Assembly (NCBI GenBank): GCA_965200245.1
Contig: CBDATS010000002.1
Location: forward strand, 64,001-128,000
Source: a bacterium
GTDB lineage: Bacteria > UBA8248
Length of the DNA: 64,000 nt
Direction of reading: 5' to 3'
The position numbers were made by a program, and so were the translations under genes. Below the pieces are notes generated by a model. It was not told the origin of the DNA. It worked only from the letters and a program-made list of their open reading frames with translations, and searched no databases. Positions 1-64,000 of this stretch are shown in pieces. How positions within the stretch are numbered: the first letter of the stretch is position 1; each line of letters begins with the position of its first letter.

Positions 1-81
1 GCCCTGTGCCTGTCCTGACCGAATCTACCCTGAAGAGGGGCCATTGCAGAGGACAACCACAGAATTCGACCCTGAAAACGT

Positions 82-1170
82 TCACACCGCCTCCGGCAAA
101 AGCGGCAACAGGTATTTCCCGAAATTCCTGGCCTCGGCGTCATGCGGCCAGCCGGAAAGGATGAACGTGGTCGCGCCCACGTCGATGTATTCGCGTATGG
201 CGTCAGCCACCACCTCGGGGCTGCCGACAAGCATGGTACCCGCCCCCTGACGCACGAGATTGATGCCTGAAAAAAGTGCGGGACCGTGCCAGAGTTTCCC
301 CTCCGCCGTCATTGCGTTCATGCGCTGCTGGGAGACGGACTCCACCTTTCCGGCCACTTGGCCAGTGACCGAAGAACTCTCCCCGTAGGACGCCGTGCCC
401 GCGATGATGTCCTCGGCTTCTTCCTTGGCCTGCGCGTCGTCCTCACGCACGAGGATATGAAAACGCACGCCGAGCTTGAGATCGCGGCCATGCTCCTCGC
501 GCGCCATCTGTTGTACTTCCGCAAATTCTTCGGCGATCTGCCAGGGGGGTTCACCCCATTTGAGGAAAACGTCGGCGTGCTTGGCAATGACCTTTTTCGC
601 CGCAGGCGAGCTTCCGCCGAAATAAAGGGGTGGCCCTCCCGGTCGCGCGGCACCAGGAAAGACGAAGCCATCTTCCACCTGATAGTGCTCCCCCTCGTAG
701 TTCACCCGGCCATCATACGCCCAGAAAGCGCGAACGATTTCCAGGAACTCATCGGCCCGCTCGTAACGCTCGTCGTGATCCGCCCAGTCCCCGTAGCGGC
801 GCGCGTCCACCGAGGATCCGCCGGGCACAACGTTTACCGTCAGCCTCCCGCCCGAGATAAAATCAAGTGTGTTCGCCTGCTGCACGGCAAAGGTCGGCGT
901 GGTGAGGCCGGGGCGGATTGCAACACAGAACTTGATGCGCTCGGTTTCTCGCGCAATCACGGAGGCCAGGAGCCAGCCGTCCGAACACGAGGTATTGCAG
1001 GGGATGAGCATGTTCGTGAGGCCGCTTGCCTCGGCCGTCTGCGCGACATGGACGAGGTAGTCGATCTCGGGCGGTATCTCCACCTCTCCCGTACCGAGGC
1101 GGGTGGCGTCTCCCCGCTGGTTCGAGGGCAGATACCAAGCGTATTCGATGGGCTGCTTGCCGTTTTTCAT
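82..1170 (-). CDS. LLM-class flavin-dependent monooxygenase (SsuD/alkanesulfonate monooxygenase-like)
   Basis: 362 aa ORF. Motifs AWYLP, AQTAEASG, RIKFCVAIRPG, ISGGRLTVNVVPG, PPLYFGGSS, LVGSPEVVA, FILSGWPH are typical of the SsuD-like luciferase family. Confidence 0.85.
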   Translation of the reverse strand: MKNGKQPIEYAWYLPSNQRGDATRLGTGEVEIPPEIDYLVHVAQTAEASGLTNMLIPCNTSCSDGWLLASVIARETERIKFCVAIRPGLTTPTFAVQQANTLDFISGGRLTVNVVPGGSSVDARRYGDWADHDERYERADEFLEIVRAFWAYDGRVNYEGEHYQVEDGFVFPGAARPGGPPLYFGGSSPAAKKVIAKHADVFLKWGEPPWQIAEEFAEVQQMAREEHGRDLKLGVRFHILVREDDAQAKEEAEDIIAGTASYGESSSVTGQVAGKVESVSQQRMNAMTAEGKLWHGPALFSGINLVRQGAGTMLVGSPEVVADAIREYIDVGATTFILSGWPHDAEARNFGKYLLPLLPEAV

Positions 1171-1319
1171 CTCTCACGCATCCTTTGTTCCGTGTCTCAT
1201 GAACTCCAAATCAAGCGTTAATTTTCGCGCACAAGTTTGCGAAAAAAACCGTCCCGCCCGCAAGGGGCAGGGCATTTTTATTGGCGTGTCCGGCGTGACG
1301 CAACGATCCTGACGGGTGC

Positions 1320-1463
1320 TTAGGCCGATGACTCCCCCCATCGTTGCTCGTGATGGCGATGACCGAAGAGCGCGGCGTGGTTTTCTCGCCGCCTGGGAAG
1401 TGGCTGTCGCCTTCCCTCCAGCCGGTGTGCTGGATACCCACGAAGAGTGTCCTGCCGTCGGCC
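1320..1463 (-). pseudogene. phoX: C-terminal fragment of PhoX alkaline phosphatase
   Basis: Minus strand reads DGRTLFVGIQHTGWREGDSHFPGGEKTTPRSSVIAITSNDGG, matching the PhoX C-terminus (DGRTLFVxIQHPG...PRSxVxAI..DGG). No upstream body is present. Confidence 0.6.
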
Positions 1464-1794
1464 CTCCACCCGAAGAAATGACGCCGGGCTACATCCGCAT
1501 TCTGGCTTTAGAATCCGGGGAGTCTCCTAAAACTGATGAGATAAAGATTCGCGGAACAACCCAGAAAAAAGATGGAAGATAAAAGATACAGGCAAAACAA
1601 CTTGTGCAGGGCATTTCCGGATTCCGGCGTTTTCTCTTTTCAGAGGGATTCGATGCAAGTTGACGAACCAAGACCATATTTAACCGCCGTCAAATACCTC
1701 CCCCGCTTCTCAAGAGTGTGCACAGGCTGTAGATTGAAGCTCGCCGGATTACGGCGCGAGATGTCCCTGGGAACCCGACTGCCCCGAGAACCGG

Positions 1795-2679
1795 ATGAAT
1801 CCCCAACTCATCGCCGCATCCTACGCCATGTCCACCGCCGTGGTCTTCGCCACTTTCAGCGTGTTCATCCGCAAGGGTAGCGACCACGCAAACGCGCTCA
1901 CGGGCGTATTCATCGGCCTGGTCACCTCACTGCCGGTCATGCTCGCCGTAACCTGGTATTACTGGCAGCCCGAATGGTGGAACCCGCAAGCGTTTTTCTT
2001 CTTCTCGCTGGCAGGCCTCACCGGGCCAGCGATGTCGCGTGTGTTTCTCTACTTGAGCATCTCCTACCTGGGCGTCGCGCGCGCGATGCCGTTCGTCTCG
2101 CTGACACCCCTGTTCTCCACCTCGCTCGCCATCGCCTTTCTGGGCGAGCGGCCAGGTGCGCTTATCCTCTCGGGTACACTCTTCATTGTGCTGGGCAGCG
2201 CCGCGCTCAGCTACAAGAAACCGGAAGACACCTCGTGGAAGAGAAAACACCTCCTGCTGGCTTTCTGTAGCGCCGTCACCGCCGCGTTTTCGTTCCTTTT
2301 CCGAAAATTCGCCTTCGCCCACGTCGATGCCCCCATCATGGGCGCCACCCTCACGACTCTAGCGGGATTCATCTTCCTCATCACCTTCATCCCGCTCTTC
2401 CCGAAAGACCAGAAACCGAACCAGTTCGACCGCCCGAAGGCGTGGCTCATCTTCGGGCTGTGCGGACTGTTGAACGCGGTCGGCTTTTTTCTGCACTTCA
2501 CCGCCTTGAACATCGGCGATCTCTCCATCGTCTCACCGCTCACCTCGACGGCTCCTGTCTTCAGCCTGATCATGAGCTATTTCCTGCTCAGGAGCGTGGA
2601 ACGCATCACGCCCGCCATCATCTTCGGCACGGCGTGCATGGTTATCGGCGCCGCGCTCATCGGCTGGCGTCTTCGTTGA
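1795..2679 (+). CDS. DMT/EamA family transporter
   Basis: 294 aa, about 10 hydrophobic segments, two EamA-like repeats (LTPLFSTSLAIAFLGER / TAPVFSLIMSYFLLRSVER). Confidence 0.85.
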   Translation: MNPQLIAASYAMSTAVVFATFSVFIRKGSDHANALTGVFIGLVTSLPVMLAVTWYYWQPEWWNPQAFFFFSLAGLTGPAMSRVFLYLSISYLGVARAMPFVSLTPLFSTSLAIAFLGERPGALILSGTLFIVLGSAALSYKKPEDTSWKRKHLLLAFCSAVTAAFSFLFRKFAFAHVDAPIMGATLTTLAGFIFLITFIPLFPKDQKPNQFDRPKAWLIFGLCGLLNAVGFFLHFTALNIGDLSIVSPLTSTAPVFSLIMSYFLLRSVERITPAIIFGTACMVIGAALIGWRLR

Positions 2680-2742
2680 GAGCACTGGATGTCGGTAAAC
2701 CGTAAGGACAGGAACGGAGAACAGTCCGATGCTCGTTATAGA

Positions 2743-3434
2743 CCGTCATAGATAATCAACGGCAATATGGCTCTATTGAATATTTTGCATCCTGCTCCGG
2801 GTACAGGGCAAGACTGGCGGAGAAGGTTACCGCCACTCTGGAGATAGAGCATGCGCGGGTTGCACTTGCGCTGTTTCAGGGAGAGCGCGGCTCGGTCACA
2901 GAGTCTTTCGCTATGGAAGGAAAGGCTCTGCATCACGGCAATCAGGTATTGGAAAGAGTGATTCGTGGTTATGACTCCGAGAGACGGTTCCATCAATCGC
3001 ATCATACCCCGGCGAATGTCTGGCAGGCGATGGACACGATTTTTCAGGAGCCGGAAACCAGTCGGTTGGCGAAGTTTCGCATTGCCGAATACCTGATTCC
3101 AGATGCACTGATCAAAAGCACGGACCGTCACCACGAGAACTGGGGGATACTGCTCGAGCATGTCGATGGTCACTGAAAAAGGCTTGTCGCCCCATCGTTT
3201 GACCATGCCGCACCGTTGGGACGGGAACTGCTGGATTCGCGTCGCGAGAGGCTCTTGACAGGGAATCGCGTCGGGGACTACGTCGAGAGAGGGCGGGGTG
3301 CAATTTACCGGTCAAAAGACGAGAGGCAAGCACCAGGCCCGCTGCATCTGGTGCGACGGATTGTAAGGCCAACAACGCCTAGAAGACCATGCCGAAGCTG
3401 TCGCCGCCTTTTGGCAACGATCAAAAGACGATGA
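2743..3434 (+). pseudogene. HipA-like kinase remnant
   Basis: ORFs 2913-3176 and 3216-3434 are in one frame across TGA 3174-3176. The joined reading DALIKSTDRHHENWGIL...APSFDHAAPLGREL contains the HipA-like DRH..NW and APxFD motifs. The 5' end is missing. Confidence 0.65.
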
Positions 3435-3658
3435 ATGGCTCGATTAGAGCAACGCGGCAGCACAAACCGAAGAAGTCATCAGCCCCGCATTTCGAATGAT
3501 GCGCGCAGCGGTCAAATCAGTAACCCACACCCCTACATCGGAGCAGATAAGACAGATACAGAATATTCCAAACAAGACGCGCAAAGACATTCGGTCGCTG
3601 AAATCGCTTAAGGAAAATCAACATTGCAAATGTCCGACGTAACGAAAGGGGCGAAACA

Positions 3659-4780
3659 ATGCAAAGCAGGAAAATGCGAAAACGAGCTTTTATTGTCGCA
3701 GCGGGGGTAATCTTTTCCATTGCTGCTGGGATCGGTGTTTCAGCGCTATTCCCGCGCTTTATGACTGGCCTGCTTTTCGGCGTAAATACTGCCCCCGTAA
3801 AGCTTTCTGTCAGCGACACACACAGCCCCCGTGAGACTGACGAGAAGACAATCGCGATAGTAACCGCTGCCGATTCTTTCCTGTCCTCCTTGAGTACAGA
3901 ACAAAAACAGGCCGCGACCTATGCATTTTCCGACAATAGGCAACGCTCGAATTGGTCTAACTTCCCCGAAGGCATGATCCCCCGTGGCGGCTTAAAAATG
4001 GCCGCCCTTTCCGAAACCCAACAAACGAAGCTTGACAGTCTTCTTGCTGAAATCATGAGTGCCAAAGGCATTCAAAACTTAAAATTTCAACTTGCCGCCG
4101 AAGAAACATTCCCAAAGGGCTCATTCAACAAGTACGGGGTCGAGTACTTCTACGTTGCATTTTTGGGCGAACCCTCAACGACAAAACCCTAGATGTTCCA
4201 ATTTGGTGGCCACCATCTAGCCATCAATGTAACGATCTACGGCGCAGGCGTAACATTTTCACCGATGCTCACTGGTGGCCATCCCCTCCATATTCAATAC
4301 AACGGAAAGCAGATTTTCATAACCGAAGAAGAAACAGCAGCAGCCCAAGCCCTTCTCGACAGTCTCAACGACGAACAAAAAAAGATTGCTATCCGGAGTG
4401 AGCAAGCTATCGACCTTTTACTCGGGCCGGGTCAGTACGGCACTGTCGTGGCACCGGAAGGCATCAAGGGCAGCGACCTCACCGAGAGTCAAAAACAATC
4501 GCTCATAGCACTAATCAAAACGCGGTTAGACTTTATCAATGACAATGACCATGCAGCAGCAATGGCCACTGTCATTGATGAGCTTGACGACACCTATTTC
4601 GGTTGGTGGGGGCCACAAGGAAAATTAGGATTTGCCTATTTTCGCATCACTGGCCCATCTCTAGTGATCGAATACGCGCCGCAAAATGACGCTGGCGACA
4701 GCGTTACGGATCACGCACACAGCATGTACCGCAACCCGGAAAACGACTATGGCTCTGCATGGATAGGGCAAAACAAATGA
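3659..4780 (+). pseudogene. DUF3500 family protein interrupted by an in-frame TAG
   Basis: Two abutting in-frame ORFs. WSNFP, GEPSTTKP*MFQFGGHHLAIN, YFRITGPSLVIEY and HAHSMYRNPENDYG match DUF3500. TAG 4190-4192 lies at the expected Trp (TGG). Confidence 0.75.
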
Positions 4781-4978
4781 AAAATGGTCTTCTAACCCTT
4801 GCCTGTGTACTTTGCTTTGTCAGTAAAATTCAAGCACACCCACATGGATGACGGCCTCGTATCGAAGGAAGAAGCCGCTAATTTTGGCTCTGACGTAATC
4901 TCAAAACCCAAGTTCCAACTTAATGGCGACGAAATATCGCTAAACAACATCTATAAGCCCTTAATGAACCGCTCCTAA
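4777..4978 (+). pseudogene. Remnant of a secreted protein downstream of DUF3500
   Basis: ATGA overlap with DUF3500. Signal-peptide-like MKNGLLTLACVLCFVSKIQAHPHG* is followed in another frame by DDGLVSKEEA, suggesting an internal deletion. Confidence 0.3.
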
Positions 4979-5049
4979 ACACCAAAAACACAGCGTTCAC
5001 AGCACGGCGATCATATGGAAATTAACTTCTCCCCATAGACAATAGGGTA

Positions 5050-5189
5050 TTCAAGCCATTCGTCTGAGTCCTGCCGGCCGATTACTGCCAAGATCTGTCA
5101 GATTGGACAACACCCCACTACTCAAGGCCCTAAAACCAAATACGCTATAGGTCAGCTGCGACGCTCGGGGAAAGCCTATAATTTGCCAT
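5050..5189 (-). pseudogene. parE: ParE/RelE toxin pseudogene
   Basis: Start overlaps the parD 3' end. It reads MANYRLSPSVAADL*RIWF*GLE*WGVVQSD, then C-terminal ILAVIGRQD in another frame: three TAG stops plus an internal deletion. Confidence 0.7.
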
Positions 5190-5433
5190 CTTGACGGGCC
5201 TTCTCTTTGAAGCCGTCAAGTATCTGCTCAGGCGTTTTTGTGATCCATCCATGCTCTACAACCGACTGCTCGGCAGCAATCAATCGTTCGCGAATAACCT
5301 CGATTTCACGAGCGTGGCGAATCAGGTCGTTGACCACCTCGCTACGGCTGGCAAATTCGCCGCTCTCGATCTGGCCCTGAATCCATTTCTCATTGGGTGT
5401 CGAAATCGACAAACTTGCACGTATCCCTGCCAT
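5176..5433 (-). CDS. parD: ParD-like ribbon-helix-helix antitoxin
   Basis: 85 aa with SISTPNEKWIQGQIESGEFASRSEVVNDLIR motif. GGAGG RBS upstream. Confidence 0.8.
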   Translation of the reverse strand: MAGIRASLSISTPNEKWIQGQIESGEFASRSEVVNDLIRHAREIEVIRERLIAAEQSVVEHGWITKTPEQILDGFKEKARQDGKL

Positions 5434-5516
5434 TGCTTTTGTCCTCCTCCCTCCTCCGATAGGCGTGAATATGATGTAATTTTACATCATATTGCCCTTC
5501 TTGTCCATGCCCCTAG

Positions 5517-5730
5517 AATACCCGCCGGAGGCGTGGGCTTCTGCGTCAGTGACATTCCCTCGGAGCCGACATTTTTAGAATGACAAAACGCGCGCAACGG
5601 CAGTCACCCCGAAGGGGTCGCAACGGAGTGTAGCGGAGTGAAGAACCGCGGAGCGGTTGACAGAGTGAGCACGTTTGTATGTTTTCGGTCGGATCAAAGG
5701 GAGCTTGCGACCGTTTTTAAGGCACTGTAT
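5517..5730. repeat. Possible MITE/REP-like structured non-coding element
   Basis: Non-coding, hairpin-rich segment (e.g. ACCCCGAAGGGGT) between parD and DUF3226. Single copy in this window, so repeat status is inferred. Confidence 0.3.
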
Positions 5731-5776
5731 CTGCCTTTGTCAATTCGGCGCCCGAAACATGGAATATCTCGCCTCA

Positions 5777-6421
5777 CTAAAGGCCACTAATGAAGCACCG
5801 GAGTTCCCGGAAAGCTGGCGCGTCGAAATCCCATACGCCCCTAAGCGCACCTTCTCCCACCCTAGCCAGCGGATCTTGCGTAGAAGCCAAATAGGCGTGC
5901 GCGAAGCTTTTATCGATATTGTCCGACTCCATGGCTTTGTGATCTTTGAGACATTCCAGATACTGCTCGACGCACTGAGCCGCGTCTGTATCCGCCACGG
6001 ATCGCCGGCACAGTGTCTCCAATGCACCATGTGCGGATCCGTCCGGCATGATGAACACTCCAACCGGCGGTGTTCCATTCGAGAAAGTTCCGTGGGACTC
6101 TGGCGCTACGTACCCGGTATTATGAAGCTGAGTGCAGACGCTTCGAAAGGCGTTTTCTGGGTGGTGACCCCCGTCCCGAACGACTCCGAAGGATCGGAAG
6201 CTCGGACGAATTCGGAGCAGTTCCTGTATAGCTTTCAGACGCTTGGGGAATTGATACTTTCCCCCCGCCTCAATCACCTGGATACCTGCATTTTTGCCAA
6301 GACAATGCCGGATCAACTCACAGAACAAGTTCACCTCGTCCCGACCCTCGACCAACAGGAGCCGGTCGCAATGGATGCTCAGCCTCTTCCCCCGAGGATC
6401 AGCGGGTTGTCTCTGTGGCAC
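5777..6421 (-). CDS. DUF3226 (TOPRIM-like) protein, partner of the AAA ATPase
   Basis: LLLVEGRDE, GVVRD, GVFIMPD..HGALETL and DKSFAHAYLA motifs. Start overlaps the ATPase stop at 6421. Confidence 0.75.
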   Translation of the reverse strand: MPQRQPADPRGKRLSIHCDRLLLVEGRDEVNLFCELIRHCLGKNAGIQVIEAGGKYQFPKRLKAIQELLRIRPSFRSFGVVRDGGHHPENAFRSVCTQLHNTGYVAPESHGTFSNGTPPVGVFIMPDGSAHGALETLCRRSVADTDAAQCVEQYLECLKDHKAMESDNIDKSFAHAYLASTQDPLARVGEGALRGVWDFDAPAFRELRCFISGL

Positions 6422-7531
6422 TACCGGACTTCCAGGTTCAGGTCACGGGCCCCTATGAGCGTTTCTCCGGTAAACGTTGCGGCTTCCTTGTGTCCTGTAT
6501 TCCCGTTACAAAAGAGGTGGTGAATAGAGAGATCCTCAGGCGCATCCTTAAAGGCGTCTATCGCCGCGTCGATAAACTCTCCGCTATGCGTCGTTGCCAT
6601 AAACTGCGTGTTCCATTGGTCCATCCACTCTCGAGCCCGGTCCCATATTTCTCGTTGTGCGGAATGATGGATTCCGTTTTCCATCTCATCAACCAGCAAA
6701 ATACCGTCCCGGGAGGCGGAAAAGCTGAGTAGCAACCGAACCAGCCTGACGGCACCATCCCCAAGATCGTGAACCGGTAGCCGCCTCCCGTTCTCCATCA
6801 CCACCGACAGATAAGGCTCTCTGGTGTCGTTGGTCAGAATCTCCGCATCCGCGATTTTCTGCGCAAGCAGGTTGACGGCGACCTGCAATTCTTTCTTGCG
6901 GCCCTCTCTAACCAGATTGGAGTATTGATGTAGGTATTCGGCAGGGGTCTCAAGTTGAAACTTGGTGCTTTGGATAATACAAGCAGGCCGTCCAACGGGC
7001 TTTTTCTCCGACAGAAGCACCGTGCCTTGGGGTGTTATCTGGAAAGTGTCGGTGCCCTTCACGATTTCGTCGTCAATGTAGGTATGGATACGTCCCCGCA
7101 CGGGCGACAGGTTTGCCAGACTCTCTTGTGAAGCTCCACTAGTCCCTAGGTTTGGTGGTGGAGGTGGTGGGGGGTGGTGGCTCTACCGTTTGCATAGCAC
7201 CGCCGGCCCCCGGGCTTGGCGAGACGCTCTCAAACTTCTGGAAGACCCATTTCAATTTGTGATGAGTTCCGTCCTCCTGACCGTGAAGTTCCAATTCGCG
7301 GTCAGTCAGTCTGGAAATGGGATCGAGAGTGGGCATGGGAGGACGTTGGACTTTCAAATTCCACAGTATGCTGGGATTGAATCGGCCCGTAAACAGCCAT
7401 ATTGCCTCGATCAAAGCTGTCTTGCCGACCCCATTTGCACCGGTAATCAGATTGGCCTTAGACAGATGACGCAAAGAGAGGCCGTCGATACCGCGGAAGC
7501 GAACGGCGTTGAAACTATTCAATTGAACCAT
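6421..7531 (-). CDS. AAA_15/AAA_21 (ABC-like) ATPase with a single-base frameshift
   Basis: Walker A GANGVGKT in 7139-7531. Signature LGDG, Walker B LLVDEMENGIH and ATTHS in 6421-7101. Removing one base of the G6 run (7169-7174) fuses the ORFs through a P9 linker. Confidence 0.8.
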
Positions 7532-8512
7532 TGCATTTCTCCGTCAACCCCACCATCTAGCCGAGCGACTCCGGCAGGGCTATACAGTTTAATGGTAGTG
7601 TTCGGAACACATGTCCGTCAAGGTGAATGACCAAGCGGCCAGTTTGCTGGTCCACCGAACCGCGCTTTGGTGAACCAACGTGGAACGTCCCAAGATAACC
7701 TGCCCGCACGAATGCATATACTTTGTCATCTCATTGGTGATGCCATAAAACGCCCGCTCCGGGGACCTGTCGCTGTTGCGTGTTCGCCACCCCCGCGCGG
7801 CGCAAACCGGAAAACGCAGGCTCACTTCCACAACTCTCGGCGGGATGCAAGCACCGATGATCCATCGTCTCAGGCGGGCAGATGCGTGTCAAATATGGAT
7901 TGACGGCCAAAAAATATGCGAAAACAGCGGCCGAAAATAGCCAATTTCATATCGGGTTTCTGCTCAATTTCCAACACCTAAGTTCGACGTTTTCCCGCTC
8001 AAAAAAACGGGGCATTCTGAATACGGGTTGATCATATGATGAAAGGCGGCGATTCGGGGTCGCCGCCCACGAGAACACAGGGATATCCGTACTTCCCCCG
8101 CGGCGAATCATATCCTCCGGCCATCCCCAGCGGGCGATCCCAAGGGCGAACTCCGGCTCAAACGCTCCTCGCCGGCGGCTCTGACCTCGACCCCAGGGAT
8201 GGACATGGCGGGCACGCCACGCTCCACGTACTACTGTAGGCAGGTTCTGTTGCGGCTGATGGCAATGTATATGGCCACGAGGGCAAGCTCATGTCGCCAG
8301 GGGAATCCTTGAACCTCGACTTGCGCGGCTTACAACTGAGCGTCTCTTTTTTGTTTTCATCCGTGTGGTTTCCTTTCAATTTTATCAAATCCCCGCGCAG
8401 CAGGCAGTAGACGGAAACACGTATGGAACCAAGCCACAGGAGATCCCCTACCAAAACTCGTTGTCTGTGGTATGTTTTATGAGACAGCTTCCAGACAGAC
8501 AGAGGAGTAAAT

Positions 8513-8929
8513 ATGCTGGGAGGCAATAATCATGCACACTGCGGTAATCTGGGTATGCAGTTACAGGAAATGCAACGGAAAGGCCTTGTAAAGGAAACCA
8601 GACTGACAGGATATTCCTGCCAGCATTGCTCCTCGAAAAATCCAAAAATATATGTCGCTACAGAAGATTACAATGGCTTCTTTAGCAGAAGCAGTTTATA
8701 TGGGATGAGTCTCACAACTGGCATATTCTTCATCATATTCATGGGGTTTATGCCGTCAATCAAGGGAAACGGAGACATAGGTGCAGAGAATATTTTCGGC
8801 TTCATGTTTTTCTCGATAGGAATCTCATTGTTGTGGAAAATGAGATGCGGAGTTCGCAGGGGAGACAGGGCTTGTATCGAGAGAGACGGGTGCCTTAGTG
8901 AAGATTTCGACAGACTTCCGGACGGATGA
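8513..8929 (+). CDS. Hypothetical membrane protein with CxxC and two TM segments
   Basis: 138 aa low-GC ORF with AGGAG RBS, CQHC motif and two hydrophobic stretches. Confidence 0.4.
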   Translation: MLGGNNHAHCGNLGMQLQEMQRKGLVKETRLTGYSCQHCSSKNPKIYVATEDYNGFFSRSSLYGMSLTTGIFFIIFMGFMPSIKGNGDIGAENIFGFMFFSIGISLLWKMRCGVRRGDRACIERDGCLSEDFDRLPDG

Positions 8930-9395
8930 GGCCTGCCACGCAAGAAAACCCGGGACGAACCGCTGTCTCTTCAGACATGGTACATCCACAATCAAATGAC
9001 GATCCGCACGACCCTTGGGATGAGGTGCGTCGGGACTGCACCGGGGGTCGGTGGCCGGATTTTCAGACCATGGATCGTCGCTGACCGCAAGCTACGGTGC
9101 CAGCACGAACGCCATCATGGCTCCATCCTCCAGTATTGTTGCCCGTTTTTCCCTTGCCAAAATGAGAGGAAAAAGTCATGACCACGACAATCGCTACACT
9201 TCTCAACTTCGGTGCCACACGTGGATTTTTCAGGTCTTCCGTGCCTGGAGATGCAAAACGACCAATTACTGCTGGATTGTTTGCAAGTCTCAATCCTAGG
9301 CGGTTGGTTATCCGAGTGGGATGATGCCTATTTTAGTCAGATACATTTTTTCAAACAATTTACACAAATTTCTGCCCGACAAAACAGAAACATGA

Positions 9396-10163
9396 GGGAC
9401 TTCGACGACAAAGAGTGCGAACCTTAGCGGCAAGGACCGTCTAATAGTTGCGCTGGACGTGCCAACACACGAGGAAGGGTTCGACCTGGTTGAAAAACTG
9501 ACCAACGTGTCTTTTTTCAAAGTTGGTCTCGAACTCTTTTGGGCAGGGAATGTGCTCGGACTCATTAAGGAGCTTCAGGCTCGCCGATCCGGTAAAGGCG
9601 GGGTGTTCGTGGACTTGAAACTTTCCGGTGACATCGACAATACGATTTCCATGTTCATCAAGGGCTGCAAGGCCCTGAACGTCAAGTTCATTACGCTGAC
9701 CGAGTCTGTTCCTCATGCAATAACGCTCAAGACAATTGAAACCGCGCTGAAAACTCGCGGGGAAGAAAAACACCCCAAACTCTTGATGGTTCCATTGCTT
9801 TCGAGTCTGAATGATGATGATCTCACAGAGGGAATGGATTCGACGCAATACATCCTGAAGCATGGTAAAAAACTACTGGCTGGCGAATGTGACGGGTTGA
9901 TTGTTTCAGGCAACGCTATCAAGGCCTGCCGCGAGAGATTCCCGAACGCCGACATCGTGAGTCCGGGTATCAGGCCTGTATGGACCGCTTCGGACGATCA
10001 CAAACGATATACGACACCGGCCGATGCAATCCGAATGGGCTCGGACTATCTCGTCGTGGGCAGACCCATCACGAAAAGCGATCCTTTTTCCGCGGCCAAA
10101 GCCATCATCGAGGAAATGGACGAAGCACTGGATACCAATAATTTCGTCATCACTGATAGATGA
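9396..10163 (+). CDS. pyrF: Orotidine-5'-phosphate decarboxylase-like protein (divergent, start uncertain)
   Basis: DRLIVALDV, FFKVGLEL, VFVDLKLSGDIDNT, SPGIRP, DDHKRYTTP and YLVVGRPI motifs. The frame is open from 9396, but the nearest ATG (9392) is out of frame. Confidence 0.75.
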   Translation, partial: GTSTTKSANLSGKDRLIVALDVPTHEEGFDLVEKLTNVSFFKVGLELFWAGNVLGLIKELQARRSGKGGVFVDLKLSGDIDNTISMFIKGCKALNVKFITLTESVPHAITLKTIETALKTRGEEKHPKLLMVPLLSSLNDDDLTEGMDSTQYILKHGKKLLAGECDGLIVSGNAIKACRERFPNADIVSPGIRPVWTASDDHKRYTTPADAIRMGSDYLVVGRPITKSDPFSAAKAIIEEMDEALDTNNFVITDR

Positions 10164-10254
10164 ATCACGCCGCTATTTTTTAAGGACCATAGCTACCACC
10201 CTCTCACAGACCCACACACTTCAGAAGCGTGAACCCGAAGGCAAAACCGGGTCC

Positions 10255-10760
10255 GCACCGCGCAGTTTGTAGCGATAACAACACCCATCCACGTAGTACC
10301 GGAGATATTTCCGGCTCAAGTTGTGGAACGATCCGAACATCCCGCGGCTTCAGGAATGTCCATAAGCCCGCGATCATGTTCTCGATCATGTTGATGTACG
10401 TATCGCTGTGACACAGCATTTCGCGTGGTGGACCACCTGGAGCGGCCGGAGCGACCCCACCCGGGAATAGCCGTATTCGTCCGCAACCAAAGAACGGTCC
10501 GACCGATACCCCAAGGCCAACCGAGTACACTCTGAAGACGAGATATTGAGCGATGCCGCGAGTTACGTATTTCCTTGATAACGGCATAATCGACAACTTC
10601 TCCGTCCGCTTCGACCACAACTTCCTCGACTTTCTTGGAAGTTGGCATACGCCGGAGAGCTTGACGGGTAGTAGTATGTCGGGACATTTTTCGTGTCGGC
10701 AGACACGTCGGGCTGTGGCGTCGCCGATTGGCAGCCGCCCTCGGCTGCGACCCGAGAAAT
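10255..10760 (-). mobile_element. IS1595-family (ISXO2-like) transposase relic
   Basis: Frameshifted fragments INMIENMIAGLWTFLK and GMFGSFHNLSRKYLRYYVDGCCYRY match the IS1595 C-terminal pattern (NxIEGxWxxLK..G..H.VS.KYL..Y..EF.YRYN). Confidence 0.6.
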
Positions 10761-11041
10761 TCCAATCCTGACGCCTCTATCCGCGCCTGGATCGTGCGCT
10801 CGCGTTTCGGCATCGAAAGTCGGCTACCCGTCGCGCCGTAGAACATGTTCCGGTCGCCCGCGGTCAGGGTGCAGTAATTGAACGGATCGGGGTACCTGAT
10901 GAAGGTTGAAAGGTCCGAGAGTATCCAATGCACCAAAACGCCGAAAGCGCCGAGTGTCTGACGAGGGAGTGGAGAGTTGTTCACACATCTCACATCGTGC
11001 GATATTGCGAACATGCAACAACACCATATCGGGAATGATAA

Positions 11042-11326
11042 ATGGAGACAAGCCTTTGGGGAGGAAAGGCGACGACAGATCAAACATTTCCTTTAAAAGA
11101 CGAATTTAAATTCTACATTGATCACCAATCCGAATTGGCAGAACAATATGAAGGAAAGTATATCGTTATCAAGGACAGAAAAGTGATTGGTGAGTATGAT
11201 GAACAAATGGAAGCAATTGAAACCACTACCGAGGAACACGAATTAGGCACGTTCCTTGTGCAAAAATGCGATCCCGATCCAGAAAGCACCCTACAGACAT
11301 TTCATTCACGAGCATACTTTTCCTAG
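11042..11326 (+). CDS. DUF5678-like small protein
   Basis: FYIDHQSELAEQYEGKYIVIKDRKVIGEYD...GTFLVQKC pattern. Lies directly upstream of the aspartyl protease remnant. Confidence 0.6.
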   Translation: METSLWGGKATTDQTFPLKDEFKFYIDHQSELAEQYEGKYIVIKDRKVIGEYDEQMEAIETTTEEHELGTFLVQKCDPDPESTLQTFHSRAYFS

Positions 11327-11697
11327 ATGCAGGAATCACAAGCTTCAGCTTTTACGGCATCTTCAAACGGTCTCAAAAAAGTCCTTGTCAATGAGGTTGA
11401 AGTAACGACCGCTGATCAGCCTTCCGATGGTTCTCCTGCGCCTGAATTCAAAACTTGCAACGGGATTTGGGATACGGGGCTACTGCAACTGTAATTGCAA
11501 GGCGCATAGTCGATGATTGCGACCTCACATTTCGGATACCATCACAATCAAAAATAGATTTTGTCAAAGAACTTCGAATGGACTCTATAATAAAGGGAAA
11601 AGGCTCCGAAAAAAACGACCTAAGTCACGAGGGAAATAACCGAGACTCCCGATGGATAAATGGAAAACGAGAAGATGAAGTTGCTGATCGCCGATGA
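11327..11697 (+). pseudogene. Retropepsin-like aspartyl protease remnant
   Basis: ATG immediately follows the DUF5678 stop. GIWDTG then ATATVI continues in a shifted frame (G4 at 11476-11479). The middle is missing before C-terminal TFRIPS..IDFV. Confidence 0.6.
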
Positions 11698-11781
11698 CTC
11701 CGCAGGAAACCGGGACAGTTTTCGGGCCAAGCGATTCGAGCGCTGTGCATCCGCTCGATCGACATTCCCGAACAGCGCCTC

Positions 11782-12033
11782 TCAGATCATCCCGCCCACG
11801 AAACCCTGTCTTCGAATTCTGGCGATCGGTTCGAGACGCGCCTTCTTTGAACGGCATTCCCGGCAACGCAGAAGGGGCGCAAGATCCTCCACGCGCATCC
11901 CGCGATGGACCCTTCCCATCCCCGACCGGGCCAGGAGGTCGGCGGGCTCCAGGGTCGTCTCCCGGCCGCAGGTCTCGCACACCACAATGAAATACCACTC
12001 TCCTTCCGCATAATCGCCCAGGGAAAGCGCCAC
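11782..12033 (-). CDS. Small Zn-ribbon protein (CxxC...CxxC)
   Basis: GTG overlaps the dinB TAG (TAGTG). 83 aa with CETC and CREC. Confidence 0.6.
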   Translation of the reverse strand: MALSLGDYAEGEWYFIVVCETCGRETTLEPADLLARSGMGRVHRGMRVEDLAPLLRCRECRSKKARLEPIARIRRQGFVGGMI

Positions 12034-13271
12034 TACTGGAAACCCTCCAGTTGTGGAATGCGGCCATACGCAATCTTCGCCCCCGCGTAACCGCCTGGAG
12101 GCGCACACCCGCCGTAGCCGACGAGGGTGCGTGCATAGCGACGGTTGATCGAATCGACGGCAGCGCTCAGCCTCGCCCGCCGGCATCCCTCGTCCGGCAT
12201 TCCAGATGACATTTCGAGTTGCGCTTCCTCCGAGGGGAAGAGCCGGTCGAACGACACGGCAACCCGGAACAGGGTGGCCCGTCTCCGCGCGGTGGCGAGA
12301 CCGGCCCACAGCACCGAGAGAGCCTCGAGACAGGTCAGATCATCGTTCGCCCTGGCAACGAATCCCGAGTCCGTCCAGGAGGGACCACCGAGACAATCAA
12401 CCGAAAGAGTGAGCCTCCGGGCGAGGAACCCCTCCCGGCGCAGGCGCCGGGCCGCCTTCACCACCAGTTTCCTGGCCATCGGCCGGGCAGCCGGCACGCT
12501 GCGCTCTCCAGGTGGCAGGACCCGGCCGTGGCCGATCGAGGCGCGTTTCGTCACCGGCGGTTCGACGGCATAGCCGTGGAGTGCGTACCAGAAGCGCGCG
12601 CCGGCCACGTTGCCCCAGAGCGAACGCAGCCGGGCGGGGTCAGCGTTCCACACGTCCGCGACCGTCGCCATTCCACCCCGTTTCAAACGCGCGTGCATGC
12701 CCTTCCCCACTCCGGGAAGCGCTTTCAGTTCAAGACCGAGCAGGGGGCCCGGCAGGTCGCCGGGATACAGCACCGTGAGGCCGTCCGGTTTGTCCATGCC
12801 TGCCGCTATCCTGGCGAGCCACCTGTTGGGCGCACAGCCGACCGAGCAGGTGATGCGCTCCCCCACGGCTGCACGCACGCGGCTCTTGATTCGTCCCGCG
12901 ACCTCCCCGGGGCAGTCCCGCTTCCCCAGAGTGGCGGCGAACTCGTCAATCGAGCAGACAAGGTCAACCGGCAAGACGGAGAGCACCGCCGCCATGATCC
13001 GGTGGTGTACCCACACATAGAGGTCCGGACGCTGCGGCGTGAGAACTATCCGGGGACATAACCGCCGCGCCTCGGCGATCGAGGTCCCGGTCCTGACATC
13101 GAACCGCTTGGCCACGGCGTTGGCAGCGAGCACGCAGCTGTTGCGCGCCCCCACAAATGGGATGACCCCAACGGGACGGCCGTGCAGACCGGTGTTCGCC
13201 TGCTCCTCGCAGGATGCAAAAAAGCCGTCGAAATCGATATAGAGGTGCCTGGGTTCGGTCGGTCGGCGCAT
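12033..13271 (-). CDS. dinB: Y-family DNA polymerase (DinB/UmuC-like)
   Basis: YIDFDGFFAS, CSIDE, ARIAAGMDKPDGL and LPGVGK motifs. Catalytic acidic residues are retained. Confidence 0.85.
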   Translation of the reverse strand: MRRPTEPRHLYIDFDGFFASCEEQANTGLHGRPVGVIPFVGARNSCVLAANAVAKRFDVRTGTSIAEARRLCPRIVLTPQRPDLYVWVHHRIMAAVLSVLPVDLVCSIDEFAATLGKRDCPGEVAGRIKSRVRAAVGERITCSVGCAPNRWLARIAAGMDKPDGLTVLYPGDLPGPLLGLELKALPGVGKGMHARLKRGGMATVADVWNADPARLRSLWGNVAGARFWYALHGYAVEPPVTKRASIGHGRVLPPGERSVPAARPMARKLVVKAARRLRREGFLARRLTLSVDCLGGPSWTDSGFVARANDDLTCLEALSVLWAGLATARRRATLFRVAVSFDRLFPSEEAQLEMSSGMPDEGCRRARLSAAVDSINRRYARTLVGYGGCAPPGGYAGAKIAYGRIPQLEGFQ

Positions 13272-13551
13272 AGCTCACCTAGGTGAATAAAAAGCGAATA
13301 TACCGCAGTATGGGCAAGCCATGCAAGACAAAAATCGACAAAACCAAGGCGCGTGGCTACAATCCCGATATCAGGAACCCCCGTACAACGGAGGCAGAAC
13401 CCGGCGACCCCGAGACGCTGCTGGGCGAATTGTCTCCTGCCGGGGCGGAGGTAGCCACACTGCGCGAGCGGCTGAAGAAGACGCTGGCGGAGACGTTGTT
13501 ACGATAACATCCAGAAGGCGCGGCACTGGCCGTTCAGCGGGAGACTCGGAT

Positions 13552-13863
13552 ATGCACGCCGCAATCGCTGACAAGCGGGAAGAGCTGGTCGAACTCTGCC
13601 GGCGTCACGGCGTGATCCGGCTGGAGGTTTTTGGTTCCGCCGCCCGTGGTTCGGATTTCGACCCGGAGACCAGCGACGCCGATTTTCTCGTGGAATTTGG
13701 CCCCACGGACGGTCCCCGGACGCTCGGCCAGTATTTCGACTTCAGGGATGCCTTGCGCCATGCGCTTGGCCGCCCAGTCGATCTGGTTGAAGCGGGCGTG
13801 ATCCGCAATCCATACCTGCGCGCTGCCATCGACAAGCCGCGTGAGCTTGTCTATGCATCGTGA
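13552..13863 (+). CDS. MNT (minimal nucleotidyltransferase) antitoxin
   Basis: LCRRHGVIRLEVFGSAARG.DFDPETSDADFLVEF...GRPVDLV. GGAG RBS. Confidence 0.85.
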   Translation: MHAAIADKREELVELCRRHGVIRLEVFGSAARGSDFDPETSDADFLVEFGPTDGPRTLGQYFDFRDALRHALGRPVDLVEAGVIRNPYLRAAIDKPRELVYAS

Positions 13864-14098
13864 CCTTCGCGTCCTGTTGATGGATATCGAACAGGCTGGT
13901 GCCGACATCAAGCGCTTTACGGAAGGCGCGACATTCGGCGGCTATCTCGAAGACACGATGATGCAGGCGGCGGTCGAGCGCAAGTTCGAGATCATCGGCA
14001 TGCGAAATCATCTGAGGCGGGCAACTCCGACATCCCCTCAAGAAGACGATTCCACTCCGGTTCATCAATCAGCCGGGGCGGTATCTGCGAACGGATGA
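13853..14098 (+). pseudogene. Truncated HEPN (DUF86) toxin
   Basis: MHRDLRVLLMDIEQAGADI...MQAAVERKFEIIG jumps to MRNHLR and then unrelated sequence. An internal deletion is likely and the RxxxxH motif is not intact. Confidence 0.7.
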
Positions 14099-14202
14099 AC
14101 GTGTCGAGAACAGAGGCAAAACCGTCATATCCCGTACGTTTCATCTGGATTTCCCGACCCCACAATCCGGCGCGGAAAAACCGGAAGGAGCCCGAGGTTT
14201 CG

Positions 14203-14463
14203 CTATGCCCCCCAATAACCATCACCATAGCTACCGCGAGCGTCTCCCAACTGTTCCTCAGTGAGCCGGGACGCAGGCGGAAGGACGAGATAGCCGTTCT
14301 CGGCGTCGTCTTCCATCACATGCAGGTTGAAATTCTCCGGCATCGTTATCCCGAACTCCTCGGATACCACGGCCTTCGGTTCAGACATCAGACGGGCACG
14401 GAACTCCTCACTGTCGCCTGCCTTCCCGATCAGGTGCTCGTGCATCTCGGTAACGGATTTCAT
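14203..14463 (-). CDS. NHLP (nitrile hydratase-like leader) RiPP precursor, predicted core YGDGYWGA
   Basis: Leader LIGKAGDSEEFRARLMSEPKAVVSEEFGITMP...LHVMEDD...LVLPP...LTEEQL..ARGS matches NHLP leaders. Strong GAGGAGAGGAG RBS. Confidence 0.8.
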   Translation of the reverse strand: MKSVTEMHEHLIGKAGDSEEFRARLMSEPKAVVSEEFGITMPENFNLHVMEDDAENGYLVLPPASRLTEEQLGDARGSYGDGYWGA

Positions 14464-14537
14464 CCTGGTCTCCTCTCCTCGATAAATGTGTTTGAGTGGA
14501 TACCCCCGATGCTTTTTTGCATTGTTGTCATGAACAG

Positions 14538-14565
14538 ATTATAGAATACCCCGACGGGGAAGCAA
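14538..14565 (-). promoter_or_regulatory. Sigma70-like promoter for the NHLP precursor
   Basis: Minus strand TTGCTT-N16-TATAAT about 75 nt upstream of the start codon. Confidence 0.45.
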
Positions 14566-15004
14566 GAAATTTTGGGTAATCATAACCCGAAGCCGACAAA
14601 TTTCTGTGCCGCGATGCTCTTTTTGTTGAAGCGGTTGTCAATGCGAACAGGCTTCCCACGAAAACGCGCCTCACACGCTTGTCCTTGGATCCCCGGGATT
14701 TTCCGAAAAGTCTGTGCCTAGCTCATGGAGATGTCTCGATTCTTCCGGAAACTTCGATCCGGGAGTGGGCATCAATCCTGATGGCAACCACCAGAATGTC
14801 TGACAGGAAGAACCCGGACTCCGCCCATTGACATGGCATGTTCCCGTATCGCTGGCCCCTGCCCTGCTGAACCGACTGGATCGGGAAGATCGGCTCGCGG
14901 GCGGTCATTCCGGGAATCAAACACGAGAGTGTCGGGTTCCGCCGATTTGCTGATGCAATTCCGGCGCGACCCTGGAAATCTTCCTGCTGATTTCGAGGAT
15001 TTCG

Positions 15005-15135
15005 TCTTGCGACCGTCTCGTTTCATGTTGCGGGTAATGGCCTGCGCGATGAGCAGGGCGATGGTGTTGGAGAAACTCGGTTGGGGGACTGCCGAGCGCT
15101 TGATGCGGATGCAGGCAAGTTACGATTTTGCGTAA
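15005..15135 (+). pseudogene. HigA-like antitoxin C-terminal fragment
   Basis: LEKLGWGTAERLMRMQASYDFA resembles the HigA C-terminus. Confidence 0.5.
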
Positions 15136-15285
15136 GCGCGAGCGCGCTGCGCGACGGTAGCCATGTTGAGATCTGCCATTCAGGCCCGAACACCACCTCC
15201 GGCAGTCCGCTCTTGACGCTCTTTACAGGGATGGAAACCCACTGATACATTAACTTCCGCGAATTGTTGCAATTGAAAGGTTAGC

Positions 15286-17426
15286 ATGCATCTCGAGAAC
15301 ATTGATTTCCTGCAATTGCTCAACGGTGATGTCCAGTATGTCGTACCTCGCTGGCAACGTCGCTACTGTTGGGGACAAGCCGACATTGAGCGGCTTGTCG
15401 ATGACCTGATTGCGGTCGCTGCCGCGGGAGACGACGCCACTCACTATGGGGGCACCCTCCTCACTTTCCCGGAACCGCGGGCGGCGGGTGTTCTGAGGAC
15501 CATTCGTGTCGTCGACGGCCAGCAGAGGCTCACAACGGTGAGCATCCTGCTCGCATGCATTGCAACAAATCTCGAACGAGATGGCTCATGTCGTGATTGG
15601 ACAGCAGAAATCATTCGCGAGCGGCGATTGACCAATCCCCATATGGAGTCAGAGAAACGCCTCAAATTGCAGCTGCAAACCAGAGACGAGGATGAATATC
15701 GCCGTGGTCTCGATGGTAGTCCCGAAGGAACCGGTGCGGTTGCTCAGGCTTGGCGGATTGCGCGGCGCTTGGTCGATCTGCACGATACGGATTCGCTACT
15801 ACTGGGCCTTGAACGGCTCCAGGTGGTCAGCATCGGCCTTGACACCACGGACGACCCGCAACAGATATTTGAGAGTTTGAACGCCACGGGTCGTCCGCTC
15901 ACGGAAAGCGAGAAAGTCAAGAACTGGCTCTTGCTCGGACTGCCGGAAAAACAGCAGCGGGAACTTCACGACGAATATTGGCGTAGCATTGAAAAAGCGC
16001 TCGGCGCTGAACACACGACCGAACCCATCGACACATTCCTTAGGGATGTCATGCGCTGGCGCACAGGCGAGGTCCATGGCGGCAACAAGACCTATGAACA
16101 GCTTCGACGCTGGGCGCTGAGGCAAGGGGACGGGAAGAATCGTGCCGAAATTTGCCGCGATCTGGCATGTCTCGCGAAACTGTATGGAATTCTGACCGGC
16201 ACAGCGGCGAAATTCTCCGACAAGAAAGTTGACAAGGAGATCAGGCATCTGCGGGCGTTGGGACTGGATGTCCACCGTCCGCTGACGTTGCGGCTGCTCC
16301 ATGAGACTTCCGATACCGATTCGACATCTGTGGCGAACTCCGATCTGGCGAAAACCCTCGCAGGAATTGGAGCTTGGATCACGCGCCTATGGCTGGCCGA
16401 TAGGCCAACGGCCGGACTGAACAAGGCCATGGCGGAACTTGCCTATAGTGCTGCTGGACCCGGCGAGAGAGAGGATTATACGGAGTATTGGCTCGATCAG
16501 ATACGCAGCCTTCGAAACCAACGCATCGGTGTTCCAAGAGACGAAGAAGTTCGCGAAGGCATGCGTATGCGTCCAGCCTATGGGGGTGGAGTTACTCAAT
16601 CCACATTTGCCGTTCTTTGCGAACTGATGGAAGCGGAACATCCTGACGAGGCGCCGGCACGCTGTCGTCTGACAGTCGAGCATGTGATGCCGCAGAAGCT
16701 CACGAACGAATGGAAACTCTATCTCGGAGAAAACGCTGAGGAAATACATGAGCGGTATTGCCATCGGTTCGCGAACTAACCCTGAGCGGAGACATTTCCA
16801 ACGCCAGCATGGGTGCAAATACCTTCGCTTCTAAACAGGAGATATACCGCAACAGTTCGATTGGAATGACGAGAAGACTCGCTGAAGAGAATGCATGGAA
16901 TGAGGCAACTCTCGAACGACGCGCCGAAGACATCGCTCGACGGGCTCTCGACCGCTGGCCGTGGTCCGACCATGGAACTCAGGCAGACGCAAATTGGTCA
17001 GATGGCGCATCCGTGACGGAGCGATTCTGGAGAATTTTCAAGGAAATCACGGGTGGTGTTCCGGGACAGAAGGAAACCTGGCGTCACCGAAATCTGTGGA
17101 CGAAACCCTGCAATTCGTCAGGTGACTGTATCGGCATTTACGTCGGCATTGAGTATGAGGTAGCCTGGCTCTACGTCTTGGCGGGTGATCAGCAATCGGC
17201 AAACAAGACGGTACGAAGTCGGAAACTCTCGCGACTTATTTGCGACTCAATGTCGGGTCAGGAGATTTCCGGCGACCTGGAGAAAGAAAGCGAGTCCGGG
17301 AGAACTGTGTGCGTCAAGCGGCACTGGCCCACCGATGATGAAGATGAATGGCCGGAAACTGCGAGATGGATCAAGGCTCAATACGACAGACTGCAGGGGA
17401 TTTTAGCGAATTCATCCATCGAATGA
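15286..17426 (+). CDS. GmrSD-like type IV restriction endonuclease (DUF262 + DUF1524 HNH + C-terminal DUF4268-like domain), frameshifted
   Basis: PRWQRRYCW, DGQQRLTT, IFESLNATG and EHVMPQ motifs. One missing base at about 16776 (GCGAACTAACC) breaks N-L-T-L; the continuation is in 16758-17426. Confidence 0.8.
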
Positions 17427-17663
17427 CAGAAACGGCACGGTAGGCTGTGAATGTTGTCGCAAGAGTCACTTGGGTAGAAAGTGGCTGCATTGATAGCTGG
17501 CCTGATGGCCAGTTGTACCAAACCGTAGCTGTTACCGGACATCTTGCTCGCGATAATGCTTTCGACTTTCTCATGATCTCGACCAGATATATCCCCATGG
17601 CAGCCACCATCTGAAGGCAGTTGCGTACGGACAAGAACCGAGTATTTCCGGGGAAAATGTTCC

Positions 17664-17692
17664 CGGAGTCAACGGAGTCAACGGAGTCAACG
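17664..17692 (+). repeat. Tandem repeat (CGGAGTCAA)x3
   Basis: Three perfect 9-mers near the IS1634 end. Confidence 0.85.
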
Positions 17693-17739
17693 AGGCTGAG
17701 CCTGCAAATGGGCTACGCTAGTCAGTCTTGAGAAACAGT

Positions 17740-18843
17740 TAGTCTGAAGTTCCCCGGCTATCACGGATTATCCCATTGATTATACTGATTGTTTCGGTGA
17801 ATCAGGAGTTCGTTACCGGGGACAGGATTACAACGACACGCCGGGCAGACGGAAGGCTTCGTCCTGCAGGCCGGCAGGCCGGGTGAGGACCTCGAACGGT
17901 TCGGTTCCGGCCATGCGAGACATGACCCGGTTGCGGGTGATGGTGGCAGGGTCGGCGAGCAGGGTGCGGAAGCTGTGCACAGGCCAGCCCCCGTCGGTGC
18001 GTCTGCGCCGGTAGTGGAACCGGCCCCCGGCGTCGACCCGCCACGCGAAGTGTCTGGCCACCCTGTACCTGCCGATGACCCTGCCCACCCGCGCGCCGAT
18101 CCTGTCTTTCCCCTCAGGCGCCGCTTCTCCCGCCGCGTCGCCGCAGCGATGGGTTCCGGCAGTTTCTCCGTAGCTTCCGGCAGGGTCTCCCGCCTGCGCG
18201 CACGCTCCCCGGCCAGCAGCGGATTGCGGCAGACCATCAGCCGTTCGCCGGGGTACGCGTCGCTGTGGACCTCCACGAGGTCCTTCCCGTCGAACAGGGA
18301 CAGCGCCACGGGGCAGCCGTCCCGGTCGCACGGCAACCCGGATTCGGCAGCCTGCCCTTCCTGCCATCGCGCGAATACCTGCGCTTCGCCAGCGGGCAGT
18401 GGTGTCCTTCCACGCAGATCGGGGTCAGGTCGCAGGGCACCAGGGCGCCTTCTTCGGGATGCCGCCGGGCCAGGCTCCGTTCGATCCGCTTTCAGACCCG
18501 GCTTCCGCAGTGTGCCGGGCACTGCGGCGATATGGCCGTGGGGTCGGGAACACACGATTTCGAAGGCATCGTCGCGACCGGCCAAGGGGTTCGTTCCGCA
18601 GCAGACGGCGCAGGGTGTCGATTTTGCTTTTGGGCCATTTCGAGAGGTTGGCCAGCGTGCGTTCCCTGACTTTCCCGCCCTCACGCCATCCTTCGCGCAG
18701 CAGGATGGCAGGCGGTGAATTCCGGTTGAGGACGGTTTCGATGTACATGGGAACAGTATTTCTGTTTCCACCCACAATATTCCCCATGAAATCAATCGCC
18801 TGAACCCAAAATCAACACAAAATCATCGGGGAACTTCAGGTTA
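17740..18843 (-). mobile_element. IS1634-family element, internally deleted and frameshifted, with terminal inverted repeats
   Basis: MYIETVLNRNSPPAILLREGWREGGKVRERTLANLSKWP, RPHGHIAAV, YPGERLMVCRNPLLA and PVHSFRTLLAD fragments. IRs TAGTCTGAAGTTCCCCG (17740-17756) and CGGGGAACTTCAGGTTA (18827-18843) match at 15/17. Confidence 0.8.
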
Positions 18844-18916
18844 GGAGAACCATGGTGATAAAGACGATAATCAAATCATTGAAGGATATGGTGCTCCTCG
18901 GGGACAGGATCGCCCT

Positions 18917-19267
18917 TCATGAAGTGATCAGTCGCCAAAGATCATGGGCTTCGATTAGAGGTTGGACGTTCTCTAGCGTGTCCCTTCCTGAGGCATGTGC
19001 CATAAACATATCTGGCAACCTCAAAGAGAACAAGACATATTGAACCAAGCCTTGCCCTCGGAATTGTATGCCAACTTGCTCTCGATCCGCGTTCTTCCAT
19101 ATTGCGCGAAAGTTGCCATTGTCCAGAAGAGTGAGGTGCGGCCGCCGCGTTATCGCCAAAGAATAGAGAAATGACCATAAATCTTTCTCGGAGTCGTTCG
19201 ATATTTCAAGTCCTTCATTAGCAGCGATGTCTTTCAGACTATCGAGTCGAGTTTGAATCTCCTGCAC
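18917..19267 (-). CDS. Hypothetical protein
   Basis: 116 aa with perfect AGGAGGT RBS. Overlaps (ATGA) a short downstream start, MKGDPVPEEHHILQ*, lying next to the IS. Confidence 0.6.
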   Translation of the reverse strand: MQEIQTRLDSLKDIAANEGLEISNDSEKDLWSFLYSLAITRRPHLTLLDNGNFRAIWKNADREQVGIQFRGQGLVQYVLFSLRLPDMFMAHASGRDTLENVQPLIEAHDLWRLITS

Positions 19268-19751
19268 GTATCACCTCCTAAACTCCCCCATCATTTGATA
19301 TCCTTTTCGATATAGTGTATAATAAGTAATAAGTGTTGTCTGGCTTGGTGGGTGAATGGGTGGGATCGGAGGACGGAGATTAAGGTGAAGGATTCGTAAG
19401 GACACGACGTTCCGCCCAACGCGTCAGTTCTATGGCGAAGTTCGGAAAGGTTTCGGGTACAACAAATATGCGTTCGGAACTCCAAATAATCCCCGTGGGT
19501 ACGCTTCGACCCTATGGTATAATATTATACTTGAGATTCTTTACGGCATCCTCGTTCCACTTCAATGCCTCTTCGAAGCCTGCCATCTTGACATCCACGA
19601 CTGAGGTGCCACGCTTCCGCTGTCCTATTTCTATGGCCTTCAACGGGATTGCACAACGCAATCCTTCAGGACTATGATCACCAAACCAGACACATCAGAG
19701 TCTCACCCTGATTGTCGCTGCGTCTCATCCAGATTGTCGCGCTATAAGTTC

Positions 19752-20606
19752 ATGCCGTCGTCCATCTTGCCTTCCTTGCTTGCAGCCACCGCCAAGTTCG
19801 GGGTTCTCGCGGCGCTGGTGTCGCGTCTCGTTTTCGGCCTGTCGCCTCCGGTATCGGCGGGGCAAGGCTGCACCGACGGCCAGCGCGTCCTCAATGTCGG
19901 TTTCTACGCCTTTTGCGCGCCGGTCAGCTACAGCGCCGATCCGGATCCGGCCGCCGTTGGCTTCCATTCGCATCAAGGCTACGAGGCGGATCTGCTGACC
20001 GCTCTCGAGGCCATGAAAGACGCGGGGCTGTCATTTTCCCGCCGTCCAATTGGTTTGTGGGAAGGCATCTGGTCGAGGCCGGCGCGCACGCGCGACGACA
20101 TCACCGGCGGCGGCATCACGATCCTCGATTCCCGGACCCGCGACTCGACGGGTAAGCGCGTCGTCATGTTCACCGCCGGCCACATTGCGTTCCACCAATC
20201 GCTTCTCGTGCGTGCTGCAGAGGCCGCGAGCCTGGCCAGCTATGATGCGCTGACCAGCGGTGTGCGCGTCGGTGTCCTCGCCGGCACGACGGGGGGGGGG
20301 GGGGGGGGGGGAGCCGCCTGTTGCAACTAACGGGGCTCTCCGACGCCAACGGCATCCTCGCTGCCGGCGTGCGCATTGAGACGCCGAGCGGCCAAGTGGT
20401 CGCCGACGGCAGCGCCTCGCCAAGATTGGCGGCGCGGCGGCGGCTTTGCACTCGCCACAGAAGACTGGGCACTGGCGTCGTGCATCGACCGGAAGATCGC
20501 ATGGCTGACCGACAACCGTCGTATCGGTTTCCCGGAATGGCTGGACGACCCCACGGTGTTCATGAGACGCGCCCGGCTGTGGAACAAGGCCGAACGCCAA
20601 CCATGA
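19752..20606 (+). pseudogene. ABC-type amino-acid solute-binding protein (family 3) remnant with a G21 tract
   Basis: Signal-like N-terminus, PVSYS, GYEADLL, GGGITI..R and VGVLAGTTG. G21 at 20291-20311 shifts the frame and further breaks follow. Confidence 0.65.
20291..20311 (+). repeat. G21 homopolymer
   Basis: 21 consecutive G counted in the sequence. Confidence 0.95.
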
Positions 20607-20674
20607 CCCGGGGGCGAGGCAAGCGCTCCGGCCCGCGCCGGGCGCTGTCGGACTGTTGGTTCCCTCCGAAAGTG

Positions 20675-21118
20675 TCAAATCATGCATTCGTCAAGCTGGC
20701 TGGGTAAACCCCTTACAGAATATGAACCGTAGATTTCTGCAAGGCTACCGGAGCCAAGGGCGTTGGGCCACTGCTCCGATAGGATGCTTTCGAAACCGGA
20801 CAGCGCCAAGTCGCCCGGCAGCAAGGAGAGGGACGGTGAAATGCCCTGAACTTCCGGCGAGAGGAGATCGCCGACTTCCGTGAGAGGCTTGACACACTGG
20901 AATATCGTGGCACCGCGATTTTCCGTTTTTCCCCCGTCCCAGATTTCTTCCAGCGTATCTTCATCAAGGAACGCGGCCGTCAGATTGGCCTGCGGATCCA
21001 GATCGCACACGAGAACGGTATGGCCGATTTCAGACAACATCCAGGCCAGATGGCAGGTAAGCAAGGTCTTCCCCACACCGCCTTTGTTGTCAAAAAACGT
21101 GAGAACAGGAACACTCAT
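20675..21118 (-). pseudogene. Truncated ParA/Soj-family ATPase
   Basis: KGGVGKT, DLDPQANLT and LLPGDLALS are present. It ends before Walker B (147 aa). Confidence 0.7.
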
Positions 21119-21378
21119 TTGCTCTTTCCCTTGATGGTAGCCAGCATGAAATCGTCATCCACTTCAAATCGAAGTCCCGGGTTTCCATTGTCGACGAGCG
21201 TCTTTTTCGCACTGGCGATGCCTACCCCGAGGCGTTCACGAAACCAGGTACTTTCATGGCTTTCGCCAGGTTCGGGCTGCGGTAGTCGGTGATCCCGGGT
21301 CGTCGCGAGTTTGCTTCCGCGCGAAAGATACCACCTCGCATACGGCGTCCAGCATGTACCGTAAACGGATTTCGTCAT
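21115..21378 (-). pseudogene. Chimeric remnant: HEPN N-terminus joined to the C-terminus of an AlbA/HATPase-like protein
   Basis: HDEIRLRYMLDA (HEPN start) is followed by shifted fragments RNPNLAKAMK..GFV and GVGIASAKK..NGNP. Confidence 0.4.
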
Positions 21379-21680
21379 GCTTGCGTATATCCGACTTCCG
21401 CCGTATCGAGAATTTCCTGGAGAAAATTGGGGCTCAAGTCTTTCGGAGTCCTCAGGCCCACCTTGTGGCCGCCGAACAGGGCCGACAACTTGATCTACAT
21501 TCCGGCAATGCCAAGCAAGCCGGGAATACGGTCCGGATCGAACCCTACCAGCACGTCGATATCGTTCCCGGGCCCGAAATCAGCCCGCAGCACCGAGCCG
21601 AAGACCGCGAGCCGCCGGATTCCGTGCGCTTGGCAGAACACTGCTACCCCAGCCTTCGGGAATGACAGAAGCGGGTTCAT
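21375..21680 (-). pseudogene. Second MNT antitoxin with an in-frame TAG
   Basis: FCQAHGIRRLAVFGSVLRADFGPGNDIDVLVGF...GM*IKLSALFGGHKVGLRTP. TAG at 21495-21497. Confidence 0.75.
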
Positions 21681-22179
21681 GACTAAAGCACCAGGTTTTC
21701 GTCGACGCCGAAGCCAGCGGATCGCAGTTCCTTGATGAACTCCCCATGCCCGGGTCGCTCACGACCCTATCCATTAGCCTGTTCGTGCCCACCCGACCCG
21801 AAGGGCGGTGGTTCGGCTTCACGTTATGCCGCCATCAAACTTCGGTCAATCTCCCCCGCAAGCTAGTGAAAAGTTCACCGATGGTCAGCATGAAACGGTT
21901 GAGACCAAACTGATCGTCTCCTGACATAGAACTGTCTTTTCTTTGGTTTGACCACCAGTAATGAGGGAATAATCTGACATGTCAGGGTCGCATGTATGCT
22001 CCCTCTACAATGAAAATCCAGCCCGTGAATCAACATCCCGCAAACGAAGAAATTCACGCTACAATGAAACATGTGCACTACGCCTGATCGGTGCAGGCGC
22101 GTACCATTCGCTTCCCGTTCCGCTGATCTTGCGCGAAACAGGCGGGGGAGCGAAATTGTAGGGAAGGAGGGTTCGTTCG

Positions 22180-23412
22180 ATGATGATGTTCCGATTCTCG
22201 CTATACGGTTTCCTCAAGAACCAGACCTATTTCGAACCCTTCCTCATCCTCGCCTTTCTGGAGAAAGACCTCTCTTTCTTCCAGATAGGGATTCTCATCG
22301 GCTTTCGAGAAGTGTGTATCAACATTTTCGAGATTCCGAGCGGCGCGGTGGCCGACCTCTACGGCAGAAGGCGCTCGATGATTTTCTCCTTCCTCGCCTA
22401 CATCACTTCGTTCCTCGTTTTCGGCTTATCGGCCTCTTTCACCGCGCTTTTCCTCGCCATGTTCGCCTTCGCACTCGGCGATTCGTTCCGCACAGGCACG
22501 CACAAGGCGATGATTTTCGAGTGGCTGAGAATCCAGGGCCGCGAGAAAGAACGCACCCGTGTCTACGGCTTCACGCGCTCATGGTCGAAGGTGGGTTCGG
22601 CCGTCTCGGTTGTGATCGCCAGCGCGTTCATCTTCACCGGCGCGCGCTACAGCGACATATTCCTGCTCGCCATCATCCCCTACGCGATGAACATCGTGAA
22701 CTTTCTCGGTTACCCCAGGGAACTCGAAGGCTTGCGCGCGCCGGATACCAAAATTCCCGGCGTCTGGAGGCATCTAAAAGACTCCATGCGCATGGCGTTC
22801 ACCGACAGGCCGCTGCGAGGCATTCTTGTGGAGTCCATGAGTTACGAGGGTACCTACAAGGTCGCGAAGGACTATATCCAGCCCGTAATCCAACAAGCCG
22901 CCCTGGGGCTGGCCCTGCTCGCCACCTGGCAGCAGCAACAGCGCGTAGCCATCCTGATGGGGGCGGTCTACTTCGTGCTCCACATGCTATCGAGCTTCGC
23001 CTCGCGCGGGGGGCACCGCCTCGTCGAAGCCACGGGTTCCGAGGAAGCGGCAGCGAAATCGCTCTGGGGTGCTACCGCCCTCATCTACGCGGCTCTCGCC
23101 TGGGGGCTCTGGACGGGCTGGGATTCGGTGGTCATCGCGGGCTTCGTCGCCCTGGCGGTGCTGCAGAACTTCTGGCGTCCGGTACTCATCAGCCGAATCG
23201 ACGCACACAGCACACCCGAGGCAGGTGCAACGATACTCTCCGTCGAGACACAGGCCAAATCAATTCTCGCCATGGTGCTAGCTCCCCTCATCGGTCTTTT
23301 CGTGGACATGTTCGGCATGGTGGGCGTGGGCGTTGTGGCCGCGCTGGTCACGCTGCCCTTCGCGCTGACGCGCCTGGGCGGCACGCGAGAGAGGGCGGTT
23401 CACCAGCCCTAG
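22180..23412 (+). CDS. MFS transporter
   Basis: 410 aa, about 12 TM segments, motif A-like EIPSGAVADLYGRRRS. Confidence 0.85.
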   Translation: MMMFRFSLYGFLKNQTYFEPFLILAFLEKDLSFFQIGILIGFREVCINIFEIPSGAVADLYGRRRSMIFSFLAYITSFLVFGLSASFTALFLAMFAFALGDSFRTGTHKAMIFEWLRIQGREKERTRVYGFTRSWSKVGSAVSVVIASAFIFTGARYSDIFLLAIIPYAMNIVNFLGYPRELEGLRAPDTKIPGVWRHLKDSMRMAFTDRPLRGILVESMSYEGTYKVAKDYIQPVIQQAALGLALLATWQQQQRVAILMGAVYFVLHMLSSFASRGGHRLVEATGSEEAAAKSLWGATALIYAALAWGLWTGWDSVVIAGFVALAVLQNFWRPVLISRIDAHSTPEAGATILSVETQAKSILAMVLAPLIGLFVDMFGMVGVGVVAALVTLPFALTRLGGTRERAVHQP

Positions 23413-23577
23413 AACGCGTTTCCACCGGACAACGGATCCCCCCAAGAACGCTTGGATTCCCCCATAATGAAATGGTAGAGTCACCTCACCTGCGTCAAGA
23501 GGGTTCAAAATAATTTTGTTCGTGTACAGGAGGCGAACGAACAAGGGGCGGCGCGCGCTGCCCGTGGGGAGTGCAAC

Positions 23578-24735
23578 TTGAATAATGCCGAAAATCAAGG
23601 AAATCTCGGGATAACCATTGGGCTGGAGGAAGAGTTCTTTCTCGTCGACCCCGACTCACGCGACCTGATTGCGGACCCGAACCCGGCGATCTTCGAAGCC
23701 TGCGAGGCCGGTATCGGACCGCACAAGGTTACGACCGAGTTGATTCGTTCCCAGGTCGAGACCAACACCCGGGTGTGTGCTTCGGTGCATGAGGCTCGCG
23801 AGGCGTTACGCGAGACAAGGCGGATCATCATCAAGGCTGCCGAGGCGCACGGCGCAGCGGTGCTTGGTTCCTCCACCCATCCCTTCGCGCAGTGGCGAGA
23901 GTTGAAGGTCACGGCCAAGGAACGTTACGAGCGCTTTCTGATGACTTTCCAGGAGACCATCCGCCGCATGGTCATCGGGGGAATGCACATTCACGCGGGC
24001 TTCGGCGACCCGGAATCCCGCATCCGGATCATGACGGCCATCCGCCGTTACCTGCCGGCCATCCATGCGCTCTCCACCTCATCGCCCTTCAACAGTGGCA
24101 ATGATACGGGCTACAAGTCATATCGCCTGAACCTCTTCGGCATCCTGCCGCGCACCAACCTGCCCCCTCCCCTGCGTACCCGGGCGGAATTCGAAAACAT
24201 CATTTCCGAATACCAGCGAATGAAATTCATCGAAACCGGCAGCGAACTCTGGTGGGACGTCCGCCCCGCCCACGCCTTCCCGACACTCGAACTTCGCATC
24301 TGCGACATCTGTCCCAGGATAGAGGACGCCATCGCCATCACAGCACTCTACGTCTGCCTGCTGCAGTGGCTCATACAACAGGACGAAGCGGGCACGCTGC
24401 CACCCGAGCCGCTCACCGAGATCATTGCGGAGAACCGCTGGGTGGCCCATCGCTACGGCACGCTTTCTTTCTTCGGCGACGCGACCAGCGAAAGCGGCCG
24501 GATGGATATCAACGATTTCGTGCACGCGCTCGTCGAGAAACTCACGCCTCAGGCCCGCGCGCTAGGGTGTGAGGCGGAACTTCACCACACACTCACTATC
24601 ATGCGCGAGGGCAGCGGCGCGGACCGCCAGGCCGACCTCTACCGCCTGCGCCGCCTGGAAGGCGACACGGAAGAAGAGGCGCTTCGACACGTAGTGGACC
24701 TTGTGCTCGCCGAAACCAAAGAGGGCGTGTTCTGA
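23578..24735 (+). CDS. ybdK: Carboxylate-amine ligase / glutamate-cysteine ligase 2 (YbdK family)
   Basis: TIGLEEEFFLVD, GMHIHAG, SSPF, WWDVRP..FPTLELRICD and ENRWVA.RYG motifs. Confidence 0.85.
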   Translation: MNNAENQGNLGITIGLEEEFFLVDPDSRDLIADPNPAIFEACEAGIGPHKVTTELIRSQVETNTRVCASVHEAREALRETRRIIIKAAEAHGAAVLGSSTHPFAQWRELKVTAKERYERFLMTFQETIRRMVIGGMHIHAGFGDPESRIRIMTAIRRYLPAIHALSTSSPFNSGNDTGYKSYRLNLFGILPRTNLPPPLRTRAEFENIISEYQRMKFIETGSELWWDVRPAHAFPTLELRICDICPRIEDAIAITALYVCLLQWLIQQDEAGTLPPEPLTEIIAENRWVAHRYGTLSFFGDATSESGRMDINDFVHALVEKLTPQARALGCEAELHHTLTIMREGSGADRQADLYRLRRLEGDTEEEALRHVVDLVLAETKEGVF

Positions 24736-24778
24736 GAGAAAAATTCGCAGGTCGATTCGATTCCGGAACTCTATCCAT

Positions 24779-24810
24779 TCGTAAAATGGAAGCCTCGTAA
24801 AATGGAAGCC
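24779..24810 (+). repeat. 16-bp tandem duplication TCGTAAAATGGAAGCC x2
   Basis: Two perfect adjacent copies in intergenic DNA. Confidence 0.85.
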
Positions 24811-25055
24811 AGCCGCTACCCGTCTAACATGAATTCATGGGCGAGACCATCCTGTCCCTCCTGCGCCATTTGCTTGCCGTCAGTTCATCTCAGAGATTTC
24901 CCATAATCAAGGATGCGTATCCACCACGCCCCGTCAGCCAGTCCCACGCCATCCTGATCCCCTGATCGCATTGACCGTTTGAGTCGAAACAAACTAGACT
25001 GCTCCCATACCATCAGCAAAAGAGGGATGCGGCTCCATTCCCCGCGCAAGAAGGG

Positions 25056-25559
25056 ATGCGCAACGTGCGAAACATCGAACGAAATCTCTCCTGGATACTC
25101 CTTCTCTCGCTCACGCTGATGCTCACCGTGCAGGTCATCGCGCGCTACATCTTCTTCACCTCGATCAGCTGGATCGAGGAGTTTTCGCGCATCGTCTTCA
25201 TCTGGTTTATCTACCTGACGATCAGCTGGATCATCCTCCAGGGCCGTCACATACGCGTAAACGCCATCGAGATGATCACGCCCGCCTCCTGGGCACGCCC
25301 GATAGTTTTTTTCTCCGACTGCCTGTGGATGACCTTCAACGTCTTGATGACGTATTACGGTTTCCTCTTCGTGAAAAGCGAGATCGACGTCTGGTCGGAG
25401 ACCGACATTCTCCAGATACCGGAAGCTGCCGTACACGCGATTATTCCCATCGGCTTCGGGTTGATGACCATACGGCTCGCTCAATATATGTACCGCGTCT
25501 ACGTGCAGGGCGGCCCCGAGGTGGTGTATGAGGTCGAAAAGCAGGAGGAAGAGCGATGA
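25056..25559 (+). CDS. dctQ: TRAP transporter small permease
   Basis: 4 TM segments, QVIARY..WIEEFSR..HIRV motif. Confidence 0.85.
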   Translation: MRNVRNIERNLSWILLLSLTLMLTVQVIARYIFFTSISWIEEFSRIVFIWFIYLTISWIILQGRHIRVNAIEMITPASWARPIVFFSDCLWMTFNVLMTYYGFLFVKSEIDVWSETDILQIPEAAVHAIIPIGFGLMTIRLAQYMYRVYVQGGPEVVYEVEKQEEER

Positions 25560-26842
25560 ACATGCCTCTGCTTCTGCTCGGCTCCCTAGCCGTCTTCCTC
25601 TTCATCCGCGTGCCTGTGGGCGTCTCTCTTGGCCTGGCCTCCATCCTCGTCTACTACGCCACCGGAGAGCGCTTCGAGAGTCTGGCACTTTCCTATTACG
25701 ACGGGCTGGACAAGTTCCCCTTTATCGCCGTGCCCATGTTCCTGCTTGCGGGCGCGCTCATGGAAAAAGGCGGTATCAGCAAGCGCCTGATATCGGTGGC
25801 GGACTGCTTCGTGGGCAACGTGCAGGGCGGCCTCGCCCACGTCACCATACTCGCTTGCATGCTTTTCTCCGCCATCTCAGGGTCGGGACCCGCCACGACG
25901 GCCGCCGTGGGCGGACTCATGATCCCCACCATGCTCAGGCGTCAGTATGACAGGAACTATTCGGGCGCAGTCTCCGCCTGCGGGGGGACGCTCGGTATCC
26001 TCATCCCGCCGAGCATCACCTTGATCGTCTATGGCGTCAGCGCCGATCAGTCCGTCACGCGGCTGTTCATCGCGGGTTTTCTGCCCGGCATCCTGCTGGG
26101 CTGCATGCTGATGTGCTGCGCCACAATCCTGGCACGCTTCATGACGGTGGAATCGGATTCCGAACCCTTCTCCGCCGCGCGCACGCTCACCACCATCTGG
26201 GGGTCCCGCTGGGCGCTCCTGGCACCGGTCGTCATCATCGGCGGCATCTACGGGGGCTTCGTGACACCGACGGAGAGTGCCGTCATCGCCGTGCTCTATG
26301 GCTGGGTGATCGGCACGTTCGTCTACAGGGAGCTCGACTGGAAAAGGACACGCGAGTGCCTGGAAATCGCGGCCCTCGTCACCGGAACCATCGCCATCAT
26401 CTGGGGAGCGTCGCTCGCGTTCGGCGAACTCATCACCATCCACCGGATTCCCCAGTTGGTGACGGCTTTCATCGAGAGTGTGACGCGATCGCCGTTTCTG
26501 ATCCTCATGCTCATCAGCCTGTTTCTCACCTTCGTCGGAATGTGGCTGAACACCATGGCACAGGTCATCATCCTCACACCGATGTTCCTGCCCGTCATCC
26601 AGGCGGTGGGCATCGACCCCATCCACTTCGGCATCGTTTTCGTGGTGAACTGCGAAATCGGCTACCTCACGCCGCCTCTGGGCACGAGCCTGTTCGTGGC
26701 AATGGGCATCGCGGACACGACGCTGGGCGCGATCGCCAAGGCTGTCCTGCCTTTCATCGCGACCATGTTCCTGTGCGTGATCATCCTCTCGTATTTCCCC
26801 AGCATCTCCCTCGTTCTGCCGAACCTGATCATCGGCAGATGA
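25556..26842 (+). CDS. dctM: TRAP transporter large permease
   Basis: AVPMFLLAG, SAISGSGPA, GILIPPS, TPTES, GIDPIHFG and TPPLG motifs. Confidence 0.9.
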   Translation: MNMPLLLLGSLAVFLFIRVPVGVSLGLASILVYYATGERFESLALSYYDGLDKFPFIAVPMFLLAGALMEKGGISKRLISVADCFVGNVQGGLAHVTILACMLFSAISGSGPATTAAVGGLMIPTMLRRQYDRNYSGAVSACGGTLGILIPPSITLIVYGVSADQSVTRLFIAGFLPGILLGCMLMCCATILARFMTVESDSEPFSAARTLTTIWGSRWALLAPVVIIGGIYGGFVTPTESAVIAVLYGWVIGTFVYRELDWKRTRECLEIAALVTGTIAIIWGASLAFGELITIHRIPQLVTAFIESVTRSPFLILMLISLFLTFVGMWLNTMAQVIILTPMFLPVIQAVGIDPIHFGIVFVVNCEIGYLTPPLGTSLFVAMGIADTTLGAIAKAVLPFIATMFLCVIILSYFPSISLVLPNLIIGR

Positions 26843-26871
26843 GGGAGCGAACAAAAAAAAGGAGGCAAGAC

Positions 26872-27885
26872 ATGCGACATCTGAAACAATGCTTCACGGT
26901 GATGGTGGGCATTATCCTCGCCACCGGGCTCCTCGTCTGCGCTGTTCCGCAAGCCGAGGCCGCCAAGTACGTGATGAAGTTCGCCCACAACAATCCGCCA
27001 AAACCGCAGCTTCTCTATCAGGCCATCGCACTGACAATGCAGAAGAACCTGCAGGTCTACTCCAAGGGGGACATCGACATCCAGATATTCCCCTCCTCAC
27101 AACTCGGCAAGGATCGCGTTGCCGCCAAGAAACTCCAACTCGGCTCGGTGCAAATGCAGGTCGTGGCGTCGAACAACATCACGGCCTTCGACAGGCGGCT
27201 TGATATCTTCACCCTGCCCTTCATGTTCGGTAGCTTCAAAGGCGCCGTGAAGGTCTTCAACAGCGACATCGGCAAGAACATCGGCGAGAATTTCCGCAAG
27301 AAATCAGGCATCCGGGTGCTGGGCTTCGTCGCCACGGGGTTCCGGAACATGATGAACAGCAAACACCCCATCATGAAGCCTGCGGATCTCGGCGACCTGC
27401 GGATGCGGATCGCGAAAAATCCCATCATGGTGCAGACCTATAAGGCGCTCGGCGGCAGCACCATCGGCATGGCACCGACAGAACTGTTCAGCGCGCTCAG
27501 CACCAAGACGGTGGACGGCCACGACGGCGGATCGAGCTGGGCGTGGGCGCAGAAACTCTACGAGGTGCAGAAATACCTCTCCATCACCCGGCACCAACTC
27601 GTGGCGGGCGCGCTCATCATGAACGACAAATATTACGCCAAGCTCCCCAAACATTTGCAAAAAGCCGTGCAGATGGCCGCGCGCGACACCATCGCATGGG
27701 CGAACACCTACGCGGAGGAGAACGAACAGGACATCATGAAGGGTTTCGCACAGAAGGGGCTCACGATCGCCACACCCGATCTCAAGCCTTTCCGTGAAGC
27801 GGTGAAGCCCGTGCACAAGATGTTCGCCGACAAGGTGGGCGGCATCGACCTCATCAACCGCATTCTGAAGATGCAGGAAGGTTAG
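26872..27885 (+). CDS. dctP: TRAP solute-binding protein
   Basis: AAGGAGG RBS, signal peptide, IFPSSQLG, GFRNM, LRMRI and VQKYLS motifs. Confidence 0.9.
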   Translation: MRHLKQCFTVMVGIILATGLLVCAVPQAEAAKYVMKFAHNNPPKPQLLYQAIALTMQKNLQVYSKGDIDIQIFPSSQLGKDRVAAKKLQLGSVQMQVVASNNITAFDRRLDIFTLPFMFGSFKGAVKVFNSDIGKNIGENFRKKSGIRVLGFVATGFRNMMNSKHPIMKPADLGDLRMRIAKNPIMVQTYKALGGSTIGMAPTELFSALSTKTVDGHDGGSSWAWAQKLYEVQKYLSITRHQLVAGALIMNDKYYAKLPKHLQKAVQMAARDTIAWANTYAEENEQDIMKGFAQKGLTIATPDLKPFREAVKPVHKMFADKVGGIDLINRILKMQEG

Positions 27886-27894
27886 TCAACCACA

Positions 27895-27933
27895 AGGCGC
27901 GCGGCGACCCGGGTCGTCGCGCGCCTGTTTTTT
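27895..27933 (+). terminator. Rho-independent terminator after dctP
   Basis: Long GC hairpin GGCGCGCGGCGACC..GGTCGTCGCGCGCC followed by TGTTTTTT. Confidence 0.75.
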
Positions 27934-27951
27934 CTGGAGAAGGAAAGCGCA

Positions 27952-28707
27952 ATGAGCAGTTTTGAGGGTCAAAACGCCGTCGTTACGGGTGCGGCAACGG
28001 GAATCGGCGAGTCGACGGCGAGAATCCTGGCCCACAGGGGAGCGAAAGTAACCGTGATGGATTTCAATGCGGAAGGTGCCGAGGCAGTGGCGGAATCCAT
28101 CAACGAAAGCGGAGGTGCGGCCCACGCCGCCGTCGTCGATCTCACAGGCTGGGAGGCGACCCTCGCCACAGTGAACGAGGTGCATCGCCGGGCGGGCAGT
28201 ATCGACGTTCTCGTGCACAGCGCCGGCGGCTTTCCGCAATACGTGAGCCTGCTCGACTGCCCCGTGGAAGCGTGGGACGGCGTAGTGGACTCGAACCTGA
28301 AGTCGATGTTCTATCTCTTGAAGGCCACGGCACCTTTGATGGTCGAAGCGAAATACGGGCGTTTCGTCACCCTCTCCAGCATGGCCGCGCGCAGCGGCGT
28401 GAACCCCAACCCGCCGCACTATACTGCTGCAAAGGCGGGCGTACTCGGACTGACCCGCCAGGCCGCGCGAGAACTCGGGCCTCACGGAATAACCGTGAAT
28501 GCAGTCGCCCCCGCGAACGTGCGCACGCCCAGGACGCTTGCCATCAGAACACCCGAACGCATCACACACATCGAGAAGTCATCCCCCGCGGGCAGACTCT
28601 CGGAACCCCACGAGATAGCCGAGGCCGTGGTTTTCCTTTGCAGCAGGGAGGCGGGCTACATCACAGGCGTCACGCTCGACGTGAACGGCGGCGCGACGAT
28701 GGTTTGA
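27952..28707 (+). CDS. SDR family oxidoreductase (FabG-like)
   Basis: TGAATGIG, YTAAK and VNAVAP...DVNGG motifs. Confidence 0.9.
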   Translation: MSSFEGQNAVVTGAATGIGESTARILAHRGAKVTVMDFNAEGAEAVAESINESGGAAHAAVVDLTGWEATLATVNEVHRRAGSIDVLVHSAGGFPQYVSLLDCPVEAWDGVVDSNLKSMFYLLKATAPLMVEAKYGRFVTLSSMAARSGVNPNPPHYTAAKAGVLGLTRQAARELGPHGITVNAVAPANVRTPRTLAIRTPERITHIEKSSPAGRLSEPHEIAEAVVFLCSREAGYITGVTLDVNGGATMV

Positions 28708-28904
28708 TGGTTTAATCACAAAGGCTGTCCCATCACCCATACGGGTTTTGCTTCGAACTGGCGAACATCCCCGCTTCCACAAAAATAGTGACATGGTGGC
28801 CGAAACTGAGTGACTTGTTGCAGAAAATCCCGATAAATCCGATTATAATCTCATGTTGAATTAAACAGGTTTTGAAAGTTCTGCCGGGAAAGAGAAATCT
28901 GAAA

Positions 28905-29339
28905 ATGAACAAATCCAAGCTGTTACGTCTAGCGAACGTCATTGAGAAACAGCCTGTCAGTAACGGCAAGGAAGGTTTCGGAATGGATCGTGTCTATTAT
29001 TTGGATTGGGGCGATGCACCCAGTTCCATACTAGGCTGGACACTCCATTTGGAAGGCTGTGATTTCGAGGACGATTTGGCTTACGAAGATATGTGGGACG
29101 AGAAAGCAGCAGGCATTCTGGAAATAAATGAACATGACGCGGAAAGGCTATTTTGGCTTAAATTCAGCACCGATGGCTACAACTATCATTCACCTCGTCC
29201 GTCAAACTTCTTCATTACGCCGAAACATGCGGCCGAAACCATCCGTCATTTTGTCGAAACCGGCGAGGTCAACTGGCGAAAAGGCAAGGAACGCGAACAG
29301 AAGCGGAAAGAAAATGCCGCTATGGAAAAAACGATATGA
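28905..29339 (+). CDS. Hypothetical protein (lower GC, possibly phage-derived)
   Basis: 144 aa ORF MNKSKLLRLANVIE...ITPKHAAETIRHFVETGEVNW. Confidence 0.55.
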   Translation: MNKSKLLRLANVIEKQPVSNGKEGFGMDRVYYLDWGDAPSSILGWTLHLEGCDFEDDLAYEDMWDEKAAGILEINEHDAERLFWLKFSTDGYNYHSPRPSNFFITPKHAAETIRHFVETGEVNWRKGKEREQKRKENAAMEKTI

Positions 29340-29708
29340 TCAATGACGAGGAAAGGAAACCAATCAAAAGAGATGTTTCACGATCACCGGATTGACTTCG
29401 GCCCGGGCGATACAATGTGACCCGCTTCCCTGTATGGCCCATATCGACGACGGAGTTCCAATCCAATGCAACCACGAATGAAGCGTTTTCGTTTTCGCCG
29501 CTGCTTTTTCCCTGAACCAGGTTCAGCACTGTCCAGTCAGAATCGTCGTTTCGCGCCAATGCTTCCCTTCTCCTAGTATAGGCAAGGGATATATGGCTGT
29601 AACGTGAATTTCAATATCCCCGAGTCAGAAACCACCTGCGCCACAAGAGAACCTGGCGACTATTTCACCTGCAGGGACCACATGCATGCGGCCTTTCCCC
29701 TCCAATAG

Positions 29709-29733
29709 CGGGTCGCATACAGGCGACCCCTAC
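29709..29733 (-). repeat. GTAG-type REP palindrome
   Basis: Minus strand GTAG-GGGTCGC-CTGTAT-GCGACCC. Confidence 0.55.
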
Positions 29734-29781
29734 GGCTGGTCTTGTACTACAGCGGAATCGCCGGGAATTATGGTCGTATCA

Positions 29782-30681
29782 TTACGCGTTCCGGAGGGCT
29801 TGTTTCACGAGGGGCACGACCTTGGAGAAACTCTCGGCCACGAGGACGCCCGCCTCTTTCAGGAGCCTTTTCTTGCCCGATGGCGCGCCGCGGCCCCGCT
29901 CGATAAGTGCGCCCGTGTGGCTCACGCTCGCCGGCGTGGGCGAGGTTTCCCAGAACTCGCCGGGAATCATGGCCACCACGGGTTTCGTGAATCCGCCGGA
30001 GGCAATGAAGCGCGCAGCCTCTTCTTCTCTGTCCGTTCCGGGTTCCCCGAACATGACGACGACGCGCGTCTCCGGATCCTGCTCGAACAGCGCCAGCATC
30101 TCGACGAAAGCGGAACCGATCAGCAAGTCACCGCCCAGGGCCACGTAGGTGCTCTGGCCGATTCCCGCCCGTGTCAGGAAAAGACATATCTCGGCCCCCA
30201 TGCCCCCGCTTCGGCTCACCACTCCCACGGGTCCGGGGCGAAACATCAGGTCGGGCACCTCGCCCCCCGTACCGCCGAGTTTCGCCTTGCCGGGACTCAC
30301 CATGCCCTGGCTATTGGGGCCGATGACGAAGGTTCCCATCTCCGTTGCGCGTGTCAGGAGTGCACAGGCATCGTGGTGCGGCACGCCTTCTGCGAGAATG
30401 TGCACGGTGGGAACGCCCGCCTCGATGGCCTCGAGAGCCGCCTCGCGCACGAAGCGCGCGGGCACGAATAGTACGGAAAGATCGGCCTCGTGTTCCTTCA
30501 AGGCGTTGGCCACGGTTCCGTAGACGGGTACGTCGCCCACCGACTCCCCTTCCTTGCCGGGAGATACGCCTGCCACCACGCGGGTGCCGTAGTCCGTCAT
30601 GGTGGGCAAAAGGCGCCTCGCCTCGCCTCCCGTGGCCCCCTGTACAAGTACGCGGGTATCCGAGTCCAGAAGTATGCTCAA
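29782..30681 (-). CDS. ADP-forming acyl-CoA ligase alpha subunit (SucD-like)
   Basis: TRVLVQGATG, VAGVSPGK, IGPNSQG, VSRSGG and phospho-His SHTGA motifs. Confidence 0.85.
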   Translation of the reverse strand: MSILLDSDTRVLVQGATGGEARRLLPTMTDYGTRVVAGVSPGKEGESVGDVPVYGTVANALKEHEADLSVLFVPARFVREAALEAIEAGVPTVHILAEGVPHHDACALLTRATEMGTFVIGPNSQGMVSPGKAKLGGTGGEVPDLMFRPGPVGVVSRSGGMGAEICLFLTRAGIGQSTYVALGGDLLIGSAFVEMLALFEQDPETRVVVMFGEPGTDREEEAARFIASGGFTKPVVAMIPGEFWETSPTPASVSHTGALIERGRGAPSGKKRLLKEAGVLVAESFSKVVPLVKQALRNA

Positions 30682-31904
30682 CTTTCATCGCTCCCGTAAG
30701 CACGCGCTACGATCCGTTTGGCAAGGTCTTCAATGGACGCTTCATCCTCGTGCCATTCCACCCCCGGAACCTCGGCGATGAGCCGCCTGGCCTCCTCCAC
30801 CCCGGGGCCTGCGTAGCGGACGATGACGGGGAATTTCTCGAAATCCAGTGCCGCTTCCTTGAGCGCGCGGACCACACCCGCCACCTTGATGTCCACCCGC
30901 GTGAAATTGCTCACGTTTCCCGCCAGGAGCAGCCCCCGGATACCGGGCTTCGAGAGCACCGCCTTCACCGCCTGGCGCATTTTCTCCTCGTAACGTCCGG
31001 GTGTGATGTCGAAAGTGGTGGCGGGTCTTCCGCCTTCGTCCAGCAGCGCTTCCAGGCTCGACAGGCCATACCCCCCGCCCGTGACCATGAAGCCGATGTC
31101 GCCGTCGAGTTCGCTGAAGCGAATCGCGCCCACGTGGGGGTCAATGGCGTCGATTTCGCGCATGCGCATCTCAAGCCCGGTGAAGGGCCGCCAACCGTTT
31201 CCGCCTTCGACGCCCAGCTTGGCTTCAAGTTCGGGGTGACGGAAGAGCGCCTGTGCGTCCAGCTGCACCACGCCCGCCGCCGCCAGAACGCGGCCGTCGG
31301 TAAGTTCCGCCAGGGGGTTCACCTCTATCATCTCGCAGTCATGGGCGCAGAAAACCCCGTACATCGCGCGCACGGCGCGGCAAACCTGCCCTGCGAGGTC
31401 GCCCGAAAGTCCCGCGCGCCTGGTCAACTCCATGGCGTCTTCGGCCTCCAGTCCCTCCAGGATATTTACGGGCCATTCGAGCAGCTTGTCGGGATGGTTC
31501 TCCGCCAGTTCCTCCACGTCCACGCCGCCTTCTGCACTGAAGAGGATGAGTGGGCATTTTCTCGGCGCATCGAAGGAAATCGAGCAGAATATCTCACGCG
31601 CGATGTCGAGCGCTTCCATGACGATGAGTTTCTTGACGGGAAAGCGCCGCACCTCCATGCCGAGAATGGCATCTGCGTGCGCGCGGGCCTCATCCGCGGA
31701 CGCGGCGAATTTGACCGCGCCGGCTTTTCCGCGCTTGCCGACGGGCACGAGCGCCTTGATGACGACGCGTCCCCCCAGACGCTCGAGAGCATGAGCGGTT
31801 TCTTCGGCGTCCGTACAAACCTCGAAGCGTGGAACGGGGAGGCCGCCTTCACCCAGCAGCGTCAACGAGTCGTTTTCCAGAAGGCGAGACACGACATTCT
31901 CCAC
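30678..31904 (-). CDS. ADP-forming acyl-CoA ligase beta subunit (SucC-like ATP-grasp)
   Basis: VVIKALVPVGKRGKAGAVK, SAEGGVDVEE, EVNPL, ALFRHP and ELDGDIG..GGG motifs. Confidence 0.85.
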   Translation of the reverse strand: MENVVSRLLENDSLTLLGEGGLPVPRFEVCTDAEETAHALERLGGRVVIKALVPVGKRGKAGAVKFAASADEARAHADAILGMEVRRFPVKKLIVMEALDIAREIFCSISFDAPRKCPLILFSAEGGVDVEELAENHPDKLLEWPVNILEGLEAEDAMELTRRAGLSGDLAGQVCRAVRAMYGVFCAHDCEMIEVNPLAELTDGRVLAAAGVVQLDAQALFRHPELEAKLGVEGGNGWRPFTGLEMRMREIDAIDPHVGAIRFSELDGDIGFMVTGGGYGLSSLEALLDEGGRPATTFDITPGRYEEKMRQAVKAVLSKPGIRGLLLAGNVSNFTRVDIKVAGVVRALKEAALDFEKFPVIVRYAGPGVEEARRLIAEVPGVEWHEDEASIEDLAKRIVARAYGSDES

Positions 31905-32100
31905 ACGAAATGCGTTCGGCGCGTTATCGCGAGAAAACCTGCAAGATTTGCACTAGCTAGCACCTGAACTTCCCAGCGTCAAGATTTGCGGAAAAAACGC
32001 GCGAATTCACCCGAACGCCCCTTGCCAAAGTATGTTCATGAGATAGAATTATCTTAACGAGCACAACCAATTTTCTGCGATTTTCAACGGAGGAGAGTCT

Positions 32101-33099
32101 ATGCGCATTTACAAAAGATTGATCGCAGCAACGGCCGTTTTCGCCATGGTCGGCTTCGCCGCCTCACTGGCGAGCGCAGCCACCACCAACATCACCATCG
32201 TCGGCGCGGGCAAGGGCGCGGGTGCGTTCCGCATGGCGGCGGGCTTGGCCGAGGCAGTGAACAAGACGAGCAAGACCGTCAACGTCACCAACCGTGAATC
32301 GAAGGGCTTCGTCGCCAACACCCGCCTCGTTGCCAGCGGTCGTTCCGAAATCGGAATGACGAACGGGATATTCGTCGACTTCATCCAGCGAAAGCAAAAA
32401 CCCTTCGACAAGGGCAAGGCGATGAAAACCATCCGGGGAATCGGCCCTGTATCGACTTCCTGGTTCCAGGTGACAACATTCCACAAGTCCGGCATCAAGA
32501 CCTATTACGATCTCGCCGGCAAGCGGGTGAACATGGGGCCCCGAGGCAGTTCCACGCTGTTCATGATGAAGTTCATCACCGACAACCTCGGAATCACCGA
32601 CAAGATCCGCAAGGACTACATGGGCTGGGCCCAAGCTGCCACCAACATGATCGACGGCAAGCTCGACGCCTTCGGCATTCCGAACCCGGTGCCCTCGCCC
32701 TCGATTCTGCGTGCCTCACGCAGCGCCCCGCTCCGCATTCTGAGCATTCCCGACAAGGTGCGTGACAAGTTCGTCGCCCTGAGCGCGGGCTATTACAAGG
32801 ACAACAAGGATGCCAGCCCCTATCAGGGCATGAAGGGCCAGAAGTTCAAGACGGTCGCCTACACCATTTTCGCCGTAGCGAACGAGAAGGTGCCCAACGA
32901 CGTCATATACGAGGTGACGCGGCGGGTATACGACAAGGCGAACCGCGACTTCCTGATCAACGTCTTCAAGGGCTGGAAGATCGGGCTGGACTTCGCCGCC
33001 AAGTCCGATGAGTTCATCAAGCAGATGGGCAACTTCAACATGAAGCTCCATCCCGGCGCTGCGCGCTACTGGAAGACCAAGGGCTATAACGTAAACTAG
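32101..33099 (+). CDS. TAXI-family TRAP solute-binding protein
   Basis: Signal peptide, DLAGKRVNMGPRGSS, DGKLDAF and LHPGAARYW motifs. Confidence 0.9.
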   Translation: MRIYKRLIAATAVFAMVGFAASLASAATTNITIVGAGKGAGAFRMAAGLAEAVNKTSKTVNVTNRESKGFVANTRLVASGRSEIGMTNGIFVDFIQRKQKPFDKGKAMKTIRGIGPVSTSWFQVTTFHKSGIKTYYDLAGKRVNMGPRGSSTLFMMKFITDNLGITDKIRKDYMGWAQAATNMIDGKLDAFGIPNPVPSPSILRASRSAPLRILSIPDKVRDKFVALSAGYYKDNKDASPYQGMKGQKFKTVAYTIFAVANEKVPNDVIYEVTRRVYDKANRDFLINVFKGWKIGLDFAAKSDEFIKQMGNFNMKLHPGAARYWKTKGYNVN

Positions 33100-33107
33100 A
33101 GGTTTCC

Positions 33108-33146
33108 CGGCATCCCCGGAGGGCACGAAACCCTCCGGGAGCCGGT
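33108..33146 (+). terminator. Intergenic stem-loop after the TAXI gene (stabiliser/attenuator)
   Basis: CCGGAGGG-CACGAAA-CCCTCCGG hairpin without a U-tract. Confidence 0.45.
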
Positions 33147-33179
33147 GAAGCGCTTGTTATCGGTCTCTGGTGAGAAAGG

Positions 33180-35792
33180 GTGGCGATGCGGAAGGTTTTT
33201 GATTTTCTCTGGGAATGGCTCCGGTTCATCTTCGCTCCGGAATCGGCCACCCGCAGGGACATCGAACCGGGCTTTCAGAAGGAAAACCTGCCCGTTTGCG
33301 TTTTTTTCTCCGGTCTTCTTCTCGTTTATATCCTTTTTCTGGCTGGCAGGACATACAATCTCTACCTTCCCTACGAGATATCCTGGGACTGGCAGGAAGT
33401 CGAGTTTCCGGCTCTCGATGCTTGGCTATACGCTCTCATCTGGCTCTACGTCTCAGGTTTGTGCGTTCTGCCGAAAGCGACGACCCTGCTCTCCTCGTTC
33501 GTGTTCGCTTCCTATTTTCTATATGGCGCCGCGAACAAGGCACCTGTGGATCTCGGGCTGGGCTTCGGCGAGGTCATCGTCTACGCCCTTTCCCCCTTTC
33601 TCACGGAAGGAATGGAAAAATCCCTCTCGGCGATATGGGAGACGTTTCACTTTCCGGGTCTGGCCATTTATGCGTTTCATTTCTATCTCCCCCTGTACGT
33701 TATCTTCACTGCCATCCTGACGTTCATCTTCTGTCCGGCGCGGGCGGGCGCTCCAATGCGTCGACCCTCTGTCGTGGACCTCATCCTGTGTGCAGGCGTG
33801 GTCATCTTCACGGTGGAATACATCATGAACTTCGCCGACCGGGGAGACCGGGCGGGTCTCGTCCTCTGGACGGACGTTGCCATGGGCACAATCGCCGTCA
33901 TCGTATCGATAGAAATGTGTCGCCGGGTGCTGGGCTGGGTACTCCCGCTTTTGGGCCTCTTTTTCTTCTACTACGCCATGTACGGCAACCATTTTCCGGG
34001 GCGACTCCTGCACAAGGGGTTTTCCTACAACGAGGTCGTGAACTTCATATACGGGACGTCCGGCATTTTCGGCGTCATCGCGAACGTCTATGCGAGCTAT
34101 GTGTTCCTGTTCATCCTGTTCGGCGTCTTCCTGGAAAAAACGAAGGTCGGTGACGTGTTCATCGACCTCTCCTACGCCCTGGTGGGCCGTCTGCGCGGAG
34201 GCGCCGCCAAGGCGTCTGTCGTATCGAGTGGCATGGTGGGATCGGTGGTGGGAAGCGGGGCGGCGAACATCGTCATCACAGGCACCTTCACGATCCCGCT
34301 CATGAAGCGCGCGGGCTACAAGGCCCATTACGCAGGAGCTGTCGAGGCAGTCTCCTCCATCGGGGGACACCTGCTGCCGCCGATCATGGGCTCGGCGGCG
34401 TTCCTCGTGGCGGCGTTCACCGAGACGGATTACGGCTGGATTGCGCTCATATCACTCGTGCCCGCATTGCTGTACTACTTCTCGGTCTACATGTCGGTAC
34501 ACTTTCGATCGGGGCTGGATGGCATCCACGGCCTCTCGAAAGAGGAATTACCCGAACTTTTGCCACTTCTGAAAAAAGAGGGTTACCTGCTGCTGCCGGT
34601 GGTGCTGCTCATCTTCCGGCTCATCATCGGCCGTTCGCCCTTCGATGCGGCACTCTGGTCCATCGTCCTGGCAATGGTTCTGGGATTCCTGCGCGAGGAC
34701 ACCCGCCTGCTGGCCCTGCCGCCGGTTCTCGCGCGTCTGGTGGGCAAGCCCGCGTGGAGCACCAGAAACGACAGACTCGAATTTGAGGCCGCAAAACACC
34801 ACAAGAAACTCATGGAATCGGGCAAAAGCCTGGAAGATGCCGATGCAGAGGCGGAAGCCTATCTCGAAGCGGCGAAGGCCGAACCGTCCGGTAATCCGAT
34901 CATGGAGAACTGGCCACTGCTCGCCGGGCTGGGGCTGTTCATCGTGCTCCCGGCGGCGGGGCATTCGTTCGCCGAGTCGATCTTCTGGTCGGTGCTCGCG
35001 GCAATTATCCTGTCTTCGCCCCGCGTTCTGGACGGACTGGAACGAGGCGCCGTCAACTCGCTCATCATCGGCGTGACGGCGGGCGTGATGGGCATCGTGC
35101 TCGCAGGCGTCTCCATGCCAGGTCTCGGCATCAAGTTCTCCTCCATCATCCTGGGCTACGCCTCCATCATCGACAACGCCTTCGGTATCACTGGAACAGC
35201 GCTCCCGGTGGCGATTCTGCTCTGCACTGTCGCCAGCTATATTATGGGCATGGGCATGACGATCACAGCGAGCTACGTGCTGCTCTCGATCCTCGCCGTG
35301 CCCGCGCTGGTGGAACTCGGCGTTCCGCTCCTGAGCGCGCACCTGATGATCCTCTGGCTGAGTCAGGACGCCTCGCTCACGCCGCCCTTCGCGCTTGGCG
35401 CGTTCATCGCTGCGGGCGTGGCGGGGGCAGACCCGATGCGCACAGGTTTCGCCTCTCTCAAACTCGGCAAGGCGCTCTACATCGTCCCCTTCCTGATGGC
35501 ATACACCCCGATCAACATGCCCCCCGGATCGGAGTGGTTCAACATCCTCGTCGTCTGGGTAACCGGATTCATGGGCTTTTTCTGCACCTCGGCGTCGCTC
35601 GAAGGTTACATGCGCAGAAAGCTCGAAATCTGGGAACGTGTCGTCTTTGCCGTGGCGGGCGGCCTGCTGTTCTTCTACATCCCGTGGATGAAGATAACAG
35701 GCGCCGTCATCATGGCCATCATGGTCGCCATCCAGTTCATGAGCGCGCAAGACGGGGGCGGAGCCTCCGCAAGTCCCGCAGCCTCTTCGTAA
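33180..35792 (+). CDS. TRAP 4TM/12TM fused permease (TAXI-associated)
   Basis: FLFILFGVFL, GGAAKASVVSS, GTFTIPLMK, EAVSSIGG..PPIMGSAAF, GMGM and LTPP motifs. Confidence 0.9.
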   Translation: MAMRKVFDFLWEWLRFIFAPESATRRDIEPGFQKENLPVCVFFSGLLLVYILFLAGRTYNLYLPYEISWDWQEVEFPALDAWLYALIWLYVSGLCVLPKATTLLSSFVFASYFLYGAANKAPVDLGLGFGEVIVYALSPFLTEGMEKSLSAIWETFHFPGLAIYAFHFYLPLYVIFTAILTFIFCPARAGAPMRRPSVVDLILCAGVVIFTVEYIMNFADRGDRAGLVLWTDVAMGTIAVIVSIEMCRRVLGWVLPLLGLFFFYYAMYGNHFPGRLLHKGFSYNEVVNFIYGTSGIFGVIANVYASYVFLFILFGVFLEKTKVGDVFIDLSYALVGRLRGGAAKASVVSSGMVGSVVGSGAANIVITGTFTIPLMKRAGYKAHYAGAVEAVSSIGGHLLPPIMGSAAFLVAAFTETDYGWIALISLVPALLYYFSVYMSVHFRSGLDGIHGLSKEELPELLPLLKKEGYLLLPVVLLIFRLIIGRSPFDAALWSIVLAMVLGFLREDTRLLALPPVLARLVGKPAWSTRNDRLEFEAAKHHKKLMESGKSLEDADAEAEAYLEAAKAEPSGNPIMENWPLLAGLGLFIVLPAAGHSFAESIFWSVLAAIILSSPRVLDGLERGAVNSLIIGVTAGVMGIVLAGVSMPGLGIKFSSIILGYASIIDNAFGITGTALPVAILLCTVASYIMGMGMTITASYVLLSILAVPALVELGVPLLSAHLMILWLSQDASLTPPFALGAFIAAGVAGADPMRTGFASLKLGKALYIVPFLMAYTPINMPPGSEWFNILVVWVTGFMGFFCTSASLEGYMRRKLEIWERVVFAVAGGLLFFYIPWMKITGAVIMAIMVAIQFMSAQDGGGASASPAASS

Positions 35793-35843
35793 CCGGAACC
35801 ATCTTGAAGCTCTAAGGAGAGCCGGGGCTTCGTTCCGGCTGTT

Positions 35844-36782
35844 TCACTCCGGCAAGGAACGCGCAAGACACGCCCTTAGCGCCCCGCCGCAATAAGAGCG
35901 GGCGAAATCCTCACCGTGCGCGGCAGCGAGGCGTTCTGCGAAGTCCACTGTCCCCCAGACGCCCCGGAATTCATCGAAAAGGCGCCTGCCGTCGGGCGCC
36001 GGGCGGTTGATGCCCGCAAAATCGCTGCCGAGCACAACCTGTTGGGCGGCGATTTCGGCCAGAAACTCGATTTCCTCGAGGTGGCGATCGAATGTCTCGT
36101 AGAACCCCGGGTGCGGTGCCAATCCGATGAGCGCGCCCGTTTCGAGGAGTCTCCTCGCCATATCGCGCGGAAGCCCCCGTTCGCCGAAGACGGGCAACAG
36201 TGGTTCGTCCAGATGCCCGTGGGAGTAATGCACCTCCTGACCCGTGACGAGGGCGAGATCGATCATGTCCGATTTCGTTCGGTGGTTCGCGTGCGCGCAA
36301 TCAACCATAAGTCCCATCCGCCAGGCCTGCATCAGGAAAGCGCGGCCCAAGGGAGTGAGACCACGCACGGATCCTCCCATCGCTCCGCCACCCAAGGCAT
36401 TGTCGTCGTTATACATGGGACCAATGCTCCGAACGCCCTCCTCCCACAACCATTCGAGATATCTCAGATCGTCTTCCGTTTCGATGAAATAGATGCCCTC
36501 TGCATGTATCAACTGCCGTCCCACGCCTTCCAGGTCTCCCCTTTTGAGCACGATGCCCAGGCCCTCCGCGGAACGAATCCGATCCAGATCGCGTCTCACC
36601 AGATCGAATTGCGCGTTCTGTGGCGCGCCTTCCAGCCGCTCAAGCGCCGAGAAAACCCCGCCCAGCTTTGCCGCCGTGGGGATGTCTATCTGATCTGCCA
36701 GATGAACGCGCTCCTCGGGCAAATCGACCATCCAGCGCAGATCGGTGTGAAAATCCCAGACGTCTTTCAGTTCAATCGGCAT
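35844..36782 (-). CDS. Membrane dipeptidase (M19) / amidohydrolase-like protein
   Basis: DFHTD, EG, GGGA..GLTPLGR, VDCAH, YSH and GSDF motifs. Confidence 0.7.
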   Translation of the reverse strand: MPIELKDVWDFHTDLRWMVDLPEERVHLADQIDIPTAAKLGGVFSALERLEGAPQNAQFDLVRRDLDRIRSAEGLGIVLKRGDLEGVGRQLIHAEGIYFIETEDDLRYLEWLWEEGVRSIGPMYNDDNALGGGAMGGSVRGLTPLGRAFLMQAWRMGLMVDCAHANHRTKSDMIDLALVTGQEVHYSHGHLDEPLLPVFGERGLPRDMARRLLETGALIGLAPHPGFYETFDRHLEEIEFLAEIAAQQVVLGSDFAGINRPAPDGRRLFDEFRGVWGTVDFAERLAAAHGEDFARSYCGGALRACLARSLPE

Positions 36783-36922
36783 CCGTGTCCTCTCCCGGAA
36801 ACAGGGGCGAGCAATTTCCCCGAGCGAAAACGCCATCATAACACGCGGGATCGGGGGTTCGCCTTTGCGCTGCGGAGCAAGCTCGCATAGGCTTGTCGCT
36901 TCGCTTTCAGGGAGGACGTTCC

Positions 36923-37714
36923 ATGTCGAAAAAACCGTTGATTCACATCGAGCGCGACGGCCCGCTTGCCACGCTCACGTTAAATCGCCCCGAAAAAAGG
37001 AACGCCATGAACTCGCAGATGATCCGGGAGGCGAAATCGGCTCTGGCCGAACTCGAGACTGCGGATGATTTGCGGGTTCTCGTAATCGAGGGCGCGGGGA
37101 AATTCTTTTCCGCCGGGGCAGACGTGGTCGAGATGGGTTCGCTTACGGAGGATACCGCGCGCGGTTTCATCTCGAATCTCCACTCTCTCATCCGCAACGT
37201 GCGGGAATTCCCGCATCCCGTGGTCTGCAAATGCCAAGGATACGTTCTGGGCGGTGCACTGGAACTGATGCTCGGCTGCGATCTCCGTGTCGCAGCTGAC
37301 GATACGAAGTTCGGCATGCCCGAGGTGCGGGTGGGCGTTCCCTCCGTCATCGAGGCGGCGTTGTTCGTGCCCTTCTGCGGTTTGGGGGCCGCACAGCATA
37401 TTCTGCTTACGGGCAGGACATTCGGCGCACACGAGGCGCATCGCCTGGGAATCGTCCAGCGAATATGCGCGCCATCCGATCTGGAAGAGACGATACGGGG
37501 AACCATAGCGGAACTTCTTCAGGCCGCACCCGGCGCGCTCAGTGCCCAGAAGGCACTGATGAGAAAATGGATGCAGGCCTATATTGAAGCCGCCGTTGCG
37601 CCTTCCATCGACGCCTTCGAGGCATCTTTCCGAACCGGTGAACCGCAGGAGGGCATGGCCGCGGCACACGGGAAACGTCCCCCCGCCTGGGCGCCCGGCA
37701 AGAGGGGCAAGTAG
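36923..37714 (+). CDS. Enoyl-CoA hydratase/isomerase
   Basis: LTLNRPEKRNA, FSAGAD, GGALEL..CDLR and FGMPEVRVG motifs. GGAGG RBS. Confidence 0.9.
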   Translation: MSKKPLIHIERDGPLATLTLNRPEKRNAMNSQMIREAKSALAELETADDLRVLVIEGAGKFFSAGADVVEMGSLTEDTARGFISNLHSLIRNVREFPHPVVCKCQGYVLGGALELMLGCDLRVAADDTKFGMPEVRVGVPSVIEAALFVPFCGLGAAQHILLTGRTFGAHEAHRLGIVQRICAPSDLEETIRGTIAELLQAAPGALSAQKALMRKWMQAYIEAAVAPSIDAFEASFRTGEPQEGMAAAHGKRPPAWAPGKRGK

Positions 37715-37839
37715 AATGCTCTCCCTCGCGGTGGCTTTCGCTGGTTTCATGTGGCATCTTCACTCATCTCGCCAGAACGAAACGGGAGAACCAAGATGCC
37801 GGAAAACGATGTGCCAATCTGATTCTCAGGCGGCTCAAG

Positions 37840-38108
37840 TGATTTTCCGAAAAAGATGTTCGGCGGCGTGTGCTTCCTGATCAACGGCAGCATGTACGTC
37901 GTCACATGGAAATACGCGTTCATCGTTCGACTCGGCAGTAAGAACCACGAGGCAACGCTGTTTGAATCCCACACGAAGCCTGCCGATATTACGGGTCGCG
38001 GGATGAAACGCTGGCACTGATTGAACCGGCGGGCATCGAGACTGAAGACGCCCTGAAATCCCGGGTGCGACGGGCAACAGGTTCGCGGGCTCGCTCCCTT
38101 CCAGGTGA
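37840..38108 (+). pseudogene. TfoX/Sxy N-terminal family remnant
   Basis: KKMFGGVCFLING..IVRLG..DITGRGMKRW, followed by frameshifts. Confidence 0.6.
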
Positions 38109-38158
38109 GCGTTCCGCACGTACCACATTGGAATTCATTTATTCTAAAAGGATGAGGG

Positions 38159-39154
38159 ATGAAAGCGATTACAATCCAGGGAGACGCCGGAATCGAGGGA
38201 TTGGTCTACGGCGAAGTCCCGACACCCGAGCCGGGTGAGGGCGAGGTTCTGGTCCGGCTCCTAGCTTCGGGCATCAACCACATCGACGTCTACCAGTGCA
38301 CCCCCGACATGGTCCGCCACGAAAACCCCCACACCATGGGGGCGGACGGCGCTGGCGTAGTATACAAGGCAGGATCGGGCGTGCGCCTGGAACAAGGTGC
38401 CAAGGTGGTCGTCGATCCCAATCTGAGTGACCCCACCGAGCCGGGCTACGGCATCGTGGGCGCGCACTGCCAGGGTACACACGCGGAGTTCATCGTCTTG
38501 CCGGAAAAAAATTTCTTTCCCATGCCAGGACACCTGACGTTCGAGGAAGCGGCGGCACTCCCCCTCGCACTTTGCACGGCCTATCGACAGCTCATCAGCC
38601 GCGCACGTCTTGCAGCGGGCGAGAGCGTGCTCATCCATGGTGTGGGCGGTGGCGTCATGCTCTACTGCCTGCAACTCGCCGTACAGGCGGGCGCATTCAC
38701 AATTGTTACTTCATCGAGCGGTGAGAAACTCGAAACCGCCAAATCCTTCGGCGCGGATGTGTGCATCGACTACAAGACGCAGGACGTCACCCAGGCCGTG
38801 ATGGACGCCACCGATGGCCGGGGGGCCGACGTGGTGGTGGACAACGTGGGCGCGCCCACTTTCGCGCTTAGTGCCAGGTGCGTCGCACTCAACGGACGCA
38901 TCTCCATCGTGGGCGGAGCGGCGCATCACGTGATTCCGGAAGTGAACCTGCGCGATCTCTACTTCAAACAGGTCGACATTCACACTTCCACTATGGCGAC
39001 TCCCGAAGAATTCAGCGCGGCGATGAGCCTCGCCGCCGAGGGCAAAGTGAAGGCCCACATCGACTCCACCTATCCACTTTCGCGTTTCCGCGAAGCCATA
39101 GAACGCGTGGCGAAAGGCCTTCAATTCGGAAAGGTTGTGATAACGAGAGAGTAG
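38159..39154 (+). CDS. MDR-family NAD(P)H:quinone oxidoreductase-like protein
   Basis: PEPGEGEVLVRL, GINHID, GADGAGVV, GVGGGV and FGKVVI motifs. Confidence 0.85.
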   Translation: MKAITIQGDAGIEGLVYGEVPTPEPGEGEVLVRLLASGINHIDVYQCTPDMVRHENPHTMGADGAGVVYKAGSGVRLEQGAKVVVDPNLSDPTEPGYGIVGAHCQGTHAEFIVLPEKNFFPMPGHLTFEEAAALPLALCTAYRQLISRARLAAGESVLIHGVGGGVMLYCLQLAVQAGAFTIVTSSSGEKLETAKSFGADVCIDYKTQDVTQAVMDATDGRGADVVVDNVGAPTFALSARCVALNGRISIVGGAAHHVIPEVNLRDLYFKQVDIHTSTMATPEEFSAAMSLAAEGKVKAHIDSTYPLSRFREAIERVAKGLQFGKVVITRE

Positions 39155-39218
39155 CAACGATGCACCTGTGCCTCCCATCACCAGGCAGACAATTCATCTT
39201 TGGAGAAAACACAAAAAC

Positions 39219-40367
39219 ATGAAAAGGCACCTCGCAAAGACCGTCGCCGCTACCGCAGGCGGAGAACGCGCCAACCACATGACAGCCAGGAAACCACCGG
39301 GTCTGGTGCCGCTCGATTCGGGAACGCCCAATTTCCCCACTCCCGAACACATCAGAGAAGCCGGCAAGGAAGCACTCGACCAGGGCCTCACCGGCTATGC
39401 CCCCGGTCAGGGAGACCCCGAATTCCTCGAAGCCGTGTGCGAGCACGTCGAGCGCGAGGCAAAAGCGAACTATACGCCCCGGTCCGTCATCGCAACGAAC
39501 GGGGCAAGTTCGGGCATCTATGCCGTCATGACGACTTTGCTCGACCCGGGCGATGAGACCATCCTCATGGACCCCACGTTTTCACTCTACGCCCATGTCG
39601 CCCTGCAATTGGGAGCCGTTCCCGTCTCCGTGCCACACGACGCGGATTATCAGATTGACGCAGAGGCAGTGCGCCGCGCCATCACCCCGCGCACGCGCCT
39701 CATTCTCGTCAACAACCCGAACAACCCCACCGGCGTGGTCTACCGGGGTGAATATCTGGCGGCTCTCGCCGAACTCGCCGCCGAACACGACCTCATGCTC
39801 GTATCGGATGAGGCCTATGCGAAAATCCTGCAACCAGGCTTCGAACACGTGCCCCTGCTCTCGTTCACCGAACACAAGGAACGGCTCATCCTGCTCGACA
39901 CCTTCTCCAAGACCTATTCGATGACCGGCTGGCGTCTCGGCTACATGGTCCTGCCCGAGGACCTGGCCCAGCCCATGTTCAGCGTTCACCGTTCCATCAA
40001 CGGGCCGATCAACACCTTCGTCCAGCGTGCGGGTGCGACTGCACTCAGGGGTTCCCAGGAGTGCGTGGAGGACTTCGGGCGTGAATACCACAAGCGGGGC
40101 CGCCTCATGCACGAGATGACCCAGGCCATTCCAGGTCTCATTCCCATCGAGCCCCAGGGCGGTTTCTACCAATGCTGCCGGTATGAATACCCGATTCCCT
40201 CAAGCGAGGTCCGAAAGCGCGTCTGGGAGGCCGGGGCGGCGATTCGCAGCGGTTCCGAATTCGGCGCTTCGGGCGAGAACCACTTGCGCTTCACCTATTC
40301 GGTAGATGAAGAAGTCATCGAAAAGGGTATGAAGATCGTGGGCGAGGTGTTCCGCCACCTGGGCTGA
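39219..40367 (+). CDS. PLP-dependent aminotransferase class I/II
   Basis: GTPNF, NNPNNPTG, SDEAY and FSKTYSMTGWRLG motifs. Confidence 0.9.
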   Translation: MKRHLAKTVAATAGGERANHMTARKPPGLVPLDSGTPNFPTPEHIREAGKEALDQGLTGYAPGQGDPEFLEAVCEHVEREAKANYTPRSVIATNGASSGIYAVMTTLLDPGDETILMDPTFSLYAHVALQLGAVPVSVPHDADYQIDAEAVRRAITPRTRLILVNNPNNPTGVVYRGEYLAALAELAAEHDLMLVSDEAYAKILQPGFEHVPLLSFTEHKERLILLDTFSKTYSMTGWRLGYMVLPEDLAQPMFSVHRSINGPINTFVQRAGATALRGSQECVEDFGREYHKRGRLMHEMTQAIPGLIPIEPQGGFYQCCRYEYPIPSSEVRKRVWEAGAAIRSGSEFGASGENHLRFTYSVDEEVIEKGMKIVGEVFRHLG

Positions 40368-40430
40368 GGCTTGTCCGTTTCAAGCAAAAAGACCGCCTTC
40401 CCCCTGATGACGGCCTTCGTGTCGGCCTCA

Positions 40431-41369
40431 TCAATAGACGGGCAGAATATCCTTCTCGTAGGTTTCGTCCACCCCCCGGGCGGCGGCATAGAAAATTTCC
40501 TGCAGCCTGCGCGTGAATTTCCCTGGCTTTCCGTCTCCTACCTCGATGCGATCCAGCGAGAGCACGGGTGCAACCTCAGCGGCGGAGCCACATATCATCG
40601 CCTCATCGGCCACGTAGATCTCCGTACGATCCATCGGCCTCTCCAGGGGTTCAGAACCGATGTGTCTGCCGAACATCTCGATTACGCTGTCGCGCGTAAT
40701 GCTCTCGAGAATCGAGGCCGTCACAGGTGGGGTGATAAGCCTGCCCTCACGGACGATCATGATGCACGTGCCCGTTCCCTCGGCCACCGTACCGTTCTGG
40801 TTGAGAAGAATGGCGTCGTCGTATCCGTTGATTCGCGCTTCGACGCCGGCAAGTCTGCCGTTTTGGTAATTCGCCGAAGCCTTGACACGCGGCGGCACGG
40901 AATCATCCGAGATGCGCCGCCAACTGCTCACGCACAGGTTCACGCCCTGCTCCTGTCGTTTGCGGTTGCTGTTCGGTCCTCCGCTGATGAACACGCAGGT
41001 GTCCACTTCGTCCGCCGCGTAGCCCTTCATGTCCAGGGGCCCCGAATCGTCGAAATACACGTTGAGCCTGAAATGGATATCTTCCTTGAACTCGTTCGCC
41101 CGTATCCACTCGATGACAGCGTCCCTGAATTCCTCCGCCGTATAGGGCGACGTCATCCGCATCACCCGCATCGAATCGAACAGTCGCCGGATGTGCGGGT
41201 CTATCTTCCAAAGAAAGAGATTGTTTCTCTCCTCGCTCCAATAGGCGCGAATCCCCTCGTATACGCTCGAACCCCTGAGGACCGCCTGGCTGAATACGCT
41301 GATCCTGGCTTCCTCGGGCGGAACCACCTCTCCGTTGAGCCATACCTTGGCATGATTGTAACTGGGCAC
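40431..41369 (-). CDS. ilvE: Branched-chain amino acid aminotransferase (class IV)
   Basis: VWLNG, YEGIRAY, KASANY, GYDDAILL, EGTG, LESITR and ADEA..GSAAEV motifs. Confidence 0.85.
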   Translation of the reverse strand: MPSYNHAKVWLNGEVVPPEEARISVFSQAVLRGSSVYEGIRAYWSEERNNLFLWKIDPHIRRLFDSMRVMRMTSPYTAEEFRDAVIEWIRANEFKEDIHFRLNVYFDDSGPLDMKGYAADEVDTCVFISGGPNSNRKRQEQGVNLCVSSWRRISDDSVPPRVKASANYQNGRLAGVEARINGYDDAILLNQNGTVAEGTGTCIMIVREGRLITPPVTASILESITRDSVIEMFGRHIGSEPLERPMDRTEIYVADEAMICGSAAEVAPVLSLDRIEVGDGKPGKFTRRLQEIFYAAARGVDETYEKDILPVY

Positions 41370-41536
41370 ATAAATCTCCAATTTGGAAATGAAAACGGTT
41401 TCCCGAAAAGAAAAACACGGCATAATGAACATTTGGAAGCCGGTTGACAAGGCGCTTCCCAGCCTTGACGCTCGGATGCGCTTGGGCGTAGCGTTGTAGC
41501 GGAAAAATTTCAGGACACCATCCTTATGGAGATTTT

Positions 41537-42906
41537 ATGCCGCAGCCAACTGACACCCCCAAGCTAGCCGACGCCTACGCCGAATCCCTGCCCGCCTCGC
41601 GTGCCCTCTACGAGCGGGCACAAGAGGTCTTCCCCGACGGGGTGACACACGACAACCGCAGGATGCAGCCGTTTCCCATCTACGTCGAGCGTGCCGAGGG
41701 CGCACACAAGTGGGATGTGGACGGTAACCGCTACATCGACTACTGGATGGGCCACGGCGCGCTTCTCCATGGACACAACCCGCCTCACATCCGGGATGCC
41801 GTGAGCGAGGCCGTTCTCAAGGGTTCACATTACGGGGCGAGCCACGGGCCGGAGGTGGAATGGGGTGAATGGGTGCAACGCCTCGTGCCCTGCGCCGAGC
41901 GGGTGCGCTTTACCGCTTCGGGAACCGAGGCCACCCACATGGCACTCCGGCTCGCGCGCGCCTTCACAGGCCGGAAACGCGTTGTCAAGTTCGCAGGCCA
42001 TTTCCACGGCTGGCACGAGGGACTCGAAATCGGCGTACGCGCCCCTACACGAATGCGCCCGAAGCGGGACAACTGGAAGTGGTGACGGACCTGGTCACCG
42101 TCTGCCCGCCGGACGACACCGAAGCCGTCCGGGAGGCACTCGCACCGGGCGAGGTCGCTGCGCTCATCCTGGAGCCGACCGGCGGACATTTCGGCACTAT
42201 CCCGATGAGACAGGATTTCGTTGCCGCGCTCAGGGAAGAGACGGAAAAGTCGGGCACACTCCTCGTTTTCGATGAGGTGGTAACCGGCTTTCGCGTCGCG
42301 CCGGGCGGCGCGCAGGCGCATTTCTGTGTAACGCCCGATCTGGCGAGCCTCGCCAAGATACTCGCAGGCGGCCTGCCGGGGGGAGCCGTCGTGGGACGGG
42401 CTGACGTGCTCGAGTATCTCGCCACCAAGCCGGATCCCGAGGTGAACCGCCACACGAAAATCCCCCATCACGGTACCTTCAACGCGAACCCCATATCTGC
42501 GGCCGCAGGCGTCGCCATGCTCTCGACCCTGAGGGATGGCCGGATAACCGAAGAGGTGAACACGCAGGCGCATAAACTCAGATGCGGGATGAACGAGATT
42601 CTCGCGCGAGAAGCCGTGGCCTGGCGGGTGTATGGCGAATACAGCGACTGGAAAATATTCTTCGACGCCGATGTCCCGCCGAAAGACGGAGAGGATCAGG
42701 ATGTAGGCGGAATCGACTGGCGGCGCCTCGATTCCAAAAACGCGCAGAAAAGCCGGGCACTCAGACAATCGCTGATCCTCCACGGTGTAGATTTCAACGG
42801 CGCGCGCGCTTTGGTGGGAACATGTCACACGGACGACGTAATCGAGGAAACTCTTGCCGCCTTCCGGGCGGGCGTCCGGACCATGAAGGAAGAAGGCATC
42901 GCCTAG
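41537..42906 (+). CDS. Class III aminotransferase (GSA aminomutase-like) with a single-base frameshift
   Basis: WDVDGNRYIDY, SGTEAT, HFHGWHE, then ILEP, FDEVVTGFR, AKILAGGLP and GTFNANP. One C is missing in C4 at 42042-42045. Confidence 0.8.
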
Positions 42907-42952
42907 AGATTTTTCCAACAGACGCATCAAACCCCATGTAGGAGAGTTACAC

Positions 42953-44203
42953 TTGTACAGCGCGCTGAAAGGCCTATTGAGCTTCGAATCCGGACGCATC
43001 GTGGACGACATGGAACATCCTTTCACCTGCCCTGAAACGGGCGGGAACCTGCAGGGCAGCTACGACTTCGAGTGGATAAGGGCGAACGTGGACAGGGACG
43101 AAATCGCTCGCAGACCACAGGGAATCTGGCGCTGGCGCGAACTTCTGCCCGTGCGGGACGAGAAGAACGTGGTATCGCTTGTGGAGGGCGACACCCCTCT
43201 CATCCACGCGGAGAGGCTCGGGAAGGCGATCGGGTACAGGAACCTCTACATTCTGGATGAATCGAGAAACCCTACGGGATCGTTCAAGGACAGGGGCGGA
43301 TCGGTCACTATCAGCAAATGCAGGGAAGTAGGGATAGACCGCATCGTGCTGCCTTCATCGGGCAACGCCGCCGCCTGTTTCAGTGCCTATTGTGCGCGGG
43401 GAGGTATCGAGTTCATCGGCTTCGTGCGCGATGACAGTTCGGCGGTCCATTGCCTGCAAGTCGGGGCATACGGAGCATTCACGCTCATCGTCGAGGGCGA
43501 TCAGGGCGTGGGCGGGTGCTTCGCCGAAGAAGTCTCGAAAGAACTCGGCTGCCTGCACGCCACCCTGCCCCGGAATCTCTACAGAATCGAGGGCAAAAAG
43601 ACGGCAGCTTTCGAGATTGCGGAAAAACTCGGCTGGCGCGCTCCGGATCGCGTCGTCTGCCCCACGGCGGGTGGCACCATGGCGCTCGCGATGGATCAGG
43701 GTTTCCGAGAACTTCTGGCCTTGGGATGGATAGACAGCATGCCGGCCATCGACATCGTGCAGCCAGAAGGATGTGCGCCCATCGTCCGGGCACTGCGCAC
43801 GGGCGGAAAGGTGGAGCCATGGGGCGAAGTGCGCACGAAATCCGCCGGCCTCACGAGTCCTTCGCCGGGTGCGGGCGAACGCGTGTCCGAAGTTGTTCGG
43901 AAATCAGAGGGTCACGGCATCATCGTGAGCGACGCGATGAACCTAGAAGCCGAATTCCAGATTGCCGGACGCGAGGGACTTTTCCTGCAGCCCGCCTCTG
44001 CGGCGTCCGTCGCGAGCCTGATGGAAGGCGCCGAGCGTCCCGGAAAACCCGAAGCCGACGAGGTAATCGTCTGCATCGGCACGGGTACGGGCAAGAACGC
44101 AACGGAAGTGGCGAGCGAGTCGCTCGGCAGGCCGGGGCGCATTCCACCCGACATCAAGGCCTTCAAGCAAGCGCGCACCGCCTGGCGGGGCAACGGTTCC
44201 TGA
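42953..44203 (+). CDS. Threonine synthase-like PLP enzyme
   Basis: GIWRWRELLP, EGDTPL, NPTGSFKDRG, SSGNAA, EGKKT and TGTG motifs. Confidence 0.85.
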   Translation: MYSALKGLLSFESGRIVDDMEHPFTCPETGGNLQGSYDFEWIRANVDRDEIARRPQGIWRWRELLPVRDEKNVVSLVEGDTPLIHAERLGKAIGYRNLYILDESRNPTGSFKDRGGSVTISKCREVGIDRIVLPSSGNAAACFSAYCARGGIEFIGFVRDDSSAVHCLQVGAYGAFTLIVEGDQGVGGCFAEEVSKELGCLHATLPRNLYRIEGKKTAAFEIAEKLGWRAPDRVVCPTAGGTMALAMDQGFRELLALGWIDSMPAIDIVQPEGCAPIVRALRTGGKVEPWGEVRTKSAGLTSPSPGAGERVSEVVRKSEGHGIIVSDAMNLEAEFQIAGREGLFLQPASAASVASLMEGAERPGKPEADEVIVCIGTGTGKNATEVASESLGRPGRIPPDIKAFKQARTAWRGNGS

Positions 44204-44482
44204 GGCTGTACGTCTGTGCGAATGCAATCCTGACAAACGACACAACACCTGCTGATGCCGGAGAACACTCCGGTTCTTAATAGTACAGGTTCGACTCCAC
44301 GCGATTTTTATACAGGCGAAAATCTTTCCTCCTCCCGTATTATGATAATGTTCCACTTCATCATATAAAGCATAAATATATGTTAATAAGTGCATTACAT
44401 GGATGTCAAAAAATATCCTTTACTTTCGTATTATTTTTGTATACCTTTTTCTCTCACGTCAATTCACACAGGGAGAATAACC

Positions 44483-45727
44483 ATGGTAACGGAAAAAATC
44501 CTCCACAAGCTGACCATTCTCGGCGGACAATCCTTCGACGACAGGGAGGGCCCGCCCGGGGTGCGGAAACATCCCGTATTTCGCCGAAAATTCCTGGCCT
44601 CGGATACCCCTGCGATATTTCCCGTCCCTTTCAAGGGTGGACGCATCATGCCACTTCTCTCCACCATGATGACCAACGCCTGTAGCTACGACTGCCACTA
44701 CTGTCCAATGCGGGCCTCGCGCAACATGCCGCGCCACTCCTTCAGCCCCGATGAGTTGGCCGATACCTTCATGGCCCTCAAGAAGAGAAACCGTGCAGAG
44801 GGGCTGTTCCTCACCAGCGGTATTCCGGGCAGCGGCGTCAGGGGCGCGGACAGGATGATAGCGACGGCGGAAATTCTGCGCTTCAAGTATCGTTTCAGCG
44901 GCTACATTCACCTGAAAATGCTGCCCGGTGCAGAGGATTCCCAGCTCAGCCGTGCCGCACAGATAGCCACGAGGCTCTCCGTAAACCTCGAAGCCGCCAC
45001 CCAGCGAGGACTTCACGCCTTAGCACCCGAGAAAAGGCTGGAAACCGACCTGAAACGCGCCCTTCGCTATGTGGGGAGGATGGCGCGCGAGTCATTTTTC
45101 GAGAGAACAGGCCTCATCAAAGGCGGCGTGACGACACAGTTCATCGTGGGCGCAAGCGGGGAGAGCGATATGGACGTCCTGACTGCCTCCCATTCCCTCC
45201 AGAAGCAGGGTCTCTTGCGCCATACTCATTTCAGTGCCTTCAAGCCCGTGGAGGACACCCCGATGGACGGCGTGCCCTCAGTCTCCAAGACGCGCGAGCA
45301 CAGACTGTATCAGGCGGAGCACCTCCTTCGCGAATATGAATTCGGGCTGGATGAGATTCCCGCTTCAAATGGCAATCTGGCGCTTGATGAAGACCCCAAA
45401 GCGATGTGGGCGAGGCAGAACCTCTCACAGTTCCCGGTGGAGATCATGACTGCGGACCCCAGAATGCTCATGCGCGTACCGGGCATCGGACCCACTTGGG
45501 CGAAACGCCTGGTAGAGGTCAGGAAAAAAGCGCACATACGCGATCTCAGGGATTTGATGCGCCTGGGCCGCATCCGCAAATCGGCGGCTGGCTGGCTCAT
45601 GCTACACGGCAAGCGTCTCGGCCCCGAACCCGTACTGGCCACGCAGATGAGCCTCGGACTGCAGCACAGGGGCAAAAGGTGGGTTCATCCTTCGATGCGA
45701 ATGCTGCCACCGTGTTCCTTTCGTTGA
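44483..45727 (+). CDS. Putative DNA modification/repair radical SAM protein with HhH motif (TIGR03916-like)
   Basis: CSYDCHYC, EGLFLTSG, GYIHLK, RLSVNLE, TQFIVGA, REHRLYQA and RVPGIG motifs. Confidence 0.85.
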   Translation: MVTEKILHKLTILGGQSFDDREGPPGVRKHPVFRRKFLASDTPAIFPVPFKGGRIMPLLSTMMTNACSYDCHYCPMRASRNMPRHSFSPDELADTFMALKKRNRAEGLFLTSGIPGSGVRGADRMIATAEILRFKYRFSGYIHLKMLPGAEDSQLSRAAQIATRLSVNLEAATQRGLHALAPEKRLETDLKRALRYVGRMARESFFERTGLIKGGVTTQFIVGASGESDMDVLTASHSLQKQGLLRHTHFSAFKPVEDTPMDGVPSVSKTREHRLYQAEHLLREYEFGLDEIPASNGNLALDEDPKAMWARQNLSQFPVEIMTADPRMLMRVPGIGPTWAKRLVEVRKKAHIRDLRDLMRLGRIRKSAAGWLMLHGKRLGPEPVLATQMSLGLQHRGKRWVHPSMRMLPPCSFR

Positions 45728-45849
45728 TGAGGTATCCAAAACAGGGAGATGAATCGTGCCGCCTGCTTGACGCGAAAAAATGATGGGACTACTCTTCCCG
45801 TCTCTCGTCATCGCACCCGTAAACGCGATGATTACAAGAACCGCTTCAT

Positions 45850-45924
45850 GGCCCCTTCGTCTAGCGGTCAGGACACCGGCCTCTCACGCCGGCAACAGGG
45901 GTTCGAGTCCCCTAGGGGTCACCA
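45850..45924 (+). tRNA. tRNA-Glu (anticodon CTC)
   Basis: Acceptor GGCCCCT/AGGGGTC-A-CCA, anticodon arm CCGGC-CTCTCAC-GCCGG, T-loop GTTCGAGTC. Confidence 0.95.
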
Positions 45925-45962
45925 GGCTACGAAACTTTCCGGCAACCGGCTCGAACTCCGCC

Positions 45963-46607
45963 TCACCCCCAAGTGTTCACATGCACAATCTCGTCGAGCG
46001 GACGACGCACAGCGGGCTTGAAGTTCGTTCCCAGCTTGTAGGCCACCGGAATCAGCGCCACCTGCATGAAATCATCCGGCACGCCGAGAATCTCCGCGGC
46101 CTCGGCCTCGCAGCGCAGGTGCAACGTGGTGAACACGGAACCAAGACCTCGTGAGCGCAGTGCCAGCTGGAAACTCCACACGGCCGGCATGATGGAACCC
46201 AGCAGACCCGCCCACATGAATCTCGGCGGGCTTTCGGGCAGGAAATTCTGGATACAGGGAATCACTTGCACGGGGGCGTGCTCGATGTTCTCGGCCAGAT
46301 AGATGGCGGAATCGAACACCCGCTCGTCCTGCGTGGCCCCGCTCTCGCGCGCCTGCGCCAGACCCTGCGCAAGATATTCGTCTCCCCCCTTTCGGTAGAG
46401 CCGTCCGAGTTCTCGGCGTTTTTCCTCATCCGTCACCACGAGCCAGCGCCAGCCCTGCCGGTTCGAACCCGTAGGAGCCTGCAGGCCGAGTTCAAGACAA
46501 TCCAACACAACCTGCGTCGGCACTTCACGGGTGAAATCGAGGCGCTTGCGTACCGAACGCGTGGTGGAGAGAAGCTTGTCGGTCATTTCGAGGTCAAAAT
46601 CGGCCAT
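45963..46607 (-). CDS. Nitroreductase family protein
   Basis: LLSTTRSVRKRLD, QAPTGSNRQGW and LALRSRGLGS motifs. GGAGG RBS. Confidence 0.9.
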   Translation of the reverse strand: MADFDLEMTDKLLSTTRSVRKRLDFTREVPTQVVLDCLELGLQAPTGSNRQGWRWLVVTDEEKRRELGRLYRKGGDEYLAQGLAQARESGATQDERVFDSAIYLAENIEHAPVQVIPCIQNFLPESPPRFMWAGLLGSIMPAVWSFQLALRSRGLGSVFTTLHLRCEAEAAEILGVPDDFMQVALIPVAYKLGTNFKPAVRRPLDEIVHVNTWG

Positions 46608-46765
46608 GCGGCCCTCCTTTCAGATGCAGGTCTCGTTTGTTACAAGCGGGATACGGCATGGTACCAGAACTGAAAACTCCGCGTAACACACATGCGCGCC
46701 GGTTCCCAAGATTTCAGGGCTTGCCTATAATCATCCAAAGATTCCATCACCAAAGCGAGGAAACC

Positions 46766-47449
46766 ATGAATAGTCAAGCGCAACAAGCAAGCAGAATCCG
46801 GTTGCTCGACCCCGATGAGGCGGCGGGCGATACGGCGCGTTTTTTCGAGGCGACGCGCGAGTTTCTCGGCCGCATCCCCAATTCCGCGCTTGCGATGGCG
46901 AACACGCCCTACATCGCGCGCTTCTACCTCCCCTTCAACGCCACGCTCCAGCGCGAGGGCATGGGCGGGTTACTCACGTGCAAGATCAAGGAGATCGTGG
47001 TCCTGAAGACGAGCTTCGTGAATTCGTGCGCCTACTGAATCGCTCACAACACGGCGCTTGGTCAAGCAACGGGAATCACTGATGAGCAAATCGAGGCCAT
47101 CGCCTCGGACGATTACATGACCTCCCCGGTTTTAAGCCCGCGCGAGCGTGCCGCCTGCCTGTGGGCGGAGCACTTTACGAAAAATACCGCACGCGAGAAC
47201 CCGGGCGTGCTCGAAGAGGTAAAAAAACACTTCACCGACGGGGAGATCGTCGAAATGTCGCTCATGAGCGGCAAACAGGGCATGATGAACCGCTTCATGG
47301 ACTCGTTCGGCATCCCTATCGAGGACGAGGGCGAGGTGAACAAGATTAAAAAATCCGTGCGCGGAAATCCTGACAAGATGAAAGCCTACCTACAGGCGCT
47401 CATCGACAACTGGCCCGAGGACTTTCCAGAACCCAGCCCGGATGATTAG
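46766..47449 (+). CDS. AhpD/carboxymuconolactone decarboxylase family selenoprotein (CxxU), 227 aa with Sec at TGA 47036-47038
   Basis: KEIVVLKTSFVNSCAY-TGA-IAHN..GITDEQI..LSPRERAA..HFTDGEIVE..MNRF continues in frame. TGA sits at the second Cys of CxYCxxH. Confidence 0.85.
47039..47075 (+). promoter_or_regulatory. Bacterial SECIS-like hairpin
   Basis: GCTT-GGTC-AAGC stem-loop. The GGUC loop starts after 21 intervening nt from the UGA, resembling the GGUC apical loop of E. coli fdhF SECIS. Confidence 0.65.
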
Positions 47450-47762
47450 AAGCGCCTGTGGCGGGCGGAGGCCGCCGCACGCACAGAAGTGACATTCAAG
47501 CTTACGCGCCTCTTGCTACAGGTGCCCTCTCCTCACGGATCGAACCATCTCTTGAGTTGCGCGCAGAAGGTCACGACGCCGGCGAGTCCCACGGACGGAA
47601 CACTAACCTGCGCTTGCACCTGGAATGGCAGTTACGGCATGCCTGTCCTGGCAGTTATTCGTCCTGAAATGGGACAACCATGGGGGACATCCCTTCAAAT
47701 ACGGACACGGCGGCAGGACGGATCCGAAAATGCCAACCTACGAGGGATTGCACAGCGCTTTT

Positions 47763-48692
47763 TCAACATCTATTCATGGCCTCATGGCCGAGGCCGAGTA
47801 TCCATCCTTCTTCCGTCCTGACGATTCGCCGCTCGTCGAGATTGAGATAAGGAGCACCCTCGAACAAGGGGCCTAGACGGCCCAATGCGTCGAGCCACGC
47901 GAAAGCCTCCGCATTCACGCGAACCTGAGCGGCGTCGAGTATCTCACCCACATTCTGTCGCTTTTCGATCTCTATCCTGAGGAGGGAGGGATAGATTTCA
48001 CAAATCACGGCGGACCCTTCCCCTTCTGGCACTTCGGGCACGCAGAGACCGGTATCGAAGGGCCAGACGGCGAGGCGGCGTTCTTTGAGGAGCGAATGCT
48101 CGACGAGGCGCTTGAGAGCGGGAATGCCCAGGAGTGTCTGCGAACCGACGGAACCTGCGTAGAACAGTTGCCACACGCTCTTGGCGCCTTTGGCTTTATG
48201 ATCGGCGATTCGCCATTCGCAGGGATGCCCCTTCTCGTTCGTACGGTCTGAGGCGTTTGTCGGCACGTTGGGGTAATTCTGTTCTTTCGGGCGCCCCCAA
48301 AAGGGACCAGTCCCCGGATAAGTTTCGTTGATCTTCGCTGCGACCTCGAAGCGGTTGTTCTTATTTTTAGAGTTGTCACAGATATGGAGCTTCAACCAAT
48401 CCCAAAGTGCAAAGGCCGAATCCTCGCCCGTCAGGTGCTTCGCAACTCCGGCGGGATATCCGAAGGGAAAATCGAAGCCTATCAATACCCGCCGGTCAGC
48501 GTCGAGTTCCTTTGAGATAAGGCAGGCGAGCCGCTCCACAGCATCATGTCGGGTGCGGGCGTAAGCGAGTTCTACCACGCCGTCCCTGGCGGCGGCCCAG
48601 CAGATGGCGTCTTCCGTATAACCCTCGGAGCTCGGCGACGAACGTGCCGACCAGTCGACCATGACGTATGTGTCGAAGATGTTCTCGGGCAA
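47763..48692 (-). CDS. Predicted RNase H-fold protein (DUF429-like), function unknown
   Basis: VDWSA, IGFDFPFGYP, GSVGSQ, VWPF, CEIYPS and EEGWILG motifs. Confidence 0.6.
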   Translation of the reverse strand: MPENIFDTYVMVDWSARSSPSSEGYTEDAICWAAARDGVVELAYARTRHDAVERLACLISKELDADRRVLIGFDFPFGYPAGVAKHLTGEDSAFALWDWLKLHICDNSKNKNNRFEVAAKINETYPGTGPFWGRPKEQNYPNVPTNASDRTNEKGHPCEWRIADHKAKGAKSVWQLFYAGSVGSQTLLGIPALKRLVEHSLLKERRLAVWPFDTGLCVPEVPEGEGSAVICEIYPSLLRIEIEKRQNVGEILDAAQVRVNAEAFAWLDALGRLGPLFEGAPYLNLDERRIVRTEEGWILGLGHEAMNRC

Positions 48693-48755
48693 GCGGTACT
48701 CCTCCTAAAAACGGATTGTCCTCACGAGAGGAACCCTGTGTCAGACGACCTCACA

Positions 48756-49931
48756 CTAGCCGCAGAGTTTCTCCTGGAGCCAGTCAAACATGTAGGTCGC
48801 GCCGATGGCGTAGTTGTCGCGCTGGCAGTGCTGGGAGCCGCCCTCCTCCACGGTGAAGACCTTGAGCGTCTTGTCTTCGGAACCCACGGCGTCGTAGAGG
48901 GCCTGCGCGTCTTCGAGTGGAATCTGCTTGTCGTCCTCCCCGTGCGTGACGAGGAAGGGACACCGCATCTTCTGCACCACTCCGTCGAGCCGGAAGCCCT
49001 CGAGCTTGACCAGGGCGTCGTCGAGCGAATCCGCGTTCAGTATCCACTGGATGTGATGGCCCGGAACGGAAAGTTCTGCCTTGAAGGAAGCTTCGATGCG
49101 CTTTTTCCAGGTGGCATGGTAGTCCCATATCGCCCCCCATGCCAGACACGCCTTGCAGCGGTCTTCCATGCTGGCGATGCGCGGCGCATAGTAACCGCCC
49201 AGGCTGATGGCCATGACACCCGCGCGGTTCACATCCACATCGTCTCTGGTTTCGAGGTAATCGAGTGCGGCCGAGCCCGCGACCTCGTAGTCGGGTCGCA
49301 GGTAGATTTCGCGCAGCCGGATGGCCTCGCCCGTGCCGGGGCCGTCCATGATCAGGCAGCTCATGCCCCGGCGAACGAGGTCTTCCACGCCGCGCGTGAA
49401 CTGAAGCTCCTTGGTGACGTCGAGTCCGTCGAAGAAGATCACCACAGGTGGTCTGCTCTCCTCGGTGTTCTCTGCGTGCACGAAATAGCCCGGCAGGTGC
49501 TTTCCACCCTCGAAGGGAACCTCCACGGCCTCGATTCGGGGCCTGTCCGTCAGGCGCACGAAACGGCGGAACACGTCGAGCGATTTCTCGAATGTGGCGA
49601 TGGCTCGTTCGTCCTTGGGTGTCCGGAAACGCTCGCCCATCTGGTAGTAGCAGGTGGCACGCTTGTAGTGGGAGGCGGCGGAGAGATATCTGTTCGTCTC
49701 CTCGGCAGCACGCCCCAGATCGCGCACGATGTCGCCCATGCGATCCCACTCGTCGAACCAAAGGTCGTCGTCACCGAGCTTCCTGTAGAGGCGGCGGCAA
49801 ACCTTGTCGACTTCGCCGATCTCCGTCCCGCCCCATTGCGCACTGGACACCATGCCGCAGATGGCGGCCGACCAGCGGTAGTCTTCGGGAAAATACGTGA
49901 ACCAGTTCGTGTTCGCGGGTGCTTCCGCCAT
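48756..49931 (-). CDS. Alpha/beta hydrolase (FrsA / 2,6-dihydroxypseudooxynicotine hydrolase-like)
   Basis: VPFEG..LPGYF, DGLD..KE, DGPGTGE, AISLGG nucleophile, HGEDD and HCQ motifs. Confidence 0.8.
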   Translation of the reverse strand: MAEAPANTNWFTYFPEDYRWSAAICGMVSSAQWGGTEIGEVDKVCRRLYRKLGDDDLWFDEWDRMGDIVRDLGRAAEETNRYLSAASHYKRATCYYQMGERFRTPKDERAIATFEKSLDVFRRFVRLTDRPRIEAVEVPFEGGKHLPGYFVHAENTEESRPPVVIFFDGLDVTKELQFTRGVEDLVRRGMSCLIMDGPGTGEAIRLREIYLRPDYEVAGSAALDYLETRDDVDVNRAGVMAISLGGYYAPRIASMEDRCKACLAWGAIWDYHATWKKRIEASFKAELSVPGHHIQWILNADSLDDALVKLEGFRLDGVVQKMRCPFLVTHGEDDKQIPLEDAQALYDAVGSEDKTLKVFTVEEGGSQHCQRDNYAIGATYMFDWLQEKLCG

Positions 49932-50110
49932 GAAGAGCCTCCTTTGGACCGCATCCATATCGCACCAGATCACATGAACGCCCAGCCCTGCGAGTCGCGC
50001 GAATGCGGGTTATCGGGTTGAATGTAAACGGTGGGGATCATATCTTTGTTCCGAGCCGATAATCAAACTGATGAGCGGATTGCGGGCGTCCCGAGAATGA
50101 GGAATGTGCG

Positions 50111-51469
50111 ATGAGCGAAAGGAAAGACTTCGGAGCCATACTGGACTATATCGACGCGAACGCGGAGCGTTTCGTGGCCGATTTACAGGAGCTATGTCGC
50201 CAGCCGAGCATCTCCACAACCAACGTCGGAATAAGGGAGATGGCGGCCCTGCTCGAATCCCGCGTGGCGCGCTCAGGCCTTGAGACGACGCTTCACGAGA
50301 CCGGAGGCAACCCGATTCTCACCGCCCATCTCGCGGGCAAGGGCGACAAGACGCTTCTCTTCTACAACCATTACGACGTGCAGCCTGCCGAGCCGCTTTC
50401 TGAATGGAACACCCCGCCCTTCGACGCCCAAGTGGTGGATGGCGCCATCATCGCGCGGGGTGCGACGGACAACAAGGGCAACATCATGAGTCGCCTCGCG
50501 GCGTTCGAGGCGTTTCTCGCGGTGCGGGGAGAACTCCCCTGCACGGTCAAGTACATCATCGAGGGCGAAGAGGAGGTGGGAAGCCCATCACTCGAACCCT
50601 TCGTCATCGAAAATGCGGATTTACTCTCTGCAGACGGCTGCGTATGGGAGGACAACACCACGCGGGTGGACATCCCCGTCCTGTCGCTCGGCAACAAGGG
50701 GCTTTGCTACATGGAACTCACCTGCCGGACGGCGAACGTGGACTTCCACAGTTCGAACGCACAGATATACGAAAACGCCGCCTGGCGGATGACCTGGGCA
50801 CTCTCGACCATGAAGGATCGAGACGAAAACGTGCTCGTGGATGGATTCTATGACGATGTGCTGCCCGTCAATGAAATCGAGGACAGTCTCATACGGCGTA
50901 TCAGGCCCTACAACGGGGCCGAGCGCATCGAGAAGTTCGAACTTCGCAGGTTCCTCCTCGACATGAAAGATGAGGACCTCCCCCGCCGTCACCTCGCGAA
51001 CCCCACCTTCAACATCGCAGGCTTTGACGGTGGCTACACCGGTGATGGGGTGAAAACCATCGTTTCGGCCCGCGCGCGCGCCAAGGTGGACTGCCGCCTC
51101 GTACCGAACCAGGATCCTTTCAGGATTCGCGATTGCGTGCGCGCACACCTTGACAAGCACGGCTTCGGGGATATCGGCGTAGAGCTTCTCTTCACCTCCT
51201 GCCCGGCGAAGAGCGACCCCGAGGCCGATATCGTCAAGGCCTGCAACGCAGCGGCACAGAGGCTCTACAGGCAGGACGCCATCATCAATCCCTTCGGTAA
51301 CGGCAGCACGCCGACCTGGATCGTCTTGAAACATTTGGGCATCCCGCTCTCCTCCACAGGGGTGGGCCGCATCACCTCGCGAACGCACAGCGCGAACGAG
51401 AACCTCAAGATCGAGGACCTGATCGACGGGGCCAAGTGGATGGCCGCTATCTGCGAGGAGTTCAGCTGA
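50111..51469 (+). CDS. M20/M25/M40 metallo-hydrolase
   Basis: YNHYDVQP, RGATDNKG, EGEEEVGS and HSANE motifs. Confidence 0.9.
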   Translation: MSERKDFGAILDYIDANAERFVADLQELCRQPSISTTNVGIREMAALLESRVARSGLETTLHETGGNPILTAHLAGKGDKTLLFYNHYDVQPAEPLSEWNTPPFDAQVVDGAIIARGATDNKGNIMSRLAAFEAFLAVRGELPCTVKYIIEGEEEVGSPSLEPFVIENADLLSADGCVWEDNTTRVDIPVLSLGNKGLCYMELTCRTANVDFHSSNAQIYENAAWRMTWALSTMKDRDENVLVDGFYDDVLPVNEIEDSLIRRIRPYNGAERIEKFELRRFLLDMKDEDLPRRHLANPTFNIAGFDGGYTGDGVKTIVSARARAKVDCRLVPNQDPFRIRDCVRAHLDKHGFGDIGVELLFTSCPAKSDPEADIVKACNAAAQRLYRQDAIINPFGNGSTPTWIVLKHLGIPLSSTGVGRITSRTHSANENLKIEDLIDGAKWMAAICEEFS

Positions 51470-51544
51470 CAGTAAAGAGTTCATGCGGGCCGCGTTCGCG
51501 CGTCCGTTTTCATTGCGATGGCATCACGCCCACAGGAGAAGAAG

Positions 51545-51940
51545 ATGCATGTTTTCGATCTGGAAAAGGAAAAGGAGTTCAGCAGCGTAAAGCACGTGGA
51601 GAAAATCCTGGGCCGTTTCGAGGAAGGTGACGTGACGGTGGCCTGTTGGGAACCCGGTCAGGTAAGTCCCTACCACTGCCACCCCTACGCGACGGAGATT
51701 TACTTCTGCTACAAGGGCGGCGGCAGAATGAAGACCCCCACCGGCGAGGTCGACGTCATACCCGGCTCTTTCATCGTCCATCCCCCGGGCGAACTTCACG
51801 AGTACACGAACGGCTCGGAACGCACGCTCCTCTACCGGGTGCGCTACGGAGGTGACAAGGTTTCGCGCCACAAGGAATGGCCCACCAACCCGAACTGGAA
51901 AGCCAGGCCCGAGGACGAAGAGTATTTCAAGGGCGAGTAA
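51545..51940 (+). CDS. Cupin domain protein
   Basis: PYHCHP..EIY and HPPGELHEY metal motifs. Confidence 0.8.
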   Translation: MHVFDLEKEKEFSSVKHVEKILGRFEEGDVTVACWEPGQVSPYHCHPYATEIYFCYKGGGRMKTPTGEVDVIPGSFIVHPPGELHEYTNGSERTLLYRVRYGGDKVSRHKEWPTNPNWKARPEDEEYFKGE

Positions 51941-52051
51941 GCGTCGGTGAGTTACAGGGGCGGACCTGTGTAGCCGTCTCTACGAAATTACGCCTGAACC
52001 GATACCGAACCCTGAAACGAGAGGCGATGAGCCCCTGGCCGGAGCGTGCCC

Positions 52052-52843
52052 GTGAGCGACACGATGAATTTCGACGCCGGCGCCTCGCGCGGTGCCGAAG
52101 CCATTTACCAGACTCCGGACATGGTGGAGGCTAGACGGCAAACGATAGAAGCTTTGCGTCTCGCACCCGGCGTACGCGTTCTGGACGTGGGTTCGGGCCC
52201 CGGACTATTTGTCGATGAGATAGCGCACATTTGCGGCCCGACGGGTTTTGTGCACGGCGTCGACCTGAGCGAATCGATGAACGAGATCGCCCGGGCGCGC
52301 TGTGCCGATAAACCCTGGGTCGACTTTCAAGTCGCCGACGCCGTATCACTCCCGTTCGAAGACGGGGATTTCGACGCCTGCGTGTGCGTGCAGACGCTCG
52401 AGTTTGTGGCTGACGTGGGCGCGGCCTTGCGCGAGATTCACCGCGTGTTGAAACCCGGCGGACGACTCGTGGCCAGCGACACCGACTGGGGCACCACGAC
52501 GTGGCACTGCAAGAATGCGGCGCTCTGCGAGCGGGTGATGGCTGGTTGGCTGGAAGGCTTCGCCCACCTGAGGCTGCCGCTTACGCTCAGGTCCAGCATC
52601 GAGGCGGCAGGCTTCGTCGGTGCTTCCGTACAGGCGACTCCCATTCTCAACACCGCCTACGGACCCGAGGGCTTCAGCTTTCACCTCATACGAATGATCC
52701 AGGGCGTCGTCCCGGGACGTACCGGCCTCACGCAGGAAGAGGTCGATACCTGGGCGGAAGACATGCGGGAACAAGGCGAGATGGGCGTTTATTTCTTTGC
52801 GCACTACAGGTACATGTTCACGGCAGACAAGTCGGGCCTGTAA
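52052..52843 (+). CDS. Class I SAM-dependent methyltransferase
   Basis: VLDVGSGPG, GVDLS, DAVSLPF and RVLKPGG motifs. Confidence 0.85.
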   Translation: MSDTMNFDAGASRGAEAIYQTPDMVEARRQTIEALRLAPGVRVLDVGSGPGLFVDEIAHICGPTGFVHGVDLSESMNEIARARCADKPWVDFQVADAVSLPFEDGDFDACVCVQTLEFVADVGAALREIHRVLKPGGRLVASDTDWGTTTWHCKNAALCERVMAGWLEGFAHLRLPLTLRSSIEAAGFVGASVQATPILNTAYGPEGFSFHLIRMIQGVVPGRTGLTQEEVDTWAEDMREQGEMGVYFFAHYRYMFTADKSGL

Positions 52844-52846
52844 GGG

Positions 52847-53563
52847 TTATCCCTCTTTCGATTTAATCTTCTTGTACACTACGGGGATGAGCGAGAGCAC
52901 GGCGAGTCCCACGAGCGCGATGATGACCTGCGGCGTCAGTATCCCCTTGGCGGAGAACTCACCCCCAGACTCGAATATGCTGCCGAGTCCCGCACCCACC
53001 GAAGCGAAGACGAACGATCCGGGAATGATCCCAAGGAACGTGCCGACAACGTAGACGCTCAAGGACACCCCGAGAAACGCAGGTACGAGGTTCACCACGA
53101 AAAAAGGAAAGATTGGCACCAGTCTCAAGACGAGAAGATAGCTCAACGCGTTTTCCTGAAAACCCTCCTCCATCTTCTGAAGCCAGGGGCCGGCCTTCGC
53201 CCGCAGGGGGTCTCCGAGTGAGGTCTTTGCTGCAATGAAGAGAACTGTCGCACCCACCGTCGCACCCACGACGATGTAGAGCGCACCCCAGATAGCCCCA
53301 AAGAGAAAACCGCCGGTGATGCTCATCACCAGCCCCCCGGGAAGCGAGAATATTGTCACCGCCGCGTAGGCGAGCATGTAGGCGATGACGGCGAGAGTAC
53401 CGTTCGTTTGCACCCAAGTCTTCAGGGCGTCCTGGTTCTCCCGCAAGGTATCGAAAGTGAGGTAGCGACCCAGCCCCGAGTAGAAGAAGGCGACGAGCAC
53501 AATGACGAGGAGCAACGGAATGATGAAATTTTTATACGATAGTTTTTTTCCTGTTTCGCTCAT
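52847..53563 (-). CDS. TVP38/TMEM64 (DedA/VTT) membrane protein
   Basis: LPGG..SITGGFLFG, LRLVPIFPFFVVN and TFLGIIPG motifs. Confidence 0.9.
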   Translation of the reverse strand: MSETGKKLSYKNFIIPLLLVIVLVAFFYSGLGRYLTFDTLRENQDALKTWVQTNGTLAVIAYMLAYAAVTIFSLPGGLVMSITGGFLFGAIWGALYIVVGATVGATVLFIAAKTSLGDPLRAKAGPWLQKMEEGFQENALSYLLVLRLVPIFPFFVVNLVPAFLGVSLSVYVVGTFLGIIPGSFVFASVGAGLGSIFESGGEFSAKGILTPQVIIALVGLAVLSLIPVVYKKIKSKEG

Positions 53564-53815
53564 TTTCGGATGACTGCTTTCATATTTTGGGCAGCGATTC
53601 GATAGGAATTTTTATTCCCTTTGGTTAGAAACTCAGCGCGCGCCTGCATGGCAATCCGCTTCTATCACATTTCACTTGCAGGGTGAAATCGGGATTGAAG
53701 TCGAAAATAAGTGCGATTTTCGACCTGATTCGGGGATAATAACTTTCTGCGCAACTGGTGATGAACTGATGTACACACGGCTGAAACCACATCAGACCCT
53801 CGGCATCCCACTTGT

Positions 53816-54850
53816 TCATAGATACCCCCGCACCTCCACCGTTCTGCCCAGACGCGAACTCGCGTCCGCCGCGAAGACCACGGCGAGGTTCTCGTGCGCC
53901 ACGCGGCCGTCCACCTCCGGCCTGCGGTCCTCGCGCACGCAATCGGCGAAGTCCCCGAGCGCGTCTCGGAACATGTCCCCCTCCGGCATGTGGTATACCG
54001 CGTCCTCCCCCAGCGGGTCCCTGTCCACGTGCAGGCGAATCGGTTCCGGCGCCTTCGACGGGTCGCGCCACTGCTGGCCCGTGATCCGGAAGTGCGCCAC
54101 GCCCCCCGTGCCGTGCACGTTCATGTGAAACGCCCAAGGACACGCCCAGCCACCACCCACGTAGGAGAGCACGCCGCTCTCGTGTTCCAGAATCATCATC
54201 GAGGTGTCGTCCACGTCCGCGGTCGCAAAGGCACGCTTCAGTTTCGCCGTCACGCTCCTCACGGGCCCGTACAGGTAGCGGAACGTGTCGATGTGGTGAA
54301 TCGACAGCTGGATCACCACACCCGTAGGGTTGAACTCCCGGCTCGAGCGCCACTTCTCCGGCGTGAGTTCCAGCCCGCGCTCTGTGCAGAAGTTGCTCTC
54401 GCTCATCGAGACCCTGCCGATCTCGCCCGCATCCACGAGTTCCTTCAGGCGTCTCGACACGGCCAGGCGACGGGCACTGTGGCCCACCGCCAGTTTCACG
54501 CCCGCCCCCTCCACCGCATCCACGATCGCACGGGAATCCTCCAGGCTGTGGGCGATGGGCTTCTCGCAATAGACATGCTTGCCCGCGGCGGCCAGGGCCT
54601 CGATGTGTTCCCTGTGGTTGTGGTTCGGCGTCGTCAGGATCACGGCTTCCACCTCATCGTCACGCAGCAGCGCCCCGAGGCTCTCCGCCTCCCGCGTGCC
54701 GTAGCGCTCCATGAAGGCCCGGCGTTTCTCCGCCGTGCGGCTGAAGCACGAAACAAGCCTGATCCTGCCGCCGCGCAGCGCTGCCTCGGCGAGAACGTCG
54801 GCCCAGCGGCCCAGACCCATCGAGGCGACCCGTACCGGTTCGAACGACAT
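53816..54850 (-). CDS. Gfo/Idh/MocA oxidoreductase
   Basis: GLGRWA, TPNHNH, GKHVYCEKP and IHHID motifs. Confidence 0.9.
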   Translation of the reverse strand: MSFEPVRVASMGLGRWADVLAEAALRGGRIRLVSCFSRTAEKRRAFMERYGTREAESLGALLRDDEVEAVILTTPNHNHREHIEALAAAGKHVYCEKPIAHSLEDSRAIVDAVEGAGVKLAVGHSARRLAVSRRLKELVDAGEIGRVSMSESNFCTERGLELTPEKWRSSREFNPTGVVIQLSIHHIDTFRYLYGPVRSVTAKLKRAFATADVDDTSMMILEHESGVLSYVGGGWACPWAFHMNVHGTGGVAHFRITGQQWRDPSKAPEPIRLHVDRDPLGEDAVYHMPEGDMFRDALGDFADCVREDRRPEVDGRVAHENLAVVFAADASSRLGRTVEVRGYL

Positions 54851-54946
54851 GTCGTCTTCTCCTGTGATTGAATGTCCGAGGATTTACTGAATCCGGTATA
54901 CACCGGGCTACGAAAACCCTAAAAATCCACTTCGTCTCGACCGGTG

Positions 54947-55399
54947 CTAGATGCTCACCTGGAATTTCGGCAGGCGTACACCCGGACCGGTCGGAGACGC
55001 GCTTAATTCCTCGAGTGTGGTTTCGCGCAGTGTCTTGTCGATGGCGTTCTCAAGTTTCTTCCACAAAATGCGGCTCCCGCACAAGGGGATGTTCGGGCAC
55101 GGCACCGAGGGAGGTTCATCGCCACAATTGACGGGCTGAATCGTCTCTCCCACGGCGGAGAGAACGTCATGCATATTGATCTCTGGGGGCGGCAGGGCGA
55201 GGATGTAGCCGCCTCCCGGCCCCCGTGTGCTGCTTACCAGAGAAGCCCTGCGCATCTTTACGAACAATTGCTCCAGATAGTGCTGGCTGATTGCAAGTTT
55301 GCCGGCTATCTGCGGCAGGGGAACGGGGTGCGTTTGCGAATGCCGAGCCAGTTCAATCATGGCAAGCACGGCGTAGCGGCCCTTGGTGGATATCTTCAT
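54947..55399 (-). CDS. Rrf2-family regulator (IscR/CymR-like) with three Cys
   Basis: MKISTKGRYA, YLEQLF, STRGPGGGY and C-x8-C-x5-C. Confidence 0.9.
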   Translation of the reverse strand: MKISTKGRYAVLAMIELARHSQTHPVPLPQIAGKLAISQHYLEQLFVKMRRASLVSSTRGPGGGYILALPPPEINMHDVLSAVGETIQPVNCGDEPPSVPCPNIPLCGSRILWKKLENAIDKTLRETTLEELSASPTGPGVRLPKFQVSI

Positions 55400-55433
55400 C
55401 GTTGGCATCCTCTCATTGGGCGTCCGGGTCTCA

Positions 55434-56171
55434 TTACTGAACGAACGCTGCACGCTTTACGGGAATTCCGGTTGCGCGCTTCCTTGCGAGTGCGCAGACC
55501 GGACAATCCGGATCCTGGACGACATGCACACCACCCAAGGAGTTGTTCCAGAATTCGGCTGTCATCAGCTTGTTCAACCAGGCGGGTGTGAGACCCCTGA
55601 GAACCCGGAGAGCGTCAGCGGCCTGCGCCATCCCCACGAAACCGGCTACCGCTCCGAAAACACCCGCATCCCCGCAATCGAGACCACGTGCGTCCGCACC
55701 CTCCTCGCCCACCAGACAGCGCAGGCAAGCACTCTCGCCGGGCAGAATCGTCATCACCTGGCCGAAAAAACGCAAGACGCCTCCCATAACCCATGGCTTG
55801 CCCGTTGCGGCGCAGGCATGGTTCAGGGCGAACTTGGCAGCCAGGTTATCGCTTCCATCGATCACAACATCATATGGTGCGATGATGCGGGCGGCGTTCT
55901 CGCGCGTGATCCTTTGGGGAATCTTGTCCACCCCAACCTCGGCGGATAGCCTGAATATGGAATCGGCGCCGGAGTCCACTTTCAATCGGCCGACATCTTC
56001 TGTTCGGTGGAGAATCTGGCGCGCGAGGTTATCGAGAGTCACGACGTCGTGGTCCGCAAGCCCAATGCGCCCCACTCCTGATGCCGCCAGGGTAAGCGCG
56101 GCAGGACAGCCCAAACCCCCGACTCCGACGATGAGGGCAGATGAACTATCGAGAGTTTTTTCATCTCTCAC
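55434..56171 (-). CDS. ThiF/MoeB E1-like adenylyltransferase lacking the N-terminal RYxR helix
   Basis: GVGGLG, DHDVVTLDNLARQ, DGSDN, CLRC, DCGDAGV and CPVC motifs. GTG start overlaps the JAMM stop (GTGA) with a GAGGAGG RBS. Confidence 0.9.
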   Translation of the reverse strand: MRDEKTLDSSSALIVGVGGLGCPAALTLAASGVGRIGLADHDVVTLDNLARQILHRTEDVGRLKVDSGADSIFRLSAEVGVDKIPQRITRENAARIIAPYDVVIDGSDNLAAKFALNHACAATGKPWVMGGVLRFFGQVMTILPGESACLRCLVGEEGADARGLDCGDAGVFGAVAGFVGMAQAADALRVLRGLTPAWLNKLMTAEFWNNSLGGVHVVQDPDCPVCALARKRATGIPVKRAAFVQ

Positions 56172-56662
56172 GCACCCGCCTCCTCATATATCTCAAGTTC
56201 GCTTTCGATGAACGTCTTTTGCCCCGCGTTCCAGGAGTAAACCTTCTGACCAAGCACCACGCCCTCACGCACACTCATGACGATGTGCTCTGCATCCGGG
56301 AACGCGGGAATGTCCCCGAAAGGAACCGCCGCGTCCTCGTCTTCTTGTGAAAAATAGGCGTCCTCGTCCGGGTGGCTGTGAAAAATGCCGCGAACCACCT
56401 CGCCCGCCTCCTCGGCACGCCTCACGATGCGCTCGAACTCAAAGGGGTCGATGAGAAAAGCGCGCCGCGCCGTACGGGGGTAGAATTCCGGGTCCTTCGC
56501 GTGCATCTCGTTCTGGACGTTCCTGCACGGCAAAAGCTGGAGCGCCTCTGTTTTGTGCCCTTTCGCAGACGGCGGCCCGATAATCAGCCCGCAACACTCA
56601 TCGGGATATGTCTCGCGTGCGTGGCGGTGCATCAGTTCCACCTGTTCACGGTTCAGACGCAA
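56168..56662 (-). CDS. JAMM/M67 metalloprotease (Mec-like)
   Basis: YPDECCG and FHSHPDEDAYFSQED (HxH-x7-S-x2-D). Confidence 0.9.
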   Translation of the reverse strand: MRLNREQVELMHRHARETYPDECCGLIIGPPSAKGHKTEALQLLPCRNVQNEMHAKDPEFYPRTARRAFLIDPFEFERIVRRAEEAGEVVRGIFHSHPDEDAYFSQEDEDAAVPFGDIPAFPDAEHIVMSVREGVVLGQKVYSWNAGQKTFIESELEIYEEAGA

Positions 56663-56674
56663 CTCGATACTCCC

Positions 56675-57613
56675 TTAACGTGCTTCGCTCAGGTACCTGT
56701 CCCCACCGTCGGGGAACAAGGTGACGATCACACCCTTGCCAATTCGCTTCGCCACTTCGCGCACGCCCACGAGTGCGGCACCCGCCGAGTGGCCGATGAA
56801 GAGTCCCTCTTCCCTGACGATACGCTCGGCGAGATCGTAGCTCTCCTCGGTACCCGCCAGTATCAGGTGTTCGTGGACACTCTCATCATAAATTCCCGGT
56901 CGAATGGCCGTGGGAATATGCTTCATGCCTTCCAGGCCGTGAAACGACTCTGCCGGCATGACCGCATGCACCACGACATCCGGCTTCCTCGCCTTGAGGC
57001 CACGTCCCGTGCCTACAAGCGTTCCCGTAGTGCCAAGACCAGCGACGAAATGATCGACGCGCCCACCGGTCTGATCCAGAATCTCGATCGCCGTCGTCTC
57101 GACGTGGGCGAGAGGGTTGGCGGGATTGTCGTATTGACAAGGCAGAAAATATTTCTCCGGCTCCTCGCCATGCATCTTTGCAGCGAGACGCTGCGCGCCG
57201 TCCGATCCTTCCAGGGGATCGGAAAAAACGATGTCGGCCCCGTAGCCCTTGAGCGTCGCCTTGCGCTCGTCACTCGCATTCGCAGGCAGGACAAGGCGCA
57301 CGGGAATCCCGAGCGCTGCTCCAATCATGGCGTAGGCGATGCCCGTGTTCCCGCTCGTGGAATCGAGCAGAACCTTGCCGGGGCGCAACTGTCCCGTTTC
57401 CAGACCGTCTTTCACCATGAAGAGCGCCGGCCTGTCCTTCACCGAGCCGCCCGGGTTGAACCATTCCGCCTTGGCGTAGACTTTCACATCGGGATATTCA
57501 CTCTCGAACAACTTGATCTTGAGCAGCGGAGTGTTGCCGATGCATTTGATGATTGGGGAATCCTCCAGATTCCGGAACGCGCTCGCGGGATTTTCCACCG
57601 TCGATTCGACCAT
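56675..57613 (-). CDS. cysM: Cysteine synthase, CysM-type
   Basis: NPGGSVKDR, STSGNTG, GLGTTGT and PDGGDRYLS motifs. Confidence 0.85.
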   Translation of the reverse strand: MVESTVENPASAFRNLEDSPIIKCIGNTPLLKIKLFESEYPDVKVYAKAEWFNPGGSVKDRPALFMVKDGLETGQLRPGKVLLDSTSGNTGIAYAMIGAALGIPVRLVLPANASDERKATLKGYGADIVFSDPLEGSDGAQRLAAKMHGEEPEKYFLPCQYDNPANPLAHVETTAIEILDQTGGRVDHFVAGLGTTGTLVGTGRGLKARKPDVVVHAVMPAESFHGLEGMKHIPTAIRPGIYDESVHEHLILAGTEESYDLAERIVREEGLFIGHSAGAALVGVREVAKRIGKGVIVTLFPDGGDRYLSEAR

Positions 57614-57646
57614 CGATATGGCCCTCGCACTTTGCTCCTGAAAACT

Positions 57647-58297
57647 TCAGGAAAGGTTCGCACGCGCTTCCAGCAAGCCGTGCGAAAAATCGAAACGGGC
57701 CTGAGCGGTCGACCCCACCGTATCCTCAGCATCCAGCAGGCGACGCAGGACCTTCGCAGCCATCCATGCACCCATCGCCCCTTGTGTCGCCACGTTGTGC
57801 GCTCCCCCGTCGCGAGGGGCTCCGCACAATTCCCCCATAGATCCGGTATCCTCTGCGACCTCACCCGTCTCGCCCCGGGAGACGCCCACAAGCGTAATGT
57901 TCGCCGAAGCCGCGAGCCTCTCGAAATCCGCGGACATCCCTTTGCCCAACCAGAGGAGAGCTTCGAAAGCATCTCCCGCTTCCTCGACTGTTCGAAAGGA
58001 AACCAGTCCGGCATCCGGATTGAGACTCCATATGCCATCTTCCAGAGAACAACCCAGAAAGGCGGTGAGTGGAAGGTTTCTTCCAGGTTCGCCTTTCTCG
58101 TTCATCGCAAGCCGACCGATGCGGCCCACTCCTGCAGCGGCCAGATAGATCAGGGCCACAGACGCAGCGTTATCCTCATCTTCCGAATAGGCGACCAGTA
58201 CAGAAGAAGTCAGTAATCGTTCCTGCCCGGCTCCTCCGACACCCGGGAGCAGAACGTGTCGGCTGTAGCGCTGAATCTGCTCTTCGCTCAAGCCCAA
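57647..58297 (-). CDS. Degenerate ThiF/MoeB paralog (pseudo-E1) retaining RYSRH
   Basis: LSEEQIQRYSRHVLLPGVGGAGQERL, YLAAAGVG, LNPD and the GAMGAWMAAKVL helix are kept. GxGxxG, DxD/NLxRQ and CxxC pairs are absent. TTG start with AAGGAG RBS. Confidence 0.75.
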   Translation of the reverse strand: MGLSEEQIQRYSRHVLLPGVGGAGQERLLTSSVLVAYSEDEDNAASVALIYLAAAGVGRIGRLAMNEKGEPGRNLPLTAFLGCSLEDGIWSLNPDAGLVSFRTVEEAGDAFEALLWLGKGMSADFERLAASANITLVGVSRGETGEVAEDTGSMGELCGAPRDGGAHNVATQGAMGAWMAAKVLRRLLDAEDTVGSTAQARFDFSHGLLEARANLS

Positions 58298-58331
58298 TGG
58301 GCGATTCTCCTTCCTGTGGTTTTGCGGACGT

Positions 58332-58610
58332 TTAGCGACCACCCGCAATGGCCGGTACAATGGAGACCTCGTCCTGGTCGCTTACCGCAGTTCCCTCGCC
58401 CTGCAGGAACCGGATGTCCTCCTGGTTCACGTAAATGTTCACGAAACGGCGCAGCTTGCCTTCTTCGTCATAGAGGCGCTGGCCAATGCCCGTGAACTGG
58501 CTTTCGAGGTTCGCGAGCACTTCCTTCACGTCTGCGCCCTCGATCTCTACAGCGTCCTGCTGCTGGGTGAATTCTTGCAAGGGTGTGGGAATAAGGACTG
58601 TTACCGCCAT
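58332..58610 (-). CDS. Ubiquitin-like sulfur carrier (MoaD/CysO family) ending ...AGG-R
   Basis: [23 protein letters not shown] and IVPAIAGGR motifs. Confidence 0.9.
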
Positions 58611-58664
58611 ATCTCTCTCCTGATCTGAAAACCCCGCCTTTCGGGGATGCCGAAAATAGAATTT

Positions 58665-59624
58665 CTAACGAAAATGCTGTTCCAGACTATAATACCTCTC
58701 CCAGCCGTCGGGAATGACGACCACCACATTTTCCTCAGGACTCATCCGACGCGCAATCTGCAGGGCAGTGGAAACCGCTGCGCCCGCCGAAATGCCGACA
58801 GCCATGCCCTCCTCGCGGCCCAGGGCCTTGCACATGTCGTATGCGTCTGAATCGTTTACCGGCACGACCTCATCGATGATCGCGCGGTTCAGTACCGCAG
58901 GGACGAAACCCGCACCGATACCCTGAATCTGGTGCGGTCCCGGCTCGCCGCCCGAGAGAACTGCGGACGCGGCGGGCTCGACGCCGACGATCAGGGTTTC
59001 CGGTTTCTTTTCTTTCAGGACCTCTCCCACGCCCGTAATAGTGCCTCCCGTCCCCACACCCGCCACGAAGGCGTCCACCGGCTCCGCGCCCATGTCGCGC
59101 AATATCTCGCGCGCCGTGGTTCTGCGGTGAATCTCCGGGTTGGCCAGATTGTTGAACTGCTGCGGCATGAAATAGTCCGGGTTCTCCTCCAGAATGGTTT
59201 CGGCCATCACGAGGGAGCCGTACATTCCGCCCTCGCTTGAACTGAATACCACCTCAGCCCCATAGCCCGTGAGCAGGGAATTCCGCTCATGACTCATGCT
59301 ATTGCTAAGCACAATGATCGTCCTGTAGCCGCGAATCGCACCGATGAGTGCCAGGCCTATCCCCGTATTGCCGCTCGTGGGTTCGATGATCGTCCCGCCG
59401 GGTTTCAGGAGGCCGCGCCGCTCTCCGTCGAGCACCATGCTGAGCGCAATGCGATCCTTCACACTGCCGCCGGGGTTGTATTGCTCAAGTTTCGCGAACA
59501 CGCGCGCACCAGATGTGTCGGGCAAACGCTGCAACTGGACGAGGCTCGTGCTCCCGATGCGATCGATGAGCGAGGGAAGTGCCCTCAGAATCTGGGGCGG
59601 ACGGCCCCGCGTACCCAATGCCAT
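58665..59624 (-). CDS. cysK: Cysteine synthase A
   Basis: NPGGSVKDRIA, EPTSGNTG, GVGTGGT, HQIQGIGAGF and GISAGA motifs. Confidence 0.85.
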   Translation of the reverse strand: MALGTRGRPPQILRALPSLIDRIGSTSLVQLQRLPDTSGARVFAKLEQYNPGGSVKDRIALSMVLDGERRGLLKPGGTIIEPTSGNTGIGLALIGAIRGYRTIIVLSNSMSHERNSLLTGYGAEVVFSSSEGGMYGSLVMAETILEENPDYFMPQQFNNLANPEIHRRTTAREILRDMGAEPVDAFVAGVGTGGTITGVGEVLKEKKPETLIVGVEPAASAVLSGGEPGPHQIQGIGAGFVPAVLNRAIIDEVVPVNDSDAYDMCKALGREEGMAVGISAGAAVSTALQIARRMSPEENVVVVIPDGWERYYSLEQHFR

Positions 59625-59669
59625 AAGTATGTCCTTCTGAATATTTTCACATAGACCCAGACGAGCCCG

Positions 59670-59704
59670 AGACTATAATTCCCAAACAAAACTGTCAAGA
59701 ATTA
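59670..59704 (-). promoter_or_regulatory. Sigma70 promoter of the cys operon overlapped by an Rrf2-type imperfect palindrome
   Basis: Minus strand TTGACA-N17-TAGTCT inside TAATTC-TTGACAGTTTTGTTTGG-GAATTA. Confidence 0.6.
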
Positions 59705-59829
59705 CCACTTAAAGGGTTTTTTCGTTTTTTCTTGCCCTCGTCATATTTCCGACATACTCCCAATATATCCTTGGTGTGTTACATTCTCATATCGCACCGT
59801 CTAATGATACGAGGCGAGAGGAGAAAGAC

Positions 59830-60651
59830 ATGGAGAAACCCGGGAGCGCTCCACCCATCGCACTCACGATAGCGGGCTCGGACTCCGGCGGCGGAGCCGG
59901 GATTCAGGCCGATCTCAAGACCTTCAGCGCGTTCGGCGTATACGGTGCCTCGATCATCACTGCACTTACTGCGCAAAACAGCGTCGGCGTTCAGGGGGTA
60001 CACGCCGTTCCTCCCGATTTCATCGGGATGCAATTCGATTCGGTATGTACGGATTTCGAAGTCGCGAGCGCGAAAATCGGCATGCTCGCCACGGTCGAGG
60101 TTATCGAGGTAGTGGCCGGAAAACTCGAGGAACACGCTTTGGCGCGCGTCGTACTCGACCCGGTAATGGTCGCCAAAAGCGGCGACCGCCTCCTGGCACC
60201 CGATGCGAGAGGCGCGCTCGTTGCTCGCCTCTTTCCGCTGGCTGAGGTCATCACCCCCAACACAGAAGAAGCGTGCGACATTCTGGAGATCGGGAAAATA
60301 GAAAACCTCGAACAGATGAAGAAGGCTGCCCGTGCCCTCCACGAGCAAGGGGCGAAATGCGTGTTGCTAAAGGGAGGCCACATCACCGACGGGGCGGTGG
60401 ACATCCTGTTCGACGGAGAAAACGAGATCGCGCTCGCAGGCAGGCGCATCGACACTCCGCACACCCACGGAACCGGATGCACACTATCCTCCGCCATTGC
60501 GGCGGGGCTGGCGATGGGAGATTCCACCATCGAGGCCGTGAGACGAGCGAAAGATTTTATTCAGGGCGCCATCGAGAACGCGCTCGCTATCGGGAACGGC
60601 AGGGGCCCACTCAATCACATGTACCGCCAAAACGAAAGGAAATTCCGATAA
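59830..60651 (+). CDS. thiD: Hydroxymethylpyrimidine/phosphomethylpyrimidine kinase
   Basis: IAGSDSGGGAGIQADLKT, KIGML, DPVMVAKSG, KGGH and HTHGTGCT motifs. Confidence 0.95.
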   Translation: MEKPGSAPPIALTIAGSDSGGGAGIQADLKTFSAFGVYGASIITALTAQNSVGVQGVHAVPPDFIGMQFDSVCTDFEVASAKIGMLATVEVIEVVAGKLEEHALARVVLDPVMVAKSGDRLLAPDARGALVARLFPLAEVITPNTEEACDILEIGKIENLEQMKKAARALHEQGAKCVLLKGGHITDGAVDILFDGENEIALAGRRIDTPHTHGTGCTLSSAIAAGLAMGDSTIEAVRRAKDFIQGAIENALAIGNGRGPLNHMYRQNERKFR

Positions 60652-60718
60652 GCCTCGGACTCTGGCCCATCCGGAAGTTTGAGATTTCAGGGACGATCAA
60701 CAATCAGGAGGAATTGCA

Positions 60719-61123
60719 ATGAGTAATGACAAAACATTGCGAGTGCGGGAGAACGAAGCCCTGAGCGGGGAATTGCCAGTGCCCGGCGGGAGGAGCAAGT
60801 TCCGCATTCTGCTGGATGAGGAAACGGTGGGCGCCAGGCATTTCGCCCTGCTCATCAACGAATTTGACCCCGGCCTCACTTCCACCGCCCACAAACACGA
60901 CAATGAAGAGCACGCCTTCTATGTAATCAGCGGGACGGGTGTGATCGACATCGAGGGCGAGAGGATTCCGGTCGAGCCGGGCGACGCCGTCTTCGTGCCT
61001 CCTGGAAAGATGCACCAAATCACGAGCACAGGTGACACGCTGTTCAAATATATGGTTTTATATTCGCCTCCGGGTCCCAATGTGGCACTCCGGGAAAAAG
61101 GGGCCTATGGACTCGCCGAGTGA
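60719..61123 (+). CDS. Cupin domain protein
   Basis: HKHDNEEHAFYVISG and VFVPPGKMH motifs. Confidence 0.85.
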   Translation: MSNDKTLRVRENEALSGELPVPGGRSKFRILLDEETVGARHFALLINEFDPGLTSTAHKHDNEEHAFYVISGTGVIDIEGERIPVEPGDAVFVPPGKMHQITSTGDTLFKYMVLYSPPGPNVALREKGAYGLAE

Positions 61124-61199
61124 TTCGGACCGATACGGGAAATCTTCCTCATAAAACCGGTATGACCAGAATAAACCAAAATCCTTTACGGGAACAAAA

Positions 61200-63749
61200 A
61201 TGACGACCGTTCTTTCGTTTCAGGTAGTGCCCAGCATTCCTCCCGAACTCGGAGGTCTCGAAGAAATCGCCAACAACATCGCCTTCGACTGGAACCATCG
61301 CGCGCGCGCGTTGTTCGCCAAGCTGGACGAGACCCTGTGGAAGGACTGTCACTACAACCCCGTAGCGATGCTCAAGTCCGTCTCGCAGGAGAGGCTCGAC
61401 GCAGCGGCGCGCGATGCGCATTACCTCCGCGATATGGAAAGCGTACTCAAGGAACTTCACGCATACCTTCACAAGCCATCCTGGTACCAGAACCTGCCCG
61501 AGAACGAAAAAGTAGAGGAACTTCGCATCGCCTACTTCAGCATGGAGTTCGGGTTGACCGAATCCGTGCCCAACTATTCGGGCGGGCTGGGTGTCCTGGC
61601 GGGCGATCACATGAAATCCGCGAGCGATTTGGGCTTGCCCCTCATCGGCGTGGGTCTCGCCTACGGCCAGGGGTATTTTCGCCAGCACCTGGGGCCCGAC
61701 GGCTGGCAACAAGAACGCTACCCGGACAACGATTTCCATCACACGCCGTTTAGTCTCGAACGCGACGACAATGGAGAGCCCATCACGGTGGGAGTCGACT
61801 ATCCCGACGGTCACCTTACGGCGCAAGTCTGGCACGTGCAGGTGGGGCGCAGCCCCATATACCTCCTGGACTCCAACGTGCCGGGCAACGCGCCATCACT
61901 TCGCGAAATTACTCTGGCTCTCTACGGCGGTGACATGGAGACGCGCATCCGTCAGGAAATATTGCTTGGCATCGGCGGCGTGAGGCTGCTCCACAAGCTG
62001 AATCTCCCTCCCGTCGTCTGTCACATGAACGAGGGGCATTCAGCCTTCCTGGCGCTCGAGAGAATCCGTTTTTCGATGGGCAAATTCGGCATTGACGCAG
62101 GCACTGCCCGTGAATTGACCTCCGCCGGCAACGTTTTCACAACGCACACGCCAGTCCCTGCGGGTATCGACATCTTCCCGCCCGATATGATGGAGAAATA
62201 CTTCCGCTCATACGCAACATCCCTCTCAATGGAGTGGGACGACTTCCTGGGTCTGGGCCGGATGAACCCCGAACAGGGGGATGAGCCTTTCAACATGGCT
62301 GTCCTCGCGCTGCGCCTGTCCTCGGCGGCGAACGGCGTCAGCAAACTCCATGGCGATGTGTCGCGAAAAATGTGGCGTTCCATGTGGCCCGAAGCCCCCG
62401 AGCACGACGTTCCCATCGATTCCATCACGAACGGCGTCCATTTCCCCTCTTGGGTATCGCCCGATATGAAATGGTTGTTCGACAGGCATCTAGGTGGCGT
62501 CTGGATGGAGGAGACCGACAAGCCGGAGATATGGAAGAGGGTCGCCTCCATTCCCGAGAGCGAACTCTGGAGCGTTCGGGAGAAAAGCCGAGAGCAGCTC
62601 ATCACCTATTGCCGCGCGCATGCCCTCAAGCGGCCATTGGGAAGCGTTACGCGCCCTAACGTCACGATTCTTCCCAACCCCAGGGCACTGACGATCGGAT
62701 TCGCAAGACGCTTCGCCACCTACAAGCGCGCAACCCTTTTGCTCAAAAGACCGGAGCGCCTAGTCTCTCTCCTCACGAACCGGGACAAGCCTGTTCAGAT
62801 CATATTTTCAGGAAAAGCCCACCCTAAGGATATGGAGGGCAAGAGCTTCATCCGAGAACTACTTCATTTCGCCAGGAGGGAAAACGTTCGCGACAAGCTC
62901 GTGTTCGTGGAGGATTACGACATCAACGTCGCACGCCAACTCGTGCAGGGAGTGGATTTATGGCTCAACAACCCACGCCGTCCACAGGAGGCAAGCGGCA
63001 CGAGCGGCATGAAGGCCGCCGCCAATGGCGCCTTGAACCTGAGTATCATGGACGGCTGGTGGGCTGAGGGCTACGCGAGTCATCTGGGATGGGCAATCGG
63101 CGGCCTTGAGACGTACAACGACCCCGGCTACCAGGACGAGATGGAATGCGAAAGCCTCTTCAACACCCTGGAACAGGTCGTGGTTCCCCTTTTCTACGAA
63201 AGAGGCGAGGACGGCGTTCCATACCGTTGGGTAGAGATGATCAAGAACTCGCTGCAAACACTTTGCCCCTACTTCAATACGAACCGGATGGTGCGCGAAT
63301 ACGCCGAAAAATTCTATCTGCCCCTCGGAGCGCACCATGCGCGCCTCATGGCGGACGAAAGGGCACCCGCAAGATCGCTCTCCGAATGGAAAGAGCGTGT
63401 ACGCAACGCATGGCCCGGGGTGGAGATCACACAGATATCGATGCCGCAAAACGGTGTCGTCCATTTGGGAGCCAGGATGAGGGTCGAGGCGGAGGTGTCA
63501 CTCGGAGAACTCTCTCCCGAAGAGGTTCGTCTCGAGATATACGAGGGCGCCCTGAAAGACGAGAATCTGCTGTCAGGTGTAGTCGTCTCCCCCATGTTCT
63601 TCCTCGAGGACCGCGGTGGCGGCACGTATCGCTTCCACGGTGAGATCGAATGCCGAAGACCAGGCGTGCACGGCGTGTCGGTGCGCGCCGTGCCCCAACA
63701 CCCACACCTCGTTCATCCCCTGAGCCTGCATCTTTTGACCTGGGGCTAA
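61200..63749 (+). CDS. glgP: Alpha-glucan (glycogen/maltodextrin) phosphorylase
   Basis: YFSMEFG, YSGGLGVLAGD, HMNEGH, FARRFATYKR and EASGTSGMK motifs. Confidence 0.95.
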   Translation: MTTVLSFQVVPSIPPELGGLEEIANNIAFDWNHRARALFAKLDETLWKDCHYNPVAMLKSVSQERLDAAARDAHYLRDMESVLKELHAYLHKPSWYQNLPENEKVEELRIAYFSMEFGLTESVPNYSGGLGVLAGDHMKSASDLGLPLIGVGLAYGQGYFRQHLGPDGWQQERYPDNDFHHTPFSLERDDNGEPITVGVDYPDGHLTAQVWHVQVGRSPIYLLDSNVPGNAPSLREITLALYGGDMETRIRQEILLGIGGVRLLHKLNLPPVVCHMNEGHSAFLALERIRFSMGKFGIDAGTARELTSAGNVFTTHTPVPAGIDIFPPDMMEKYFRSYATSLSMEWDDFLGLGRMNPEQGDEPFNMAVLALRLSSAANGVSKLHGDVSRKMWRSMWPEAPEHDVPIDSITNGVHFPSWVSPDMKWLFDRHLGGVWMEETDKPEIWKRVASIPESELWSVREKSREQLITYCRAHALKRPLGSVTRPNVTILPNPRALTIGFARRFATYKRATLLLKRPERLVSLLTNRDKPVQIIFSGKAHPKDMEGKSFIRELLHFARRENVRDKLVFVEDYDINVARQLVQGVDLWLNNPRRPQEASGTSGMKAAANGALNLSIMDGWWAEGYASHLGWAIGGLETYNDPGYQDEMECESLFNTLEQVVVPLFYERGEDGVPYRWVEMIKNSLQTLCPYFNTNRMVREYAEKFYLPLGAHHARLMADERAPARSLSEWKERVRNAWPGVEITQISMPQNGVVHLGARMRVEAEVSLGELSPEEVRLEIYEGALKDENLLSGVVVSPMFFLEDRGGGTYRFHGEIECRRPGVHGVSVRAVPQHPHLVHPLSLHLLTWG

Positions 63750-63846
63750 GGTCTGCACGCGCCAGGGCGCGTTTCGCGTTTCTCCCCACTCCTGATAAGC
63801 TGTCCCGGACAAACGACAGGGAAGCAGGCACTAGGGAGAGTCATTC

Positions 63847-64000
63847 ATGAACGAGAACAAGCCATACATTGTTGAAATCGGCCAAGGGGGGAGAATCCAT
63901 CTGCCCAAAGACATAATGAAATCCCTGGATGCGGTACCGGGCAATCAAATTTGCTTCGAGATCAAGGGAGATTCCGTGCAAATCAAGCGGCATCAGGTGA
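63847..64000 (+). CDS. AbrB/MazE/SpoVT-like DNA-binding protein (runs off the window)
   Basis: MNENKPYIVEIGQGGRIHLPKDIMKSLDAVPGNQICFEI.. Confidence 0.6.
   Translation, partial: MNENKPYIVEIGQGGRIHLPKDIMKSLDAVPGNQICFEIKGDSVQIKRHQV

What the first reader, a model, noticed from the sequence alone, without database searches (positions are those of the whole stretch)
55434..58297. Two ThiF/MoeB paralogs with complementary losses: a candidate bacterial heterodimeric E1
Seen: 55434-56171 has all adenylation, Zn and catalytic motifs (GxGxxG, DxD..NLxRQ, DGSDN, two CxxC, Cys in DCGDAGV). It starts about 11 residues before beta-1 and lacks the N-terminal RYxRQ helix; its start is supported by the GTGA overlap with the JAMM stop and a GAGGAGG RBS. 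57647-58297 keeps exactly that helix (RYSRH) plus LNPD and the C-terminal helix, but has lost every catalytic motif while staying an uninterrupted 216-aa ORF with an RBS. Established: in homodimeric MoeB, Arg14 is donated in trans to the partner's ATP site. In eukaryotic NEDD8/SUMO E1s, the inactive subunit (APPBP1, AOS1) supplies this Arg to the active subunit (UBA3, UBA2). Inference: this operon may encode an active + inactive E1 heterodimer for its ubiquitin-like carrier, paralleling the eukaryotic architecture.
Basis: partly seen in the sequence, partly recalled or inferred. Interest (0 to 1): 0.85.

Follow-up and report, generated by a model that had tools for sequence, protein, structure and literature searches.

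The report
Two-gene active/inactive E1 in Nitrospinaceae
A cysteine-synthesis operon of a Nitrospinaceae bacterium carries a working but N-terminally shortened ThiF/MoeB enzyme and a catalytically dead sister protein that keeps the missing piece; the two genes are always kept or lost together, which suggests a bacterial two-subunit version of the active/inactive E1 enzymes of eukaryotes.

Summary
On the minus strand lies cysK-like / ThiS-like carrier (ends GG+R) / motif-less ThiF paralog ("pseudoE1", 57647-58297, 216 aa) / cysM-like / JAMM / N-truncated ThiF (55434-56171, 245 aa) / Rrf2.

PseudoE1 is not a dying gene.
- It is intact in 30 of 51 species genomes of the phylum.
- Pooled dN/dS is 0.34 (95% CI 0.28-0.40), and 0.14 over residues 1-62, which hold the RYSRH helix.
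- It has a ThiF/MoeB fold.

The two genes co-occur: both in 30 genomes, pseudoE1 alone in 1 (its contigs end there), short ThiF alone in 0, neither in 20. On an operon tree this pattern needs 5 changes, at least 4 of them forced by well-supported branches.

Losses are complementary twice over. The RYxR[QH] helix and the NPD motif are kept in pseudoE1 and absent from the short ThiF.

A complex model scores ipSAE 0.91 against 0.00 for the best control. The pair resembles solved homodimers, so this shows likeness, not binding.

Caveats: the MoeB/ThiF arginine finger is reported as non-essential (PMC13139853), no homodimer was modelled, and nothing was measured.

Verdict: a new variant of a known kind. 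Confidence is about 0.6.

The parts
58665..59624 (-). cysK-like cysteine synthase, first gene of the operon
   Evidence: PF00291 at 250.5 bits. TIGR01139 cysK at 395.1 bits, above its cut-off of 350.95. Same position in all related loci.
58332..58610 (-). ThiS/MoaD-fold sulfur-carrier protein (CysO-like), 92 aa, ends AIAGG+R
   Evidence: PF02597 ThiS at 64.6 bits (cut-off 22.5). The sequence ends ..AIAGGR. Relatives end GG plus one variable residue.
57647..58297 (-). pseudoE1: catalytically dead ThiF/MoeB paralog, 216 aa, TTG start with GGAAGGAG ribosome-binding site
   Evidence: Searches show the sequence and alignments. Fold and profile matches are to ThiF, MoeB and Uba4. Omega is 0.34. It is present in 30 of 51 genomes.
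58256..58270 (-). codons for R10-Y11-S12-R13-H14 of pseudoE1. By my alignment to recalled E. coli sequences this is the RYxRQ helix that holds the MoeB Arg14 / ThiF Arg11 equivalent (R13).
   Evidence: R10, Y11, S12 and H14 are invariant and R13 is Arg in 26 of 27 rows of A4. Residues 9-14 lie in the predicted interface. Residues 1-62 have omega 0.14.
58166..58192 (-). AYSEDEDNA (residues 36-44) of pseudoE1, in the place of the GxGGxG nucleotide loop
   Evidence: Alignments. The g1 consensus is SxxEExAA. Other genera carry a 3-residue insertion here.
58013..58021 (-). N93-P94-D95 of pseudoE1 (the LNPD motif)
   Evidence: Invariant in 27 of 27 pseudoE1 rows and absent from 27 of 27 short ThiF rows. 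Residues 91-94 lie in the predicted interface.
56675..57613 (-). cysM-like PLP-dependent cysteine synthase
   Evidence: PF00291 at 216.8 bits. TIGR01138 cysM at 337.8 bits, below its equivalog cut-off of 394.2.
56168..56662 (-). JAMM/Prok-JAB metalloprotease (Mec+-like by gene context)
   Evidence: PF14464 at 69.4 bits (cut-off 25). Its stop overlaps the short ThiF start.
55434..56171 (-). short ThiF: active-looking ThiF/MoeB adenylyltransferase that lacks the N-terminal RYxRQ helix and the NPD motif. It has no rhodanese domain.
   Evidence: PF00899 at 209.1 bits, matching from profile position 15. Relatives show the same start. NPD is absent.
56109..56126 (-). G16-V-G-G-L-G21 nucleotide-binding loop of the short ThiF
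   Evidence: G16, G18 and G21 are invariant in A3.
55674..55676 (-). Cys166 of the short ThiF (in LDCGDAGV), at the place of the conserved CQEAGV cysteine of full-length relatives
   Evidence: C166 is invariant in A3. It aligns with CQE[AG]G of full-length ThiFs.
54947..55453 (-). Rrf2-family regulator (IscR/CymR-like), last gene of the operon. The real start is probably downstream of the first possible start.
   Evidence: PF02082 at 119.3 bits, matching from residue 21. Relatives align from residue 2-19.

Best explanation
The operon encodes a carrier-protein route to cysteine: a CysO-like carrier, a CysM-like synthase and a JAMM protease, as in the mycobacterial mec-cysO-cysM system. It also carries its own carrier-activating enzyme, and that enzyme is split between two paralogous genes.

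- The 245-aa ThiF holds every element that acts on its own active site: the nucleotide loop, the Arg/Lys/Asp residues, the zinc site and the conserved Cys.
- It has lost the two elements that a MoeB/ThiF subunit presents to its partner: the N-terminal RYxRQ helix with the arginine finger, and the NPD loop.
- The 216-aa pseudoE1 is the mirror image. It cannot bind ATP or adenylate anything, but it keeps that helix, the NPD loop and the dimer helices under strong constraint.

I infer that the two form a pseudo-symmetric heterodimer with one active site. In it pseudoE1 plays the part of the inactive adenylation domain of NAE1, SAE1 or BilD and completes or covers the ATP site of the short ThiF. 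The short ThiF then adenylates the carrier after the JAMM protease has removed the residue behind its GG.

Shown here: the anatomy, the conservation, the co-occurrence and the fold. Inferred: binding, the single active site, the role of the Arg, and the sulfur donor (there is no rhodanese domain).
For: 1. Complementary anatomy.
- RY[SA][RH]H is present in 27 of 27 pseudoE1 rows.
- R[YF]xR[QH] is absent in the ThiF frame upstream of 30 of 30 short ThiF genes.
- NPD is present in 27 of 27 pseudoE1 rows and in 0 of 27 short ThiF rows.

2. Synteny. The same gene order holds in 29 of 29 places where one contig spans both genes (window plus 28 loci).

3. Phyletic pattern over 51 genomes.
- Both genes in 30, pseudoE1 only in 1 (G022, where the contigs end), short ThiF only in 0, neither in 20.
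- Eleven of the 'neither' genomes keep cysK-carrier-cysM-JAMM-Rrf2 without either gene.
- On the operon tree the label needs 5 changes, at least 4 forced by starred branches.

4. Purifying selection.
- Pooled omega is 0.34 (95% CI 0.28-0.40; the highest of 1000 bootstraps was 0.44).
- Residues 1-62 have omega 0.14 (CI 0.08-0.21).
- The dead core has omega 0.42 (CI 0.35-0.52).

5. Single origins. Each family is one clade at 100/99 support, with the family-f3 genome G009 outermost in both.

6. Complex model.
- ipSAE was 0.91 in each of 3 runs, and the best of 3 controls scored 0.00.
- The runs agree in at least 91% of contacts, and the partner's pLDDT is at least 78.
- The mark was reached by 58 of 80 solved complexes and 2 of 110 mismatched pairs.
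- The interface holds pseudoE1 residues 6, 9-14, 16-18, 20, 91-94 and 200-213, and short ThiF residues 46-58, the NLARQ stretch.

7. Interface conservation. Predicted interface residues of pseudoE1 are more conserved than the rest (0.79 against 0.66; Mann-Whitney p = 1e-4).

8. The C-terminal tail. Residues 192-216 have pLDDT under 50 in the monomer model, yet they carry the family-specific motif VGSTAQARFD and fall in the predicted interface.

9. Precedents. BilD's inactive domain gives Arg9 to the active site (PMC10557695, passages). Yeast Tcd1 gives Arg59 to Tcd2 (PMC13139853, passages).
Against: - The arginine finger of MoeB (Arg14) and ThiF (Arg11) is described as not essential, and E. 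coli TcdA lacks it (PMC13139853, passages). An N-truncated ThiF may therefore work alone.
- R13 is His in G046 and G050 (L135, L137).
- No homodimer was modelled, because only one complex job was allowed. The short ThiF may still homodimerise.
- The complex score may come from likeness to solved MoeB, ThiF and SAE structures.
- PseudoE1 evolves three to four times faster than its neighbours. Amino-acid identity to the window is 55-63%, against 80-94% for the other genes in the 16 closest same-genus loci; three more distant same-genus loci run about 10 points lower for all genes.
- The pair is dispensable. It was lost at least 4 times while the rest of the operon stayed, and every genome but two keeps a rhodanese-ThiF elsewhere.
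- The window's own copy lacks the W62-C63 found in most same-genus orthologs.
- The interface-conservation test is confounded by burial and by the relatedness of the sequences.
Confidence: 0.6

Rival explanations
1. The two proteins do form a heterodimer, but pseudoE1 is a scaffold or regulator and does not complete the active site. It would replace the second subunit of an obligate dimer. That would make a half-of-sites enzyme, or offer a docking face for the sulfur donor, CysM or JAMM, or it would hold the short ThiF in check. The Arg would be incidental.
For: - The arginine finger is reported as non-essential in MoeB and ThiF (PMC13139853, passages).
- R13 is His in L135 and L137.
- The short ThiF has no rhodanese domain, so some partner must bring the sulfur.
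- Most same-genus orthologs have a conserved Cys63 in GWCPL.
- The family-specific C-terminal motif VGSTAQARFD has no counterpart in MoeB.
Against: - The strongest constraint in pseudoE1 is on residues 1-62 (omega 0.14), which hold the RYSRH helix. The NPD motif, another element a MoeB-type subunit would present to its partner, is invariant. The short ThiF has lost just these two elements.
- Cys63 is missing in the window's own copy.
- An inhibitor would not be expected to be lost together with its target every time.
Confidence: 0.22
2. The short ThiF works as an ordinary homodimer. PseudoE1 is a conserved protein with a separate job in the same pathway, for instance binding the carrier or its adduct, without touching the short ThiF.
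For: - ThiF-family enzymes without the finger exist (TcdA; PMC13139853, passages).
- Genes of one pathway can share a phyletic pattern without binding each other.
- The complex model can pass from likeness to solved dimers alone (the warning printed).
Against: - The both-or-neither pattern holds while the rest of the pathway genes persist.
- The dimer helices of pseudoE1 are conserved (YLAAAGVG, G173, G176, A180).
- The complementary loss of NPD and of the N-terminal helix is hard to explain for two proteins that never meet.
Confidence: 0.1
3. PseudoE1 is a decaying relic of a duplicated thiF with no function. It is carried along because it sits inside an operon.
For: It is the fastest-evolving gene of the operon (omega 0.34 against 0.08-0.22), and all its catalytic motifs are gone.
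Against: - It is intact, 210-234 aa long and free of internal stops in 30 genomes of 5 genera. The one TGA reported, in G041, is where my ORF ends.
- The bootstrap ceiling of omega is 0.44, and even the dead core has a CI of 0.35-0.52.
- Wherever it was lost, it is cleanly absent together with the short ThiF.
Confidence: 0.03

Closest known systems
E. coli MoeB-MoaD and ThiF-ThiS (homodimeric sulfur-carrier E1-like adenylyltransferases; PDB 1jwa, 1zud)
   Same: - Same fold and family. The short ThiF matches PF00899.
- PseudoE1's best structural and profile matches are 1zud, 1jwa and Uba4.
- The substrate is likewise a ThiS-fold carrier ending in GG.
- An arginine finger from the neighbouring subunit is described for both enzymes (PMC13139853, passages).
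   Different: - Those enzymes are homodimers with two identical active sites (PMC12355090, passages).
- Here two different genes each keep half of the features, so at most one site per dimer can work.
Eukaryotic heterodimeric E1s NAE1(APPBP1)-UBA3 and SAE1(AOS1)-UBA2
   Same: - They have separate inactive and active adenylation subunits that form a pseudo-symmetric dimer with one active site (PMC12355090, passages).
- The inactive part provides a key arginine (PMC10557695, passages).
- SAE1 and APPBP1 chains are among pseudoE1's fold matches (1y8q_A, 1yov_A).
   Different: - There is no catalytic-cysteine domain, no ubiquitin-fold domain, no E2 and no sign of conjugation to targets.
- The products are 216 and 245 aa.
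- The split arose independently inside Nitrospinaceae.
- The gene context is cysteine synthesis.
Bacterial BilD E1 of BilABCD antiviral operons
   Same: It is a bacterial E1 with an inactive and an active adenylation domain forming a pseudo-dimer, and Arg9 of the inactive domain sits in the active site (PMC10557695, passages).
   Different: - BilD is one polypeptide with a mobile Cys domain. It works with an E2 in a defence system.
- Here there are two polypeptides separated by two other genes, no E2, and a metabolic context.
S. cerevisiae Tcd1-Tcd2 (ThiF-family heterodimer for ct6A)
   Same: Two ThiF-family paralogs depend on each other. One supplies the catalytic residues and the other an arginine finger (Arg59), and the finger is non-essential (PMC13139853, passages).
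   Different: It is eukaryotic, its substrate is tRNA and not a ubiquitin-like carrier, and it is unrelated in origin.
Mycobacterial mec-cysO-cysM pathway with MoeZR
   Same: - It uses a carrier-thiocarboxylate route to cysteine with a CysM-type synthase and a JAMM protease. I saw the search listing and abstract of PMC3227635; the chemistry is recalled.
- The Nitrospinaceae genomes also hold a rhodanese-ThiF.
   Different: - In mycobacteria the activating enzyme is the single rhodanese-fused MoeZR, encoded elsewhere.
- Here an extra operon-borne E1 pair without a rhodanese domain is present in some genomes and absent in others.

Membership tests
ThiF/MoeB adenylyltransferase family (PF00899): short ThiF | Match to the family profile above the curated cut-off | tested here: met
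   209.1 bits against a cut-off of 28.1, but only profile positions 15-238 are matched.
ThiF/MoeB adenylyltransferase family (PF00899): short ThiF | Nucleotide loop GxGxxG, NLxRQ arginine, DxxDN aspartate, two CxxC (zinc) and a conserved Cys before AGV | tested here: met
   All are present and invariant or nearly so in A3. That these motifs define activity is recalled knowledge of MoeB/ThiF.
ThiF/MoeB adenylyltransferase family (PF00899): short ThiF | N-terminal RYxRQ helix with the arginine finger | tested here: not met
   No frame is available upstream. The motif is absent in the ThiF frame in 30 of 30 orthologous loci.
ThiF/MoeB adenylyltransferase family (PF00899): pseudoE1 | Match to the family profile above the curated cut-off | tested here: not met
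   No Pfam hit at E <= 0.01. NCBIfam MoeB models score 45 bits or less, on the N-terminal ~60 residues only.
ThiF/MoeB adenylyltransferase family (PF00899): pseudoE1 | Common descent and fold | tested here: met
   - Foldseek gives 1zud at E 2.8e-8 and 1jwa at 6.1e-8, both with probability 1.00.
- The A4 profile matches Uba4 at 1.6e-12, ThiF at 2.4e-10 and MoeB at 9.5e-9, over up to residues 2-187.
- hhalign of A4 against A3 gives 90.7% probability.
- Intermediates P0059 and P0061 carry PF00899.
- G009's copy keeps GLGGVG and both CxxC pairs.
ThiF/MoeB adenylyltransferase family (PF00899): pseudoE1 | Catalytic motifs (GxGxxG, NLxRQ, DxxDN, zinc Cys, active Cys) | tested here: not met
   All are absent in the window's copy and in the f1-family orthologs.
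Heterodimeric (inactive + active adenylation) E1 | One dead and one live adenylation module of common fold | tested here: met
Heterodimeric (inactive + active adenylation) E1 | The two modules bind each other | tested here: inconclusive
   - The model supports binding but does not show it. ipSAE is 0.91 and the best control 0.00. The mark was reached by 58 of 80 solved complexes and 2 of 110 mismatched pairs.
- The pair resembles solved dimers.
- The co-occurrence counts are 30 both, 1 pseudoE1 only, 0 short ThiF only, 20 neither.
Heterodimeric (inactive + active adenylation) E1 | The inactive module donates an Arg to the active site | not testable with these tools
   Residues 9-14 lie in the predicted interface beside the NLARQ stretch, but no coordinates or ATP geometry were returned.
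Canonical eukaryote-type E1 (UBA1, NAE, SAE, BilD) | Catalytic-cysteine domain inserted in the crossover loop, and hand-over to an E2 | tested here: not met
   The short ThiF is 245 aa with only the PF00899 domain. The seven operon genes scanned include no E2-like gene.
CysO/CysM/Mec+ carrier-dependent cysteine synthesis | ThiS-fold carrier with C-terminal GG, a CysM-type PLP enzyme and a JAMM protease in one operon | tested here: met
   PF02597, PF00291 and PF14464. The carrier ends GG+R. cysM scores 337.8 bits, below the equivalog cut-off of 394.2.
CysO/CysM/Mec+ carrier-dependent cysteine synthesis | Use of carrier thiocarboxylate and O-phosphoserine; hydrolysis of the carrier-Cys adduct | not testable with these tools
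   This is biochemistry. It is inferred from gene content only.

The most novel reading that the evidence does not exclude
This clade preserves, in living genomes, a stepwise record of how a homodimeric MoeB/ThiF-type enzyme turns into an obligate active/inactive heterodimer by duplication and complementary loss. This is the route long assumed for the origin of eukaryotic E1s.

The stages seen:
- Two full-length ThiF genes at the same operon positions in other lineages (L024, L079).
- A half-dead copy in G009 that keeps the nucleotide loop and the zinc site.
- Fully dead copies in five genera.
- An acidic plug in the old ATP loop in the window's genus.

Throughout, the live partner sheds just the elements it would present to a site that no longer exists. 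The repeated joint losses would then mark a real mutual dependence.
Probability: 0.45. Interest if true: 0.75.

Novelty: new variant of a known kind. Interest (0 to 1): 0.66.

Why it matters
In 2023, before BilD, bacterial E1-like enzymes were described as homodimers (PMC10557695, passages). BilD showed an inactive/active pair within one chain. A two-gene version inside an ordinary sulfur-carrier pathway would add three things.

- It would show that the asymmetric E1 design arises readily and independently.
- With orthologs from 34% to 65% identity and one intermediate form, it offers a small and tractable system (216 + 245 + 92 aa). In that system one can measure what the inactive subunit and its arginine helix contribute.
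- It would correct the annotation of the family. The one source name returned among the pseudoE1-family hits was 'hypothetical protein'.

For Nitrospinaceae it points to an accessory, dispensable route for charging the cysteine carrier.

Tried and rejected
- A longer frame for the short ThiF, or a fusion with JAMM. None exists. The 72-75 nt spacer seen in 12 loci and the 51 nt spacer in one carry no RYxRQ motif in frame.

- Faster decay of the window's own pseudoE1. Its dN is higher (0.31 against about 0.18), but so is its dS, and omega is the same at 0.34.

- Descent of pseudoE1 from the upstream ThiF, and of the short ThiF from the downstream ThiF, of a two-ThiF operon such as L024. The gene order fits, but the tree leaves the deep branches open. 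I do not claim it.

- Many Nitrospira and other loci match only pseudoE1 residues 1-114 at about 35% identity. The two I checked that lie beside a carrier (L024, L079) are full-length ThiFs. The rest look like the ordinary rhodanese-ThiF type and I did not examine them one by one.

- RNA evidence. Contigs from two RNA libraries of one study match the window exactly and cover parts of the operon, including 57848-58656 across the carrier/pseudoE1 junction. The tool warns that DNA can be present in such libraries, and the same study may be the source of this DNA. I count it only as a weak hint. Bins without cover mean nothing.

- Literature searches found no description of a two-gene inactive/active ThiF pair in bacteria or of this Nitrospinota operon. 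PMC10839748 has no mention of ThiF or MoeB. PMC7527816 gave nothing on a trans arginine. Subscription papers are not in the library, and supplements were closed. Supplementary Figs S1 and S23 of PMC13139853 (alignments of the finger) were not seen.

- Lake et al. 2001 and Walden et al. 2003 were not read. What I say of them is recalled, or taken from the passages of papers that cite them.

- Not done: homodimer models, a search for fused forms (search for homologous proteins with lengths 'longer'), a survey of N-truncated ThiFs outside this phylum, and codon-model likelihood tests.

Full report
**What is there**

The minus strand of 54947-59624 carries seven tightly packed genes:
- a cysK-like synthase (TIGR01139, 395 bits, above its cut-off);
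- a 92-aa ThiS-fold carrier that ends AIAGGR;
- a 216-aa frame with no Pfam hit, here called pseudoE1;
- a cysM-like synthase;
- a Prok-JAB/JAMM protease;
- a 245-aa ThiF;
- an Rrf2 regulator.

The 245-aa ThiF has every motif of an active MoeB/ThiF. It matches the Pfam profile only from position 15, and the 250-position MoeB model only from position 28. It therefore starts about a dozen residues before the first strand.

PseudoE1 begins MGLSEEQIQRYSRHVLLPGVGG. This is the N-terminal helix of MoeB-type proteins, and only that N-terminal stretch of about 60 residues is recognised by NCBIfam MoeB/MoeZ models. Where the nucleotide loop should be it reads AYSEDEDNA. The NLxRQ, DxxDN, both CxxC pairs and the active-site Cys are gone.

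**PseudoE1 is a real, diverged ThiF-fold protein**

- A model built on 27 orthologs (pLDDT 70.9, pTM 0.71) finds ThiF (1zud, E 2.8e-8), Uba4 and MoeB (1jwa) as best matches. Further down the list are the inactive subunits SAE1 and APPBP1.
- The family profile matches the sequences of Uba4, ThiF and MoeB in the PDB at E 1.6e-12 to 9.5e-9, over up to residues 2-187.
- A profile-profile comparison with the short ThiF family gives 90.7% probability.

**Distribution**

A protein search found about fifty clusters of the same length (210-219 aa) at 50-65% identity. None has a Pfam domain, and the one source name returned is 'hypothetical protein [Nitrospinae bacterium]'. Two clusters at 40-43% identity still carry PF00899.

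In the 51 species genomes of the window's phylum, a full-length match occurs in 30. All 30 belong to the window's family:
- 21 of 23 in its genus;
- 2 of 4 in genus g2;
- 1 of 1 in g3;
- 1 of 1 in g7;
- 5 of 5 in g9.

Wherever one contig spans the region (window plus 28 loci), the gene order is the same as in the window. The ThiF after JAMM starts at the same place. In 30 of 30 loci no R[YF]xR[QH] motif lies upstream in its frame.

Eleven genomes of the same family lack pseudoE1. They keep cysK-carrier-cysM-JAMM-Rrf2 but also lack the short ThiF.

A genome-wide search with the short ThiF found orthologs (49% identity or more) only in genomes that have pseudoE1. The one exception is G022, where the contigs end before that point. 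Nearly all genomes also hold a paralog at 36-41% identity in a frame of about 400 aa. In the window's genome that paralog is a rhodanese-ThiF.

The count over 51 genomes is therefore:
- both genes: 30;
- pseudoE1 only: 1;
- short ThiF only: 0;
- neither: 20.

Related genomes are not independent, so I placed the pattern on a tree of the four flanking proteins. It needs 5 changes, at least 4 of them forced by well-supported branches. With the outermost genome carrying both genes, these changes read most simply as repeated joint losses. The root itself is not inferred.

**An intermediate form**

Genome G009 belongs to another family of the same order. Its operon is split over two contigs. The upstream ThiF there keeps RYARH, GLGGVG, LNPD and both CxxC pairs, but has lost the DxD/NLxRQ and DxxDN stretches and the active Cys. 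Its downstream ThiF is already N-truncated.

In a ThiF tree, pseudoE1 including this copy is one clade (100/99). The short ThiFs including G009's are another (100/99). G009 is outermost in both. Deeper branches are unresolved.

Two loci from other lineages (L024, L079) have two full-length ThiFs in comparable operon positions. In L024, DsrE-like and TusA genes lie between them. This suggests, but does not show, a two-ThiF ancestor.

**Selection**

Within the genus, the proteins of the 16 closest loci show these identities to the window's; three more distant loci (L129-L131) run about 10 points lower for every gene:

| Protein | Identity to window |
|---|---|
| cysK, cysM, carrier | about 89-94% |
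| JAMM | about 85% |
| short ThiF | about 80% |
| pseudoE1 | 55-63% |

Nei-Gojobori dN/dS over 190-210 pairs gives these medians:

| Gene | Median dN/dS |
|---|---|
| cysK | 0.08 |
| carrier | 0.08 |
| cysM | 0.09 |
| JAMM | 0.12 |
| Rrf2 | 0.12 |
| short ThiF | 0.21 |
| pseudoE1 | 0.34 |

Pooling nine non-overlapping pairs and bootstrapping codons:
- pseudoE1 has omega 0.34 (95% CI 0.28-0.40);
- residues 1-62 have 0.14 (0.08-0.21);
- the dead core has 0.42 (0.35-0.52);
- the C-terminal part has 0.38 (0.25-0.55).

The gene is constrained everywhere, and its N-terminal part as strongly as an enzyme.

**A second complementary loss**

The NPD of the LNPD motif is invariant in 27 of 27 pseudoE1 rows. 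It is absent from 27 of 27 short ThiF rows, which read LSAEV, LAPGV and the like. Full-length ThiFs have LNPD or LNPN, and G009's short ThiF has LNPA.

So pseudoE1 keeps the helix and the NPD loop, and the short ThiF has shed both. The cis-acting catalytic residues show the reverse pattern.

**Binding**

- The verdict was 'the model supports binding; it does not show it'.
- ipSAE was 0.91 in each of three runs, and the best of three controls scored 0.00.
- The runs agree in at least 91% of contacts, and the partner's pLDDT is at least 78.
- The mark was reached by 58 of 80 solved complexes and 2 of 110 mismatched pairs. Because my own alignments were used, those counts hold only roughly.

MoeB, ThiF and SAE dimers are solved structures. 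The pass may therefore reflect likeness and not this pair's affinity.

The interface lists pseudoE1 residues 6, 9-14, 16-18, 20 (the helix), 43-56, 76-94 (with NP), 169-185 and 200-213. On the short ThiF it lists residues 23-31, 46-58 (LDNLARQILHRTE, with the ATP-binding Arg of the NLxRQ motif), 168-189 and 194-214.

Interface residues of pseudoE1 are more conserved than the rest (0.79 against 0.66, p = 1e-4). Burial and relatedness confound this test.

The tail at residues 192-216 is disordered in the monomer model. It carries the family's own motif VGSTAQARFD and lies in the predicted interface.

**What the literature adds**

- Passages of PMC13139853 state that ThiF Arg11 and MoeB Arg14 are arginine fingers from the neighbouring subunit. 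They also state that these fingers are not essential and that E. coli TcdA lacks one. Yeast Tcd1-Tcd2 is a ThiF-family heterodimer in which Tcd1 gives a non-essential finger to Tcd2.
- Passages of PMC10557695 state that the bacterial E1-like proteins known at that time form homodimers. BilD, by contrast, has an inactive and an active adenylation domain in one chain, with Arg9 of the inactive domain in the active site, as in eukaryotic E1s.
- Passages of PMC12355090 describe NAE and SAE as heterodimers of inactive and active subunits.
- My six searches found no two-gene case in bacteria and nothing on this operon.

**Reading**

The most likely account is an obligate heterodimer with one active site, dedicated to the operon's carrier. 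I put its probability at about 0.6.

That the two proteins bind seems more likely than that (about 0.75 by my judgement). That the arginine itself matters is less likely (about 0.4), for three reasons:
- the finger is reported as non-essential elsewhere;
- R13 is His in two sister genomes;
- the whole helix, not just the Arg, is what the short ThiF lacks.

The pair is an accessory. It has been dropped repeatedly, presumably because the rhodanese-ThiF can charge the carrier. That last point is an inference.

**Other points**

- The carrier ends GG plus one variable residue in all genomes. This fits removal by the JAMM protease before activation, which is again an inference.
- RNA-library contigs identical to the window bridge the carrier/pseudoE1 junction. 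This is a weak hint of transcription only.

Noticed in passing
L114, L115, L118-L120, L122-L124, L126-L129 (72-75 nt) and L130 (51 nt), between JAMM and the short ThiF: Thirteen related loci have a spacer between the JAMM stop and the short ThiF start, where the window has a GTGA overlap. Its in-frame reading shows no ThiF-like motif. I did not examine what it holds.
   Followed up: partly
window 58332-58337, and carrier genes in L114-L156: Every carrier ends GG plus one extra residue that varies freely (R, L, G, D, F, H, I, V; a few have two). This holds in genomes with and without the E1 pair. It fits obligatory trimming by the JAMM protease.
   Followed up: partly
L024 6859-7508 and 9015-9293: A more distant operon of the same layout carries two DsrE/DsrF-like genes and a TusA gene between its two full-length ThiF genes. 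This suggests a persulfide relay that the window's operon lacks.
   Followed up: partly
L151 (genome G038), 7476-7640: Only a C-terminal fragment of cysM (residues 243-312, 47% identity) is found between the carrier and JAMM. It is either a broken cysM or an assembly fault.
   Followed up: no
window 58108-58113 (pseudoE1 residues 62-63): The window's pseudoE1 reads GRLAM where most same-genus orthologs read GWCPL. It therefore lacks an otherwise well-kept Trp-Cys pair.
   Followed up: no
G000 contig C8 181519-182229 (L001) and C4 727325-728026 (L003): The genome has two more ThiF-family genes. One is a rhodanese-ThiF in a 418-aa frame, present in almost all genomes of the phylum. The other is a weaker match in a 470-aa frame, which I did not examine.
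   Followed up: partly
window 59776-60651 (+): A phosphomethylpyrimidine kinase (ThiD, PF08543, 321 bits) is transcribed divergently from the operon. Other genes flanking the operon are a VTT/DedA-type membrane protein, a GFO/IDH/MocA oxidoreductase, two cupins, a methyltransferase, an M20 peptidase and a DUF3417-phosphorylase.
   Followed up: partly
window 54900-59700 in runs X1-X7: Near-identical DNA occurs in runs labelled sponge metagenome and in runs of a coded organism A from two studies. Two metatranscriptome libraries hold exact contigs of the operon.
   Followed up: partly
genome G029: loci L122 and L127: One genome bin holds two full copies of the operon on different contigs, with different pseudoE1 sequences. 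Its contamination is 16%, so this is probably two strains binned together.
   Followed up: no
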